A stretch of DNA of 63,247 nucleotides from Macrostomum lignano (Eukaryota). The position numbers and the translations under genes were made by a program. Below, one piece after another: positions 1 to 63,247 of the stretch (its first letter is position 1; each line of letters begins with the position of its first letter). The DNA is taken from the NCBI GenBank assembly GCA_002269645.1, contig NIVC01000235.1, forward strand, positions 1-63,247. The letters are read 5' to 3'. The notes beneath the pieces are model-generated. The model ran no database searches. It was not told the origin of the DNA and saw only the letters and a list, made by a program, of their open reading frames with translations.

Positions 1-687
1 AGGCTAATCCTTGTGCTCTTTTACCTTGGGTTGCGATAGGGGCCTCGCGGCCTATTCGCGGCGCCTGCGCCCCCCGTCAGTAGTAAGTAAGTAATAGTAC
101 CCCACCCCTCCCACTCAGTTTCTTTAGAGCCGCCTTTTGAAGTGTCTGCGCCGGCGGCTCTATCTGGCCTGACACCTGGCTCGCAGGGGTGCGCGTGCAG
201 ACTTTTCAAGATGGAGCTCAAGGCTTAAACAATCGGGGTTAACTCGATCGGTGCAGCTTAGCAGAGCATTTCACTGGGGGGGGGGGGCTGAGGTCGATAG
301 CACCGAGGAGAAAGGAGGAGGCGCAACCTGCACAGGGACACGCAGAGACTCGGCTGCCATCTATATCAATAGTGCTTTCCCCAATACGAGCTAGCTTTAC
401 GCTTCATCTGGAGCGACCCTCGCAAAGTCTTTCGCGGCGTCATCAATCAGCCGGTGTGTTTGCACGCAAACTTTTATCGCCCCAGCCTGCGACAGCCCGG
501 CCCGTACCCCCACCCCACCTCCCGTAGCGGCGGCGATAGACAGACAAAGCCAGAGAGCGACGAGCAGACGGAGAGATAATAGAACAGAAAAAATAGCTGG
601 AAGGATTAGGGGCGATAGGGAAATAAATTGGGCACGGATACAAAACACGGTTTGTTACACTTGGAATACTTTTACTCGTAGCTAGTA

Positions 688-1640
688 CTAGTATCAGACT
701 AGCATCAGACTAGCATCAGACTAGTATCAGACTAGCATCAGACTAGTATCAGACTAGCATCAGACTAGTATCAGACTAGCATCAGACTAGTATCAGACTA
801 GCATCAGACTAGTATCAGACTAGCATCAGACTAGCATCAGACTAGTATCAGACTAGCATCAGACTAGTATCAGACTAGTATCAGACTAGCATCAGACTAG
901 TATCAGACTAGTATCAGACTAGCATCAGACTAGCATCAGACTAGCATCAGACTAGTATCAGACTAGCATCAGACTAGTATCAGACTAGTATCAGACTAGT
1001 ATCAGACTAGCATCAGACTAGTATCAGACTAGTATCAGACTAGTATCAGACTAGTATCAGACTAGTATCAGACTAGCATCAGACTAGTATCAGACTAGTA
1101 TCAGACTAGTATCAGACTAGTATCAGACTAGTATCAGACTAGCATCAGACTAGTATCAGACTAGTATCAGACTAGTATCAGACTAGTATCAGACTAGTAT
1201 CAGACTAGCATCAGACTAGTATCAGACTAGCATCAGACTAGTATCAGACTAGCATCAGACTAGCATCAGACTAGTATCAGACTAGTATCAGACTAGTATC
1301 AGACTAGCATCACACTAGTATCAGACTAGTATCAGACTAGTATCAGACTAGTATCAATAGTATCAGACTAGTATCAGACTAGCATCAGACTAGTATCAGA
1401 CTAGCATCAGACTAGTATCAGACTAGCATCAGACTAGCATCAGACTAGTATCAGACTAGTATCAGACTAGCATCAGACTAGTATCAGACTAGTATCAGAC
1501 TAGCATCAGACTAGTATCAGACTAGCATCAGACTAGCATCAGACTAGTATCAGACTAGTATCAGACTAGTATCAGACTAGCATCACACTAGTATCAGACT
1601 AGTATCAGACTAGTATCAGACTAGTATCAATAGTATCAGA
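688..1640. repeat. 11-bp tandem repeat (CTAGYATCAGA), about 87 units
   Basis: Unit read directly; T/C variants at one position. Confidence 0.97.
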
Positions 1641-3329
1641 CAGCTAAACGAGTTGAGAGGAGGCAGATTAAGATTTAAGCGGCCAGGATTCTAGGCCACA
1701 CCCCTGGAATCGAGCTTGGGACGTCTGGGCCAACGGAGAAGATTCGAAAATGCTGTGTTTGCCACGGACGAGAGATAGATAAAAGAAGACGCAGCCCCAA
1801 GGCAGCAGTTTACAATCGAACTGTTTTCCAACGTGTTGTCGCCTTCGAACTTTTTTACAACATGGAAACTGCAGTAGGCGGGGCGGCCAAACGGGGAAGC
1901 AAGCGGGGGCGCCGGACAGACCGACGGCCAGAGACAGACAAGAAGACCGACAGAATGTTAATAGCGGGCGCATGCCATGCCCCATAGCTTTGGGAATGGC
2001 TACGAACGTTTGACTGGATACCATTTTTTCGGAAATACAACCCGACCCCCAGGGGAACGGCAGGAGAAGGCTGGGCAAAGATGGAGATCTTCATCTTTTT
2101 TTTAGGCGTTGCAGCTTTTTCGCGCTGGTTGGCAACTAATTAAGTGGTGGGTGAAGAACTAGAAGGGCAAAGGGGCGGGCGCAGAGCCGAGGGACACAGC
2201 AGGAACCCGTGACCGAGTTGGGGAGAAAAGAAAGGCTGAGGACAGTCAGCAGCTACCGGATTTCTGACAGTTGCAAGCCCCTAGTCCTGGAGTACAAGAT
2301 TTCCTGGGCACCGGTCCAAAACTTTCCTCTAAGGCAGCTCATTCTTTGCGTTACAGGACTTGTAATTAATCTAATTAATATTCAGCTTATAACTATTAAT
2401 ATAATGAAATGATACAGCCTGGGGCTGGCGTCAGAAAGATGCAAACTTCTAAATGAAACTCAGCAGCCAATCAGCGCGCGAAGGGGGTCAGAGAAAATGG
2501 GGTCGGTGATAGGTGACAAAATGCAATAGAGAGCTACGAGTACAAAGTCATAAAACTAAAATAGCAAAATAAACTACTTACACTGGTAAGTAAAAGTAAA
2601 ATAGTGCTGCGAACCACACCGCGCTGTAAATTAGTGAAGCAACTTGTTGGTTTGAAAGCATATTCACCCGATTTCACGCATACACACCAAGCAAACTGGG
2701 TACTTAATCCTTGAAATAGTTGGTGAGCAACCTGCTCTCAGAACTGTATAGATCAGAAAATACGCGTTAGTTTCTACTTGCAACGAGTAGCACAGTTGTG
2801 ATTTTCAACATTAAATAACCAAAATTAGGACTATTGTTTGTTAAGTTAAATAATACACGCATGTGGCTACTTAAATCAGTAGAACTAATAATACACGTAC
2901 GTATCTTTTATGAAAAAAATCTTTAAATCAGTGCAAATCGTTACATCGCTAAGCACTGCTGACAAGCAAAAATCAGAGAGCATATCTGAAATTAAAAATT
3001 CCAATCGCGAGAGCAATTTCGAGCGAACAATAAGTAAATATTATGGTGCTTATCTATTCGCAAAATTGACTCTCGAGTCCGTCAGTCAGCTAAACTAAAA
3101 CTTGCGGGCACACAGGAAGGACGTGTGGAAAGGAAAGAAAAGGGGAGATGGGAGAGGCAGCAGAGGCTGGGAAACCAATTTCACTTGGGTATTAAGTAAA
3201 AGATTTTACTAAGCAGGGATTTCGGAATTTGAGCAGATATAAGCTATAGTCAATATTATTTCTTACTGGAATTATTATTGTGCTACTTAAGCTCGAACTA
3301 AGTCTCATCAGTCCATGGGCTATTTAAGG

Positions 3330-3860
3330 ATAGCCGAGCCGCATCAAGGAATGGACAGGATTCCGATGGACAGAATCATAGCCGAGCCGCATCAGGGAAT
3401 GAACAGGATTCCGATGGACAGAATCATAGCCGAGCCACATCAGGGAACGGACAGGATTCCGATGGACAGAATCTTAGCCGAGCCGCATCAAAGAATGGAC
3501 AGGATTCCGATGGACAGAATCATAGCTGAGCCACATCAGGGAATGGACAGGATTCCGATGGACAGAATCTTAGCCGAGCCGCATCAAAGAATGGACAGGA
3601 TTCCGATGGACAGAATCATAGCCGAGGCACATCAGGGAACGGACAGGATTCCGATGGACAGAATCATAGCTGAGCCACATCAGGGAATGGACAGGATTCT
3701 GATGGACAGAATCATAGCTGAGCTGCATCAGGGAATGGACAGGATTCCGATGGACAGAATCATAGCCGAGCCGCATCAAAGAATGGACAGGATTCCGATG
3801 GACAGAATCATAGCCGAGCCGCATCAAAGAATGGACAGGATTCCGATGGACAGAATCATA
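3330..3860. repeat. 48-bp minisatellite, about 11 units
   Basis: Unit ATAGCCGAGCCGCATCAGGGAATGGACAGGATTCCGATGGACAGAATC; generates the 16-aa periodic ORF. Confidence 0.96.
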
Positions 3861-4360
3861 GGGGGAGGAGAGCAAAAGGGAGAGGAGAGGTAAAGAGCAC
3901 GAGAGAGAGAGAGAAGAGAGGGAGACAGAGAGGGAGACGGAGAGGGAGAGAGACGGAGAGGGAGAGAGACGGAGAGGGAGAGAGACGAAGAGGGAGAGAG
4001 ACGGAGAGGGAGGGAGACGGAGAGGGAGAGAGACGGAGAGGGAGAGAGACGGAGAGGGAGACGGAGAGGGAGGGAGACGGAGAGGGAGAGAGACGGAGAC
4101 CGAGAGGGAGAGAGACGGAGAGGGAGAGAGACGGAGAGGGAGACGGAGAGGGAGACGGAGAGGGAGACGGAGAGGGAGACGGAGAGGGAGACGGAGAGGG
4201 AGACGGAGAGGGAGACGGAAAGGGAGACGGAGAGGGATAGAGACGGAGAGGGAGACAGTGAGAGCAGTAGAGGATGGGAGGAGCAGGAGAGGGTGGGATG
4301 AGCAGGAGAGGGGACAGGGAGAGCAAGAGAGGGAGACAGGGAGAGAGGGAGAGAAACAGA
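3861..4360. repeat. GA-rich simple repeat (GAGAGACGGAGAGG variants)
   Basis: Purine-only tract with 12-16 bp periodicity. Confidence 0.93.
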
Positions 4361-6932
4361 TGAAATGCAGGGCCTTTTATGGTCTTGCATTTGCCAGCAG
4401 CAGCAAAAAGCCCGCGCTGAGAGCAGCTACTCACACGACCCGATAGTCAAAAACGAGGCGAGCCCGCAGATGCGACGACCTTCAGTTCGGCAGCCGGCTA
4501 CTTAGCCGGAGTCAAAAATACTTGTGTCTCTAGGCAATGGAGGGCACAATCGCATATATACGAGCCTTTCCCTTCGCTCCGCACAGCAAGCGGATACGCC
4601 TAAATGCGATTCTCGTGTCCATTCAATCGCCAACCCGCTGGGTTGCAAATGGACAATACGGAGGCTGAAGCGTTGCATAATTTTAAAAGTGCACCGCGCA
4701 CTGATGAAGAAGGGAGATGCCGGTCAGGGGGACACAAAATGAGACAAAACATCAGAAACCGGATTAGAAGGCTACAAAATTTCGATTTTCGATTCCCGAA
4801 ATAAATCCCACCAGTCGCCTATTTCGCTTTCCTTTTCTTGTTTTCTTCCGCTCCGCCTCTCTCGGCCGAGGATCTCTCTGAAGGATCGCCACAAGGACAA
4901 GTGCTAATCCCGCGCTCTAATGATAACCGAATGTACTTGCAACAAATAAGAGTCCCGGGTTCGATGGGGGTAAGACCCCCCTTCTTTGCAAAACCACTCT
5001 AAACATATAAAGTGCAAATCTGACTGGGGCGTGAGCAGCGAAGAGGCGCCGTGTCTGTACCTGGCTTTTGCCCCAAATTCCCCGGGTTTGGGTCCGCGCA
5101 CGCCCACAATAATTCGTGGAGGGGGGTCAGTGCACACACGGATTGAGCAATCAGCACCCACAAGAAGAGACCAACTGTGGCCTTGGCTTGCGGCAGTGCC
5201 AAAAGCGCCGCAACGATAAAATAAGTCAGTAAATATCTGTTTGAACACGCGCCAACGCTCAATAGTTTTGTTAACAATGAGTGCATTTTTCGGGGTTTTT
5301 TAATTTATGGTTAATTAGGACGGAGCGGACAGGTCTCGGGCCGGAGGTCCCGCAGTCTGTCAGTCACTCAATTTGCGCATTTCTGTCACGAAGCGGCGGG
5401 CAGTCTCCGCCGAGAGCGCCTGTTGTTTTCATTCACAATTTTTTTCTCCAAGCTTTGGTCAACCCGAGAAGCCATCGAGCCCGCCTAATCTCGGAGCGGG
5501 TTCACTGAAAAGTGCGAGCTGGTCCGACTGGCTGACCGGCTGAGAAATTCAGAAATTACAGCGCCGAGTCCACCGAGAGGAAAAATTGAAGTGGATCAAC
5601 TCCCCCCCCCCCGCTTCCCAGCATAAATTCCCAACTCTATATCCAAAAGCCCACTCGAGAAAAGCTTCCCCCATCCCATCGCTCACGAGGCTGGGGATGG
5701 CTGTGGCGAGGGTATGAATAAAAATAACGCGGAGGCTGGCCAAGCAGAAGCGACGGGAATCGACTGGAGATTTATCCCCATGCGGAGACACTTTTGAACG
5801 GCTGTATCGAACAGTGCGGCCGGCCCCGCCCTGGCCATGTCCTGGCAGACTCTGTGGCCCAGACTAATCCAACTAAGCCGAGACTGCCAAGGAAATCAAT
5901 AGTAGTCCGCTCGGGATCCAAAGCCGGCTTCAGTTCCCATCTGCCCGCTAATCAATGGTTCCTTCTGGTTGTCGCGCAGGCCATGGCAACTGCTGGCCAG
6001 GCACTTGGTAGTTAGGAGGAGGCGAAGAACTTTGTACCAATAAGTCGCAAACAGCGCAGAAGAAAACTAAAGTAGGCCTAAAGAGCGACACGAGGAATCG
6101 CTAAGTACACTTGCTCTGGCGAGGCAAAGGATGCGAAAAGCTTTAGGCTAAAAGCTTGGGCTTAGGGCGCATCAGTCATCCCGCGGCCAGTGAGCTAATA
6201 GACAGGTGCCTAACAAGCAGGCCTATCTACAATATCCGTTTCGTGACTGCACAGCTCAAAGCTGCTCAGCTCAACACAAGCAGAGACTGGCGCGAGGATC
6301 AGATTTCATTTAGCTAGCATGATCCCCGGATGATAAAAGAAACTCGAGGCGAGCCCCGGCAGGACTAAAGCTGGACTCTTCTTTAAAGCAGGCACAAATG
6401 CCTGGCAAGACTGGAAAGAGTGCGCAGGCCCGGCAAAAGAACCGGCTTCCCTACTTTTTTACGCCAGCGGCTGCTTTCAAAACGCGGTAAAAGCGCGGGA
6501 TTAATTGGAGACAAACTTCAGCTAGATGGAGCCGAGGGGGAGCTCATTGAAAAAAATCGAAAATCTACGCAGATAGGCAAAAATGGTGAAAGTCAATCAG
6601 GCGAATGGAAGACATCCCCCCGCCCGCCCGGTCCCCGGGGAAATACCGGCTAAAAAACTTGCAGACTGAGGGGACGAGAGGGTTGGAGCAAATCTGAAAA
6701 ATATGAAAACCCCCAGACTGAGCTGCGTCACTACCCGCCCGCAGGTGCAGGCGGAATTGCAGGGACTTGCGGATGCACCCGGTTTAGGCAAAGCATCTCA
6801 AACCGGAAACTCATAAAGTTAGCTAAAAAATCCTAGTCCAGGAAAAACAGTCAGAGTAACTATGACTGTACCTAGATAGTAAAAGCCTCGTCATCTAATT
6901 AGCATATCAGCAACGGGCAATCTGGGACTCAC

Positions 6933-7246
6933 AGACGGCGGCGCCAGAAGGCATGGCGTAGATTTGCTCCAAATCTGTGCAGGTCCGCGACCTCGCCCGC
7001 TCCTCTGGAGCCAGCGAACCCGCCGAGTCCGAGGATGGAGAGATGGCGGAAGCCGAGCGCGGATAATGCTGCTGCTGATGATGCAGCTGCTGCTGATGCT
7101 GGAAGACGGCAGAGTCCCCGGCGTCTGTCTCGGACAGCGCCGACAAGCTGGGCGCATGGCGCCGCTTCGCCAAGCCGGACAGCTGGCGGCGCAGCTTCTT
7201 CATCTCGGGAGTCTCTGAGCTGGGAGGCTGCTGGCTGCTCGCTCTG
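6933..7246 (-). CDS. Putative exon of an unidentified gene (…MKKLRRQLSGLAKRRHAPS…EQIYAMPSGAAV)
   Basis: GC-rich, codon-biased open frame, polyQ/H stretch, donor T|GTGAGT after 6933, candidate acceptor CCCAG| before 7246; partner exons not established. Confidence 0.4.
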
Positions 7247-7329
7247 GGTTGCGAAACAGCCCAAGTGACGTCACACCCTGATACTGGGCAGCAATGTTTA
7301 TTTGCTTAATGTAATTGGCATCTGTCATT

Positions 7330-8220
7330 GACTGTGGCATTCTGAGTGCTGGGTGGCTGCTGCAGCTGATATTGGGGACTGTGGCATTCTGAGTGCTGGG
7401 TGGCTGCTGCAGCTGATATTGGGGACTGTGGCATTCTGAGTGCTGGGTGGCTGCTGCAGCTGATATTGGGGACTGTGGCATTCTGAGTGCTGGGTGGCTG
7501 CTGCAGCTGATATTGGGGACTGTGGCATTCTGAGTGCTGGGTGGCTGCTGCAGCTGATATTGGGGACTGTGGCATTCTGAGTGCTGGGTGGCTGCTGCAG
7601 CTGATATTGGGGACTGTGGCATTCTGAGTGCTGGGTGGCTGCTGCAGCTGATATTGGGGACTGTGGCATTCTGAGTGCTGGGTGGCTGCTGCAGCTGATA
7701 TTGGGGACTGTGGCATCTTGAGTGCTGGGTGGCTGCTGCAGCTGATATTGGGGACTGTGGCATTCTGAGTGCTGGGTGGCTGCTGCAGCTGATATTCGGG
7801 ACTGTGGCATTCTGAGTGCTGGGTGACTGCTGCAGCTGATATTGGGGACTGTGGCATTCTGAGTGCTGGGTGGCTGCTGCAGCTGATATTGGGGACTGTG
7901 GCATTCTGAGTGCTGGGTGGCTGCTGCAGCTGATATTGGGGACTGTGGCATTCTGAGTGCTGGGTGGCTGCTGCAGCTGATATTGGGGACTGTGGCATTC
8001 TGAGTGCTGGGTGGCTGCTGCAGCTGATATTCGGGACTGTGGCATTCTGAGTGCTGGGTGGCTGCTGCAGCTGATATTGGGGACTGTGGCATTCTGAGTG
8101 CTGGGTGGCTGCTGCAGCTGATATTGGGGACTGTGGCATTCTGAGTGCTGGGTGGCTGCTGCAGCTGATATTGGGGACTGTGGCATTCTGAGTGCTGGGT
8201 GGCTGCTGCAGCTGATATTG
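7330..8220. repeat. 47-bp minisatellite, about 19 near-identical units
   Basis: Unit GACTGTGGCATTCTGAGTGCTGGGTGGCTGCTGCAGCTGATATTGGG; no unique spacers. Confidence 0.97.
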
Positions 8221-10754
8221 TACCTTGCTTCAATTTCAATGCTTCAATTTACACTGCCAGAATACTGCACTGATTGCACTATTACGAGCGTACTAGACAA
8301 AGTGGGGTTCAAATAGAGGGCACAAGGAGCACCGAACCGCAATGCCTTAAGGTGACCGATTTTGTTCAGATTTTCTATTTTTTGCCGAAGCACCTAGCAA
8401 TGAAAATTAGTATTTTAATTGCGCGCAGCAAATTTCCAACGAAAACAACTTCAAGCCTGTCAATGGAAAAAATCGCTGCTTTATTGTAGCGACAAGGCTT
8501 CAGTAGAATTTTTTAGGCTTGATTGAAGCACTGAATCTCCAATTCCAAATAAACACAGTGCTTCTAAAAATAGCATCCTTTAGAGTAGGCCAGCAGCGGA
8601 AGCGGCAGTAACAGACATGGCGCAGCATCTCACACAGGCATCAACCAAGGCTAAAGGAGAGTGGCCAAGAGCCCTATACTAGATTCTGAACAAAACGCAT
8701 GAGCAAATGCCATATTCCGGCTATGATGAGGAAGACCGATATAAATATAGGAGGTTCTGGCAGTCTTGCCGGGGAAAATGCTGGAATTCTGCCTGACCTG
8801 GCTTGGCTTCAGCCCGCCCACGCAGCCCGGAACGGAATGCGGCAGACAAGAATGGAAATGGGGACTCAAATATTGCAGCAATGTCCAGTCGAAGCCAAGC
8901 TTGACCAGTTTCTCTCCTTAGCTAGCCCGCCATTTCCGTCCTTGGCGTCTTCTGCCTTTTCTAGCAACTGTGTTGCCCTGCCACGGCAGTCACAAAGAAG
9001 CAGGAAAGGAGCAGCAAGTACTCGCTACTTATACTGCCGGCTGAAAATGGAAGGCCAAGCCGTGTTTGCACAGACAGGGACAGGGGACAGCACGACGACC
9101 AGTTCAAGTGGCAAGCCGGAGCAGAAGGAAGCAGCAAAGGGTGGCGGCTATTCTTCTATATTTGCTGTCACTCATTTCTATGAGCAGGAGTCAAGCTAAG
9201 CACTGTTTTGTCTCAAGAAGCAAGTCAAATAGGGTCAGCTACAGACAGCACTGTATGCTTTACAGTTAATAGAATTCAATCTGGAATGCTCTAGTAATTA
9301 TTCTCAACTCTCAATGTTTTACATTGGATTCTAAGATTCTAATTTTATCTAACATTGAACTAGAATTCCATGTACCTTCAATTCTAAAAACACAACTGTT
9401 GATAGTTTAAAGCAAGAAATGGATATGCCTTTGTTAGCAAACATCATCAAAACTTTATAGGGTAAAACAAGCTAATAAAAACACATGTCATAAATAATCA
9501 AATTCTAATTAAAACTTGCATTATAAATAACTAAAGTATTAAAAATTGTTAAATTTTACTAATAATTTTAAACAAGCCATATATTTTAACCAGCAGATTG
9601 AAGACTGTAGTGCCCAGAATCAGCATGACAATCTTGCAGATCTTTCATATCTCCATATAGGATTTAAATGGCAACTGCCTGCATTACAAATGCTAGTATA
9701 GATGTCTTGGTCACTTTGTTGGGGCAGGTCTTCAATGCTGTCAATGAGATCAATACCATGGAGTCTATACAACAAGCCTCTAGCACTACTTATCCCAGGA
9801 GCAACAACTGACAATCTGGCACAATGTAGAACAAAAACAGGATCCAAAATGGGCCCTAACCAATGTCACTTTCTAAGATTGTAGGTTAAGGAGGGGTAAA
9901 CAGTGGAGAGCCTCAAGTTGTAAGTCAAATACAAGGCCAAAAACTGCAAGAGCATAAAAAATCATAAGAGCATGAAGAGCACAAAGCTATAGCAAAGCTA
10001 GGATGCACAAAAGAAAATAAAGCAAAAGCTATTATTAGATCTGCAAATTTGTCTATAGGTATGATAATAACAAAGATATGAATATATGTTTTCTAATCAA
10101 CTTTTGCAACTACAATATGGCCTTGATTGATTGAAACTAAAAGCTTAGATACAATCAAATGCAGGCTAGGAAACAACATAGAAATAGTATATTAACCGAT
10201 TATACCAATATTTTTATAATTACATATGCAATATAAATATGCCATGCTCTATTTTATTGTCTATATACATATATCAATATCCTAGATTACATGTCCAATA
10301 AACCTTGGTCCACTTGCTAGTCAATAATTGTAGTCATTTCCTAGACTATTCAAGTCCTAACTACCATGATCTATTCTCTAGTACATATTGATATTTATAT
10401 CAAATCTATTTTTAGACAATTTTTTGGCAATTGTAGTGACAAAGGTCTTTTATAAATTTAAATAAATAATGAAAAACAAATATAATTAGTGACTATTTTT
10501 TGTGAATAAGTAAATCAGTTTACATTTATAGACATAATAATCTATGATAGTCTATACTATAGTATAGATTATAAAAGGCCTAGTGTATACTAGGATAAAG
10601 TTTAGAAGTTGGGTTTAATCACAATTGTGATTATAATTTTATGAATTCACAATCATTTCTTCACAATAGTGATTTTCTTGAAATCTATTCATAAGGTTAT
10701 GAATTTCTACTTACTCTTTTATTTAAATTATAACTTTTTTATTTGATTTATTGA

Positions 10755-11815
10755 TACGGTGTTCACTACTCGTCTGTGAGTCGCATTCTCCAATGTCACA
10801 GCTGGTCAAAGATTTGTGCTAAGTGGGTACCACAAGAGCTGACAGAAGAACACAAAAAGCATGGGTGCAATGTTTGGCAGACAACTGGGCTGCATGGAAC
10901 GAGCTTGGTGATAAGAAGTTCAAGGAGCTTATAATCACAATGAATGAGACGCCGCTGCCAATGTTTAATCCATTGACAAAGCAGCAGTCGATGCAGTGGG
11001 GGCCAAAAGGATGGCTACCACACACAGAGGCCATGAAGTCAGCCTGGACCCAGAAGCCAGAACATCATGTGCATAGTGTGGTTCGATGTGCAAGGCATGT
11101 TACTGATTGATTACCTACCGCAAGGCCAGACAATCAATGCCAACTATGTGATTAACCAGCTCAAGCAACTGCGTGCTGCCATTCTATCCAAGTGCCAAAT
11201 CATGCATCAGAAGCCATTTATCCTTTGGGACAATGTGCATCCGCATGCTGCTACTTGCATTCGCGCCAAGGTAGAAGAGCTGGGCTTTTGTCAGCTAAGT
11301 CACCCAGCCTACAGGCCCAACCTCATGATTGCCAACTTCCATCTCTTCGGTCCAATGAAGTTACCAATGCGTGGGCAAGTTTTCACAACATTTCAGGAGG
11401 TCATTGATACCGCTAATGCATTGCTGCACTAGCTGGACTCCAGCTTCTAGAAGGCTGGGTTTGATAATCTGATTGAATGCTATCAGAAATATAGCATTTA
11501 ATGGTGAATATATGGAGTGCAACAGTGCTAGGCCAGACAGAAAGAATGACATCAGTGATAGTGATAATGATTGGTAGGGATCAATGGCAGCTGGAACTTT
11601 GGTATAATGATTTATAGTGAAGGGACACTGATTGATTGCAACATGTTTTAAATTATTGCTTTTTGTTCCACTTGACACTAACAAAACATAATAATGTGTT
11701 GCCTTACTGTTTTTGACCAACAGTTTTAGAATATTACCCAGAAATTTCCCTTGTTATCGTTGCATTAAAAAGTTTGCCTATAGGAAATCTAGAAACTTTT
11801 GCAATACCCCTTGTA
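10755..11815 (+). mobile_element. Degenerate mariner (DD34D-type) transposon, 5' end missing
   Basis: AKWVPQELT (WVPHEL motif), IITMNET (first D lost), LWDNVHPH, HPAYRPNLMIANFHLF (YSPDL motif decayed); frameshift near 11065; right TIR-like …CTAGAAACTTTTGCAATACCCCTTG followed by TA at 11814-11815; left TIR not found. Confidence 0.88.
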
Positions 11816-13464
11816 ATATATTATACATTTGTTGACTTGATAGCATTACTGAGTATCTATTATTCAATATATAATGGTTTGTCTTCTTGTTTTGGTATTT
11901 TCTACACTTGTAAATTACAAGCTTGTATTACATATATGCATAGTAAATGAAGGAGAAATTTACTTTACATTCATAATCATAATCACGATAATGCCCAACT
12001 TTGAAAATTTCATAAAATTTCATACTTAACCAAAACTTTTTTGCTGATCCAATCTCTAATATTTTTTGTATAAAATCCTTGATGCATTCCATGCATACTG
12101 ACAACATTATATTAACATTGAGACAATAATTAAAAAAATCTATTTTAGCTAATATATACATACAGGTATAATCAATAAACTATAAAGAAATGAAAAGTTC
12201 AAACTTTAAAGATATAAAAAAGTATATTTGAAATCTCTAGTTGAAATCTATACTATATATTCACCATATAACCTTTATCTATACAACTATAGATATCATA
12301 ATAAATGATATTTAGAGTTTTAGTGTCAATATGCTTTTTCTAGACTAGTGAGGCTTCCATATGCAACTCATATTTTTAGGCAAGGCTCTATACTACGCCA
12401 TACTAATAGAGCTAGAGCTTACAGCTTTTGATAATACTAATATAACAAGAGCTATTGATTAAAAGACAAAACTAGTAGTTAGTATTATTAATATTAGTAG
12501 TGTTAAACTATGTAAAACCTTTTCATTCTTATCAAACGATTCAAACTGGTACGATTCTGCGCCAAATATTAAATATTAAGCAAAGCATGAACTGATCCAT
12601 GAATGAAGGAAGTGTAAGTGTATTCTATCTTAATAAAAAGTCAAGATTTGAAAGATTTGAAATTGATACGGCAGCATGGTAATTTAAAATCATGGGTCAA
12701 ACTTTTTGCAGGAAAACAAACAGTAAAACAATTTGAATCTTCTTAGCATTGCACGTGATTGTAAACGTTTCTCTATATACTTCCTTTGTGGTGAACTCTT
12801 TTTAAAAAGAAGACTGAATTGTTTATTAAGCGTTCAAAGTATTAAGTATTTTTTAAGAACGGTTGTAGATCCATCGTAATCATCGTTTTTATGTTTTACT
12901 TTTATTGAGCAGCAATGATCGACTATTTTTCTAACTTATAAAATCCGAAATAATCGAAACTTTACGGAATAATGTTCATAATTTTTATCACACTTTTTTA
13001 CTGCAATGCTATGCTGATACATGTATGTGTACAGGTGTACGTATGATTATATGATTAAATTTCAAATCAAAGTACATTGTATAGAATTGGCTAACACAAG
13101 CTTTACATGTACAGCTAGGTTTGCGAATTAACTTTATAATATATATGAGATCTCAAATATGACATTTCTGACGACGCAATAATTCATGCATGTCAGTTCA
13201 CACCTAGGTGTCGATATTGTGCTTCGTACGTACATATATATGTATCCATATATGTTGAGTCCGTTTTTTTTCTTTGTGGCTATAGATGGTAGATTGTATC
13301 ACAGAATATACTGTGGATTGTATAATTTTGGACATTAACACGCAACGGCAATTTAAGCAATAACAAAGGGTAAGTTTTCTTTTTTTATGTAGAAAAACAT
13401 CAAAAACTGTTCAACAAAGAAAACGTATTTAATCAGGTAAACTAGGCCTAAATAGAAACGTCAC

Positions 13465-14419
13465 TCAAAAAGAATGTCGATCAGATTGCGCCTGCCGCCA
13501 ATCGTCACTTTCATCTTCTTTGACGGAGCAGCCTGCACACGTAGTGCGCCGTCGGTCTGGACAGGCTCTTGATAAACATCCGCAAATTTCTCCAACGTAG
13601 CCTCGCTTATTGTGGTTGGAGTTTGGACGAACTAGCTTAACAATCTTATTGACATTAGTTTCGGAAACTGTATGATTCAGCGCCTGATCCACAGCCAGAG
13701 ATGCCCTATACAAACTGCGATCACGACGCATCGATAAGTAGCGCTTAACAGTTCGCTCACACTTTTGCCCAGTGATGAGCATGATCTCCTGGATAGTCTG
13801 GGCAACTCTAGTAACTCTAGTTACTCTGCAGTTTAAGAAAATTTGGCAACTGATTAAACTAGATGCAAATAAATGTGTTTACAGAGAAACATTATGAATA
13901 TGATGGGCAAAAGCACAGATCAAACTACCTACCGTATGCAGCGGTTGGTGTACACCCTACTAAGGCCTGCTTTCTCACTGACGTTCTTCATAAACTCATG
14001 AAGATAGCTAAAGCCTCTAGCAGTTTTTCTTGGAGAATCTATAGCGATTCGCTGTAATCTTGACTGTCTACTTGGGCATGAATGACGTGCAAATCAAGTC
14101 GAACTCGCCGGATGTCACTCCTGAAATCTCACCATTCGGCATAGCTCCGTAGTTAAATAGAGGAGGCAGAACTTCTGCCACTGTAGTTGGCTCTGCGTCA
14201 GCCATGGCGATTTCGTTTGCGTAAATGAAAGATGCAAGCAATCAAATCTGCTGTCTTTCTACTCAGCTCTCTTAAACCTTCTGTTTCCCTCTTTATGGGC
14301 TCAAAAAACTACATATTAATGTCGATGTGGGCCATAGACTAAAATTTATTTACACCCACACCCCCATTCTCACTCTCCCCCCTCCTCGACTCCTTCCGAC
14401 GTCAACTAATGCCATAGAC
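13465..14419 (-). mobile_element. Crypton-like tyrosine-recombinase remnant A (N-terminal peptide plus catalytic C-terminus, internally deleted, intron-containing)
   Basis: ATG 14205 MADAEPTTVAEVLPPLFNYGAMPNGEISGV…; HEFMKNVSEKAGLSRVYTNRCIR | GT-AG intron 13932-13826 | …IQEIMLITGQKCERTVKRY match the YTNHSLR and IMxxTGHxS…Y recombinase boxes with both His substituted; CCATAGAC at 14332 and 14412. Confidence 0.7.
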
Positions 14420-16176
14420 GAAAGCGCATAGCAATTTATGCTTAAATTTGCTACTGCACTATTTTAGTTCCGCGCGCTACATGTAATAACATTAACACTC
14501 AAAAATAGTGCAGAAGAATATATCATTATTCCACACTTTTGCGGTCATACGAGTATTAGCCACACAGGCATTATGATAATATGTACTACATACCCGTGTA
14601 CTCACGATATTTAAAATTCGCTTCATTTGATAGCTGTGACAAAGACTGCCGAGGCGCGCGGTTGCGATCGACTGATTCCGCTACTAACCATGCAGCTTAG
14701 TTGTACATGTAAATGTACGTACTTACAATATACATGTAAAATGGACACTCAAATTTAATTTGCGGAAAATTTACATCAGAAACATCGAAAATTCGTCACC
14801 CTTAGCTAAGTGTGCAAATGACGCCTCTTTCATTTGGCAAGTGACCGAGTTGCTTTTACTTGCAAAAAGCCTGGTGATCAACTTTTAAAATGTTTCTGAG
14901 TATATTTATGGCAAAATCATCTAGATAAGCTTATGGTTTCACAACCAGGTGATTTACTGACAGGATTACGGGAGTTTTAGATTCAGAGTTGGTTTACTTT
15001 GCTGCGGAGAAAAACAAATTATACTTTTGATTGTTCAATCATGCACGGTGTTCAGATGTATTACGCATTTCTCCCAAGGAATTAAAAATGCTGCAAGTAT
15101 CACGAAGGCATGGCTTGGCAGTGACCGACCGCTTTGGTGTTTCTAAGGAAGCTTGATTTCAGAAAAAAAAGTTTTGACTGGAGGGCACAGTGCTTTTTGC
15201 CTGAACAAGGAAGAATTTTATTAGAAAAAAAGCTGCGGAATACATTTGCCTATGAACATGCGGCCTTCCCCTGATGATGCGGATATTGGAGACAGAGCCT
15301 AGATGATGCTTGTGCGCGAATATTCCAGCTTCCTCTTTAAGACGCGCACAAACTCTCCGCCCGCTGCTCTACTGAACACCATGAAGCAGCTGTTGTGGCC
15401 GCTGCTTGTTGTCAGGCAGGACGGATGCATGATCTGATGGGCCAGTAAGATGGGAGGCTGGAGGATTCGACTGCGTTAAAAGTGCGAGGAAGCCAAAAAG
15501 AATCGATAGGTGAGGACCTGCGTTGGGCGGGGGGACGACGAAGGGTGGGTGGGTGAAGATCCAGCCGCCCAGATTGAAGAATGCCTGCCAGAGCCCTGGC
15601 AACTGCCCTCCATCCAGCGGCCTTCAACCCCAAGCCAGCGTTGCGCCAGAATTGCTAAAGTGAACTTTGCAAACCAGGGCTGAGGGCGTGTTCTGGGGTG
15701 CGTGCGTATGCGTTGTTTCAGTGGGTTTGCGCGAGCCTCGCTGGTTGAACAGCAGAGGCGGAACAGGCATCGCGGTGCAGCGGCGCTGTAAAAATTTTGC
15801 TTCCAGGAGGCAAGGAGATGCGGCGCACACCGAACCTCAGATGCTGCATCCAACCCCAGCCTCCGCCAGATACGAAAATTCTTCATAAAAAAGAGCAGGC
15901 CGATTTTTTAGTGGCGCCCCTATCGCTGCTGGATCCTCTCCAAGATCCCTCGAACTGGTTATCACCCCTGAGACGACCTGAGACGACCTGACGCCGTTGC
16001 CCCACCGGGAGACACCACGCCCGCCCGCAGGAGAAATCTCCCTGAAGTTCTCATTTAAAGTTTCGCCGCGGCGTCGGGTTCACCGACTGTGAAGCGGGCG
16101 GCTGGTCTGAGTTTGAAGGCTCGCAGCGCCAGTCTGATTTAATTGAGACACCCCAGCAGCTTGAGATCAAGCAGAG

Positions 16177-16281
16177 ATGGCCGCAGTGACTGTTCGCCTC
16201 TACAGAGACTCTCTGCAGACGCCCTGGGGCTTTCGAGTGCAGGGCGGTGCCGATTTTCATACTCCGCTCACCGTGCAGCGC
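16177..16281 (+). CDS. Zasp-like exon 1 (PDZ N-half)
   Basis: MAAVTVRLYRDSLQTPWGFRVQGGADFHTPLTVQR|GTGAGT. Confidence 0.9.
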
Positions 16282-19200
16282 GTGAGTCTCTGCTGGCTGT
16301 TGAGCCAGCTTGCTTTCGTCTCATTTGGACGAACTTGTTAATCATTGATGGAACTTGATAGTTTACACTTCCCGGCAAGCTAAGACGCTATCTTCGCACT
16401 CCTGTTTCTGAAGATTTAAGTAGGCTGAGCTTGAATTTCTAATTAGCATGAGCTGAGAAGACGCTTACCATCAGTACGCTGCAAGTTTAGTGTAGACAGA
16501 GTTGACTTTGTACCAGACGTCTAAGCAGTCCTGGTTTTGGAACTTCTGAAAGTTATGAATTTTAAAATCAATTACACTGAATTCAGTCTGTCATGCTTAC
16601 CTCTGATGCGATGCAGACCACATTCTCAGATGCTTTGGAGGCCACTTCACCAGATTAATCCATTCATTCCTCCCTCATCCAGGTGTTCACCGGCAGCCCG
16701 GCGGAGGGGGAGCTCCATCGGGGCGACACGGTGGTCGGTATCGACAACTACGACGCCACGACCATGCTGCACAGCGAGGCGCAGGATGTCATCAAGAACA
16801 GCGGCGGCACCCTGCTGCTCAACATTCGCAGGTCTGTCGGAAAATCGTTTTCCCCTAGTTTTCAAGCAGGACTGGAAACGCCAAGACACCCTACCCTAGA
16901 AAATATCCTAGCCGATCATGGCTGTAAATTCAGGGAAGCAGTTTAAAGCAGACATCATGAAGCCATGAAGCTTCTGATTCTGTCCGGTCGTTTGTGATCC
17001 TGAGGGATTCTGAGCAAACTTTGGGTTCTGCTCCAGAGTCCAAGTACATGTAGGAATGAAACTTTCATTTTGTCTCATTGATCCACTGGAAGCGTAAGGA
17101 AGGGATCTGGATGGGATGCCTCGGCATTTTCTAGTCATATGATCGGGCAAGTTATCGATTGCGGTAAATTTGGTCCGGAGCTTCAGTTCGGCCTCCATTC
17201 CGGCGCTTAAGTTTCATTTTGACTTTTAGTCTACTTCTCGGGAAATGATGAAGAGAGAGCTGTCAAAATCGATTTCGACCAAAAAGCTTTCTGATATTCA
17301 TACCAAAAAACCATGCAACTCACTGAAGATGTGTACATAATTTGCGGATGTGCCTTTACAAGCGTAGCCTTTCTGCAAAATGCGACCCATTGACACACTG
17401 AGACCAAGCCGTTTTTGTCTCACTGTTAATTCATCTCCTGACACCCTGGCTACACTTCTGACATTTCTCCTTCGCTCCTGACTCTTTTGATCCTGCCACG
17501 CTTAGCTTCTCTGGTTCTTTTTGTTGTTTTTTGTTGACAACCCCAGCCTTCAACTCGCCTTTCACCTTTGCCCACCTCGCGCCCGCTCCGTCAGACCGCA
17601 CGGAGCGGTTCCGCCGTCGCAGTCGAGCCGGGCGATGGCTGCCGTCTCGGCCGCGCCTCCCCACAGCCGGGTACCCTCGCAGCCCACGTGGCGGCCAAGC
17701 GGCCCCCGGCCGGAATTCGGCGTCCAGTACGGCGGCAGCCCGCGTGGCCGCGCCGTCCAGCAGCCGGTGATGGCGCCGCAGCATCAGCAGCACCAGCAAC
17801 AGGCTGACAACTACATGATGGATCGGGTGAGATTGAGTTTATGTTCTGTTTTATTTTAATCTGGAAACATCATTTCAGTTTTCGCTACTCTTAGTAGTTA
17901 AGCCGAGATCATAAAGACGTTTTTTAAGGCGAAGAGAAGAAAGATTATGATGCAGTATGGTAGCGCATGACAGTAGAACTACAAGCCATAATGACCTTTT
18001 CTACCAGGGGTATCTTGGTAGCCAAAGAGAAAAATGAGATTGTTTTCAAAATCTCTCATGAATTTTGCGCAAAGCAGTTTAAAAGTACGCTTGGTTTCAT
18101 ACTTTATTGCTCAATATGCTTGGCTAAGAACCCCAACCGTAGACTTCGCCGTACTTGGATGAATTAGAATTATTTTTGTACGTTTTTTACTTTAGCATTT
18201 CACGCAAGCCAAACCCGCGGTATGCCGACGCTTGAACCGAATGGGCAAACAAAAAATAGAAAAAATTAGTAAAAAGAGGCACCAGCGAGGAGAGACTTCG
18301 TGGGCGTCGCTTTCAGCCCGACGCGTACTGTCTGAAGGCTTCTGGGGAATTTTCTCCGGACTATCTACTAACCTCGTAGCGGCAGGATTCAGCGGCTGAC
18401 ATTTCACAGGAGGCTGGAGGAGGGGAGAGCGGGCGGGGCGGAACTTCGAGTGCAGAAATCAATGGCCTCACACTGGCCGGGCAGGCGGTCCGAATCCCCT
18501 CTTCCCCTCAGGCGCCCAGCGCTCCAGCAAATGAGGCGCGCTGCTGAAAATCCGGCAAGACTAAACACGCCAGAAGCACTCGCGCGTACTATAAATTGTC
18601 TCGCCGCCTTAGCTGGCTGAGGGAAAATTCCACCCCAGGGTGATACGACTGCAAAGTGGATCACACTACTCACTCTGACTAGTAGTAGATAACCACTCAT
18701 GCCGGCGGGAAGCTGCGGCAGTTGCGGCCTTTGTGGTCAATTCTTTGTTGACGATCAGCTGTGCGCCCTCCGGCTGGAGGACCTGCCCGGGTTCGAGCTC
18801 CGCGTGCACACGGTGGAGGCCCACCTGCTGCGGGACTTGGGCCGCATTGGCTGCTGCTGCTGCGCCTGCCACGGTGGCTCCGGCCGGCATCGCCGGGGCG
18901 ACTCATTTCCCAGCTTCCTTGAGCCGCTTCAACAACAGCTTCTCGTCGTCCCCCGCACTCGCCGATTGCAGGTGAGCCGCTCCCTCGCCACCATGGACCT
19001 GCAGGCCGCGGCGCAGAGGTCCATGGACGACCAGGACGTGGACTACGCCTTCACCCAGCAGAGCGTGGCCGACCGCAGGAAAGCATTCATGCAGCCGACC
19101 AGCTACGGAAACACCTACCATTCGGGTGAGTTGCTGAGATGAGTGGCCCGCAGCTTCTGACCAAATTAATTGAAGCATTTGCATTTGATCATATAATCGG

Positions 19201-22200
19201 TAGCTATGGTCTCAATTTCACAGGTTTGATTGATACAAACCCAATAAATATTGAAATATCACTGACGCAAACAATTTGCAGGTCTACGCAGAGCATTTGA
19301 CGGTAAATGCGCGACTCATAAATCAAACCAAAAAAATATTTTCTCAAGTTTTGACCCCAGTTCATTCCTGCTCAAGCTGCTGCTGGCTGTTTGAAAAATC
19401 GTTTCATGACTGCCCCATCGCACTGTTATGCAGATTAACTGTAAAGTATTTTTAGAAGCAACGCAGAAAGCCTCCCGCTGTGCCGTGTTGACTGTTTATA
19501 CCTCATCTACCCCGAATAAGCTGCCTGATTGGACACAGGTGCAAATAATCGCAAAAAAATCTGCTTGCAGAAGAAATCTGTCCAGTGCGATCCCTCCCGA
19601 GACAGACAGAATAAATAAACACAAAATTAGGGCGCAAACTGGTTTAAGAAAGCTAAGACCAGATTTCGGTAATAATTACAAAAAGTGGTTAGAACTCCCT
19701 GGGAAAAGTCTTCTAGAAACTTTGGAAAGCGGTCATCGCTATTGCCCACCAGAGTCGATGCTAACAAAGCGTGCGTCGGTTTGGCTCTCTGTTCAACCCT
19801 AGTGTGTATTGAATAAAACCGTACTGACATTGATCTTTTTTACCATGGATAGCCAAACACGACCCCAAATTCACTCCTACAATGCTTCTACAAACCGCAC
19901 ATTGCTATCCGATTACACGCCCCATTGTCTACATGCACTTTCCAAAGAAAAATGCATTTTAAGGCACCCAGACGCATTTTAGCAGCCAGTCCAAACCTCT
20001 CTACTCTGCAGTGCCTCGGCCCAACTCGTCGGGCTCGGCTGCTGCCAACCGGTACCGGCAGAAGCGCCAGCCCGACCCGGTGCTCGGCCAGCGGGTGCCG
20101 GAGTTCGGCTGGACGCCGTCGCCCGATCTTCTGCGCCAGGCGCGCAGAGGCCCCTCATCGGCGGCCTTCGAGCAGCAGTCGTACCTACCCTCGCAGGGCC
20201 AGGGTGTCAGGGAGGACAGCCCGTTCAGGGCCGGTCGAAGCCATGGAGGTCGCGGAGCTCACGGAGATCATGGAGGCTTCGGAGGCCACGGCGGAGGTCC
20301 CGGAGGTCACGTAGGTCATGGAGGCCACGGCGGCGGTCACGGAGGCCACGGCGGCGGTGGCAGGCAGCGCTCGTCGGCCATGCTCCGTCTAAACAGCACG
20401 GGCGGAGGCGCCGAAGATCCGCCGGCGGAGGTGCCGGTGGCGTTCAATAATAAGCAGTACAACACGCCCATCAACATGTACTCCAAGCAGAATGTGGCCA
20501 CGGCTTTTGAGGGCCAGACGGGCATCGCGCTCGGCCCGGGGTGAGTAAAGCCCTGCAGTGAGTCACGACTGAGTGCATACTGGGTCCAAATGACGTCTCG
20601 GGATGGTTTAGCAATTCAGAGGCTTGTATTACTTGCAATATTCGGAACCTTTTGCAATAAAACGGTCAAACTTGACTGAGGGATTCAGCCTGTAGAGCGG
20701 AATAAAAAATCTAGTCAAATTTTATTATACCTGGGCATGGCAGTCAGTGCGCCAGTCAGATTGCGAGAAAACTGTCAATAGCTTCCGAAATGTCTGGATG
20801 TATTTTTAAATCAACACATTCTAAGACTACTGCCTGGTTGGAGTCACGCCAGAGGACCAATTATTTTGTATAGCCAAAAGAACACCGAGCATAAGGTAGA
20901 ATGCCAAACTTTTCAACTGAAGCTGAAGCCAACAACGCGGCTTCCCGCGGGGCATCTACTTTTTGACCATAGACAGCAATCACGCAGAAAGCCCCTTTTC
21001 TGCCCTAGAAAGCCTGAATGATTAATATATTCTCACAATTGTCTATGGTAGAGGCCAAATCTGCGACTAAATCAAACTTACTTCACCCAGAGGTAAGCAA
21101 ATTTAGATCAAATATTATACATACACTGGGCCACTCATTAACCACTTATGTGGCCATAGAAGCTAATGTAAAAAAATTTTGCAACTCGCGACAGCGCGAA
21201 AATCAACTACTGAACTTGTTTTCCCCAGTAGTATCGTCACTTTCTCAGTAGTCTCTGCAGTGCATGCACCATTCTTTGTTTGATTGAGTAGCTTTTTATT
21301 TAATTCATGAAAAGCTCTATCAAATCAAACTCAAAAATAGCGTTTATGTCCCTAAGCTATACTAAGCTGTCGGTTTTTCGCACAAGTGACGAAAAACAGC
21401 GGTCGCACTTTCCCTTAAGACTTAAGACGCACTTAAGACGTACCGCAATACAAAGTGGTCTATCTAGAGAATATAAGATCCATGCTTTAGACTAAATACA
21501 TTTCACTTCGGCCCAAAAACACAGTTAAATGGTATACTAAACAGACTGCTGTCTATGGTCAAATAGTAAGTGCCCGTGAAGCTGCATTATTGGCAATTCA
21601 GCTGCAGCTTCAAACTTCGGCATTCTACCTAATGCTTGGAACATAGCCAATGCGCAGTACGAAGTTTGAATTTCTAATGCCTTCGTTTGTCTGGAACACT
21701 GGCAAACAAATCTTCTTATTCCTATTTATTTCTTATTCCTGAATTAAACAAACTCGAAAGATGTAGATCTTTTCTGAAAAATTATAACAACGTCAAGAAC
21801 ATCAGTGTCTGTCTTCACGTCATCTGAAGCTTTATTCCTTGAAGGAGTTCCGCTTCACAGGCACCGTTTTTGAGAAGAGATGGGATCCATCACGCACTTG
21901 TGTGAGCAGCATTTGAAGTCATAGAAACAATTCCAGCCTTTCCCAAGACAATACATTCTGCAGGCACTTGAGCAGCCTGCAATCATAAATATGATATGGT
22001 TATTCTGTTAATTTTCACTTAGCAATTTATTAATTACGAGCGTAGTCAATTAGTTGAGTAAAAAAACTCAAGTTTAGCAAAACTCACCGAGAAGTGTGAG
22101 CAGCACAAACAGAACTAGCAGCAGGCTCTTCATCTCGGATCTTGTGATCGTGCGGTCCTCTTAGTGAGTAAAGTTAAACTGGAGCAGCGTGTAGCTGGTG

Positions 22201-23230
22201 CTGCGAGGTTTCGGGCTCTGAGGGTTGACTTTCACTCTTAAATCCAGTCAAACCAAGCTCTCCTGTACCGAAGTATCAACTGAGTTGAATGCTGATGTCT
22301 ATGGCACAAACTTGCGGGGTATTCGGGGACTACAGGGCCGAAAAGCTTCAATTCAATTGTCTATGGCCAGGATGCCAACTCTAGGAACTCTAAACTCTCG
22401 ATACAGTTAAGTGTTTTCTCAGCCATAATACCATAGACACATCAAAGAGGCCAATGATTTTGTTTAAGGCGGATTTATAGATTTTGTTTCGTTAAAGCTG
22501 CACTCACAGGCTTATCAACGTTCATGAAATGCTACCGGAGACTACCAATCAAGCAAATTTCCAGCTAAATTCCGATAATGCATTAACTTTAAGGAAGACT
22601 TTTTTTAAGGACGAGGGACGACTCTTATCTTATCATATAACTTTTTTTCTCGATATACTTGCTTCGTTTGGGATGTAGAAGTCCAGAAGGCGGGGTATTA
22701 GAAATTCAGTGATACAAGAAACAAAAGCTTCTTATGTCGTGAGTGCATTTTGCCGAAAAAACAACCCTTACATGCCGATAAACCGATGAGATGGTATTCA
22801 ATTGATCATGACATCTTTATAGGTGGACACTATAAAAATACCCTGATTTAAAAGATATCTTAAGAAACTTTAAAATCTAAACCTTGGAAGATGATGCAGA
22901 GTAAGAGTAACTAGAGGCGGAACATCACTAGGCTACACTGGAACTACTGATACGACATCAACCAGACAAAAGTCTTAGAACGAGTTGGTTTGGTCTGCGC
23001 ACTAAGGCGGGTCATCAAAAAGTGACCCCATTTGCCCGGCCAACAGCCAACAGGCGCAGGAGCCGGCCTACATGCAGTCGCAGGTGTACAAGCTGGTGCA
23101 CGAGCAGGACAACCAGCGCCAGCGCCAGCGCCACCAGAATCACCACCAGCCGCAGCCGCAGCCGAAGTCGGCCCCGGCCTGGGTGCGCCAGCAATCCGAC
23201 GGTGACGAGTTTGGCGTGTCCGAGTTCTGA
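16177..23230 (+). CDS. Zasp: PDZ + ZM-motif Z-disc adaptor (Zasp/ALP/PDLIM family, no LIM domain), 7 coding exons
   Basis: Exons 16177-16281, 16683-16831, 17595-17826, 18972-19125, 19282-19302, 20012-20540, 23047-23230; all GT-AG, phases 0,2,0,1,1,2 consistent; PWGFRVQGG PDZ and NKQYNTPINMYS ZM motif. Confidence 0.85.
16683..16831 (+). CDS. Zasp-like exon 2 (PDZ C-half)
   Basis: CCAG|VFTGSPAEGELHRGDTVVGIDNYDATTMLHSEAQDVIKNSGGTLLLNIRR|GT. Confidence 0.9.
17595..17826 (+). CDS. Zasp-like exon 3
   Basis: TCAG|…PHGAVPP…ADNYMMDR|GTGAGA, phase 2 to 0. Confidence 0.78.
18972..19125 (+). CDS. Zasp-like exon 4
   Basis: TGCAG|VSRSLATMDLQ…YGNTYHS G|GTGAGT. Confidence 0.8.
19282..19302 (+). CDS. Zasp-like 21-nt micro-exon (GLRRAFD)
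   Basis: Branch-like CTGAC at 19262, TTTGCAG acceptor, GTAAAT donor, phase 1-1. Confidence 0.55.
20012..20540 (+). CDS. Zasp-like exon 6 (Gly/His-rich tract plus ZM motif)
   Basis: CTGCAG acceptor, GG|GTGAGT donor, NKQYNTPINMYSKQNV. Confidence 0.88.
23047..23230 (+). CDS. Zasp-like terminal exon
   Basis: AACAG|…QQAQEPAYMQSQVYKLVHEQD…DEFGVSEF*; phase 2 matches exon 6. Confidence 0.8.
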
Positions 23231-24748
23231 GCGAGTCGCCCGGGGTTAACCTGGCAACACATTTGACAATCTGTTGCGCTCGCGTTGCGCTGAACGCAAC
23301 TTTTCTTTTAGTCTTCCCGGATCCCCGTTTTGTTTTTCTTTGAGTTCATTTTCTGTCTGTCCTGTCACCTAGGTTTTTTTTCGCCACGGAATTTTTGCCT
23401 TTGCCACTCTGAGTTGCCGGTCTCTCTCTGTTGCCCTATCGCGGTCCCACTTTATGGTCAGTCGCAGAATGATTCAAGTTTTCTACCGAGTTTCCTCAAG
23501 CGAAAAGGAAGCTCGCACCCGGCAAAAAACCTCCCTGTAGCCAAGCCGCTTGCTTTCTGTGCAGCCCATCTATTTTAATCCCGGAGCACCGCTCTTACAC
23601 CAAAGTACTTTTAGCCGTGTTTCGATTGACAGCAGAAAACTTATTTTGACAGATGTTTTTTTACAAACGAATCCTCTGCCAAGTTTGGTTTTCGATACGG
23701 ACTTTTTATTTCTGTCCCGCCCAGTAGCAATTTTAGAATAAATTTTACATACACAGACAGCGTGGGAGCTGCGCGGCGCCTGGTTCATTTCGTACTACCT
23801 GATGCAAGGTTATCAAGTGCATCGAAGTCACAACGGTCTCAGCAAGGCAATATTGGATCCCTCTGAAGTTTGCAATATATCTGTTTATTCTCATTTTCAC
23901 CCTTTCTCAGCTGGTGCTTCTCACCTAGCATTGGTCAAAGCTCCAGCTCCTCCATGCTGTGATGGGGGAGTATTTTAATTTGATGAACACCCGTATCAGT
24001 AGTGAAGCGAGTGCTTTTGGTTTCTAATTGCAGAGGCAAAACTGTCACAATTTTTATGGAAAAAGTCAGCAATCATTTTAGCATATTCTCCGAATTCATT
24101 CGGCTTGCGTTCATTTTACTCATTTCCAGCTGATCAACTCCGAGAAGTCATTTTTACGCTATAGTATTCTTGAGTTCTTAGCGATAGGCTTTGCCACCGA
24201 ATTTGCGTTGAGCCCAGCAGTGCGATTTTCACAGCTAGCCGCAATCCGCCTGATCTCGCGCTTCCCAGTGTGACCCCGCGCCCAGCCACTGCCGCTTCGA
24301 ATGCCCCCCCGCTGCCGCCGTCTTTTTTATCTTCTAGCCCTCTAAAAATATACGCACGCGCAACTGATGCCGATGCTCTCAGTAAATCAGTACTTTCAGG
24401 CGGGAACTAACTTCGATGTTTGTTGCTGACAGCCGAGTCGCCTGCTTCGAATATTGTGAGTTTCAAGCCAAGGGAGACTTAGTAAAGTTTTTAATAGCGG
24501 AACTACAATTGAAGACCTGCGAATATACATTGTAGACACATGTACATACCGGCGTATTTAGTGTCTCAGCTATATTCTTGATATTGCATCACAAGAATGA
24601 TCAGTCTGCAGCTTTCTATTGTAGAACGTTGGAGTTACAAATTACACAACTGAATGCCAAGAGACTTCAACCGTAACTTCAACAGGCTATTTGAAGCATT
24701 AAAACCGACCTGTGACGGGGACGTCCTTTGTGTCTTTTTATTTTATTA

Positions 24749-25798
24749 ATTATTGTACCCTTTTGTCTATGGTTTCCGGCATTCATACTTGCGGTAACAA
24801 TTTAATTGTTTGTCGGCTTTTTTCGATTGTTGCCGGATTTCAGACGAATGTATTTGGCTATCAAAACAAGGAACAACAATAGCAACAAATGTTTTCGTCC
24901 TGCAGTTTACGAAGGGACGTTCGGTCAAAGTATGCGCGAATAGTTTGCATGTCGTCCTCGGAAATAGCTTCGTATTTGTCTACCTTCTCGACGTCCTTCC
25001 ATGTACATTTTCACCATGGCGACAAGAACGCCATTGCAACGCTTGAAGGCTTCTCCGGTAATGATGTTCACCTGGCGATTAACGGACGGGGATTGCAGGT
25101 GGCGTTGAATAGCCGCACGAAAACAGATGAGAGACTTTGGCGCATAGTAAGTTCCATCCTGCTTTCGAAGGGATGAATAGAAAAGCCTCAGATAATCGTT
25201 CAAAAATCGATCCGGAACACGCTCAAACTCCTGGCAGAGCCCCTTCTCGTTGAGGAACTGTCGGAACCTTGCCACGTGAAGCTTCCGTTGCGTCTCGGTC
25301 GATTTCGGCACTGAGTCACTCTCAAGTCGGTCCAACATTTCCAGATCTTCGCTATACCTAGCTCAGGCAGCCCGTTGGAACTGGACGACGCATCCAGGTT
25401 GTCCATCTCCAGAACGTAGCGCGTGCTCGACTCCCGGGTGACAAAAGCCAACTCGTCCGTGGAGAGTCCGCATATTTCTCCGCCAGGAATGTTTGCGTAG
25501 CGAATCATAGCTACTTTTCCTATTTGCACTCCGAATAGGAGAATTAATTCAAGCTCAAAATCAACTTGAGAATAAACTCATGGCAGCCAGGCTAGCTGTC
25601 TTCACTGTCCTTTAAATTTGCCATAAACGATTAATTATCTCTACAACCCTTTCATTTAGAGAGCAACTAAATTTGCCATAGACGATTGATTATCTCTACA
25701 ACCCTTTCAAAGCGCATTCCGGCAACAATCGCATTTCATACTCAGCATCCGCACTATGTCTGGGCCATAGACAAGGGAAGTCAAAAGGGTACAATAAT
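24749..25798 (-). mobile_element. Crypton/DUF3504-like tyrosine-recombinase remnant B with terminal inverted repeats, catalytic half deleted
   Basis: ATG 25508 MIRYANIPGGEICGL…; SEDLEMLDRLESDSVPKST…LRLFYSSLRKQDGTYYAPKSLICFRAAIQRHL…; after a frameshift near 24990, ISEDDMQTIRAYFDRTSLRKLQDE; perfect 17-bp IR 24749-24765 / 25782-25798 plus GTCTATGG 24765 / CCATAGAC 25765. Confidence 0.8.
25613..25709. repeat. 42-bp direct duplication upstream of the remnant B ORF
   Basis: 25613-25654 and 25668-25709, 2 mismatches; the second copy contains CCATAGAC. Confidence 0.85.
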
Positions 25799-25804
25799 GA
25801 CATG

Positions 25805-25893
25805 TACCGATTTTTTTCGGCAGCAATTGCTCTACTAAGCTTCAGCCGCTACGCGGCTTCAGCTTACGCAATTGCTGCCGAAAAAAATCGGTA
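25805..25893. repeat. 89-bp palindrome (perfect 26-bp arms)
   Basis: TACCGATTTTTTTCGGCAGCAATTGC / GCAATTGCTGCCGAAAAAAATCGGTA with inner hairpin GCCGC-TAC-GCGGC. Confidence 0.9.
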
Positions 25894-26610
25894 TATATCG
25901 TTACATTGTTTGTTTGTTTCACTTCAGTTTGCTGCTCAGTTGACTACGAGTATGAAGCTCAATTTTGACCAGAGACAGCAGTCTGGTTGCTGACCGACGG
26001 TATGAATTCAGTTCTGCTGCAGGCTGCTGGAACTCAATTCAATCTGAAGAAGTTTCTTTCTGCTGATGTTCCGGCTGTCGCATGTCCAACTGCAAAAGCA
26101 AATAAAGTTGAACAGGACGGCTTGCATCTGCCACGAGGAGATGTTCAAATTGATGTGGAGAATGAATTCGTGTCATGGAACCAGTTGACATCCATTGAGT
26201 ACATGGCAGGCGATCAGAATCCAGAAATCTTTGTGCTGACTGTGAAGAACAGGCGCCAGTGTTTGGCCGGATGCTCAGTATTCCTTGATCGGATTCTCGA
26301 ATTTCTCTTCCAGCTTGCAACGAATAATAATAATAATTTGAGTTGAATATCGGGAGAATGCTTCTTTAAAGCGGACGCATCTTTGTATTTTTAAAGAATT
26401 GCATCGCATTTAGCCCGAGGAACAGAGCTTTACAGGGAATACAGGGAATGCTTTACGGGCAATTCAATGTCATACGAGTACAATGATCAGCGCGTGGGGC
26501 TATCAGGAAAACCGTCACAACACAACGAAATCAAGCTTTTTAGCTGCTTTTTGATATCTTAAACGTCATCGAATCTTAGCTGAATAGTTGTAAGCTTATC
26601 CGGATTTCTA

Positions 26611-27246
26611 AGTAGAACTGGACAAGCTTAAATGGATTTCTTAGTAGAACTGGACAAGCTTATCCGGATTTCTAAGTAGAACTGGACAAGCTTAAATGGA
26701 TTTCTAAGTAGAACTGGACAAGCTTAAATGGATTTCTTAGTAGAACTGGACAAGCTTAAATGGATTTCTTAGTAGAACTGGACAAGCTTAAATGGATTTC
26801 TTAGTAGAACTGGACAAGCTTAAATGGATTTCTAAGTAGAACTGGACAAGCTTAAATGGATTTCTTAGTAGAACTGGACAAGCTTAAATGGATTTCTTAG
26901 TAGAACTGGACAAGCTTAAATGGATTTCTTAGTAGAACTGGACAAGCTTAAATGGATTTCTAAGTAGAACTGGACAAGCTTAAATGGATTTCTAAGTAGA
27001 ACTGGACAAGCTTAAATGGATTTCTTAGTAGAACTGGACAAGCTTAAATGGATTTCTTAGTAGAACTGGACAAGCTTAAATGGATTTCTTAGTAGAACTG
27101 GACAAGCTTAAATGGATTTCTAAGTAGAACTGGACAAGCTTAAATGGATTTCTAAGTAGAACTGGACAAGCTTAAATGGATTTCTAAGTAGAACTGGACA
27201 AGCTTAAATGGATTTCTTAGTAGAACTGGACAAGCTTATATGGATT
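26611..27246. repeat. 32-bp minisatellite, about 20 units
   Basis: Unit AGTAGAACTGGACAAGCTTAAATGGATTTCTW. Confidence 0.96.
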
Positions 27247-27822
27247 TACAAATGGACAAAGACCCAATTTGTAGCAAAACGCTTTAATAGAAAAAATATG
27301 TCGAGACATGTAGAGTAAATAAAGGAGATTAAAGATGACTACATAGGGAGTATTAAAGCCTAGAGTAATGTATGATGGATAATGTATGCCACACAATAAA
27401 AAAACTTAAACAAAGGTAAAATTGTTACAAATTGAGTAAAGTGCACAGCAGGTAATAAGCAGTTAAAAAGAAATGGTTGCCCCAAGAAAAAACTAAAAAT
27501 AAATTAAACTGATAATTCGCACCTTTCCATTTTATGCTACTTACAGTAGACAGTAAAACTACCCAGAAGAATTATGCAGAAAACTCTGCTGAATTTGTCT
27601 TATACTGGTGCAGCTGTGCATGGGGTGCGTGCCCTTCACTTCCAGTGCGTCCCTTGCTAGTAGGAAGTGAAACATCTGTTTCTGAGCCAGCCACTGAGTT
27701 GTCATTTATCTAATAAATCTTGGTTCACCATGGGGATTACGAAAGGAAATTATCTATAAAACTTAGCGGTTGTCAGACTACGGTCGTAAGTTAACATTTC
27801 TTAACACTGAGCTCGACTCGGT

Positions 27823-28179
27823 TCAGACTTTACTGTCCTTCACCCGGTACTTTTCCCGCCGCTTGCTGGACTTGTTGGACCCACTGGCGTCCGAGGACTG
27901 CTGCTGCTGCTGCTGCTGCTGCTGCGACTGCTGCGGATCCTCGCTGGTTGAGCCGGCCTCGTTAACCAGCATGGTTTTCAAGCTGAGGCTGGCGCTCTGC
28001 TGCGTCACCCACTGCTGCATGTTGTTGTTCAGCATCCGTGTGGTCTCCTGGATCTGCTGCACGGCTCGGACTAGAGAAAGCAGAGCCTTCTGATTCTCGC
28101 CAATGAGGTCCCGCAGCAGCTGGATCTCCTCCTTGATACGCACATTACCGGCTGCCAGATTGAGCTGGTCGGACTGGGC
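27823..28179 (-). CDS. TRPC terminal exon (coiled coil, polyQ)
   Basis: CACAG|AQSDQLNLAAGNVRIKEEIQLLRDLIGENQK…KDSKV*. Confidence 0.75.
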   Translation of the reverse strand, partial: AQSDQLNLAAGNVRIKEEIQLLRDLIGENQKALLSLVRAVQQIQETTRMLNNNMQQWVTQQSASLSLKTMLVNEAGSTSEDPQQSQQQQQQQQQSSDASGSNKSSKRREKYRVKDSKV

Positions 28180-31100
28180 CTGTGAGTGAATTTCGTCAGT
28201 TTATTGAATTTCCCTCCTGCTACTCGTTTGGTTGCGTTGCGTTTTGGGTTTTCCCTCCTTCCATCTCCCCTTCCCTCTCTCCTTCTCTCTCTCCTTCCCT
28301 TTCTCCTTCCCTCTCTCCTTCTCTCTCTCCTTCCCTCTCTCCTTCTCTCTCTCCTTCCCTTTCTCCTTCCCTTTCTCATTCTCTCTCTCCTTCTCTCTCT
28401 CCTTCTCTCTCTCCTTCTCTCTCTCCTTCCCTCTCTCCTTCCCTCTCTCCTTCTCTCTCTCCTTCCCTTTCTCCTTCCCTTTCTCCTTCTCTCTCTCCTT
28501 CCCTCTCTCCTTCCCTCTCTCCTTCTCTCTCTCCTTCCCTCTCTCCTTCTCTGTCTCCTTCCCTCTCTCCTTCTCTCTCTCCTTCCCTTTCTCCTTCTCT
28601 CTCTCCTTCTCTCTCTCTCCTTCCCTTTCTCCTTCTCTCTCTCCTTCCCTCTCTCCTTCCCTCTCTCCTTCTCTCTCTCCTTCTCTCTCTCCTTCTCTCT
28701 CTCCTTCCCTCTCTCCTTCTCTCTCTCCTTCTCTCTCTCCTTCCCTCTCTCCTTCTCTCTCCCCTTCCCTCTTTCCATCCCTCTCTCCTTCCCACAATTA
28801 CACGTAGTGTATTGAGGGTGACTTTGTCTTGGCGAAAGACTTGTTCACACAGGCATCAAATGAGCCATAAAATCAAACGATGTGCTAAAATGACGAAAAA
28901 GCACGCAAAAATTGGCAATTGTCAGCAGCTTGCCTGCAAGTTCTGCAACCGCATATCAAGTATCTTCTGTGTCCGCTGAATGCCGTCCAGTTGCGGGATG
29001 GCCAGAAACTGCAGCGGCGGAGAGCGCGAGTCGGCGATGCTCGGGCCGCGGCCTCGAGACGACGACGACATCGTCTGCCGGTTGCCAGACCGGCGGTTGA
29101 AGTTCGACTCGTCAGCGTCTGATGAACGCGGAGGTGATGGGTGATTTCTTGTTAGTTGGAACGAGTCCCTGATTGAAGTGACAAGCAGATTTAACGTCAA
29201 TTCTATCTAAATAATAAGTGAAATTTACTCATTAAGGCAAGTCAAGGCAGTGATAAACAGTTATTTAGCACAGGGAGTAGAGTAGCGACAGACTTATTGT
29301 ACTTTGATTTTGTTAGGTAATTTTCTAGGATATAATATTGGATTTATAGATGGCGCTCAGTAGAATTTTCCAGGAATTCACACAGGAATGCGTACATTAC
29401 AGATATGCATACGCGAGCGACTGTTGGCTGGAATCAGCTAACATGGGGAGAATGTCCGTATTGGACAGACTGTGGACCTTGAAAATTATCAATTTGGATT
29501 CAGCCACACCCGCGGGTTCCAAGTGCCAGTTTGACGATAATGTAATTGCAAAACATTTATAACCCGGAAAACAATTAAGTAGTCGAACGGGGGAGAATGT
29601 AATCATAGATAAGAATATTTGGAGGGGGGTAATATGAGGAGTGCGCTGAGATCACAATAGCCAGTGTAGGCGCGTGTAAGTATGACCAAGATCGGCCACA
29701 CTTTCAAAAGAACCCTCTAAGCGGATGTTTCAGAAAAGTTCATCCTGCTCTAAGCTGCTGCTCTCCGCAGTGGCTTTCATTACCGCAGCACCGGCGCACC
29801 AGCCGGCCAGTGTAGACGCAGAATTTCCCGGACGCCGTGCGCCTTGGCCCGCCGCTGCTAAAAGGCGACGCGGGCTCCACAACGGCGGCCGCCGCATCGG
29901 CGGGTTCGTCCATGCCGATGTCGGCTTCTGTGAAGGGTTTCGCCCCGGTGCACTTCGTGTGACAGCTTTGTCAGGTAGGCAAATATTATTGTGATTGCCG
30001 CACTTTAAGCAAGTCTGCTTGAAGCCTCAGGTAAGCAGATGCGAATTAAATTAATGGGCTGTGTGGATTTGAATGCGAGGTTATTTGTGATTTCGTGAAT
30101 ACCCACGGTCGTTCATTTTTTCTGCTAGTTTGGTCATAGTGACATGGTCTCGTAACGCTAATTGCCTAAGCGCGCACACATGGTGTCAGCTGTTGTGTTT
30201 TGAGACGTTTGCGTGGTGGCCCACACAAAAGGGGCCGTTTAATGATTGGTCGCATGATTGGCCTCCTCTGTGTTCGTTGCAAATAAAACTCTTAGTAGTC
30301 TACTGCCAGTCTTAGCATCCTCCTGAGACTGGCAGTACAGGAGCGCGCGCACAGTATAATGAACATCTGCGCGCTGTGCTTCTTTTACATGCTTCCTTCG
30401 AATAGGTCCAGTTCCCCTTCGAAGAGGTCCACTGCATGAAATACATAAAGCAAAAGATGCCTTCGCTCGCCCTCTAAGAGCGTGTACTGCCATATCTTTT
30501 TACGAGTTGTTTTTTATAAACAGAACATCAGCCATCGTGCATATTGACTTCTACCTTCTTGGCCTTCATGGGCGTTCTCTGGAATTGATTTCGGGTTCTT
30601 TGGCACAAATTACGAGGTGATGCATCAAACTAGCAGCAAAGCAATTAGTTTGGGAAAGCCATTTATCGTCAGAATGCACCGAATTCTTACCAGCGAAATG
30701 AACCGCCTTAGAGTCATCTTGAGCGAATAATCCCTCCGGACTGGCGCCGATCATGTCCTCGGCTCGGATGCTGATCCCCTCCTTGGGATTCTTCTGGACG
30801 TCTGCATTTGAGAGACGTAGCACGTTTCATGAGTAACTCGAGTTTCGACCTTAGGTCCATTGGAATTGAGTGCCACTCACCCTCGACGTCGTTCTCGCGC
30901 TCCAGCTTGAACAGATACCGTCGTACCAGCCGCTGCATAATGTCCGCATAGGATGTGTCCTGGGCCACAATGTCCATGCTCTTGCACACGGCGTCTCTGC
31001 GAGTCTGTGGTGGCGTGTTTTCAATGAAGACATTTTGAAGAAAAAGGTCACGTGTCATCCGAGCACCTGTGTTCGTCAGCTTGAAAATAAAAGAATGGCT

Positions 31101-34100
31101 CTAAAATCAGCAGCTGCATGGCACAGAAGCCGGTGAGCCGAATTCTGCGGCTGAGCTCCAGTCGGACAAAAAAAATTCACCCACCATTGCAAGCCCAGGC
31201 CTTCTTGGTGCCTTGTGCTGTTCACTTAAATTTCTTGTTGAAAAATCTCTCCCTTTTGTTTGCTAAGAGTTTTCTGCTTTTTTCAGCCGGAATGAATTTT
31301 TTTCGTCGTTCAGACGCAGCAAAACAAACGATTAGCAACGCGACGACATCGATTCTAACAAAAATTTTCGCGCTGTTTTGAACTCCCGTGGCCGGCTGGC
31401 AAGCGAATACTTCCAGGTCAAGTGAGTTGGAACTTGAGCAAAGGCTACTTGAAATTGTCTAAATATTTGTAATGAATTTTCTTAATTCCCATCAATTGAG
31501 ATATAAAAGTGTTAAAATTTAGCTTAGAATAGCACTTTCTAAATGTTTTTTAAATGCTACAAAATTTAGCTGTCCAGCTGACCAGTTACTACTTTAAAGT
31601 TAATGTCACGCAGCTGTACATGATGCTTACATGCTGCATGGCACTTGCTTTTTAGTTCAAAGATGAAAGAAAATTTTAAGTATTATGCAGAAAAACAAAA
31701 GGCAGTAGAGGTTTGAACCAAGGATTGCAATGGCGGCGCAGGAATCAAACAAAAAATTAATCATAAAAAATTTACTTTGGCATCCCTGATCGCTGAATTT
31801 AGCATCCGGACGCGAAACAGAGGCCACCCACGGCACCGAGAACAGTTGCATGCTCTGGAAGCGACACTCAAAGCTCAGGTCTACAAGTTTAGTCTCAAGA
31901 CTCTGCGTTTGAGGTCATTTGAGCAGTCGAATTTGTTAGGATCTGTGATACAGGACCAAGGTCAAAACAATACTTTACTGAGACTAAACTTGTAGACGTG
32001 GGCTGGAGTATCGCTTCTTGAGTTTCGAGGAGCATAGAGGCTTCCTTAATGACAATTTCGGAAATTCTCTACCAATTCTTCCCCTACTGCGAAATCGTGT
32101 CCAAGGCTATGATGATACAAATTTGACTGCGCAAAGTGCAATAATTTCAAGAAAAATTGTCTTTAAACTGCTTGAGCCTCTGTCTGAACATCTTTTCCCG
32201 GTGGGCGCGGGTATCCCAGCAGCCCAGCGGGGCATAAATATGGGGTAGTATATGTCGCCATAGTATGGGGCTGATGGGTGCGCGTTGGGAATGATTTATG
32301 TTAATCCAAGTGGCTGGGCAGCTACGCTTTATTTGCCCATTTGGATACATTAAAACTTGTGCGAGCTGCTCAGTGCGAATTCAGTCAGTGCTCACATGAT
32401 GCGTGCGCCTTTGTCGAGCTAGGATCGAGCTCTACATCATCAATTTTTAAATGCTAAAATATATGGGAATAATGTGTCGCTGCCGCGTGGATAAACCAAA
32501 AACCTGCTATTAACATTGGTTCCGGTGGAATACCTTGAGGCGGACTGCCCTCGCCTCCGCTTCCGCATCCTCATTCCGCAGGCAGCAGCAACAGGCCTGG
32601 TCGGGTGGACGGCGAGGGCAAGGCAGATGGAGCTTTAGGAACTGAGTACGCTTACATTGCAACCAAATGCACTGGCTTGATGGGTTCCATAATCTCACCG
32701 AAAACGTTGACTCTCTACACGTAGTTCAGTTTTAAACACAGCTCATAACTTTGCTGTATAGGTTAAGGGTAAGGATTTGGGAACAAAAAAGTCGCACATA
32801 GTCTTATAATAAAGAGAAGCACTCTACAGACAATCAGACATGCGTATGGACATGGATACTAAAGCAAGAAAAGGCCACCGATCTTCACCTTGATGAAGGC
32901 GGTGCTGCGGGTGCTCTCGCTGGCGAAGACGCTCTGGTTGGAGAAGAAACGCCGCACGAATCTGTAGGCCCTGGCAACGCTCTGCGGCGTTGGCAGAAGA
33001 TTGTAGGGCACCGGCAGGGTGCTGCCGTTGTCGATGTAGTTCAGCCACAGTTTGGTACGGGCGAACTTCCACTCAACGTCGCACTCGCTCTGCATAATAA
33101 TCGGTTTTTGTATCTCAAAATCCCTTATAAAGCTTAAGCCATAGAAAGCATTTTTACCTGAATGTCCTCAAACGAGTGCGACATCATGGCGATTAGCATA
33201 TTAATGAGCACAATAATGATGATCACGTGATAGAAGGCCATGAGGGTCATGCCAACGGTCTCCACCACCTCAGTGGAGGAGTTGGTCCTGATCATGCCGT
33301 CTTTGTACTGGTACTGCACATCGTCGTGGAAATTCGGGTGCTTAATAGGCAGAGAGGCGAGCTGGAAGTTGCTGAACATGGCCCAGAACATGGTGAACAT
33401 GGTGTGGACGAGGCCTTCGAATGGCTCAGAGGCGGGCTCGTCAACGGCAAATGTCTGGTTGCCGATCTCAACCATCTTGGCGATGCGCTGCAGGCCGTAG
33501 TACCAGTACAGGTTGTGCATGCCCACCATGAAGGCGAGCAGAACCTGCGCATTTGAAGTTCGTTGTGGTTGGAGCAACGAGTGGATTTTCAAAAACGTTG
33601 TGCTTAGTGCAATACTTAAAGCAAGTCATACAGAATTAATTAGTATGCTTTAAGTGTGTTCTGAACACGTCAAGAGTCGAACTGTTAGTGTGGATCGCAG
33701 CATTGGTACTCACCAGCGCGAAAAGCACCAGAAAGCGGGCAATGTCGGTGAGCATGCGGCTAAATGAAATCTGCAGCGGGCCGAGCACCTCAAAGGCGGG
33801 CATGAGAAATATTGTGCGAGCAAAGCTGAGCACGTTGGCTACGGCAAAGAGCACGTCCGACACGATCTCGGGGTCGTGAGCCACCCACTTGAACCGAGCT
33901 GCAATGCCAATGTTTGTGAGATGCTTTACTCTCTGTAATTTTCAAAAAGTTACAAGAAGGCAGGTACGAGGGGCGCTCACAGGCTTCCAAGAAGTACATG
34001 TACTGCCTGCAGGTGGCGTTGAGTCTCAACTGGAACAGAAAGTTGTTGAATCTCTCCTCCAGGTCCTTCGTCCGTGTGATGTTCATATAGGATATGTTGC

Positions 34101-37100
34101 GCACTAGGAACTCATTGGCCTGTTGGGTGGCGTTGTAGCAGTGATTGGCCTCCTTGATCTTCAGGTCCACGATTATTCGGATGGTGTACGAGGCGATGTA
34201 CAGAGTCAGAATGAAGAAGTTCAGCATGCTGTAGGCGTTGAGAGCCACCTCCTTCAGGCCTTGAAAGTAAACCTGTTTGATCTCCGACAGCAGGTGTCCT
34301 AAAAACAAGACTCAAAATCTCATTAAGCCGGTTTAGTGTAAACCTCAACCTTCATACTCACCAGCCGTCCACAGAATGATGAGTATTTGCACAGGCGTGA
34401 TGACGGTACTCTCCGGTCGCAGCATCTTCTTCAGGAAAAGTTTCCTCTCCTCTGTGCTGGTGCAGTAGTTGTCCCGCACCGCCTCCTCGGACACGCTGTG
34501 CGTCACTGACGAGTCGTCAACGCGGAAAGTGGCAGCGGCGAGCAGGACGAGGAACAGGAAATGGGACACCGTGTGCGTGGCGAACTTGGCCGCCGGGCAG
34601 CGGAGTCCTTTTGAGACCTGGACGGATTAGAAAGGCGACGGTGGTGGAACAGATTGATTTAGTCGGTTTTTTGGTTACTACTGCTTTGAGACTGGAAAGA
34701 ATATCAATAAACGACGGTGACGTGCACGTTATGGTAGGGATAGTGGGAGCTAAAGTTATTCGTAAGATGAATGCAGTCCCAGCCAGTTAATTAGAGTTGA
34801 AAACAAAACAGAGGGGCTTAGGGTCCAAACACCCTTACATTAAATTACTAGGTTGGGGTTAAGTGCAGATAAGAAAAGGAGGGTGGAATGCGCGAGCGCG
34901 ACTAAGGAAAGAGGCGAGATTGAACAGCCAATCAGAAGGCAGCGAGGGGGAGAGATAAGAATAACAAGACTTGAACTAGATAGAGAGGGAGAGAAAACAG
35001 AGAAAGTGCAGATGAACTGAAGAAATGATAAGAAAGCCGCGACAGAGACTGCAGTTGTAAGTACCAGCACACTTGGCCTGGTTCGTTGGCACAGAAATGT
35101 CTTATCAGAATTCTGTTCAACAAAAAAGACTGACACTGACACTGACAGAAAGAATTCGGTACCTTTGACGTCGGTAGCACGATGTACACGATGCAGATTA
35201 GCGGCAGCAGCGGCGCTGCCACCAGCGAGAGGCCAACTTTGCGCACAAGGCTCCAGGACTGCAGGAAGGCCGTCTCGGAGCCGTACCAGATGCTGGTGAG
35301 GTACTGCTGGCAGTTCGCGTGCCCGACGAACTGCGGAGACGATCAGAATTGTTTGTAGCTCAAATTTCAAATTTTGTTGCCATGGCAGCAAAGCCTTTAG
35401 TCTCACCTTTTTCTCTTCGTATCGAATGGCCATGCGCAGCCGGCCCAGTGGGTCGCGCACATTCGTGCCGCACACCTCGGACGCCTCCAGATTGTCCGAG
35501 ATGACCGCCTCCACCTCCTGGGTGCCGCGGCACAGATCCATCATTTCGCAGGCGAAGTTCATGCACTGCTCTACCAGGGTGACGTATTCCGTCTGCAAGG
35601 AGGAGAACAGGTTGTAGGCAGTGCGACTGATGATATTCCCTTTCTGACGTCGATGAAAAATTACCGGTATATCACTTTATATTTTCGGTTCCAAATCTCG
35701 AAGCAGGTTCGTCAATTCGCCTTAAGTCTCATTGTCGATATTGACTCAGTGTTTCATATTGGATTCTCCTGTGTGATAGTGTAACAAGATTATGAAAATG
35801 TAAGTATGATTATTACAGTGTAGATATGATTATGACAGTGTAGATATGATTATGACAGTGTAGATATGATTATGACAATGTAGATAGGATTATGACAGTG
35901 TAGATATGATTATGAGATGAGTGTAGATATGATTATGACAGTGTTTTTTTAATATGGTCTTGAATCGCATTCCAAAATGCCTCCTTCCATTCTCAGACTG
36001 CTGAACTCCCACAATCCTACAAGTCAAAGCTGCTCTCACTCCAGCCTCACCTTGAACTCCTTCTCTACCTCGGCCAGCTTCATCATCTCCTGGCGCAGCT
36101 CGAAGGTGGTCATGATGGGGTCGGGGCTGCTCAGCGCCATGTAGGCCGGGCTGGCCAGGGCTCGGTAGGCATTCAGGCGAGACCGGGACCGCTTGAGCGA
36201 GTCGTAATTCTGCTTAATCTGGCAGTCCTCGCACAGGCAGGTGATCACGTGTGGCTTCTCGATGGTGTGGTTGCGCGCCAGGAACATCTGGATCATCTCG
36301 TGGTTGTTGTAGTGCGCAGCCAGAATCAGCGGAGTGATGTCCGGCGAGAATTGCGACTTCTCCTCCGTGCTGAGAGGAGAAGTCGAGAGTGAAAATTCGC
36401 TTCGGTAGTGCGGTGCAGTGCTGGGGCATTTGGGAGCTTAGTTGATGGGGACTGCGCCACTGAATCGGCTGAAATTCCCACAGGGGGAAGCGAACTTGGG
36501 ATCGCAACGGGGGGGGGACGCTTCTGAAAAATTCACGCTCAGGACTCTGTGATTGACAGGCTTTGTGCCGAAGTATAATTGAAGTCCGCATTTGAATGGC
36601 ATGTTGATGAGATCAATGCTGATTAAGTTGCAGTGCGGCTCGTACTTTGAATACGAACGATGGAGCACAATATTTGTGGCTCTCTGAGGGCATGAAAGTA
36701 GTGAGGCCAACAAGGTCACAGCAGTTTGATGGCTCATAGGGCAAGGAATTGGCTCAATTGAGTGTCAGTTCAAGTCCGTTCAAATGGAATCCTTTGCGAA
36801 TTTTACTGCATCCATTATCCTAAATCTAGAACTATAAATCTTTAGAGATTTCCTTCACCAGATTGTGCCTCCAACCAGCGCCTAAATTGTGACTGCAAGC
36901 GACCGTTTTAATTCGCGCTCCCACAAGCCCCAGGCAAGCAGCCGAAGCCTCACCGAAAGAAGGCATTGTTGTAGTCCATCCGCTTGATCTTGTCCTCGCC
37001 AGCCATGTAGTTGGGGTGCTCGATCACCACGCGGACGATCTTGGTCAGGCCCTTGCTAATGGCGTGCAGCAGCGCCTCCTCGATGCACTCGAAGCTGAGC

Positions 37101-40100
37101 TTGTCGCAGAGCAGTTCGATGCAGTCCATGTTTTCCGAGTCCACGGCCAGGTGCAGCGCATTGCGGCCCATGTAGTCCACGCAGTTGGCGTTGAACTGCG
37201 GGTTGTCCACCTCCTCCAGCGACTGCCGATGACGCCGACGTCCCCAATGCCCGCGGCCTGCAGGTACACTCGCTCCTCGTCTGTCAGCTGAAAAGCGAAA
37301 GCGCATTCGTTCCACATTTCCGCTTCCCGATGTCGGCACAGATGGTGCTGCTGCTGCTGATGCTGCTGCAGCTGGTGGTGCTGCTGCTGCACCCGGCTGC
37401 TGCAGTCAGACATGTAGCTGATGGTGCGGGCGATGCCGCCCAAGCTCTCCCGCTCGATGATCGACTCCAAGTCAGTCATTTTCCGACTGTTCCCGGACCC
37501 GGGCTGGGGTTATCTTTGCGGCCAGACTGAGAGGCAGAGCCAGCCCAGGGTGGGCGACTTTTATACTGGCATTGCTGCTGCTTCTAGGGGAAGCGCGTAG
37601 GCGGCAGGGTGAAGCGGAGCCAGAATAATGGGTAACTTCGACGAGAATTGGTTAACAATGACTTCGGGATTTCCTGCTCAACCGCAGGCAGAGTGAGGAA
37701 GGGCCGTTGGGTTTGCATTCTGGGCCCCAAAATTGTTGCATTCCAATAGGACAATGGGAGAGGAAGGAGAAGTTTCTGAGTTTAATTGTGCTGATTCAAA
37801 ATCTCGGAATTTTTTATCAGGAGTTTTTTTTTAAATGGACATCCTGATTCGGTCCGCTCCTGCTCTGCTAAATATTTTCTTTTTTCTTCCCAATGGTAAT
37901 GCATATACAGAGCGATCTAAGAATATTTTAGCCAGTTTAGTCAAATTCAAGCACGCAATCGCAATTGGCAGTGACGACCTCAGTGTGCCTCTTTTGAGGC
38001 TCTGGCGGTCTTCACGAAGTTCAAATTGATCCTTAGATTTGGCATCACCCTATCGATTAACTTACCCTCAGACCAGTTTCATTCTACTAAGCAGTCTGTC
38101 ACAGTCTTAGGTCGGCCTGTCACTCACCCGCACGTCCTCGAAGTTGGTGAACAGCGCGCCGCTGCAGTTGCCCTGCTTTGAGCTGATGTTCGTCTTGCGC
38201 ATGTCGCCAGTCGAGTATTGAATTGTCTGGTAGAACCTGTTCACAGGAATGGCGGTTGGCGAGGGTTCATTGTCAGTGAGTAAGGAGCATCATATCATTA
38301 GCATGCGATTGGACAATTTTTCTCTTGTCTGTGACAAAGATCCTTTTATTCTCTAGCTACTGAACTCTGTTCGTCAGTAGGTGCTGCAGCGTATTTTGCA
38401 TGTATTGTATTGATGGATTGGGCTGGGTCTGGAGCGCAGGGTTACATCGCTGCTTTCTCATAGTGCAAGCCTCGGGGGGGGGGGATATTAATGAGGCCTG
38501 TGGAGTCCGGGAACTTCGGCCACCCTGGCCAACTTATCTATTCGTAGCGGGCGACACGCGATGTGCGCGGAGTCTCAGCTGAGCTAATCCTCTCCTGATT
38601 AGGCCTGATGCCGCAGCGGGAGCGGTGATTCCCCTCCCACCCGCACCCATTCGCCTGATCCCCGCCGAACTCCGCGGCCATCCGTCAAGCCGGGGTCCGC
38701 CGCTGCAGTTGTTTGCAGTGGCTTGCAGGAGCAGAGGGGGGGGGCAGCAAAGGCAAAACTGGGTGAGCGGCGCTGTGTTTCAGGGAGAAGCCGCGGGACC
38801 GGAGATGGACACAATTTCATTACAGCTGTGTCACTTGGCAGCACCGGCCGCATGTATCAAGGACCTGCTCCTTCTCCCTCGGCCACCCTGCATAAATCGC
38901 TGACATGGAAAATAGAGAATTGGGCGGAGGAGAAAGAGAGACATGACAAATTGGCCTTCTCAGAGCCGCTGAGTGGGCACGCTGAGGCCTCCAGCTGGGG
39001 GAAGCTGAGGCTGCAGCCTCCCACGCAAGCAGTTGAGTTCACCTTTTGCCTCCTGAGGGACAAACAATTTTCACGTGACCTGAAGAGGTTGGAAACTCCC
39101 ATGCATGCTGAGGCTCGTCCCGATGTCCTGAATCTGCACAATAATCTTCATTCCACTGAGATTATACAGAAATATGCTTTGAACATTTTCGCTAACAGAA
39201 ATTTGCATAGATTTGATATCGTATTCGACTGTTCTTGGATGCACTTGAGAAGAATTTTGGTTTATTTGGCTTGAGAGCTCTATGATTGTGTTTGAGAGCT
39301 CTATGATTGTGTTTGAGAGCTCTATGATTGTGTTTGAGAGCTCTATGATTGTGTTTGAGAGCTCTATGATTGTGTTTGAGAGCTCTATGGATTGTTTTTG
39401 AGAGCTCTATGATTGTGTTTGAGAGCTCTATGATTGTTTTTGAGAGCTCTATGATTGTTTTTGAGAGCTCTATGATTGTGTTTGAGAGCTCTATGATTGT
39501 GTTTGAGAGCTCTATGATTGTTTTTGAGAGCTCTATGATTGTGTTTGAGAGCTCTATGATTGTGTTTGAGAGCTCTATGATTGTGTTTGAGAGCTGTATG
39601 ATTGTGTTTGAGAGCTGTATGATTGTGTTTGAGAGCTGTATGATTGTGTTTGAGAGCTGTATGATTGTGTTTGAGAGCTGTATGATTGTGTTTGAGAGCT
39701 CTATGGATTGTGTTTGAGAGCTGTATGATTGTGTTTGAGAGCATGATTGTGTTCGAGAGCTCTATGATTGTGTTTGAGAGCTGTATGATTGTGTTTGAGA
39801 GCTGTATGATTGTGTTCGAGAGCTCTATGATTGTGTTTGAGAGCTGTATGATTGTGTTTGAGAGCTGTATGATTGTGTTTGAGAGCTGTATGATTGTGTT
39901 TGAGAGCTCTATGGATTGTATTTGAGAGCTCTATGATTGTGCTTGAAAGTTCTATGGATTGTATTTGAGAGCTCTATGATTGTGTTTGAGAGCTCATGGA
40001 GCTCTATGCTTTGAAGCACTGGGCCAGCTTCAAAAATGTGCAACCTCACCATTTTAAAGTGCCCCGAGACTTCTGGCCGAACTAGCGGGGTCTCTGACAG

Positions 40101-40280
40101 CCCGGCGGTCGCTCACCTGTTCAGCAGGCCGACCCCGACCGGGTCCGCGGCCGCCAGGGCCGGTCCGGCAAACAGATCCGGCCAGTTTCGGCCGGACGGC
40201 CGGACTGCCTGACTGCCGCTGCCGCCCGCCCTTCGCTGCTGCTGCTGGCGCTGCTGGCGCTTGGCCCCCTGGTCTGGCAT
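27823..40280 (-). CDS. TRPC: TRPC (canonical transient receptor potential) cation channel, 18 predicted coding exons
   Basis: Ankyrin repeats (NCVDYMGRNALHLAV, SPDITPLILAAH), TRP_2 Zn motif (H..ITCLCEDC), pre-S1 HANCQQYLTSIWY, S5 LGPLQISFSRM, S6 VLINMLIAMMSHSF, TRP box EWKFAR; splice phases consistent; one 1-nt frameshift near 37229. Confidence 0.93.
28254..28790. repeat. CT-rich simple repeat (CTCTCTCCTT(C/T) 12-mers) in the last TRPC intron
   Basis: Pyrimidine-only tract; source of five spurious ORFs. Confidence 0.95.
28934..29118 (-). CDS. TRPC exon 17 (followed by a GC-AG intron)
   Basis: ATCAG|DADESNFNRRSG…QKILDMRLQNLQ|GCAAGC. Confidence 0.72.
29784..29965 (-). CDS. TRPC candidate exon 16
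   Basis: …CHTKCTGAKPFTEADIGMDEPADAAAAVVEP…GRLVRRCC G|GTAATG, phase 2 to 1. Confidence 0.5.
30389..30431 (-). CDS. TRPC candidate exon 15 (43 nt)
   Basis: ATGCAG|VDLFEGELDLFEGS|GTAAAA, phase 1 to 2. Confidence 0.45.
30691..30801 (-). CDS. TRPC candidate exon 14 (phase 1-1)
   Basis: ATGCAG|DVQKNPKEGISIRAEDMIGASPEGLFAQDDSKAVHFA G|GTAAGA. Confidence 0.58.
30881..31004 (-). CDS. TRPC exon 13 (rib helix)
   Basis: TRRDAVCKSMDIVAQDTSYADIMQRLVRRYLFKLERENDVE G|GTGAGT. Confidence 0.85.
32534..32641 (-). CDS. TRPC candidate exon 12 (phase 0-0 cassette)
   Basis: CTCAG|FLKLHLPCPRRPPDQACCCCLRNEDAEAEARAVRLK|GTATTC, 108 nt. Confidence 0.5.
32889..33089 (-). CDS. TRPC exon 11 (TRP box)
   Basis: [35 protein letters not shown]…FIK|GTGAAG. 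Confidence 0.94.
33158..33544 (-). CDS. TRPC exon 10 (S5, pore, S6)
   Basis: VLLAFMVGMHNLYWYY…TMFWAMFS…VLINMLIAMMSHSFEDIQ|GTAAAA. Confidence 0.94.
33714..33898 (-). CDS. TRPC exon 9 (S4-S5)
   Basis: RFKWVAHDPEIVSDVLFAVANVLSFAR…LGPLQISFSRMLTDIARFLVLFAL|GTGAGT. Confidence 0.94.
33981..34298 (-). CDS. TRPC exon 8 (S3 and long S3-S4 loop)
   Basis: HLLSEIKQVYFQGLKEVALNAYSMLNFFIL…YFLEA|GTGAGC. Confidence 0.92.
34362..34617 (-). CDS. TRPC exon 7 (S1-S2)
   Basis: VSKGLRCPAAKFATHTVSHFLFLVLL…LIILWTA G|GTGAGT. Confidence 0.92.
35163..35330 (-). CDS. TRPC exon 6
   Basis: FVGHANCQQYLTSIWYG…IVLPTSK|GTACCG. Confidence 0.92.
35407..35592 (-). CDS. TRPC exon 5
   Basis: TEYVTLVEQCMNFACEMMDLCRGTQEV…AIRYEEKK|GTGAGA. 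Confidence 0.93.
35806..35944. repeat. 20-bp tandem repeat, about 7 units, TRPC intron
   Basis: Unit GATTATGACAGTGTAGATAT. Confidence 0.9.
36051..36369 (-). CDS. TRPC exon 4
   Basis: TEEKSQFSPDITPLILAAH…AEVEKEFK|GTGAGG. Confidence 0.93.
36954..37287 (-). CDS. TRPC exon 3 (ankyrin repeats; 1-nt deletion near 37229)
   Basis: TTTTCAG|LTDEERVYLQAAGIGDVGVI/RQSLEEVDNPQFNANCVDYMGRNALHLAV…AFFR|GTGAGG. Confidence 0.9.
38128..38236 (-). CDS. TRPC candidate exon 2
   Basis: AACAG|…FYQTIQYSTGDMRKTNISSKQGNCSGALFTNFEDVR|GTGAGT, phase 2 to 0. Confidence 0.62.
39271..40008. repeat. 21-bp minisatellite, about 35 units, TRPC intron 1
   Basis: Unit GAGAGCTSTATGATTGTGTTT. Confidence 0.96.
40117..40280 (-). 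CDS. TRPC candidate exon 1
   Basis: ATG 40280 MPDQGAKRQQ…VGVGLLNR, AG|GTGAGC donor, phase 2 matches the next exon. Confidence 0.5.
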
Positions 40281-40959
40281 GGCTGCGGGCTGGCTGGCTT
40301 TGCTCAGCCATTTCTGCCTCAACTTGCTTCAATTTATCCCCTGCACGGGCCCGCTTCTTCCCCGAGCGCAATGCACCTCTGTCAGCGGCGGGCCAGAGAG
40401 AAAGGGACTCTAACCGAGTTACGTCAGGACTCGCAGCTACTCTCTGAGACAATTATTTGGGGGATGAAACGGATGAGGCTGGGAGTCTGCGACTTTTTTC
40501 TTTGCGCTCCTTTTCTGGGCGTAAAGAAATGCGCAAATTCGATTCCCCGCCAACTCGATCTGTGAGGGACGGCGACCGGAGAAAAGAACTTGGGGACTTT
40601 TCTGCGCTTCTTGTGTTTTTTGCTTTGTAAGGCCGAAGGAAATTTAAAAGATCGAATTTGCCGCTCATAATTGACTTTCTGCGTCAGTGGGTGACGAGCC
40701 GTCAATCGGACTGACTCTCGAATTTCACCGAATCTTTCACTGCCGATTGGTTGGCTTGGAATTCCGGTTCCGTTCTAACTAATGCTTTCTTTCATTTTAT
40801 TCTAGATTACTGCAGGCTTTTTGCATGGTGATCGATAAACAAGTGAGTCAGTGCGTTAAGCAGAATTGGACACGGTTAATACGCAGTTGAATAGGCTGTT
40901 CGCAACCACCACCAACTCAAGGCAGCTGCAGTTGAGCAAATTGTCAATCAAGTTGAACT

Positions 40960-41227
40960 CCAACTCACCCTGCTTTGATTGGGCAGCAGCTCTGAGCTGC
41001 AGTTCACCCTGCTGTGATTGAGCAGCAGCTCTGAGCTGCAGTTCACCCTGCTGGATTGGGCAGCAGCTCTGAGCTGCAGTTCACCCTGCTGTGATTGGGC
41101 AGCAGCTCTGAGCTGCAGTTCACCCTGCTGTGATTGGGCAGCAGCTCTGAGCTGCAGTTCACCCTGCTGTGATTGGGCAGCAGCTCTGAGCTGCAGTTCA
41201 CCCTGCTGTGATTGGGTGGCAGCTCTA
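40960..41227. repeat. 39-bp minisatellite family A, about 7 units
   Basis: Unit AGCTCTGAGCTGCAGTTCACCCTGCTGTGATTGGGCAGC. Confidence 0.95.
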
Positions 41228-41229
41228 AG

Positions 41230-42351
41230 AGGAGACACTATGGCTCCAATGTCAGTGCACCTGTACTCAGGAGACACTATGGCTCCAATGTCAGTGCACC
41301 TGTACTCAGGAGACACTATGGCTCCAATGTCAGTGCACTTGTACTCAGGAGACACTATGGCTCCAATGTCAGTGCACCTGTACTCAGGAGACACTATGGC
41401 TCCAATGTCAGTGCACCTGTACTCAGGAGACACTATGGCTCCAATGTCAGTGCACCTGTACTCAGGAGACACTATGGCTCCAATGTCAGTGCACCTGTGC
41501 AGGAGACACTATGGCTCCAATGTCAGTGCACCTGTACTCAGGAGACACTATGGCTCCAATGTCAGTGCACCTGTACTCAGGAGACACTATGGCTCCAATG
41601 TCAGTGCACCTGTACTCAGGAGACACTATGGCTCCAATGTCAGTGCACCTGTACTCAGGAGACACTATGGCTCCAATGTCAGTGCACCTGTACTCAGGAG
41701 ACACTATGGCTCCAATGTCAGTGCACCTGTACTCAGGAGACACTATGGCTCCAATGTCAGTGCACCTGTACTCAGGAGACACTATGGCTCCAATGTCAGT
41801 GCACCTGTACTCAGGAGACACTATGGCTCCAATGTCAGTGCACCTGTACTCAGGAGACACTATGGCTCCAATGTCAGTGCACCTGTACTCAGGAGACACT
41901 ATGGCTCCAATGTCAGTGCACCTGTACTCAGGAGACACTACGGCTCCAATGTCAGTGCACCTGTACTCAGGAGACACTATGGCTCCAATGTCAGTGCACC
42001 TGTACTCAGGAGACACTATGGCTCCAATGCCAGTGCACCTGTACTCAGGAGACACTATGGCTCCAATGTCAGTGCACCTGTACTCAGGAGACACTATGGC
42101 TCCAATGCCAGTGCACCTGTACTCAGGAGACACTATGGCTCCAATGTCAGTGCACCTGTACTCAGGAGACACTATGGCTCCAATGCCAGTGCACCTGTAC
42201 TCAGGAGACACTATGGCTCCATTGTCAGTGCACCTGTACTCAGGAGACACTATGGCTCCAATGCCAGTGCACCTGTACTCAGGAGACACTATGGCTCCAA
42301 TGTCAGTGCACCTGTACTCAGGAGACACTATGGCTCCAATGTCACTGCACC
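41230..42351. repeat. 39-bp minisatellite family B, about 29 units
   Basis: Unit GGAGACACTATGGCTCCAATGTCAGTGCACCTGTACTCA. Confidence 0.97.
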
Positions 42352-43194
42352 TTTCGTACTGAGTGGATCTAAGCAACCCCAAGGTACTGTCAACTTACGA
42401 GTCCATTCTCTTGTAGTCAGCCGCCATGCTTTTCCACCTTTGCTCCCCTGGCCGCCGAATATTTGCAGTCTGCCGCAGAAATCGTGATCTTCCCTAATCT
42501 ACACAATCTTCTTTCTGGGGAGGTGCTTAAAGAGAAGCAGAGCAGAGCAGAGCGCTTTTCTGGAAAGCTGTCGGAAGCCATTGGCTGGGACGGCGGCCTC
42601 TGTTTGTCCCTCCGAAAGAGTTCCAGATTTGCCATCGAATCACTGGGAGCAAGTTCACCATTTTTTTCCCGATTGCCAGTTCATTAAAATTTTGTGATTC
42701 CATGAAATAATTTAGCTGGTATTACTCGCACTAAACTACTAGCGAGTAGAAATTCGAAAATTCAAGAATTTCATATGATGAATTTCATATGGAACCCATC
42801 TTTAATTGACTGGTCTGAGCTATACCTTGTCCTGAGCTGAGTCCTGTATGGCAGAATGTATAGCTGTATAGAGTTAGAATATAGGTAAATGAAAAATCAG
42901 TTCTTACTACTTAATCTGGGCGTGGAGTTGGATAAATCAATATAAATCCCTGATTCGCCTGCCTCCAGAAAAGCTGTCGTCTCAGATATTGATGAAAATA
43001 TCACGTGACAGCTGTGCTCTGCCCTCGTTGAGTAATATTTTCGCAGAAATCAGCATTTCAAAAAGCTTCTTTCTTTTAGAAATATTTACCTTTATCACGT
43101 TTCATTTATTGTCTTATTTTGTTGAAACTATGTTGGACTCAGTTAACTCAGGGCTCACTTCACGAGTAGGCTTGCGTGAAACCCTGCTAGCACA

Positions 43195-43380
43195 GGGGTT
43201 GTAGCCGAGTGGTTAGAACGTCGGGGGCTCGATTCTCGACATACTCGGAACAATTTGTGGCATTGAGCAAGACACTTAACTCTCGTAAAATGGGAGCCAG
43301 CATTAGCTGGGGTAGTTGAGGGTGTGCTTGGCGACTCCCCAGTCCTTGTCTAACTAAATAGTAATCAATTATTATTATTA
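43195..43380 (+). mobile_element. tRNA-derived SINE with CORE-like central domain and (ATT)n tail
   Basis: A box TAGCCGAGTGG 43202, B-box-like GGCTCGATTCT 43226, GTGGCATTGAGCAAGACACTTAACTCTC-GTAAAATGGG (43257-43294) resembling the MIR CORE, tail 43368-43380. Confidence 0.68.
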
Positions 43381-43473
43381 GTTATGCATCACAGTGCACT
43401 TCAGAATAGTTTGATCCAGAAATCTAGGAGCAGCACGCTTGGGATTTAAGAACCAAATGTAGAGCCGTTTGAA

Positions 43474-45746
43474 GAGCTCACTGAGAGGCTTATTCTCTGG
43501 CGGCTGCTCTCCTGCGAGCTGACGGCGATGCCCCTCAGCAATAATCAGCACGCCTTCCGTACCGGGAGGTCGACTGACAGCGCCCTGCATGCGATTGTCG
43601 AAAAGATTGAACGGGCGGTACTGGGTGACGGTTACGCCCTGGCTCTCTTTCTTGACATTGTTGGCGCCTTCGACAACGTTATCTTTGAAGCGTTTCAGAG
43701 GGCCCTTCAAAATCGCAAAGCTCATGCTACCCTCATACGGTGGATCATGTACATGATCTCCAACCGTACGGTCACTGCCCAACTTCTTGGGCAAACTGCC
43801 TCCACCAGAGTCTGTAAGGGTGGACCCCAAGGCGGAGTCCTCACCCCGACGCTCTGGAACCTGGTCATGGACGCTCTTCTGAGTGACTCCCGACCTGACC
43901 CCGTCTTCAAAGTCGGGTATGCTGATGACGTCACGGCCATTGTGGCAGGACCGTCTCCCAGCACGCTCAGGGATCTGATGCAGAGCTTTATCCGCAAAGC
44001 AGAATCCTGGGCCAATGACAATGGTTTGGAACTCTCTGAGCCCAAAACCGTTGCCATTATGTTTACCAGCAGACTACGCTGGAACATACGTCCTCTGCAG
44101 CTCTACGGCAGAGATATTGCCTTCGCGCACCAGACCAGATGTCTCGGGGTCACACTTGACCACCGGCTCAACTGGTCCTTCCACGTGAAAGCAAAAGCTA
44201 AGCGTGCCTCAGCCATCCTGGCCCAGCTCCGACGAGCACTTGGCACTTCTTGGGGTCTATCCCCAAAGCGGCTTTGGTGGATCTATACTTCCGTAGTTAG
44301 ACCTGCCATTACGTACGCCTCTGTTGTCTGGGTTAGCGCTACCCAGGTCAAAAGCCATGCAGACCTGCTCAACACGATCCAAGGCAGAGCGTGTAGGCTC
44401 ATCTGCAACGCCACCAGGTCCACGCCCTTTGCTGGCATGGGGGCCTTTCTTAATCTTCCGCCTCTTGACCTCTTCATCAGGGGTGAGGCGGCTAGAACGA
44501 CGCGGCGTCTAATTGATGCCGGCGTCAAATTCATTTACATGAGAGCACCTGCTAAGCGGAACCTTGTCCCGCATAGCGATCTGTGCCTCAACTTTCTCAA
44601 CGAGTGTCAGGCCAATCGCGTCTTCACCGATGGCATTGCCTCAACGCTCAACCTGAGACAGCGCTACTCCGTAGCTATCGACTGGTATGATTCACTCGAC
44701 TCCGTAGCTATGACCATTGGAACCCTGGTGAGCTTCATTGCTACACCGACGGTTCTAAGCAGTCAGCCAACACCGGCTTTGGTGTTGGAATCTTTCTGAA
44801 CGGGAGGGTCATCGCTACCCACGCTCAATACACTGGGGTCAACTCCAGTGTTTTCCAAAATGAAGTTCTGGCCATCAGCTCCTGCACTGCAGAGCTTCTC
44901 GCCACTGGCGTTACTGGTAAGAACATCATTTTCCATTCGGACAGCCAAGCTGCCTTGCACGCCATCAGTGGCTGCAGCACCAACTCTGCTACAGTCCTTG
45001 ACTGTATCAAACTCCTCAATGTGTTGGGTTCCGCCAACAAAATTACCCTTAAGTGGGTTCCGGGGCATGTGGGGATCCGAGGAAATGAGTTGGCTGACAC
45101 CCTTGCAAAAGTTGGTGCCTCCGGCTCCTCTCTCGGCCCCGAACCTCTTGTCCCGATTCCTGGCTGTGTCATCGACTCGCGCATCAAAGCGTGGATCAGG
45201 ACTCAGCACCGCTCGACTTGGGCGAACCGCACGAACTGCAGGCAATCCAGAGGCGCTGTCCCTCAGCCCTCTCACCAGCTCCGGAAGCTCCTCTTGCGCC
45301 TCTCGCGCAGAGACATCCGGGCTGCCACCATGACCCTCTCTGGTCACGGCTGCTTCTCCAGGCACCAGTACCTGCAGGGCAACGCCACCAACGCCACCTG
45401 TAGTTTCTGCAACTCAGGTGACGAAACCGCTGAGCATTTCGTCAGCATCTGTCCCGCCTTCACGCGGGCCAGACTCACTTACCTCGGGCCACACACATCT
45501 ATTACTGAAGCGTGCAAACCCGAAAACTTTAATCAGCTCATGCGCTACCTTCGGGCCACCCGCAGGGCTGAACTCTCCTTTCCAGAGAGCACCATAGCTG
45601 CTGGCGACACTGGGGGACCTCCCTGGGCGGCGCCAACCCTCCGTCCATAGCGACGCGTCGGCCGTTCAGGGACTAGCGGAATGGGCGCCCGCGCCTTCCC
45701 GCTGTGTCCCCTCCGGGACAGCCCTGCAGCTAAGTCAAGTAAGTCA
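43474..45746 (+). mobile_element. 5'-truncated non-LTR retrotransposon (RT + RNase H + Cys/His knuckle; I/R1/LOA group)
   Basis: QHAFRTGRST, FLDIVGAFD, GGPQGGVLTP, GYADDV; after a frameshift near 44700, YTDGS…EVLAI…SDSQAAL…WVPGHVGIRGNELAD; CSFCNSGDETAEHFVSICP; tail TAAGTCAAGTAAGTCA; 13-bp TSD AGAGCCGTTTGAA at 43461-43473 and 45747-45759. Confidence 0.95.
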
Positions 45747-46506
45747 AGAGCCGTTTGAAAGCAGCTTTTGAAAAGCCATTGCCGCAGGCTCACGGATTGA
45801 TGCAGATATTGCAGGCAGCGGCACTGCTTGATTGATTCTGGCTGAGTCCGGGATCTCCACTCTTGCCCTGAGGACTCTCTCTCTCTCTCTCTCTCCTATC
45901 TCAATTTCGCTACCGACTCCGCCAAAGCAAGCAGGCATGCGTGCTCGATTCCCGCCGCATGACCAGCTTTCACTCTTGCACTCTGAAGGCTGGTCGGAGT
46001 TGGCTGGCGCTTTTCCTTGACTCCACTTCGATTCTATTCTGTATTTGCATTCATTTTTGCGCAACTTTTTCTCCTGGCTAAACAGGCACGGCGCTGACGA
46101 ATTGGTCCGGTCCGTCATGGATTTATTGACAAGCCTAGATGGGGGGCCGGCAACTTTCACTGACTGTAGGGGAGACCATCAGGACCTGCTGGTTCATCGG
46201 AGGGGTCAATCAGAGGGGCATTTTTGGCAAAGCAATGTTGTTGTTGTTGGCTGGCAATTATTGACCCATTGACCATGACTTTGGGATGAGTCTTGCGGTA
46301 ATGCTAAATCAGCCGACAGATACCCCTGGGCTGTTGACTCGAAGCAGTCTAACGTGTTTCAGCCTCTAAAATTTAACAACTCAGTCTGAGACAGTGTAGA
46401 AACATTAGAGCCCTGACCCGTAGCAAAACCAAAGCCAAGGGTTTTGTGCAGCTGATGCAGTGCTGGCTCTGCGGGGGTTGCAGTTCCCCATCTTGTTTCT
46501 ACAGAA

Positions 46507-46746
46507 GCTCAGAACTGCCACCCAATCACAGCAGGGTGAACTGCAGCCCAGAGCTGCTGCCCAATCACAGCAGGGTGAACTGCAGCTCAGAGCTGCTGCC
46601 CAATCACAGCAGGGTGAACTGCAACTCAGAACTGCCACCCAATCACACCAGGGTGAACTGCAGCCCAGAGCTGCTGCCCAATCACACCAGGGTGAACTGC
46701 AGCCCAGAGCTGCTGCCCAATCACAGCAGGGTGAACTGCAACTCAG
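46507..46746. repeat. 39-bp minisatellite family A, inverted relative to the 40960 copy, about 6 units
   Basis: Reverse complement of the family A unit. Confidence 0.94.
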
Positions 46747-47957
46747 CTTGGTTGACCACTTGCTCATTGTGGCCGCTCTTGAGGCATGACCAAAGCAGCC
46801 TATTCATCTGCATACTAACCCCGGCAAACTCTGCTTAACTTGCAGCACTGACTGCAAATGCGCTAGCTCTTAGGCTGTCCCGTAGACAACACATAGTATA
46901 AATATCGATTAATTACTCGTTCATCACTAGATTGATTTCTAATTGGAAAATCTGGTAGCGGTAATGATGAATTGAGAGCAGGTAGATGATCAATTACCTT
47001 TTAACTTCGGGTTATCCCAGTAAAAAGCCAAGAATTTGACTGTAAAAGTGCAGGAGAAAAATTGCTCTTTAACAACTTGGTCCCTCCCCCAGCTGACAGC
47101 CGGGCCGGGCTGCAGTTTGCACAGGGCAAAGCCTGCGCTGGGCTCGAGTTTCGCGGAGTTCCTGTTTCAGCCGAGGAGGAAGCGGCCGGCCAGTTGCTGC
47201 GGGGCCCCAATTTGCCGTTGTGTCAAGCGACCGGCCTCGATGACTGATTGCTGCGTTTTTTCAATCTCCAAACAAGAGCGGGTGGGGCCGGTGCCAAGCT
47301 GAGTTTGTCTAACCGCCCCTGGCAGGGAAAGCGGCCGGCCCCTCCCCTTTATACAGAGACAATAAGGCCAAGTGGACAGGCGGATTAACTGCAAAAACTT
47401 TTCCCGATTGGCTACGCCACAGAATCAGAGATTTCTGCCATTGCTCTCATCTCTGCTTTTGCAAGAGAAAGATTTGAGGCGGCGGGGAACAGAGTGAAAG
47501 AGAGTTTTATTGCCGACCCCGGGGCTATCAGCAGCCTCCCTCCCTGTTCTCCCATTATGCTATTGGCAGCACTTAGGCGGCAGGGAAATCATTTTATTAT
47601 GTGGAGGAGGCCGCCACCTCAGATAGGCCTTAATAACTGTCCGACTCGCAGCATCCCGCCGCATTCATGCTTTGGCAACCATTTGGGGCGGCTTCCGGCA
47701 TCCTCGCGCCGAGAGCTGAGGCAGGGTCGGAGACTGCGTGCTATGCACAAAAGTGATTTATGATTTCTGGCTCCGAGCTGCGGTATCTTTCCTAAGGACT
47801 GGAGAGGCATTAGGAAAGCAATTTCGTAATGAGATACAGAAGCTCCGCTAGGACCGGCCAGAAGAATCAGAAGAATCAGATTCCCGCGTCGGTCAGGCTT
47901 GGGTTGTAGCTTGGGATTTCAAGGCGGACCGGGTGCAGATTTTCAGGTACACTGAAG

Positions 47958-48338
47958 CTCTGCAGTCCATGGAGCAGTGGTGGCTAAGGGAGAGGCTCTC
48001 TGCAGTCCATGGAGCAGTGGTGGCTAAGGGAGAGGCTCTCTGCAGTCCATGGAGCAGTGGTGGCTAAGGGAGAGGCTCTCTGCAGTCCATGGAGCAGTGG
48101 TGGCTAAGGGAGAGGCTCTCTGCAGTCCATGGAGCAGTGGTGGCTAAGGGAGAGGCTCTCTGCAGTCCATGGAGCAGTGGTGGCTAAGGGAGAGGCTCTC
48201 TGCAGTCTATGGAGCAGTGGTGGCTAAGGGAGAGGCTCTCTGCAGTCCATGGGGCAGTGGTGGCTAAGGGAGAGGCTCTCTGCAGTCCATGGAGCAGTGG
48301 TGGCTAAGGGAGAGGCTCTCTGCAGTCCATGGGGCAGT
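47958..48338. repeat. 40-bp minisatellite, about 9.5 units
   Basis: Unit TGCAGTCCATGGAGCAGTGGTGGCTAAGGGAGAGGCTCTC. Confidence 0.96.
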
Positions 48339-48441
48339 CGTTCTGGTAGTTCTGGAGTCTGGTCTGCGGTTCCAAGGAAGCATGTGCATGAAGCAACTAC
48401 ATGCAAGCCAACAAGAAGCCATATTCTTGGCCGCAGCTCAC

Positions 48442-48851
48442 TCTTCATCGTCTTCGTCAGCGTGGGTAAAGTCGATCCGCGGCACCGACTGCTTCCTGCC
48501 GTCAGCTGACGGGTTCCGCAGCACCGCGCAGCCACCGCCGCCGCCGCCGCTCTGCCGTCGGCCGAAGCTGAACCGACGCGGCTGATAATGTCGCTGATGA
48601 TGCTGATTTGAAGCCGGCGGCTGCTGCTGATAATGTCGCTGCGGAGTTCGCTGGATGAGCGGCTGCTCAGCTAGGTCGATGTCCACCTCGGCGGACTCCG
48701 CAATCGGCGAGGCGAAGGGCGACGCCGGCGGTCGGGACTGAGAGCGCAGCAGCATTCGGTGATGCGGCGGGCCTGACTGATGCAGCTCGAACTTGTCAGG
48801 CTGGAGCCTCCCGGAGCCCTGATATGCGGATTGAAGGGGCCGGTAGCCGGT
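48442..48851 (-). CDS. Putative exon of an unidentified gene (…MLLRSQSRPPASPFASP…RRFSFGRRQS…PRIDFTHADEDDE)
   Basis: Codon-biased open frame, GA|GTGAGC donor; acceptor or ATG (48755) uncertain. Confidence 0.5.
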
Positions 48852-49493
48852 CTTAACGAAATTTCTGGCTCAGTATTGAGTTAGTGCCGTCTCTCTTTGC
48901 ATTGTATTTATCTCGCGTCGGCGCTCAAACGAAGCGTCTCGCTGCTCCGCCCTCCGCCGCTTATGAGGTCTCAGAAAAAGTGTACGAGACGCGAAATTGT
49001 CCCTCGCCTCGCCTTGCCTTTTCCTGCCTTCCGCCCAAAAACTTTACCGGCCCGAGCGGGGTAACAGAGACGGCAGGCCGGGTGAAAAAGGATCCCCCCT
49101 TTTATTTCAAGGATGGCTGAGGACTTTCTGCTGTTGCCCCCGAGGCGGAGAGGAGGCGGGGGAAAACCGGAAAAGGAGAAGCCAGCCGGGAGAGGAAGAG
49201 TGAGAATAGGGGAGGAGGGCAAACTTCTCAGGACTGGCATCACCCCCCCCCCGCATCGGTGGTTTCGGTTGGTGGCTGGCCGCTCTGGCGTCTCCTGCTT
49301 TCCCGCCGGCCGAATCGAATTACACAGGAGGCCTCCGAGAGCTACGCGGCCTCTTCAAGCCGGACGCACGCAGTTATGGCGCCGCGGAGTTTCGCTTAAT
49401 ACTGTCGCCACTCGATTGCGCACACACTGGCAGCGGCGGCGCCCACATTGGGGATCTCACGGGGGCCCGCCACGAGTGATGAATTCTTGCCGG

Positions 49494-49626
49494 TCACCGC
49501 CGCCTCTCCATCCCACTTTCCAGCACTTCTGCTGCAGTGCAAAGCTGTCTGATGGCTGCGGCTAAGGTGCACTGCGGGACTGGGTAGAGCAGGATCAAGA
49601 GAGCGGAGAGGAGGATGTAGATGAGC
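49494..49626 (-). CDS. Putative exon with a hydrophobic segment (LIYILLSALLILLYPVPQC…)
   Basis: TTTCCCCAG acceptor, phase 2 matches the candidate exon at 50719-50771. Confidence 0.35.
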
Positions 49627-49728
49627 CTGGGGAAAGCATGATTTCTCATTATTTTCTTTGTCGTCTTTGGAAGCCACCTTCATGTCCCCATCGCAGCAGA
49701 GCCCCTGTGTCTTCTGGGTCTTTTGGCA

Positions 49729-50641
49729 CCTTTTCTGAGAACACCTTGGTCTTCTGGCACATTTTAAAGCACATCTTGTTCTTCTGGCACCTTTTATAGC
49801 GCACCTGTGTCTTCTGGCACCTTTTCTAGCACACCTGTGTCTTCTGGCACCTTTTCTAGCGCACCTGTGTCTTCTGGCACCTTTTCTAGCACACCTGTGT
49901 CTTCTGGCACCTTTTCTAGCACACCTGTGTCTTCTGGCACCTTTTCTAGCACACCTGTGTCTTCTGGCACCTTTTCTAGCACACCTGTGTCTTCTGGCAC
50001 CTTTTCTAGCGCACCTGTGTCTTCTGGAACCTTTTCTAGCGCACCTGTGTCTTCTGGCACCTTTTCTAGCGCACCTGTGTCTTCTGGCACCTTTTCTAGC
50101 ACACCTGTGTCTTCTGGAACCTTTTCTAGCGCACCTGTGTCTTCTGGCACCTTTTCTAGCACACCTGTGTCTTCTGGCACCTTTTCTAGCGCACCTGTGT
50201 CTTCTGGCACCTTTTCTAGCGCACCTGTGTCTTCTGGCACCTTTTCTAACACACCTGTGTCTTCTGGCACCTTTTCTAGCGCACCTGTGTCTTCTGGCAC
50301 CTTTTCTAGCGCACCTGTGTCTTCTGGCACCTTTTCTAGCGCACCTGTGTCTTCTGGCACCTTTTCTAACACACCTGTGTCTTCTGGCACCTTTTCTAGC
50401 GCACCTGTGTCTTCTGGCACCTTTTCTAGCACACCTGTGTCTTCTGGCACCTTTTCTAGCACACCTTGGTCTTCTGGCACCTTTTCTAAGCACCCGTTGG
50501 TCCTCCGGCACCTCTTCAAGCGCCCCTAAGTCTTCTGGCACCTTTTTTTAGCGCCTCTGAGTCTTCTGGAAACTTTTCTACCACACCTTGGTCCTCTGGC
50601 ACCTTTTCTAGCGCACCTGTGTCTTGTGGCACCTTTTCTAG
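49729..50641. repeat. 30-bp minisatellite, about 30 units with decayed edges
   Basis: Unit RCACCTGTGTCTTCTGGCACCTTTTCTAGC. Confidence 0.96.
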
Positions 50642-50718
50642 CGGCTTTCAGCATGCTCTGCTGTGCCCCGCCCGCTCCCTTACAGCGCTTCCTTCTTCCT
50701 GACGCAGGACCGACTCAC

Positions 50719-50771
50719 AGTCCGCGGCCCTTGCAGCGACCAGGGCAAGAGAACTTTGAACTCAGCTTCTC
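50719..50771 (-). CDS. Putative small exon (EKLSSKFSCPGRCKGRGL)
   Basis: CTTCCAG acceptor, CT|GTGAGT donor. Confidence 0.3.
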
Positions 50772-51091
50772 CTGGAAGCAATAATTTTTCCTGACTTGGA
50801 AATGCAAATGATGTTGTGCTTTTTTCTTGTTGATACGGGACTGCCAGGCTCCCTGAGCTGTCGATTAAAATCAGAAAGTGAAGATCTCAAGCTTCAGCAT
50901 AGTAGCTTCATCTCTAGCTTCTCAGTCGCTCAGTGCTGGAGTGTTTTTTCAAGGACTTGCTGAATTGAGGAAGTTCCTGCCCTGGTTATAATGGCACTGA
51001 GGTCACTTTTGGCTGCATCGTTCATTAATTATTCAGAGATAAAATTTCAGGTATAATACTGACCCCAGAATTCATGACATTCAATGAAGAC

Positions 51092-51510
51092 TGACTCATT
51101 TGGTGACATCTGACTACTATTCGGTAACGCCTGACTAATTTGGTGTCACCTGACTCATTTGGTGACATCTGACTCATTTGGTGACACCTGACTCATTTGG
51201 TGCCACCTGACTCATTTGGTGACATCTGACTCATTTGGTGACACCTGACTCATTTGGTGACACCTGACTCATTTGGTGACACCTGACTCATTTGGTGACA
51301 CCTGACTCATTTGGTGACACCTGACTCATTTGCTGACACCTGACTCATTTGGTGACACCTGACTCATTTGGTGACACCTGACTCATTTGGTGACACCTGA
51401 CTCATTTGGTGACACCTGACTCATTTGGTGACACCTGACTCATTTGGTGACACCTGACTCATTTGCTGACACCAGACTCATTTGCTGACACCTGACTCAT
51501 TTGCTGACAC
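51092..51510. repeat. 19-bp minisatellite, about 21 units
   Basis: Unit GTGACACCTGACTCATTTG. Confidence 0.94.
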
Positions 51511-51831
51511 CTTACTTCTTTGTCTGAATTAGATGAATGACCATCAAAAATTACTTTGTGTCGTTCTACAAATAATTTGTACATGTTCAATTTCCTACTA
51601 TAAGTACTATTCTCTAAATAGCAATCAAATCCACTTCTACTTATTTCCCTACGCTGCAAAACCGATGGAGTAAAATTCACCATGACTGCCGATGAGGTAC
51701 ATTTTCATGAAAAAACAGGCAGATATTGACCAAAACGCTAAATCAAAGAAACTTTCTGAGGTGATCTCCATAAAAATATGATATGAATAGTAAGGCTGAT
51801 CAAGATGTCGGTTGCCATGGGACTTGGTCTT

Positions 51832-52452
51832 GGTCAGCAGGTCATGTGCTGGAATGAATTGGTCATGTGTTGGAATCAGTAGGTCATGTGTTGGAATCAG
51901 CAGGTCATGTGTTGGAATCAGTAGGTCATGTGTTGGAATCAGCAGGTCATGTGTTGGAATCAGCAGGTTATGTGTTAGAATCAGCAGGTCATGCGTTGGA
52001 ATCAGCAGGTCATGTGTTGGAATCAGCAGGTCATGTGTTGGAATCAGCAGGTCATGTGTTGGAATCAGCAGGTCATGTGTTGGAATCAGCAGGTCATGTG
52101 TTGGAATCAGCAGGTTATGTGTTGGAATCAGTAGGTCATGTGTTGGAATCAGCAGGTCATGTGTTGGAATCAGCAGGTCATGTGTTGGAATCAGCAGGTC
52201 ATGTGTTGGAATCAGCAGGTCATGTGTTGGAATCAGCAGGTCATGTATTGGAATCAGTAGGTCATGTGTTGGAATCAGCAGGTCATGTGTTGGAATCAGC
52301 AGGTCATGCGTTGGAATCAGCAGGTCATGTGTTGGAATCAGCAGGTCATGTGTTGGAATCAGCAGGTCATGTGTTGGAATCAGTAGGTCATGTGTTGGAA
52401 TCAGCAGGTCATGTGTTGGAATCAGCAGGTCATGTGTTGGAATCAGTAGGTC
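51832..52452. repeat. 21-bp minisatellite family C, array 1
   Basis: Unit TGTGTTGGAATCAGYAGGTCA. Confidence 0.96.
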
Positions 52453-53307
52453 GTGTGCTGAGTCGGACAGCCAGCTGAGTCGGACAGCCAGCTGAGTCGG
52501 ACACCTAGAGCAATACAGCGAGATTTTGAGGCAGATTTTCACGAAATCTGATAGAAAAGGGATGAAGGTAAAGCCGGCTAGGATGCTGCGAGTCCCGTGG
52601 CGAGCCAGGCTGCTTTGCGCTGTGGATGAGGAGAATTTCAGGATAAAAATTTTTCCCTTAGAAAACTTTGAGTTCTCAGCGGCCCTACAGCCAAGAGAGA
52701 CTCACATTGTTGCATAATTCATGGTCTGGTGGTTTGCCGGGACGATGCCGGGAGCGAGCGGCTCTTGAGCTTGAGCAGGGACCGACCAGGCCGCTCTAGT
52801 ATGCCATTGTGGCTAGGGGGTGAGACTGAGAACTCAGGAAGCTCTCGAACAGTGACTGAATGCATGCATGAGGCTATAACTGATGCAGCGTCTCGGACTG
52901 CTGAGCACACGCAGAAACGGGAGTTGAGGATTCCTGATAGGCTGGCATGAACTCAGCTTTATCAGTGCATCAATAGCATCCGTATGAAGGCCTAAGTAGA
53001 GTGCTGGCGTCACTTCTGCCCGTTGGAAACGCACACAATCGCACCAACCGTGAGTTGCCGTTACTTCCGTTCCTTTTAGAAGAGGCCCAAGAAGAAGGCA
53101 ATAATATAATCCCGGACGGAGTTCTCAGCAGCGCCATGGAGAAGCTGAGCCGGGCCAAGACAGGAAATAATTTGAGGAGCCTCCAGTTTGGTGCAGATCT
53201 GGCCGCCAGAACCACGCTTCATCCGTTTCCAGCATCCAGGTAAGATAAGGGCTGCTCGTGTTAAAGTGCACTTCGATGGTTAACAATAATTTGTGTAGGC
53301 ATTGAGG

Positions 53308-53432
53308 CCGGTGAGAAGATATCTTGTCTGAGCAGGGGCGGTCTCATAGCCGGTGAGAAGACATCTTGCCTGAGCAGTCGCGGTCTCACAGCCGGTGAGA
53401 AGACATCTTGCCTGAGCAGTCGCGGTCTCACA
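53308..53432. repeat. 42-bp tandem repeat, 3 units
   Basis: Unit GCCGGTGAGAAGACATCTTGCCTGAGCAGTCGCGGTCTCACA. Confidence 0.88.
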
Positions 53433-53877
53433 GAGTGCATTTTTTCGCAAAACAGACAAGATCAAAATATTCAAAGCAAGAGTGCGCCTCAGAGGCAGCT
53501 TCTCCGCTTCGCTCTACTCAATGCTGCTCAGTTCTCTTCATCTCTAGCTCAATAGTGCCTGTCTGGGGTTTTGGCTACACCTGAGCTGCCCCCCTCACCG
53601 TCTCCAGCCCCCGCTCGCGCCTACTCTACAGTAAAACAGTCACACCGAGTGATATATTAGACAAAAGTCTGCTTGGCAGTCTCAGAGAGTTCACGCAAAC
53701 TGGTCCAGACACCGCTGCGGTGCGCTCGGAGAAAATACCAGTCTAGAGGAGAGATAAAATAATTTTTATTCGACCATAAATGTCCCGCAAGAGTATTACC
53801 ACTGGGTTAATGTGTTAGCTTTATTCTATACTCGAAATTTACAGCATAATAATTGAGACTGACAGTGAAATTCAGCC

Positions 53878-56800
53878 ATGGCAACTCAAAATTGCAGCTC
53901 GCGCAGGTCAGCGGACTGGAGCGCCGCGGCGGCTCGCCGACCAGACAGCGGCTTGCTCATGAGGAGCGTGGAAGTCCAGGTGAGTACGTGCTATTATGAG
54001 TACATGCAGTTTTCAACGAATCACTACTCCGTGGATTTTCAATCTAACACTGCCTACCTATTTACCCATCAAATTTGTCAACGCTACAGAGAAATTATTG
54101 GGTAAGCCGGCTGTGTAAGTCTTCTGCCTCTAGGAGAAGGCATCTCTGCAGCTTTGCTGAAAGTGGATGTCCTGTAGAATTTAATTCTATCAGCCTTTAG
54201 ACTTGTCTTCCTTGTGCTATTACCGCTTTGTTACCGTTTTGTTTTGTCATTTTGTTCCTTTTGAATTGTAAATTTAAAATGTCCTTCACGGAGTCTCACT
54301 GTCTCTCATGGAGTCTCACTGTCTCTCATGGAGTCTCATTGTCTCTCATGGAGTCTCACTGTCTCTCATGGAGTCTCACTGTCTCTCATGGAGTCTCACT
54401 GTCTCTCATGGAGTCTCATTGTCTCTCATGGAGTCTCACTGTCTCTCATGGAGTCTCACTGTCTCTCATGGAGTCTCACTGTCTCTCATGGAGTCTCATT
54501 GTCTCTCATGGAGTCTCACTGTCTCTCATGGAGTCTCACTGTCTCTCATGGAGTCTCACTGTCTCTCATGGAGTCTCATTGTCTCTCATGGAGTCTCACT
54601 GTCTCTCATGGAGTCTCATTGTCTCTCATGGAGTCTCACTGTCTCTCATGGAGTCTCACTGTCTCTCATGGAGTCTCACTGTCTCTCAAGGAGTCTCACT
54701 GTCTCTTATGGAGTCTCACTGTCTCTCATAGACTCTCACCGTCTCTCATAGAGTCTCACTGTCTCTCATAGAGTCTCACTGTCTCTCATGGAGTCTCACT
54801 GTCTCTCATGGAGTCTCACTGTCTCTCATGGAGTCTCACTGTCTCTCATGGAGTCTCATCATCGAGTCTCAGTAGCTTACAGGAATCCTTCCCGACCCCG
54901 CAGACGGACTCCCCAAGTCACGCATTCGGTGAGTACCAGGACGCCTACGAGGTGCTGGCCGACAGGGGCGGCGGCGGTCACTCCAGCTGCTACCCCGACG
55001 ACGGGTCGGAGACGGCAGCGAACGCCTGGCAGGCGGCCTACTCGACTAGCCAGCAGCTGCCCGGATACCACGGACTGCCCGTGACACAGCCCGTTCGCTT
55101 CCTGAACCCCTACGGCAAGACTGTCACGCTGGGGCCGCTGCCAGCCTCCGTCCCGGCCGCGCCCAAGGACGGCAGTCAGGCGGCTTTTTATCGCGCCGGC
55201 CGAGTCGGCAGCAACTGGCGTCACGTGACCCAGTGCACCGGCAACCTTGGCAACCACATGGTCTATATTAACGGTGAGGAATGGGACGCGTCCTGAATGG
55301 TCAAGAAAATGAAGATAGATGGCTGGAAAAGTCAGGGAGTGTGGAAAGGCGGTGTGGGTGGATGGAAAAGTCAGAGGTGGAGAAAGGCGGTGTGGAGTGG
55401 CTGGAAAAGTCAGGGAGTGGGAAAAGGCGGTGTGGGGTGGCTGGAAAAGTCAGGGAGTGGGAAAAGGCGGTGTGGGGTGGATGGAAAAGTCAGGGGTGGA
55501 GAAAGGCGGTGTGGAGTGGATGGAAAAGTCAGAGGTGGAGAAAGGCGGTGTGGAGTGGCTGGAAAAGTCAGGGAGTGGGAAAAGGCGGTGTGGGGTGGCT
55601 GGAAAAGTCAGGGAGTGGGAAAAGGCGGTGTGGGGTGGATGGAAAAGTCAGGGAGTGTGGAAAGGCGGTGTGGGGTGGCTGGAAAAGTCAGGGAGTGTGG
55701 AAAGGCGATGTGGGGTGGATGGAAAAGTCTGGGAGTGTGGAAAGGCGCTGTGGGGTGGCTTGAAATTCCCGACGGCGCTTATCTCGACGATCAACAAATC
55801 ACCGCCCGCAGCCGGAGTGACGTCAGACTGTCAGCGCTTTCCGTCGCACGGCCTTTCGCCCAGCTGCAGCCTCGGCGCGCAGGCAGTGCCGGCCGCCGGT
55901 CTCCGGCCGCAGGCGACCCCGCGGCGGCCGGCCACGGGGCTGCAGCAGCAGCGAAGCTCGAAGGCGCTGCAGCGCGCCCGAGCCGGCAACAAGTACTGGT
56001 TCGAGGACAAGCGACCTCCCACCTGTGAGTAATCAAGCCCAGAGACTGCCAGGGTTCACTGTTCACTGCGGTCGGACGTCACCAGTTGCACAGATTCTTC
56101 GGATGAGTTCAATTGAGTAGTTGAACTATTTAGCAATGCATGTAACAGTAGGAATACCAAGCCATTTTCCGCCCGTCGAACTACTAAGAGAAATTCGCAT
56201 CAGGATGTTCATAGTCCCCTGGTGCCACCTGTTGAAGGTCCAGAAGCTCCGCCTGTGTGAAGGCCAGTGACCAAGTCATAGCTGATGCAGACACATGTTG
56301 TCGATGTGTTGATGAAATTTGGAGGCTTGGCAAGGCTGCACTGAGGTGCAGTGCTGATTGGCGCACAGGGGTGTACTGAAATGCACCGACTTTATGTCAG
56401 AATCGTCGAATATCTCGACGGTCCGGTAGGCTGGCGACTTGATTCTTGTTTGAGAAGGCGCGCAACAAAAAGTTAGCCCGTGTTCTTGAATTTCGTGTGC
56501 CTGCGTTGCTCCACTCCGGCGCAGCAAAAAATTGTCAGGGGGATTTCCCCCCCCCCTCAATTGTTCTTCTTCATAATCAGTCATGCGAATGATATTGCAA
56601 ATCGTTTGAATACCGTAAAATATGTTAGCGCTGTGAATGATGCGAATAATGTAAATATTTTGAATGCTGTGAATAGTGTGAATGCTGTGAATAGTGTGAC
56701 TGCTGTGAATAGTGTGACTGCTGTGAATAGTGTGACTGCTGTGAATAGTGTGACTGCTGTGAATAGTGTGACTGCTGTGAATAGTGTGAATGCTGTGAAT

Positions 56801-57217
56801 AGTGTGACCTGCTGTGAATAGTGTGAATGCTGTGAATAGTGTGAATGCTGTGAATAGTGTGAATGCTGTGAATAGTGTGAATGCTGTGAATAGTGTGAAT
56901 GCTGTGAATAGTGTGAATGCTGTGAATAGTGTGAATGCTGTGAATAGTGTGAATGCTGTGAATAGTGTGAATGCTGTGAATAGTGTGAATGCTGTGAATA
57001 GTGTGAATGCTGTGAATAGTGTGAATGCTGTGAATAGTGTGACTGTTGTGAATAGTGCTAGTTGTGTACATTCGCAAGGCTGATTATTTGCATTGGAAAC
57101 ACAGCCTGACTTAAATTATCTGCCTCTGTTGCGCCAGCGACCTCCTGGAAGTGCACCTTCGGCAGCCGCGGCTCCTGCCTGGGAGTTGCCGGCACCGCCA
57201 TCTCGGGTGGATTCTGA
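53878..57217 (+). CDS. Uncharacterised protein, 4-exon model (261 aa); 5' structure uncertain
   Basis: Exons 53878-53979, 54883-55273, 55812-56024, 57138-57217; GT-AG, phases 0,1,1 consistent; …NWRHVTQCTGNLGNHMVYIN|AGVTSDCQRFPSH…GNKYWFEDKRPPT|STSWKCTFGSRG…SGGF*; no domain recognised. Confidence 0.55.
54290..54859. repeat. 20-bp minisatellite, about 28 units, intronic
   Basis: Unit GGAGTCTCAYTGTCTCTCAT. Confidence 0.96.
55319..55760. repeat. G-rich 38-40-bp minisatellite, about 11 units, intronic
   Basis: Unit GGCTGGAAAAGTCAGGGAGTGGGAAAAGGCGGTGTGGGGT. Confidence 0.93.
56660..57058. repeat. 18-bp minisatellite, about 22 units
   Basis: Unit TGCTGTGAATAGTGTGAA. Confidence 0.95.
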
Positions 57218-57479
57218 GTGCGCTGGTAAAATGCTGGCTTCATCATAAATATTATGCTGCTTTATCGGACTCAGCACCAGTCACCAATGCGTACTCACTG
57301 ATTTTACCTGGGAATTTTATTTGCCTTCGTCCATTGTAGCGCGCGTCATTACTATGCATGAGCTTGTTAATTATGAAACAGTACTGTGACAATACTTAAG
57401 TATAGAGATTGTGATTTCTACACTTCTGTAGGGCTTAAATACATAAAATATGAGGTATCCTGACCCATTGGGTATACTC

Positions 57480-57785
57480 AGAGTGACATACCCAGTGTGA
57501 CATACCAAGAGTGACATACCCAGTGTGACATACCCAGTGTGACATACCCAGTGTGACATACCCAGTGTGACATACCCAAGTTGACATACCCATTGTGACA
57601 TACCCAGTGTGACATACCCAGTGTGACATACCCAGTGTGACATACGCAATGTGACAAACTCAATATGACATACCCTAATGTTGCATAAGCAGTGTGATAT
57701 ACCCAGTGTGACATACCCAGTGTGATATACCCAGTGTGACATACCCAGTGTGATATACCCAGTGTGACATACCTTAGTGTGACGT
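57480..57785. repeat. 14-bp minisatellite, about 21 units
   Basis: Unit CCCAGTGTGACATA. Confidence 0.92.
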
Positions 57786-59257
57786 AAGCCTTTTCAAAAT
57801 TTCAATATGCATTGCTAGTGCGAATATTTTTAGAATTTTCATTGCATATTTTGTTTTTTTCTTGTCCTTTAGAAACCCCATCACTTTTCTAGTGCACACC
57901 ATGGACAGCTAAACTTTAAAGTACAAGGACGCTACAGTCTCAAGCCGTGCAGATTTTGCTGGAGGCCGCCGGGTTTCGCTGCAAAACGCACTGGTTGGAA
58001 GTTTCCAGATTATTTTAGCACTGTAATCCCAATATCTCAGGTTTGGCCATAGACAATTCAATCGAGAAAACTTAAAGAACTTTGCGTGCTTGCCGGTCTC
58101 CGGTAGCAATTCATGAAAAATAGTTTCATAAATTTGTGATTGCACATTGGAAAGAGTACATATTTGCTTCATTTTTAGTTCGGAACCGGAAGTCCAGAAG
58201 TTGAGATATTGGGAGTTTAGTGCTCAAAAACTGGAAAGCTCCTGTCTCGTTAATTTACACGAGTTTCGAGTGCAGTAACCTGCTGTAGAAGTAATCGGCC
58301 ATGTTTCACACTAGTACACCTTAATCATACCTGTAGTAACCTCCATAGAATTTGTTTACGCATTTCGTCCTCTTGTCTGCACTTCTACCCTGTCTACACA
58401 CTGCCCATGTCTGTTCAACTTGGCTAACCCTTGCTTATCTAATCTAACCTTGCCTCATTCTGATTGGCTCTCACTTCGTCTCTCTCTCTCTCTCTGTGAC
58501 ATTTTTCCATTTCTCTCTCTTTACAACCTTCTGACTGAGGCCAATGCTGCATTCTTATCAACACCGCCACCCCTCCCTCAATTAAAACTGTTATAATCAG
58601 ACATCACATTACAATCCTTAATTATGGTTTTCGCAATTATCAAACATTATTTGTAATCAGTTCAAAAATGCCTATTATTAATATTATACAGTTAAAATAT
58701 CGATAATAATTTTATAAAGTGTACTTTTCCGCATTCCAGTGACCCCCAGCACCATCCAGGGCCGCATCATGAAGTCCGGTTCCGCCTACTGAGGCTGTCA
58801 ACCTGAAGCTGGCCCCTGAAGTTGGCCTGAAGTGCAAAAATGCACTTACTGATGACTCTTTATAGCAAAACAACTACATGTACCTTTACACTCGGCTTGC
58901 TAAGTTGTCACTATTTGTTTCTAATCTAAATCTTAAATTAAAAGTACTTGCTGTAGTTTGCGGAATGCTGCTATTGAAAACTGTTTCACTGGAACTATTT
59001 GCTTTGAAGCAAGTCAATAAGAAAGAGTGCCACTTTTAACCACAGATTTACTTGTTGATGCCGGATTTTACTGATGCTCTGCATGTCATGGCTGCATTCC
59101 AGAAGCTTTCGATTATATACTGCTGTTTCTGATAGCTGCATCAGCAGTTTTCTTCTGATTGGATTGCACCGATTCAAATTTCACTCCTCAGCATCTTGTC
59201 TCATTATCTTTCTTTCTGGGATGCATGTATTTTGTATATTAAGTGTTGGAATTATTA

Positions 59258-60432
59258 GATCATGTGTTGGAATCAGTAGGTCACGTGTTGGAATCAGCAG
59301 GTCACGTGTTGGAATCAGCAGATCATGTGTTGGAATCAGTAGGTCATGTGTTGGAATCAGTAGGTCATGTGTTGGAATCAGTAGGTCATGTGTTGGAATC
59401 AGTAGGTCACGTGTTGGAATCAGCAGGTCATGTGTTGGAATCAGTAGGTCATGTGTTGGAATCAGTAGGTCATGTGTTGGAATCAGCAGGTCATGTGTTG
59501 GAATCAGTAGGTCACGTGTTGGAATCAGCAGGTCATGTGTTGGAATCAGTAGGTCATGTGTTGGAATCAGCATGTCATGTGTTGGAATCAGCAGATCATG
59601 TGTTGGAATCAGTAGGTCACGTGTTGGAATCAGCAGGTCACGTGTTGGAATCAGCAGATCATGTGTTGGAATCAGTAGGTCATGTGTTGGAATCAGTAGG
59701 TCATGTGTTGGAATCAGTAGGTCATGTGTTGGAATCAGTAGGTCACGTGTTGGAATCAGCAGGTCATGTGTTGGAATCAGTAGGTCATGTGTTGGAATCA
59801 GCATGTCATGTGTTGGAATCAGCAGATCATGTGTTGGAATCAGTAGGTCATGTGTTGGAATCAGTAGGTCATGTGTTGGAATCAGTAGGTCATGTGTTGG
59901 AATCAGCAGGTCATGTGTTGGAATCAGTAAGTCATGTGTTGGAATCAGCAGGTCATGCGTTGGAATCAGTAGGTCATGTGTTGGAATCAGTAGGTCATGT
60001 GTTGGAATCAGCAGGTCATGTGTTGGAATCAGTAGGTCATGTGTTTGGAATCAGTAGGTCATGTGTTGGAATCAGTAGGTCATGTGTTGGAATCAGTAGG
60101 TCATGTGTTGGAATCAGCAGGTCACGTGTTGGAATCAGCAGGTCATGTGTTGGAATCAGTAGGTCATGTGTTGGAATCAGTAGGTCATGTGTTGGAATCA
60201 GTAGGTCATGTGTTGGAATCAGTAGGTCATGTGTTTGGAATCAGTAGGTCATGTGTTGGAATCAGTAGGTCATGTGTTGGAATCAGCAGGTCATGTGTTG
60301 GAATCAGTAGGTCATGTGTTGGAATCAGCAGGTCATGCGTTGGAATCAGTAGGTCATGTGTTGGAATCAGCAGGTCATATGTTGGAATCAGCAGGTCATG
60401 TGTTGGAATCAGTAGGTCATGTGTTGGAATCA
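59258..60432. repeat. 21-bp minisatellite family C, array 2
   Basis: Same unit and orientation as 51832-52452. Confidence 0.96.
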
Positions 60433-60627
60433 TGCTGAATTAAGCAGATTCGGACAGCCAGCAGCCCACAACGCACTGTTTGCTTATTCTTCTTCCTTGT
60501 CAGGATCACTGAACACAGCGGAGGAAGTTCCGAGCTCTGTTGGTGTATTTTCCTAAATCACAAACATTTGAGTTCGACCATTTCACAGCGGTTTATTCAA
60601 TATCTGTTCATAGATTGTCGAAGCCGA

Positions 60628-61577
60628 TCAGCCGACCTTCATCATCTGGTAGAGATTCTGGATCTGCTTCATCGACATTGTGCCTGAGTGCCGCTTCCTG
60701 GCCAGGTGCTGCTGCAGCAGGCGGCGCAGCAGCTGTTCCCATTCCTGCTGCTGGAGAGTGGGAGAGAAGCTGACGTTGATCATTCAGGTTGTAAAGATCT
60801 TACTGTGCTACTCTCGAGTAGCGAATAGAGAGAATTTTTTCAAGCAGCAGAACGATGCTTCTTGCGAAACATTTGCTAATCAGTAATTATTAATTTGCTT
60901 CAGTTTGCTATTTTCTATTGCATATAGCGGCTGGCTCAACAAAAGGATTTACAATAAATTCTGATATTTTTTCTAAGGCTCATTAAAATAATTATACATT
61001 CTATTGTAATAATAATAATTCATATGCAGGATAGACGGGAGGTGAGGCAATTCTGCTCATTCCGCTCAGTCCCCGTGAGCACATACTCATACAAGCGCGC
61101 CAACACTAGCGCAGGCACGCTAAACGATTTGGAAGATGCGATTCAAGACATGAGATTTCAGCTGATGAATTACGGGGAATGGAATTTTGGCGATAGGAGT
61201 TCTTCCCCTTTCTCCTCCGAAGGAGGAGTTCCACTCGTATGATAAAAATCCTCTGTCTGCAATTGATTTCTCAGTGTCTATATTCACTACTAGCTAGTAG
61301 GCGGGTCTGCGCATGGCTGCGATTTCTTTCTTTCTTTCATGGGTGCGATGCAGATGTTTCATACAAATCTTACGCTAATGCGCCTGTCCTCATCATCCAG
61401 GGTCGGGGCGGCAAACGCCTCATCGGCAGCTGCGCCAGCTTCATCCTCGGCGGCCTCCGGCATGGACTCGGGCGCCAGAGCGGCTTCGGCCTCGGCAACG
61501 GACTTTGAAGGCGCGGCCGCGGCAGCGAGAACCAGCGGCAGCAGCAGCAGCAGCGAGCGGCAGGTTGGCTTCAGCAT
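60628..61577 (-). CDS. Secreted neuropeptide / peptide-hormone precursor (108 aa, 2 exons)
   Basis: Exon 61577-61374 signal peptide MLKPTCRSLLLLLPLVLAAAAAP plus acidic spacer; donor |GTAAGA; acceptor CTTCTCTCCCACTCTCCAG|; exon 60750-60628 QQEWEQLLRRLLQQHLARKR-HSGTMSMKQIQNLYQMMKV-G*. Confidence 0.78.
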
Positions 61578-62039
61578 TGCCGATCTCGAATTGGGGATTT
61601 GGGGGTCTGTGGCTCAGCGTGGTTCCGAGTTCGAATCGCGTCAGGATCAATCGCACCAAAACACAACACCATCGTTCCAGTCTGCATCACCGCCCAGCTT
61701 CAGCAAGTCTCCCCTAATCGATACTTGGAGATGCAAAAGAAAAGCAATTTGGGAAGTGGAGCTCATTTCCAACAGAAGCAATGGTAATTGATTGAATCCG
61801 CTGAAAGGGGCAACTGTTTGATTCTCTTTGATCTTCTCTATCGGCTGAGCAGCTGGATCGACCTTCACTTGTAGTTTTACTACTTCGGATCCACAGGCCT
61901 TCCAGATTTTTTTCTTTTTTTCTTTTTCCAGATTTTGTCTGCACATTGTTCCATCTCAATTATACCAAGTCTAAAATATCCCTCGTTCCTTATCCCTTAT
62001 CTCTACCCCTATTTTCGATCCCTTTATCCCTATTTTGAA

Positions 62040-62290
62040 TCTCTTATCCCATATTCCTGATCCCCAATCCCATATCCATTATCCCATATCCCATATCCCA
62101 TATCCCATATCCCATATCCCATATCCCTATCCCATATCCAATATCCCATATCCCTTATCCCATATCCCTTATCCCATAGCCAATATCCCATATCCCATAT
62201 CCCATATCCCATATCCATATCCATATCCATATCCATATCCCATATCCATCCAATATCCATATCCATTATCCTATATCCTTATCCTATATC
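62040..62290. repeat. (TATCCCA)n / (TATCCA)n microsatellite
   Basis: Read directly. Confidence 0.93.
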
Positions 62291-63037
62291 CCTTATACTT
62301 TATTCCTGGTTCGCTGTCTCCCTCCTGTTTCCATTGCAGCATCACTAATGCGACCCCTAGAGCACCTCCGACCTACAAGCCACGCAGATTCCAAATGCAA
62401 ATCTTTGATTCGGTCTGTCCGAACTTTGAACAGTGGAGCACCGGCATGCCCGCAGCTTGTGCAGTCAAAGCGAACATTTCAAGAAGAGAGTAATTGGAAT
62501 TCTGGCTGGCAGAATTCGTTGCTGAAGCTCTTCTTCGTGAATGTTACCCGAGGTGCCAAGCCCCAAGCCCCCAGGCGCGTCTGTGTGTGCTTTGCAAAGT
62601 CGAATAAAAGACCTCCTGTCTCAAAGACTTACCAGGAAAGTTTAACCCGTCAAGAATTACGATTTCTTCAGAGCTGCTTGAGAAGACGGGGATCCTGACT
62701 CTCGGATTCTTAGCAAATTCTTCGGAGCAGAAGAGAGAGACAGAAATGCCTCTCAATTTCAGCTTTTATGCGGAATTTTAGAGACGTCAGTCGGCTCCTC
62801 TGGCTGACCAATCAGAGGCCAGTTGGGTCCGTCGGGTTTTCAGTTTTCCTTCTGCTAAAAATGTGAAGTCGACTTCGGCGCCACCTAATCTGTCACTGTC
62901 GGTAGGTTTTAGCAGCAAATATTGACTGGGACCGCACCGTTCCAGCCCTCCAGCTGCTCAGCTGATGCGGCTGCTTAGCGAAGGATGAACTGCTGCTCGT
63001 CTTGGAGCGAATTATGAGGGCGAAAAATGAGAGGATG

Positions 63038-63247
63038 AGAATGAAGGGAGGACGGTGAAGAATGAAGGGAGCACAGGGAAGAATGAAGGGAGCACAGAGA
63101 AGAATGAAGGAAGCACAGAGAAGAATGAAGGGAGGACAGTGAAGAATGAAGGAAAGACAGGGAAGAATGAAGGAAGGATGGTGAAGAATGAAGGAGCACA
63201 GCAGAAGAATGAAGGGAGCACAGGGAAGAATGACGGAAGCACAGGGA
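63038..63247. repeat. 21-bp tandem repeat running off the window end
   Basis: Unit AGAATGAAGGGAGCACAGGGA. Confidence 0.9.

Follow-up and report, generated by a model that had tools for sequence, protein, structure and literature searches.

A two-exon gene of Macrostomum lignano encoding a candidate amidated neuropeptide with possible affinity to PDF/cerebrin prohormones

Introduction

Do flatworms have a PDF/cerebrin-type neuropeptide, and could it be encoded by a small gene with two exons in Macrostomum lignano? A review describes the neuropeptide inventories of flatworms as incomplete, with several ancestral protostome families missing, and does not have PDF in its list of flatworm peptides (PMC13551398); no report of a flatworm PDF-type peptide was found in the literature searched. 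The sole secretin-family GPCR of Fasciola hepatica nonetheless has its closest similarity with PDF receptors (E = 9e-46; PMC6114109). We analyzed a window of 63,247 nucleotides (contig NIVC01000235.1, positions 1 to 63,247), in which a first-pass annotation had proposed a hidden precursor of a single C-terminal amidated peptide, loosely recalling cerebrin and, at its start, the secretin family. The gene is genuine, and the comparisons of sequence and gene structure described below give it a somewhat better than even chance of being a strongly diverged flatworm prohormone of the PDF/cerebrin type.

Gene structure and transcription

The gene has the following parts:

61577-61374, minus strand: exon 1, 68 codons, ending AGC/GTAAGA
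61577, minus strand: ATG start codon, opening exon 1
60751..61373, minus strand: intron of 623 nt, GT..AG, phase 0, reading GTAAGA...CTCTCCAG, with the pyrimidine tract CTTCTCTCCCACTCTCCAG at its 3' end
60750-60628, minus strand: exon 2, 40 codons plus TGA
60597-60592, minus strand: AATAAA polyadenylation signal, 31 nt 3' of the stop

We consider this a genuine, transcribed two-exon gene for a prohormone-type secretory prepropeptide of 108 residues, because it combines canonical splice sites and a phase-0 junction with a GC contrast between exons (0.69 and 0.59) and intron (0.41), codon-position GC periodicity (0.72/0.45/0.78, resembling other coding exons of the window), three in-frame stops within 75 nt upstream of the ATG, the AATAAA signal, and an exact match in public databases. 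The identical 108-residue CDS is present in GenBank as BOX15_Mlig002683 at three loci (PAA78161.1, PAA80048.1 and PAA87389.1) with the same splice junction (span 950 nt), and UniProt has an exact match (A0A1I8GGK8), so the gene is not hidden as had been supposed; its public label is only "hypothetical protein". The M. lignano annotation was built purely from assembled transcripts (PMC5730564), and the GenBank CDS, coming from assembled RNA-seq transcripts, thus gives indirect evidence of transcription and of splicing as modeled here. The suggestion that pipelines could miss exon 2 is true of a simple ORF list, where on its own it forms a 51-residue ORF (60628-60783) under a 60-residue cutoff, but the public gene models include it.

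The position of the AATAAA signal supports exon 2 as the terminal exon and argues against AAG/GTCGGC as a donor. Splicing there, which would lose the terminal Gly and which the first-pass annotation had set against its own model, was not found, and the transcript-based CDS ends at the same TGA. The three genomic copies are 100% identical across 2 kb, including the intron, and therefore provide no evidence of selection. A frameshifted older UniProt model (A0A1I8FCY7) was also matched and adds no independent information, and the UniRef name 'EF-hand domain-containing protein' is unsupported, since Pfam gives no match even at E ≤ 10. Minisatellite arrays flank the gene and generate many long spurious ORFs, and an antisense ORF of 150 residues overlaps exon 1.

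Precursor organization and predicted processing

The spliced product reads MLKPTCRSLLLLLPLVLAAAAA / PSKS...AFAAP / TLDDEDRRIS, then across the intron QQEWEQLLRRLLQQHLA / RKR / HSGTMSMKQIQNLYQMMKV / G / stop, and its segments are as follows:

61512..61577, minus strand: predicted signal peptide MLKPTCRSLLLLLPLVLAAAAA, residues 1-22 (heuristic, with a putative cleavage site)
61407..61511, minus strand: acidic Ala/Glu-rich spacer, residues 23-57 (from translation; predicted disordered, pLDDT < 50)
61374..61403, minus strand: motif TLDDEDRRIS at the end of exon 1, residues 59-68, abutting the GT donor
60700..60750, minus strand: propeptide helix QQEWEQLLRRLLQQHLA, residues 69-85, a possible equivalent of the helix in the PDF-associated peptide
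60691..60699, minus strand: tribasic RKR, residues 86-88, a prohormone convertase site predicted from general prohormone processing
60634..60690, minus strand: predicted mature peptide HSGTMSMKQIQNLYQMMKV, residues 89-107 (19 residues), read from the sequence
60628..60633, minus strand: Gly108 (putative amide donor, as expected from established biochemistry of peptidylglycine alpha-amidating monooxygenase, PAM) and TGA

The signal peptide, acidic spacer, phase-0 intron, RKR site, 19-residue peptide and terminal Gly of the first-pass annotation are thus all found where it had placed them on the minus strand, and the sequence bears out both the two-exon prepropeptide and the predicted 19-mer as its single C-terminal peptide. 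The predicted signal peptide has a basic n-region with K3 and R7, a hydrophobic core of 15 residues whose Kyte-Doolittle 9-mer mean reaches 3.2, and a c-region rich in Ala; the precursor contains no Cys. A helical segment ahead of the RKR had also been noted, and a single-sequence AlphaFold model agrees in placing helices at residues 69-90 (pLDDT 73-83) and 95-107, but this is a prediction with an overall pLDDT of about 65-83.

We infer signal-peptide cleavage, convertase cleavage and amidation, and likewise neuronal expression, the receptor type and homology. The signal peptide would be cut off at entry into the secretory pathway, a prohormone convertase would cleave after Arg-Lys-Arg at residues 86-88, and PAM would turn Gly108 into an amide, with HSGTMSMKQIQNLYQMMKV-NH2 as the presumptive released product (calculated monoisotopic mass 2253.089 Da, [M+H]+ 2254.096; pI 9.7, net charge about +2). 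The upstream helical propeptide may be a by-product or a chaperone-like segment. If of the PDF/cerebrin type, the peptide would raise cAMP through a class B GPCR resembling the PDF receptors. The precursor has the generic features of amidated precursors, with a predicted signal peptide and with a dibasic site and a C-terminal Gly around the peptide; by a rough estimate, that last pair is expected by chance in dozens of short secreted ORFs per proteome, so these processing motifs alone are no proof of a neuropeptide.

Gene structure and motifs shared with PDF/cerebrin prohormones

The closest likeness is to the spiralian PDF/cerebrin prohormones, which include Mactra antiquata ACF0H5_018188, a Ylistrum balloti 'cerebrin prohormone-like' protein, and nemertean, brachiopod and phoronid precursors (Thiel et al. 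2021). We compared gene structures at six loci: two bivalve cerebrin prohormone genes, one nemertean-like contig and three marine metagenome loci. In all six, exon 1 encodes the signal peptide and ends in ...[EK][ED]R[QR], with a phase-0 intron following at once, and exon 2 encodes [ED]I..A.[KR]I[LIV][KR].. followed by KR and n.GT[VI]DSL.NLP..[VI]G. The M. lignano gene reads TLDDEDRR-IS, phase-0 intron, QQEWEQLLRRLL...RKR HSGT...NL...KVG; its donor follows DDEDRR at a distance of two codons (6 nt), in the same phase as in the six loci. These six residues are identical to those in the Mactra cerebrin prohormone, where exon 1 ends in SIDDEDRR, and the exon 1 ends of the other five loci are similar (SIDDKERQ, SMDDEERQ, LGDEERQ, SPDQKERQ). 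Counting from the R[QR] of the motif, LLRR begins 8 residues on, just as ILKI, ILRI, IIKI or IVRI does in the cerebrin genes measured (5 of 5).

Among shuffles that preserve composition, a fraction of 1e-3 to 1e-5 have the motif this near to the intron, figures to be read with the motif having been defined post hoc. The rule of an intron after [EK][ED]R[QR] is not a published criterion and was derived here from the six spiralian loci after the match had been seen, and a run of acidic and then basic residues may be common to prohormones in general.

Shared features extend along the whole protein, and the M. lignano layout of propeptide helix, KR, single C-terminal peptide and Gly is co-linear with 19 spiralian precursors. 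Both are small precursors with a signal peptide (75-100 residues in the spiralian proteins), an acidic-basic motif near the 3' end of exon 1, then, 8 residues on, an amphipathic [IL]L[KR] helix, a KR, and one C-terminal peptide of ~17-19 residues with an xxGT start, an NL, and an aliphatic residue plus Gly at its end. In every PDF/cerebrin precursor, the KR that precedes the mature peptide aligns with this RKR. There are also departures. The M. lignano protein has a 35-residue Ala/Glu-rich spacer insertion without counterpart in other cerebrin/PDF precursors, which have shorter spacers, its intron is shifted by 6 nt, the stop comes straight after its Gly whereas basic residues follow the spiralian Gly, and the sequence similarity is not statistically secure. 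The arthropod PDH/PDF and nematode PDF-1/2 precursors (PF06324) likewise have amidated C-terminal peptides of 18-22 residues (one in arthropods, a few in nematodes) after a PDF-associated peptide, and these are class B GPCR ligands; the M. lignano protein differs in having no PF06324 match and no N-terminal NSE(L/I)INS motif.

Peptide consensus, profile comparisons and database searches

The consensus of the mature peptides is n-x-G-T-[VI]-D-S-L-[YW]-N-L-P-[DN]-[LF]-x-x-[VI]-NH2, and HSGTMSMKQIQNLYQMMKV departs from it. Gly3, Thr4, Asn-Leu and the terminal Val-Gly are present, but the near-invariant Asp6, Ser7, Pro and Asp/Asn are not, and the alignment requires a two-residue insertion. Because of this departure the gene is filed here as a probable divergent relative and not as a member of the family. 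Nematode PDF-1 also lacks Leu-Pro and ends in Val-amide.

Alignment of profiles with hhalign matches the KR, peptide and Gly end to end with the cerebrin profile, pairing HSGTMSMKQIQNLYQMMKV with n.GtvDS--L.NLPDl..V (probability 12%, P = 0.0024). Profile HMMs give scores of 4.9-14.1 bits, with shuffle p values that range by profile from <0.0002 to 0.04, although an unrelated decoy scores equally high, and the better-balanced profiles score lower (4.9-6.7 bits, p 0.01-0.04). The decoy, a planarian myomodulin-like precursor, equals the flatworm protein's score on full-length profiles (10-13 bits), and these are thus unspecific at this distance, because the combination of signal peptide, acidic spacer and KR is enough to lift an unrelated precursor. 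Drosophila PDF, which truly belongs to the family though distantly, scores 9-10 bits, no better than the flatworm protein, and the test consequently has low power. The DH44/ELH and DH31 profiles give no signal (shuffle p 0.4-0.7); the DH44/ELH profile, built from three nemertean sequences only, scores -0.3 bits, and 38-50% of shuffles score as high.

Database searches recovered no relatives. No homologue other than the gene itself was found at E ≤ 0.001 in an exhaustive HMMER search of 1.84 billion representative proteins, nor at E ≤ 10 when 5.8 billion proteins were searched through a word index, and scanning metagenome contigs with the protein gave no match beyond the gene itself. Pfam, including the PDH (pigment-dispersing hormone) family, has no match at E ≤ 10 to either the whole precursor or the exon 2 product. 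The proposed resemblance to PDF/cerebrin is therefore borne out in part: intron phase and position, DDEDRR and helix spacing agree with it, but profile scores are weak and Asp6 and Leu-Pro-Asp are absent.

Alternative explanations

A simple alternative is that the gene encodes a Macrostomum-specific neuropeptide or other secreted signaling precursor, processed in the same way but unrelated to PDF/cerebrin, the shared features being generic to small prohormones. We consider this rather unlikely but the most serious of the alternatives. It agrees with the failure of every search to detect a homologue, with profile scores that fall within the range of an unrelated decoy, with the low hhalign probability, and with a peptide from which Asp6 and LPD are missing. 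Many of the neuropeptides in flatworm complements are moreover described as specific to their lineage (PMC13551398). It leaves unexplained the identity of DDEDRR, the same-phase intron within two codons of it, the 8-residue spacing, the co-linear KR, xxGT, NL and V-Gly, and the presence of signal with PDF profiles where DH44 and DH31 give none. Doubts about whether there is a protein at all would have the gene be a transcribed but non-functional or mis-modeled ORF, its coding potential spurious in a GC-rich, repeat-flanked segment. Such artifacts do occur nearby, in the ORFs of the minisatellite arrays and the long antisense ORF over exon 1, and the gene has neither a homologue nor evidence of selection, but the codon-position GC periodicity, canonical splice sites, stop with AATAAA, coherent signal-peptide and prohormone layout, and co-linearity with cerebrin genes all speak for a coding gene, and transcript-derived annotation yields exactly the same CDS; we therefore hold an artifact to be very improbable.

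Two further readings accept a secreted peptide and assign it elsewhere. Many amidated defense peptides of frogs and invertebrates have a signal peptide, an acidic propiece, a KR and an amidated helical peptide, and with this same architecture, together with the basic and predicted helical nature of HSGTMSMKQIQNLYQMMKV, the product could be a secretion of non-neural glands, either a host-defense or a reproductive (seminal-fluid) peptide. The absence of homologues would also be typical, as fast-evolving secreted proteins in Macrostomum are described as lacking detectable ones (PMC7336406). We regard a gland peptide as improbable, since the net charge is low, mean hydrophobicity is near zero, and shuffles reach as high a helical hydrophobic moment (p about 0.1), on which ground the antimicrobial reading was rejected. 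Mlig002683 was also not found in the supplements of two M. lignano germline and reproduction studies (PMC5816591, PMC7336406), a weak argument given that the files are possibly incomplete. Neither it nor the peptide string was found in the text of the literature searched, and none of the expression tables searched includes the gene.

The remaining reading is that of another class B ligand, either secretin/PACAP/glucagon-like or an uncut CRH/DH44/ELH-like peptide of 41 residues, ISQQEW...MMKV-NH2, freed at Arg65-Arg66. Glucagon and secretin peptides start HSxGT, CRH has 41 residues, and CRH/DH44 peptides have a Leu/Arg-rich amphipathic helix, all of which have a likeness in the HSGT start, the helix and the length of the longer product. 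With the vertebrate secretin, glucagon and PACAP peptides only the His-Ser-(x)-Gly-Thr start, amidation and a presumed helix are shared; the M. lignano peptide has 19 residues against 27-44 and lacks Phe6-Thr7-Ser/Asp8. With CRH/DH44/ELH it shares an amphipathic helix rich in Leu and Arg and a C-terminus that is aliphatic and amidated, and a 41-mer would result were the RKR left uncut, but there is no similarity to the nemertean DH44/ELH profiles, and the internal RKR, a strong dibasic site, aligns with the cerebrin processing site, the equivalent KR being a cleavage site in every aligned cerebrin gene. DH44/ELH and DH31 scores are the same as those of shuffles, and the CRH/DH44 and DH31 readings were rejected for want of any profile signal. 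Pfam has no match at E ≤ 10, its glucagon/secretin and CRF (corticotropin-releasing factor) families covered, and a survey devoted to secretin/PACAP-type peptides did not find them in protostomes, 41 flatworm transcriptomes included (PMC7251081). The recall of the secretin family in the first-pass annotation is accordingly not supported, and membership of either group seems most unlikely.

Receptor and implications

Returning to the PDF/cerebrin reading, it is an evenly balanced question whether Platyhelminthes have here their first recognized PDF/cerebrin-type neuropeptide gene, its product being the missing ligand of the class B GPCRs resembling PDF receptors that flatworms retain. On this proposal the mature peptide, with Asp6 and Leu-Pro-Asp lost and two residues inserted, would be too diverged to betray its ancestry, and only the intron position, the motif in the propeptide and its distance to the helix would still do so. 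If the link is true, neuropeptide orthology can be traced through intron position and propeptide motifs where the mature peptide has diverged beyond the reach of sequence searches; if it fails, the gene is one more lineage-specific candidate prohormone, unnamed in public annotation. The Fasciola PDFR-like protein provides a candidate receptor within the phylum. With it as query, a search at a cutoff of 1e-20, which is too strict, returned Fasciola proteins alone. On the ligand side, M. lignano is a model species with RNAi, in situ hybridization and transgenesis, and HSGTMSMKQIQNLYQMMKV-NH2 (19 residues, amidated, 2253.09 Da) is a concrete and synthesizable candidate, which makes the PDF ligand question directly testable in this species.

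Gene structure and public annotation

Reading of the minus strand confirms each element of the two-exon precursor described in the first-pass annotation, showing that BOX15_Mlig002683, from the free-living flatworm Macrostomum lignano, is a real two-exon gene encoding a 108-residue Cys-free protein with a predicted signal peptide and, at its C-terminus, a single peptide that is flanked by a dibasic site and ends with Gly.

61577, minus strand: ATG, with three in-frame stops in the 75 nt upstream
61577–61374, minus strand: exon 1, 68 codons, then GTAAGA
61373–60751, minus strand: intron, 623 nt, 3′ end a pyrimidine tract and CAG, phase-0 junction
60750–60628, minus strand: exon 2, 40 codons and TGA
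31 nt past the stop, minus strand: AATAAA
Residues 1–22: signal-like hydrophobic N-terminus
Residues 23–57: Ala/Glu-rich spacer
Residues 59–68: TLDDEDRRIS
Residues 69–85: QQEWEQLLRRLLQQHLA
Residues 86–88: RKR
Residues 89–107: HSGTMSMKQIQNLYQMMKV
Residue 108: Gly, followed by the stop

The exons have GC contents of 0.69 and 0.59 against 0.41 for the intron, with values by codon position (0.72/0.45/0.78) like those of other coding exons in the window. This periodicity makes a spurious ORF unlikely, as do the signals for splicing and polyadenylation and an annotation derived from transcripts. Single-sequence AlphaFold modeling (mean pLDDT 59.5, low overall confidence) predicts helices at residues 69–90 and 95–107 and a disordered spacer. 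A pyrimidine tract, TTGCTTTTCTTTTGCATCTCCAAG, ending in AG lies ~146 nt upstream of the ATG (61724–61745, minus strand); that it could be a spliced-leader acceptor is pure conjecture, raised because ~39% of M. lignano genes are trans-spliced (PMC5730564).

The gene had been described as hidden, which is wrong, as the exact two-exon coding sequence is already public. The spliced protein matches 'hypothetical protein BOX15_Mlig002683g1' of M. lignano with 100% identity over 108/108 residues (PAA78161.1, PAA80048.1, PAA87389.1; UniProt A0A1I8GGK8), and the annotated position on NIVC01000235.1, 60628–61577, is the same as that in the first-pass annotation. Exon 2 falls below a 60-aa ORF filter because its ORF (60628–60783) is only 51 aa long. 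GenBank's annotation of the assembly rests wholly on transcripts, assembled de novo or with genome guidance, and on TransDecoder (PMC5730564), so that the coding sequence is indirect evidence, from RNA, of the 61374|60750 junction. UniRef carries the automatic name 'EF-hand domain-containing protein' for this protein, in which no EF-hand or other Pfam domain was detected; this looks to be an automated naming error, to which the acidic DDED stretch may have given rise.

The gene is called on three contigs of GCA_002269645.1, spanning 950 nt in each. These copies (L001, L002 and L003; 10001–10950 in each) are 100% identical over 2 kb comprising exons, intron and 500-nt flanks, and two of them share as neighbors a lectin-C-like gene and a 94-aa gene. 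The only difference is the register of an upstream 7-bp TATCCCA microsatellite (62045–62296, ~37 copies, ~470 nt 5′ of the ATG). Three identical copies fit with the duplication of large chromosomes in the DV1 line and with the known redundancy of its assembly (PMC5730564), and their identity says nothing about selection.

Probable relationship to PDF/cerebrin precursors

A search of 5.8 billion proteins at E ≤ 10 returned two matches only, the protein itself and a frameshifted older model, and exhaustive scanning of 1.84 billion representatives with HMMER found the same two. The flatworm protein had no match in JGI metagenome contigs or, at a cutoff as loose as E ≤ 10, in Pfam.

We assembled a family set of 14 PDF/cerebrin precursors from nemerteans, brachiopods and phoronids (supplement of Thiel et al. 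2021), and a profile search with these recovered two bivalve cerebrin prohormones (Mactra antiquata and Ylistrum balloti) and a nemertean-like fragment. Alignment of the family to the flatworm protein with hhalign places KR-HSGTMSM--KQIQNLYQMMKVG opposite KRn.GtvDS--L.NLPDl..VG, with P = 0.0024 yet a probability of only 12%. In hmmsearch with filters off the flatworm protein scores 4.9–14.1 bits, varying with the family members in the profile, and the observed score is matched by <1/5000 to ~4/100 of composition-preserving shuffles. Drosophila PDF, using what we take to be its sequence, scores 9–10 bits on the spiralian profiles, and an unrelated planarian myomodulin-like precursor scores 10–13 bits on full-length profiles but not on the C-terminal profile; at such distance the HMM test has little power or specificity. 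With DH44/ELH and DH31 profiles, which represent two other class B ligand families, the flatworm protein gives no signal (p 0.4–0.7). The similarity to PDF/cerebrin in sequence is therefore suggestive and specific to that family, but falls short of significance.

Gene structure provides a test independent of the peptide sequence, and we mapped exons in those cerebrin genes whose sequences were retrievable. A family-alignment scan of metagenomes added two more distinct genes (three loci), giving six loci from two bivalves, one nemertean-like contig and three contigs of unknown marine animals; the cerebrin-type genes on the four metagenome contigs are unannotated.

Exon junctions of cerebrin-type genes and the M. 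lignano gene
Mactra: ...SSIDDEDRR, phase-0 intron, DIANLAARILKIVV...KR NAGTVDSLYNLPDLLGVG RR
Ylistrum: ...SPDQKERQ, phase-0 intron, EIMVLAARIIKIAM...
Nemertean-like metagenome contig: ...NSIDDKERQ|GT...tttcag|EIMASAAKILRIAL...
Metagenome gene: ...SMDDEERQ|GT...ag|EIASLAARILKVTL...
Metagenome gene: ...LGDEERQ|GT...ag|EIAALAIKIVRIVF...
M. lignano: ...TLDDEDRR-IS, phase-0 intron, QQEWEQLLRRLL...RKR HSGT...
Positions of the six loci: L004, 3001–3644; L005, 3001–6538; L006, 631–732 and 2820–2957; L007, 1102–1203 and ~4010–4150; L008, ~2105–2245; L009, 3127–3273 and ~4001–4141

All six loci have a phase-0 intron immediately after [EK][ED]R[QR], ahead of an exon encoding an [ED]I..A.[KR]I helix, a conserved arrangement that may help to recognize orthologues in this family. 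M. lignano shares the hexapeptide DDEDRR with Mactra. Its intron is in phase 0, as in the cerebrin genes, and lies two codons further 3′ (a 6-nt shift). Exactly 8 residues separate R[QR] from the [IL][ILV][KR] helix motif in the flatworm gene, as they do in all five family genes measured. An [EK][ED]R[QR]-type motif so near the intron occurs in 1e-3 to 1e-5 of composition-preserving shuffles, figures that overstate significance because the motif was defined after the match was seen and prohormones often contain acidic-then-basic stretches. Nonetheless, the motif, its spacing, the phase and position of the intron, KR, xxGT, NL and V-Gly come in one shared order, which is hard to put down to chance alone.

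There are also departures from the spiralian cerebrins. In the predicted flatworm peptide their near-invariant Asp6, Ser7 and Leu-Pro-Asp/Asn are missing, and alignment requires an insertion of two residues; the spacer has a 35-residue Ala/Glu insertion, and the 6-nt offset of the intron also counts against membership. Since defining mature-peptide features are absent, we do not call the gene a PDF/cerebrin family member; it is probably a highly diverged relative sharing the precursor logic. The loose cerebrin/PDF likeness proposed initially gains partial support from gene structure and motif order.

Other classes of peptide fare less well. The proposed secretin-like start involves four residues only and is contradicted by the peptide length, the lack of a Pfam match and a survey reporting no secretin/PACAP-type peptides in protostomes, 41 flatworm transcriptomes included (PMC7251081). 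A 41-residue CRH/DH44-like product, with RKR uncut, has no profile support, and a defence peptide is not favored, the amphipathic moment being unremarkable (p ~0.1) and the net charge low.

Proposed processing and significance

By established prohormone biochemistry, signal peptidase would cut near residue 20–22, a PC1/3- or PC2-type convertase after Lys87-Arg88, and PAM would convert Gly108 to an amide, yielding HSGTMSMKQIQNLYQMMKV-NH2 with a calculated monoisotopic mass of 2253.089 Da. If the likely family relationship holds, the peptide would act on a cAMP-coupled PDF-receptor-like class B GPCR; the phylum does have a receptor of this type, the single secretin-family GPCR of Fasciola hepatica being nearest to PDF receptors (E = 9e-46; PMC6114109).

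The gene model was already known and the functional call, an amidated peptide prohormone of an ordinary kind, is new. A 2026 review of flatworm neuropeptides gives a polyclad repertoire without PDF and stresses ancestral families absent from flatworm inventories (PMC13551398), and in a mollusc-centered survey including flatworm data the PDF/cerebrin clusters contain only molluscs, annelids, nemerteans and insects. If true, the PDF link would make this, as far as our searches go, the first Platyhelminthes gene proposed to encode a PDF-type ligand, although an earlier description under a flatworm 'npp' (neuropeptide precursor) name, such as those of Koziol et al. 2016, is possible. It would be immediately testable and of moderate interest for comparative neuroendocrinology, while unsurprising in kind.

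Other features of the window

Outside the gene, the window is typical of the genome: it contains TRP-like channel exons, a non-LTR retrotransposon and many minisatellites, which give rise to long spurious ORFs. One 21-bp minisatellite (unit GTGTTGGAATCAGTAGGTCAT) forms two arrays, both yielding spurious ORFs of 130–330 aa in several frames, and one begins only ~200 nt 3′ of the gene.

59243–60432: GTGTTGGAATCAGTAGGTCAT array, ~57 copies, ~94% identity
51690–52600: GTGTTGGAATCAGTAGGTCAT array
43528–45650, plus strand: non-LTR retrotransposon remnant, RVT_1 (E = 1.6e-21) then an RNase H domain (E = 8e-7)
33134–37479, minus strand: TRP-like cation channel, seen as several exons of ORF size that weakly match Ion_trans (E = 3e-4) and PKD_channel and carry the pore-region motif ...LINMLIAMMSHSFEDIQ
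24925–25338, minus strand: 137-aa ORF, borderline QRICH1-domain match (27.7 bits, cutoff 30.8)
20011–20544, plus strand: Gly/His-rich 177-aa ORF, terminal DUF4749 match exactly at the cutoff (28.7 bits)

The last two ORFs may be exons of real genes.
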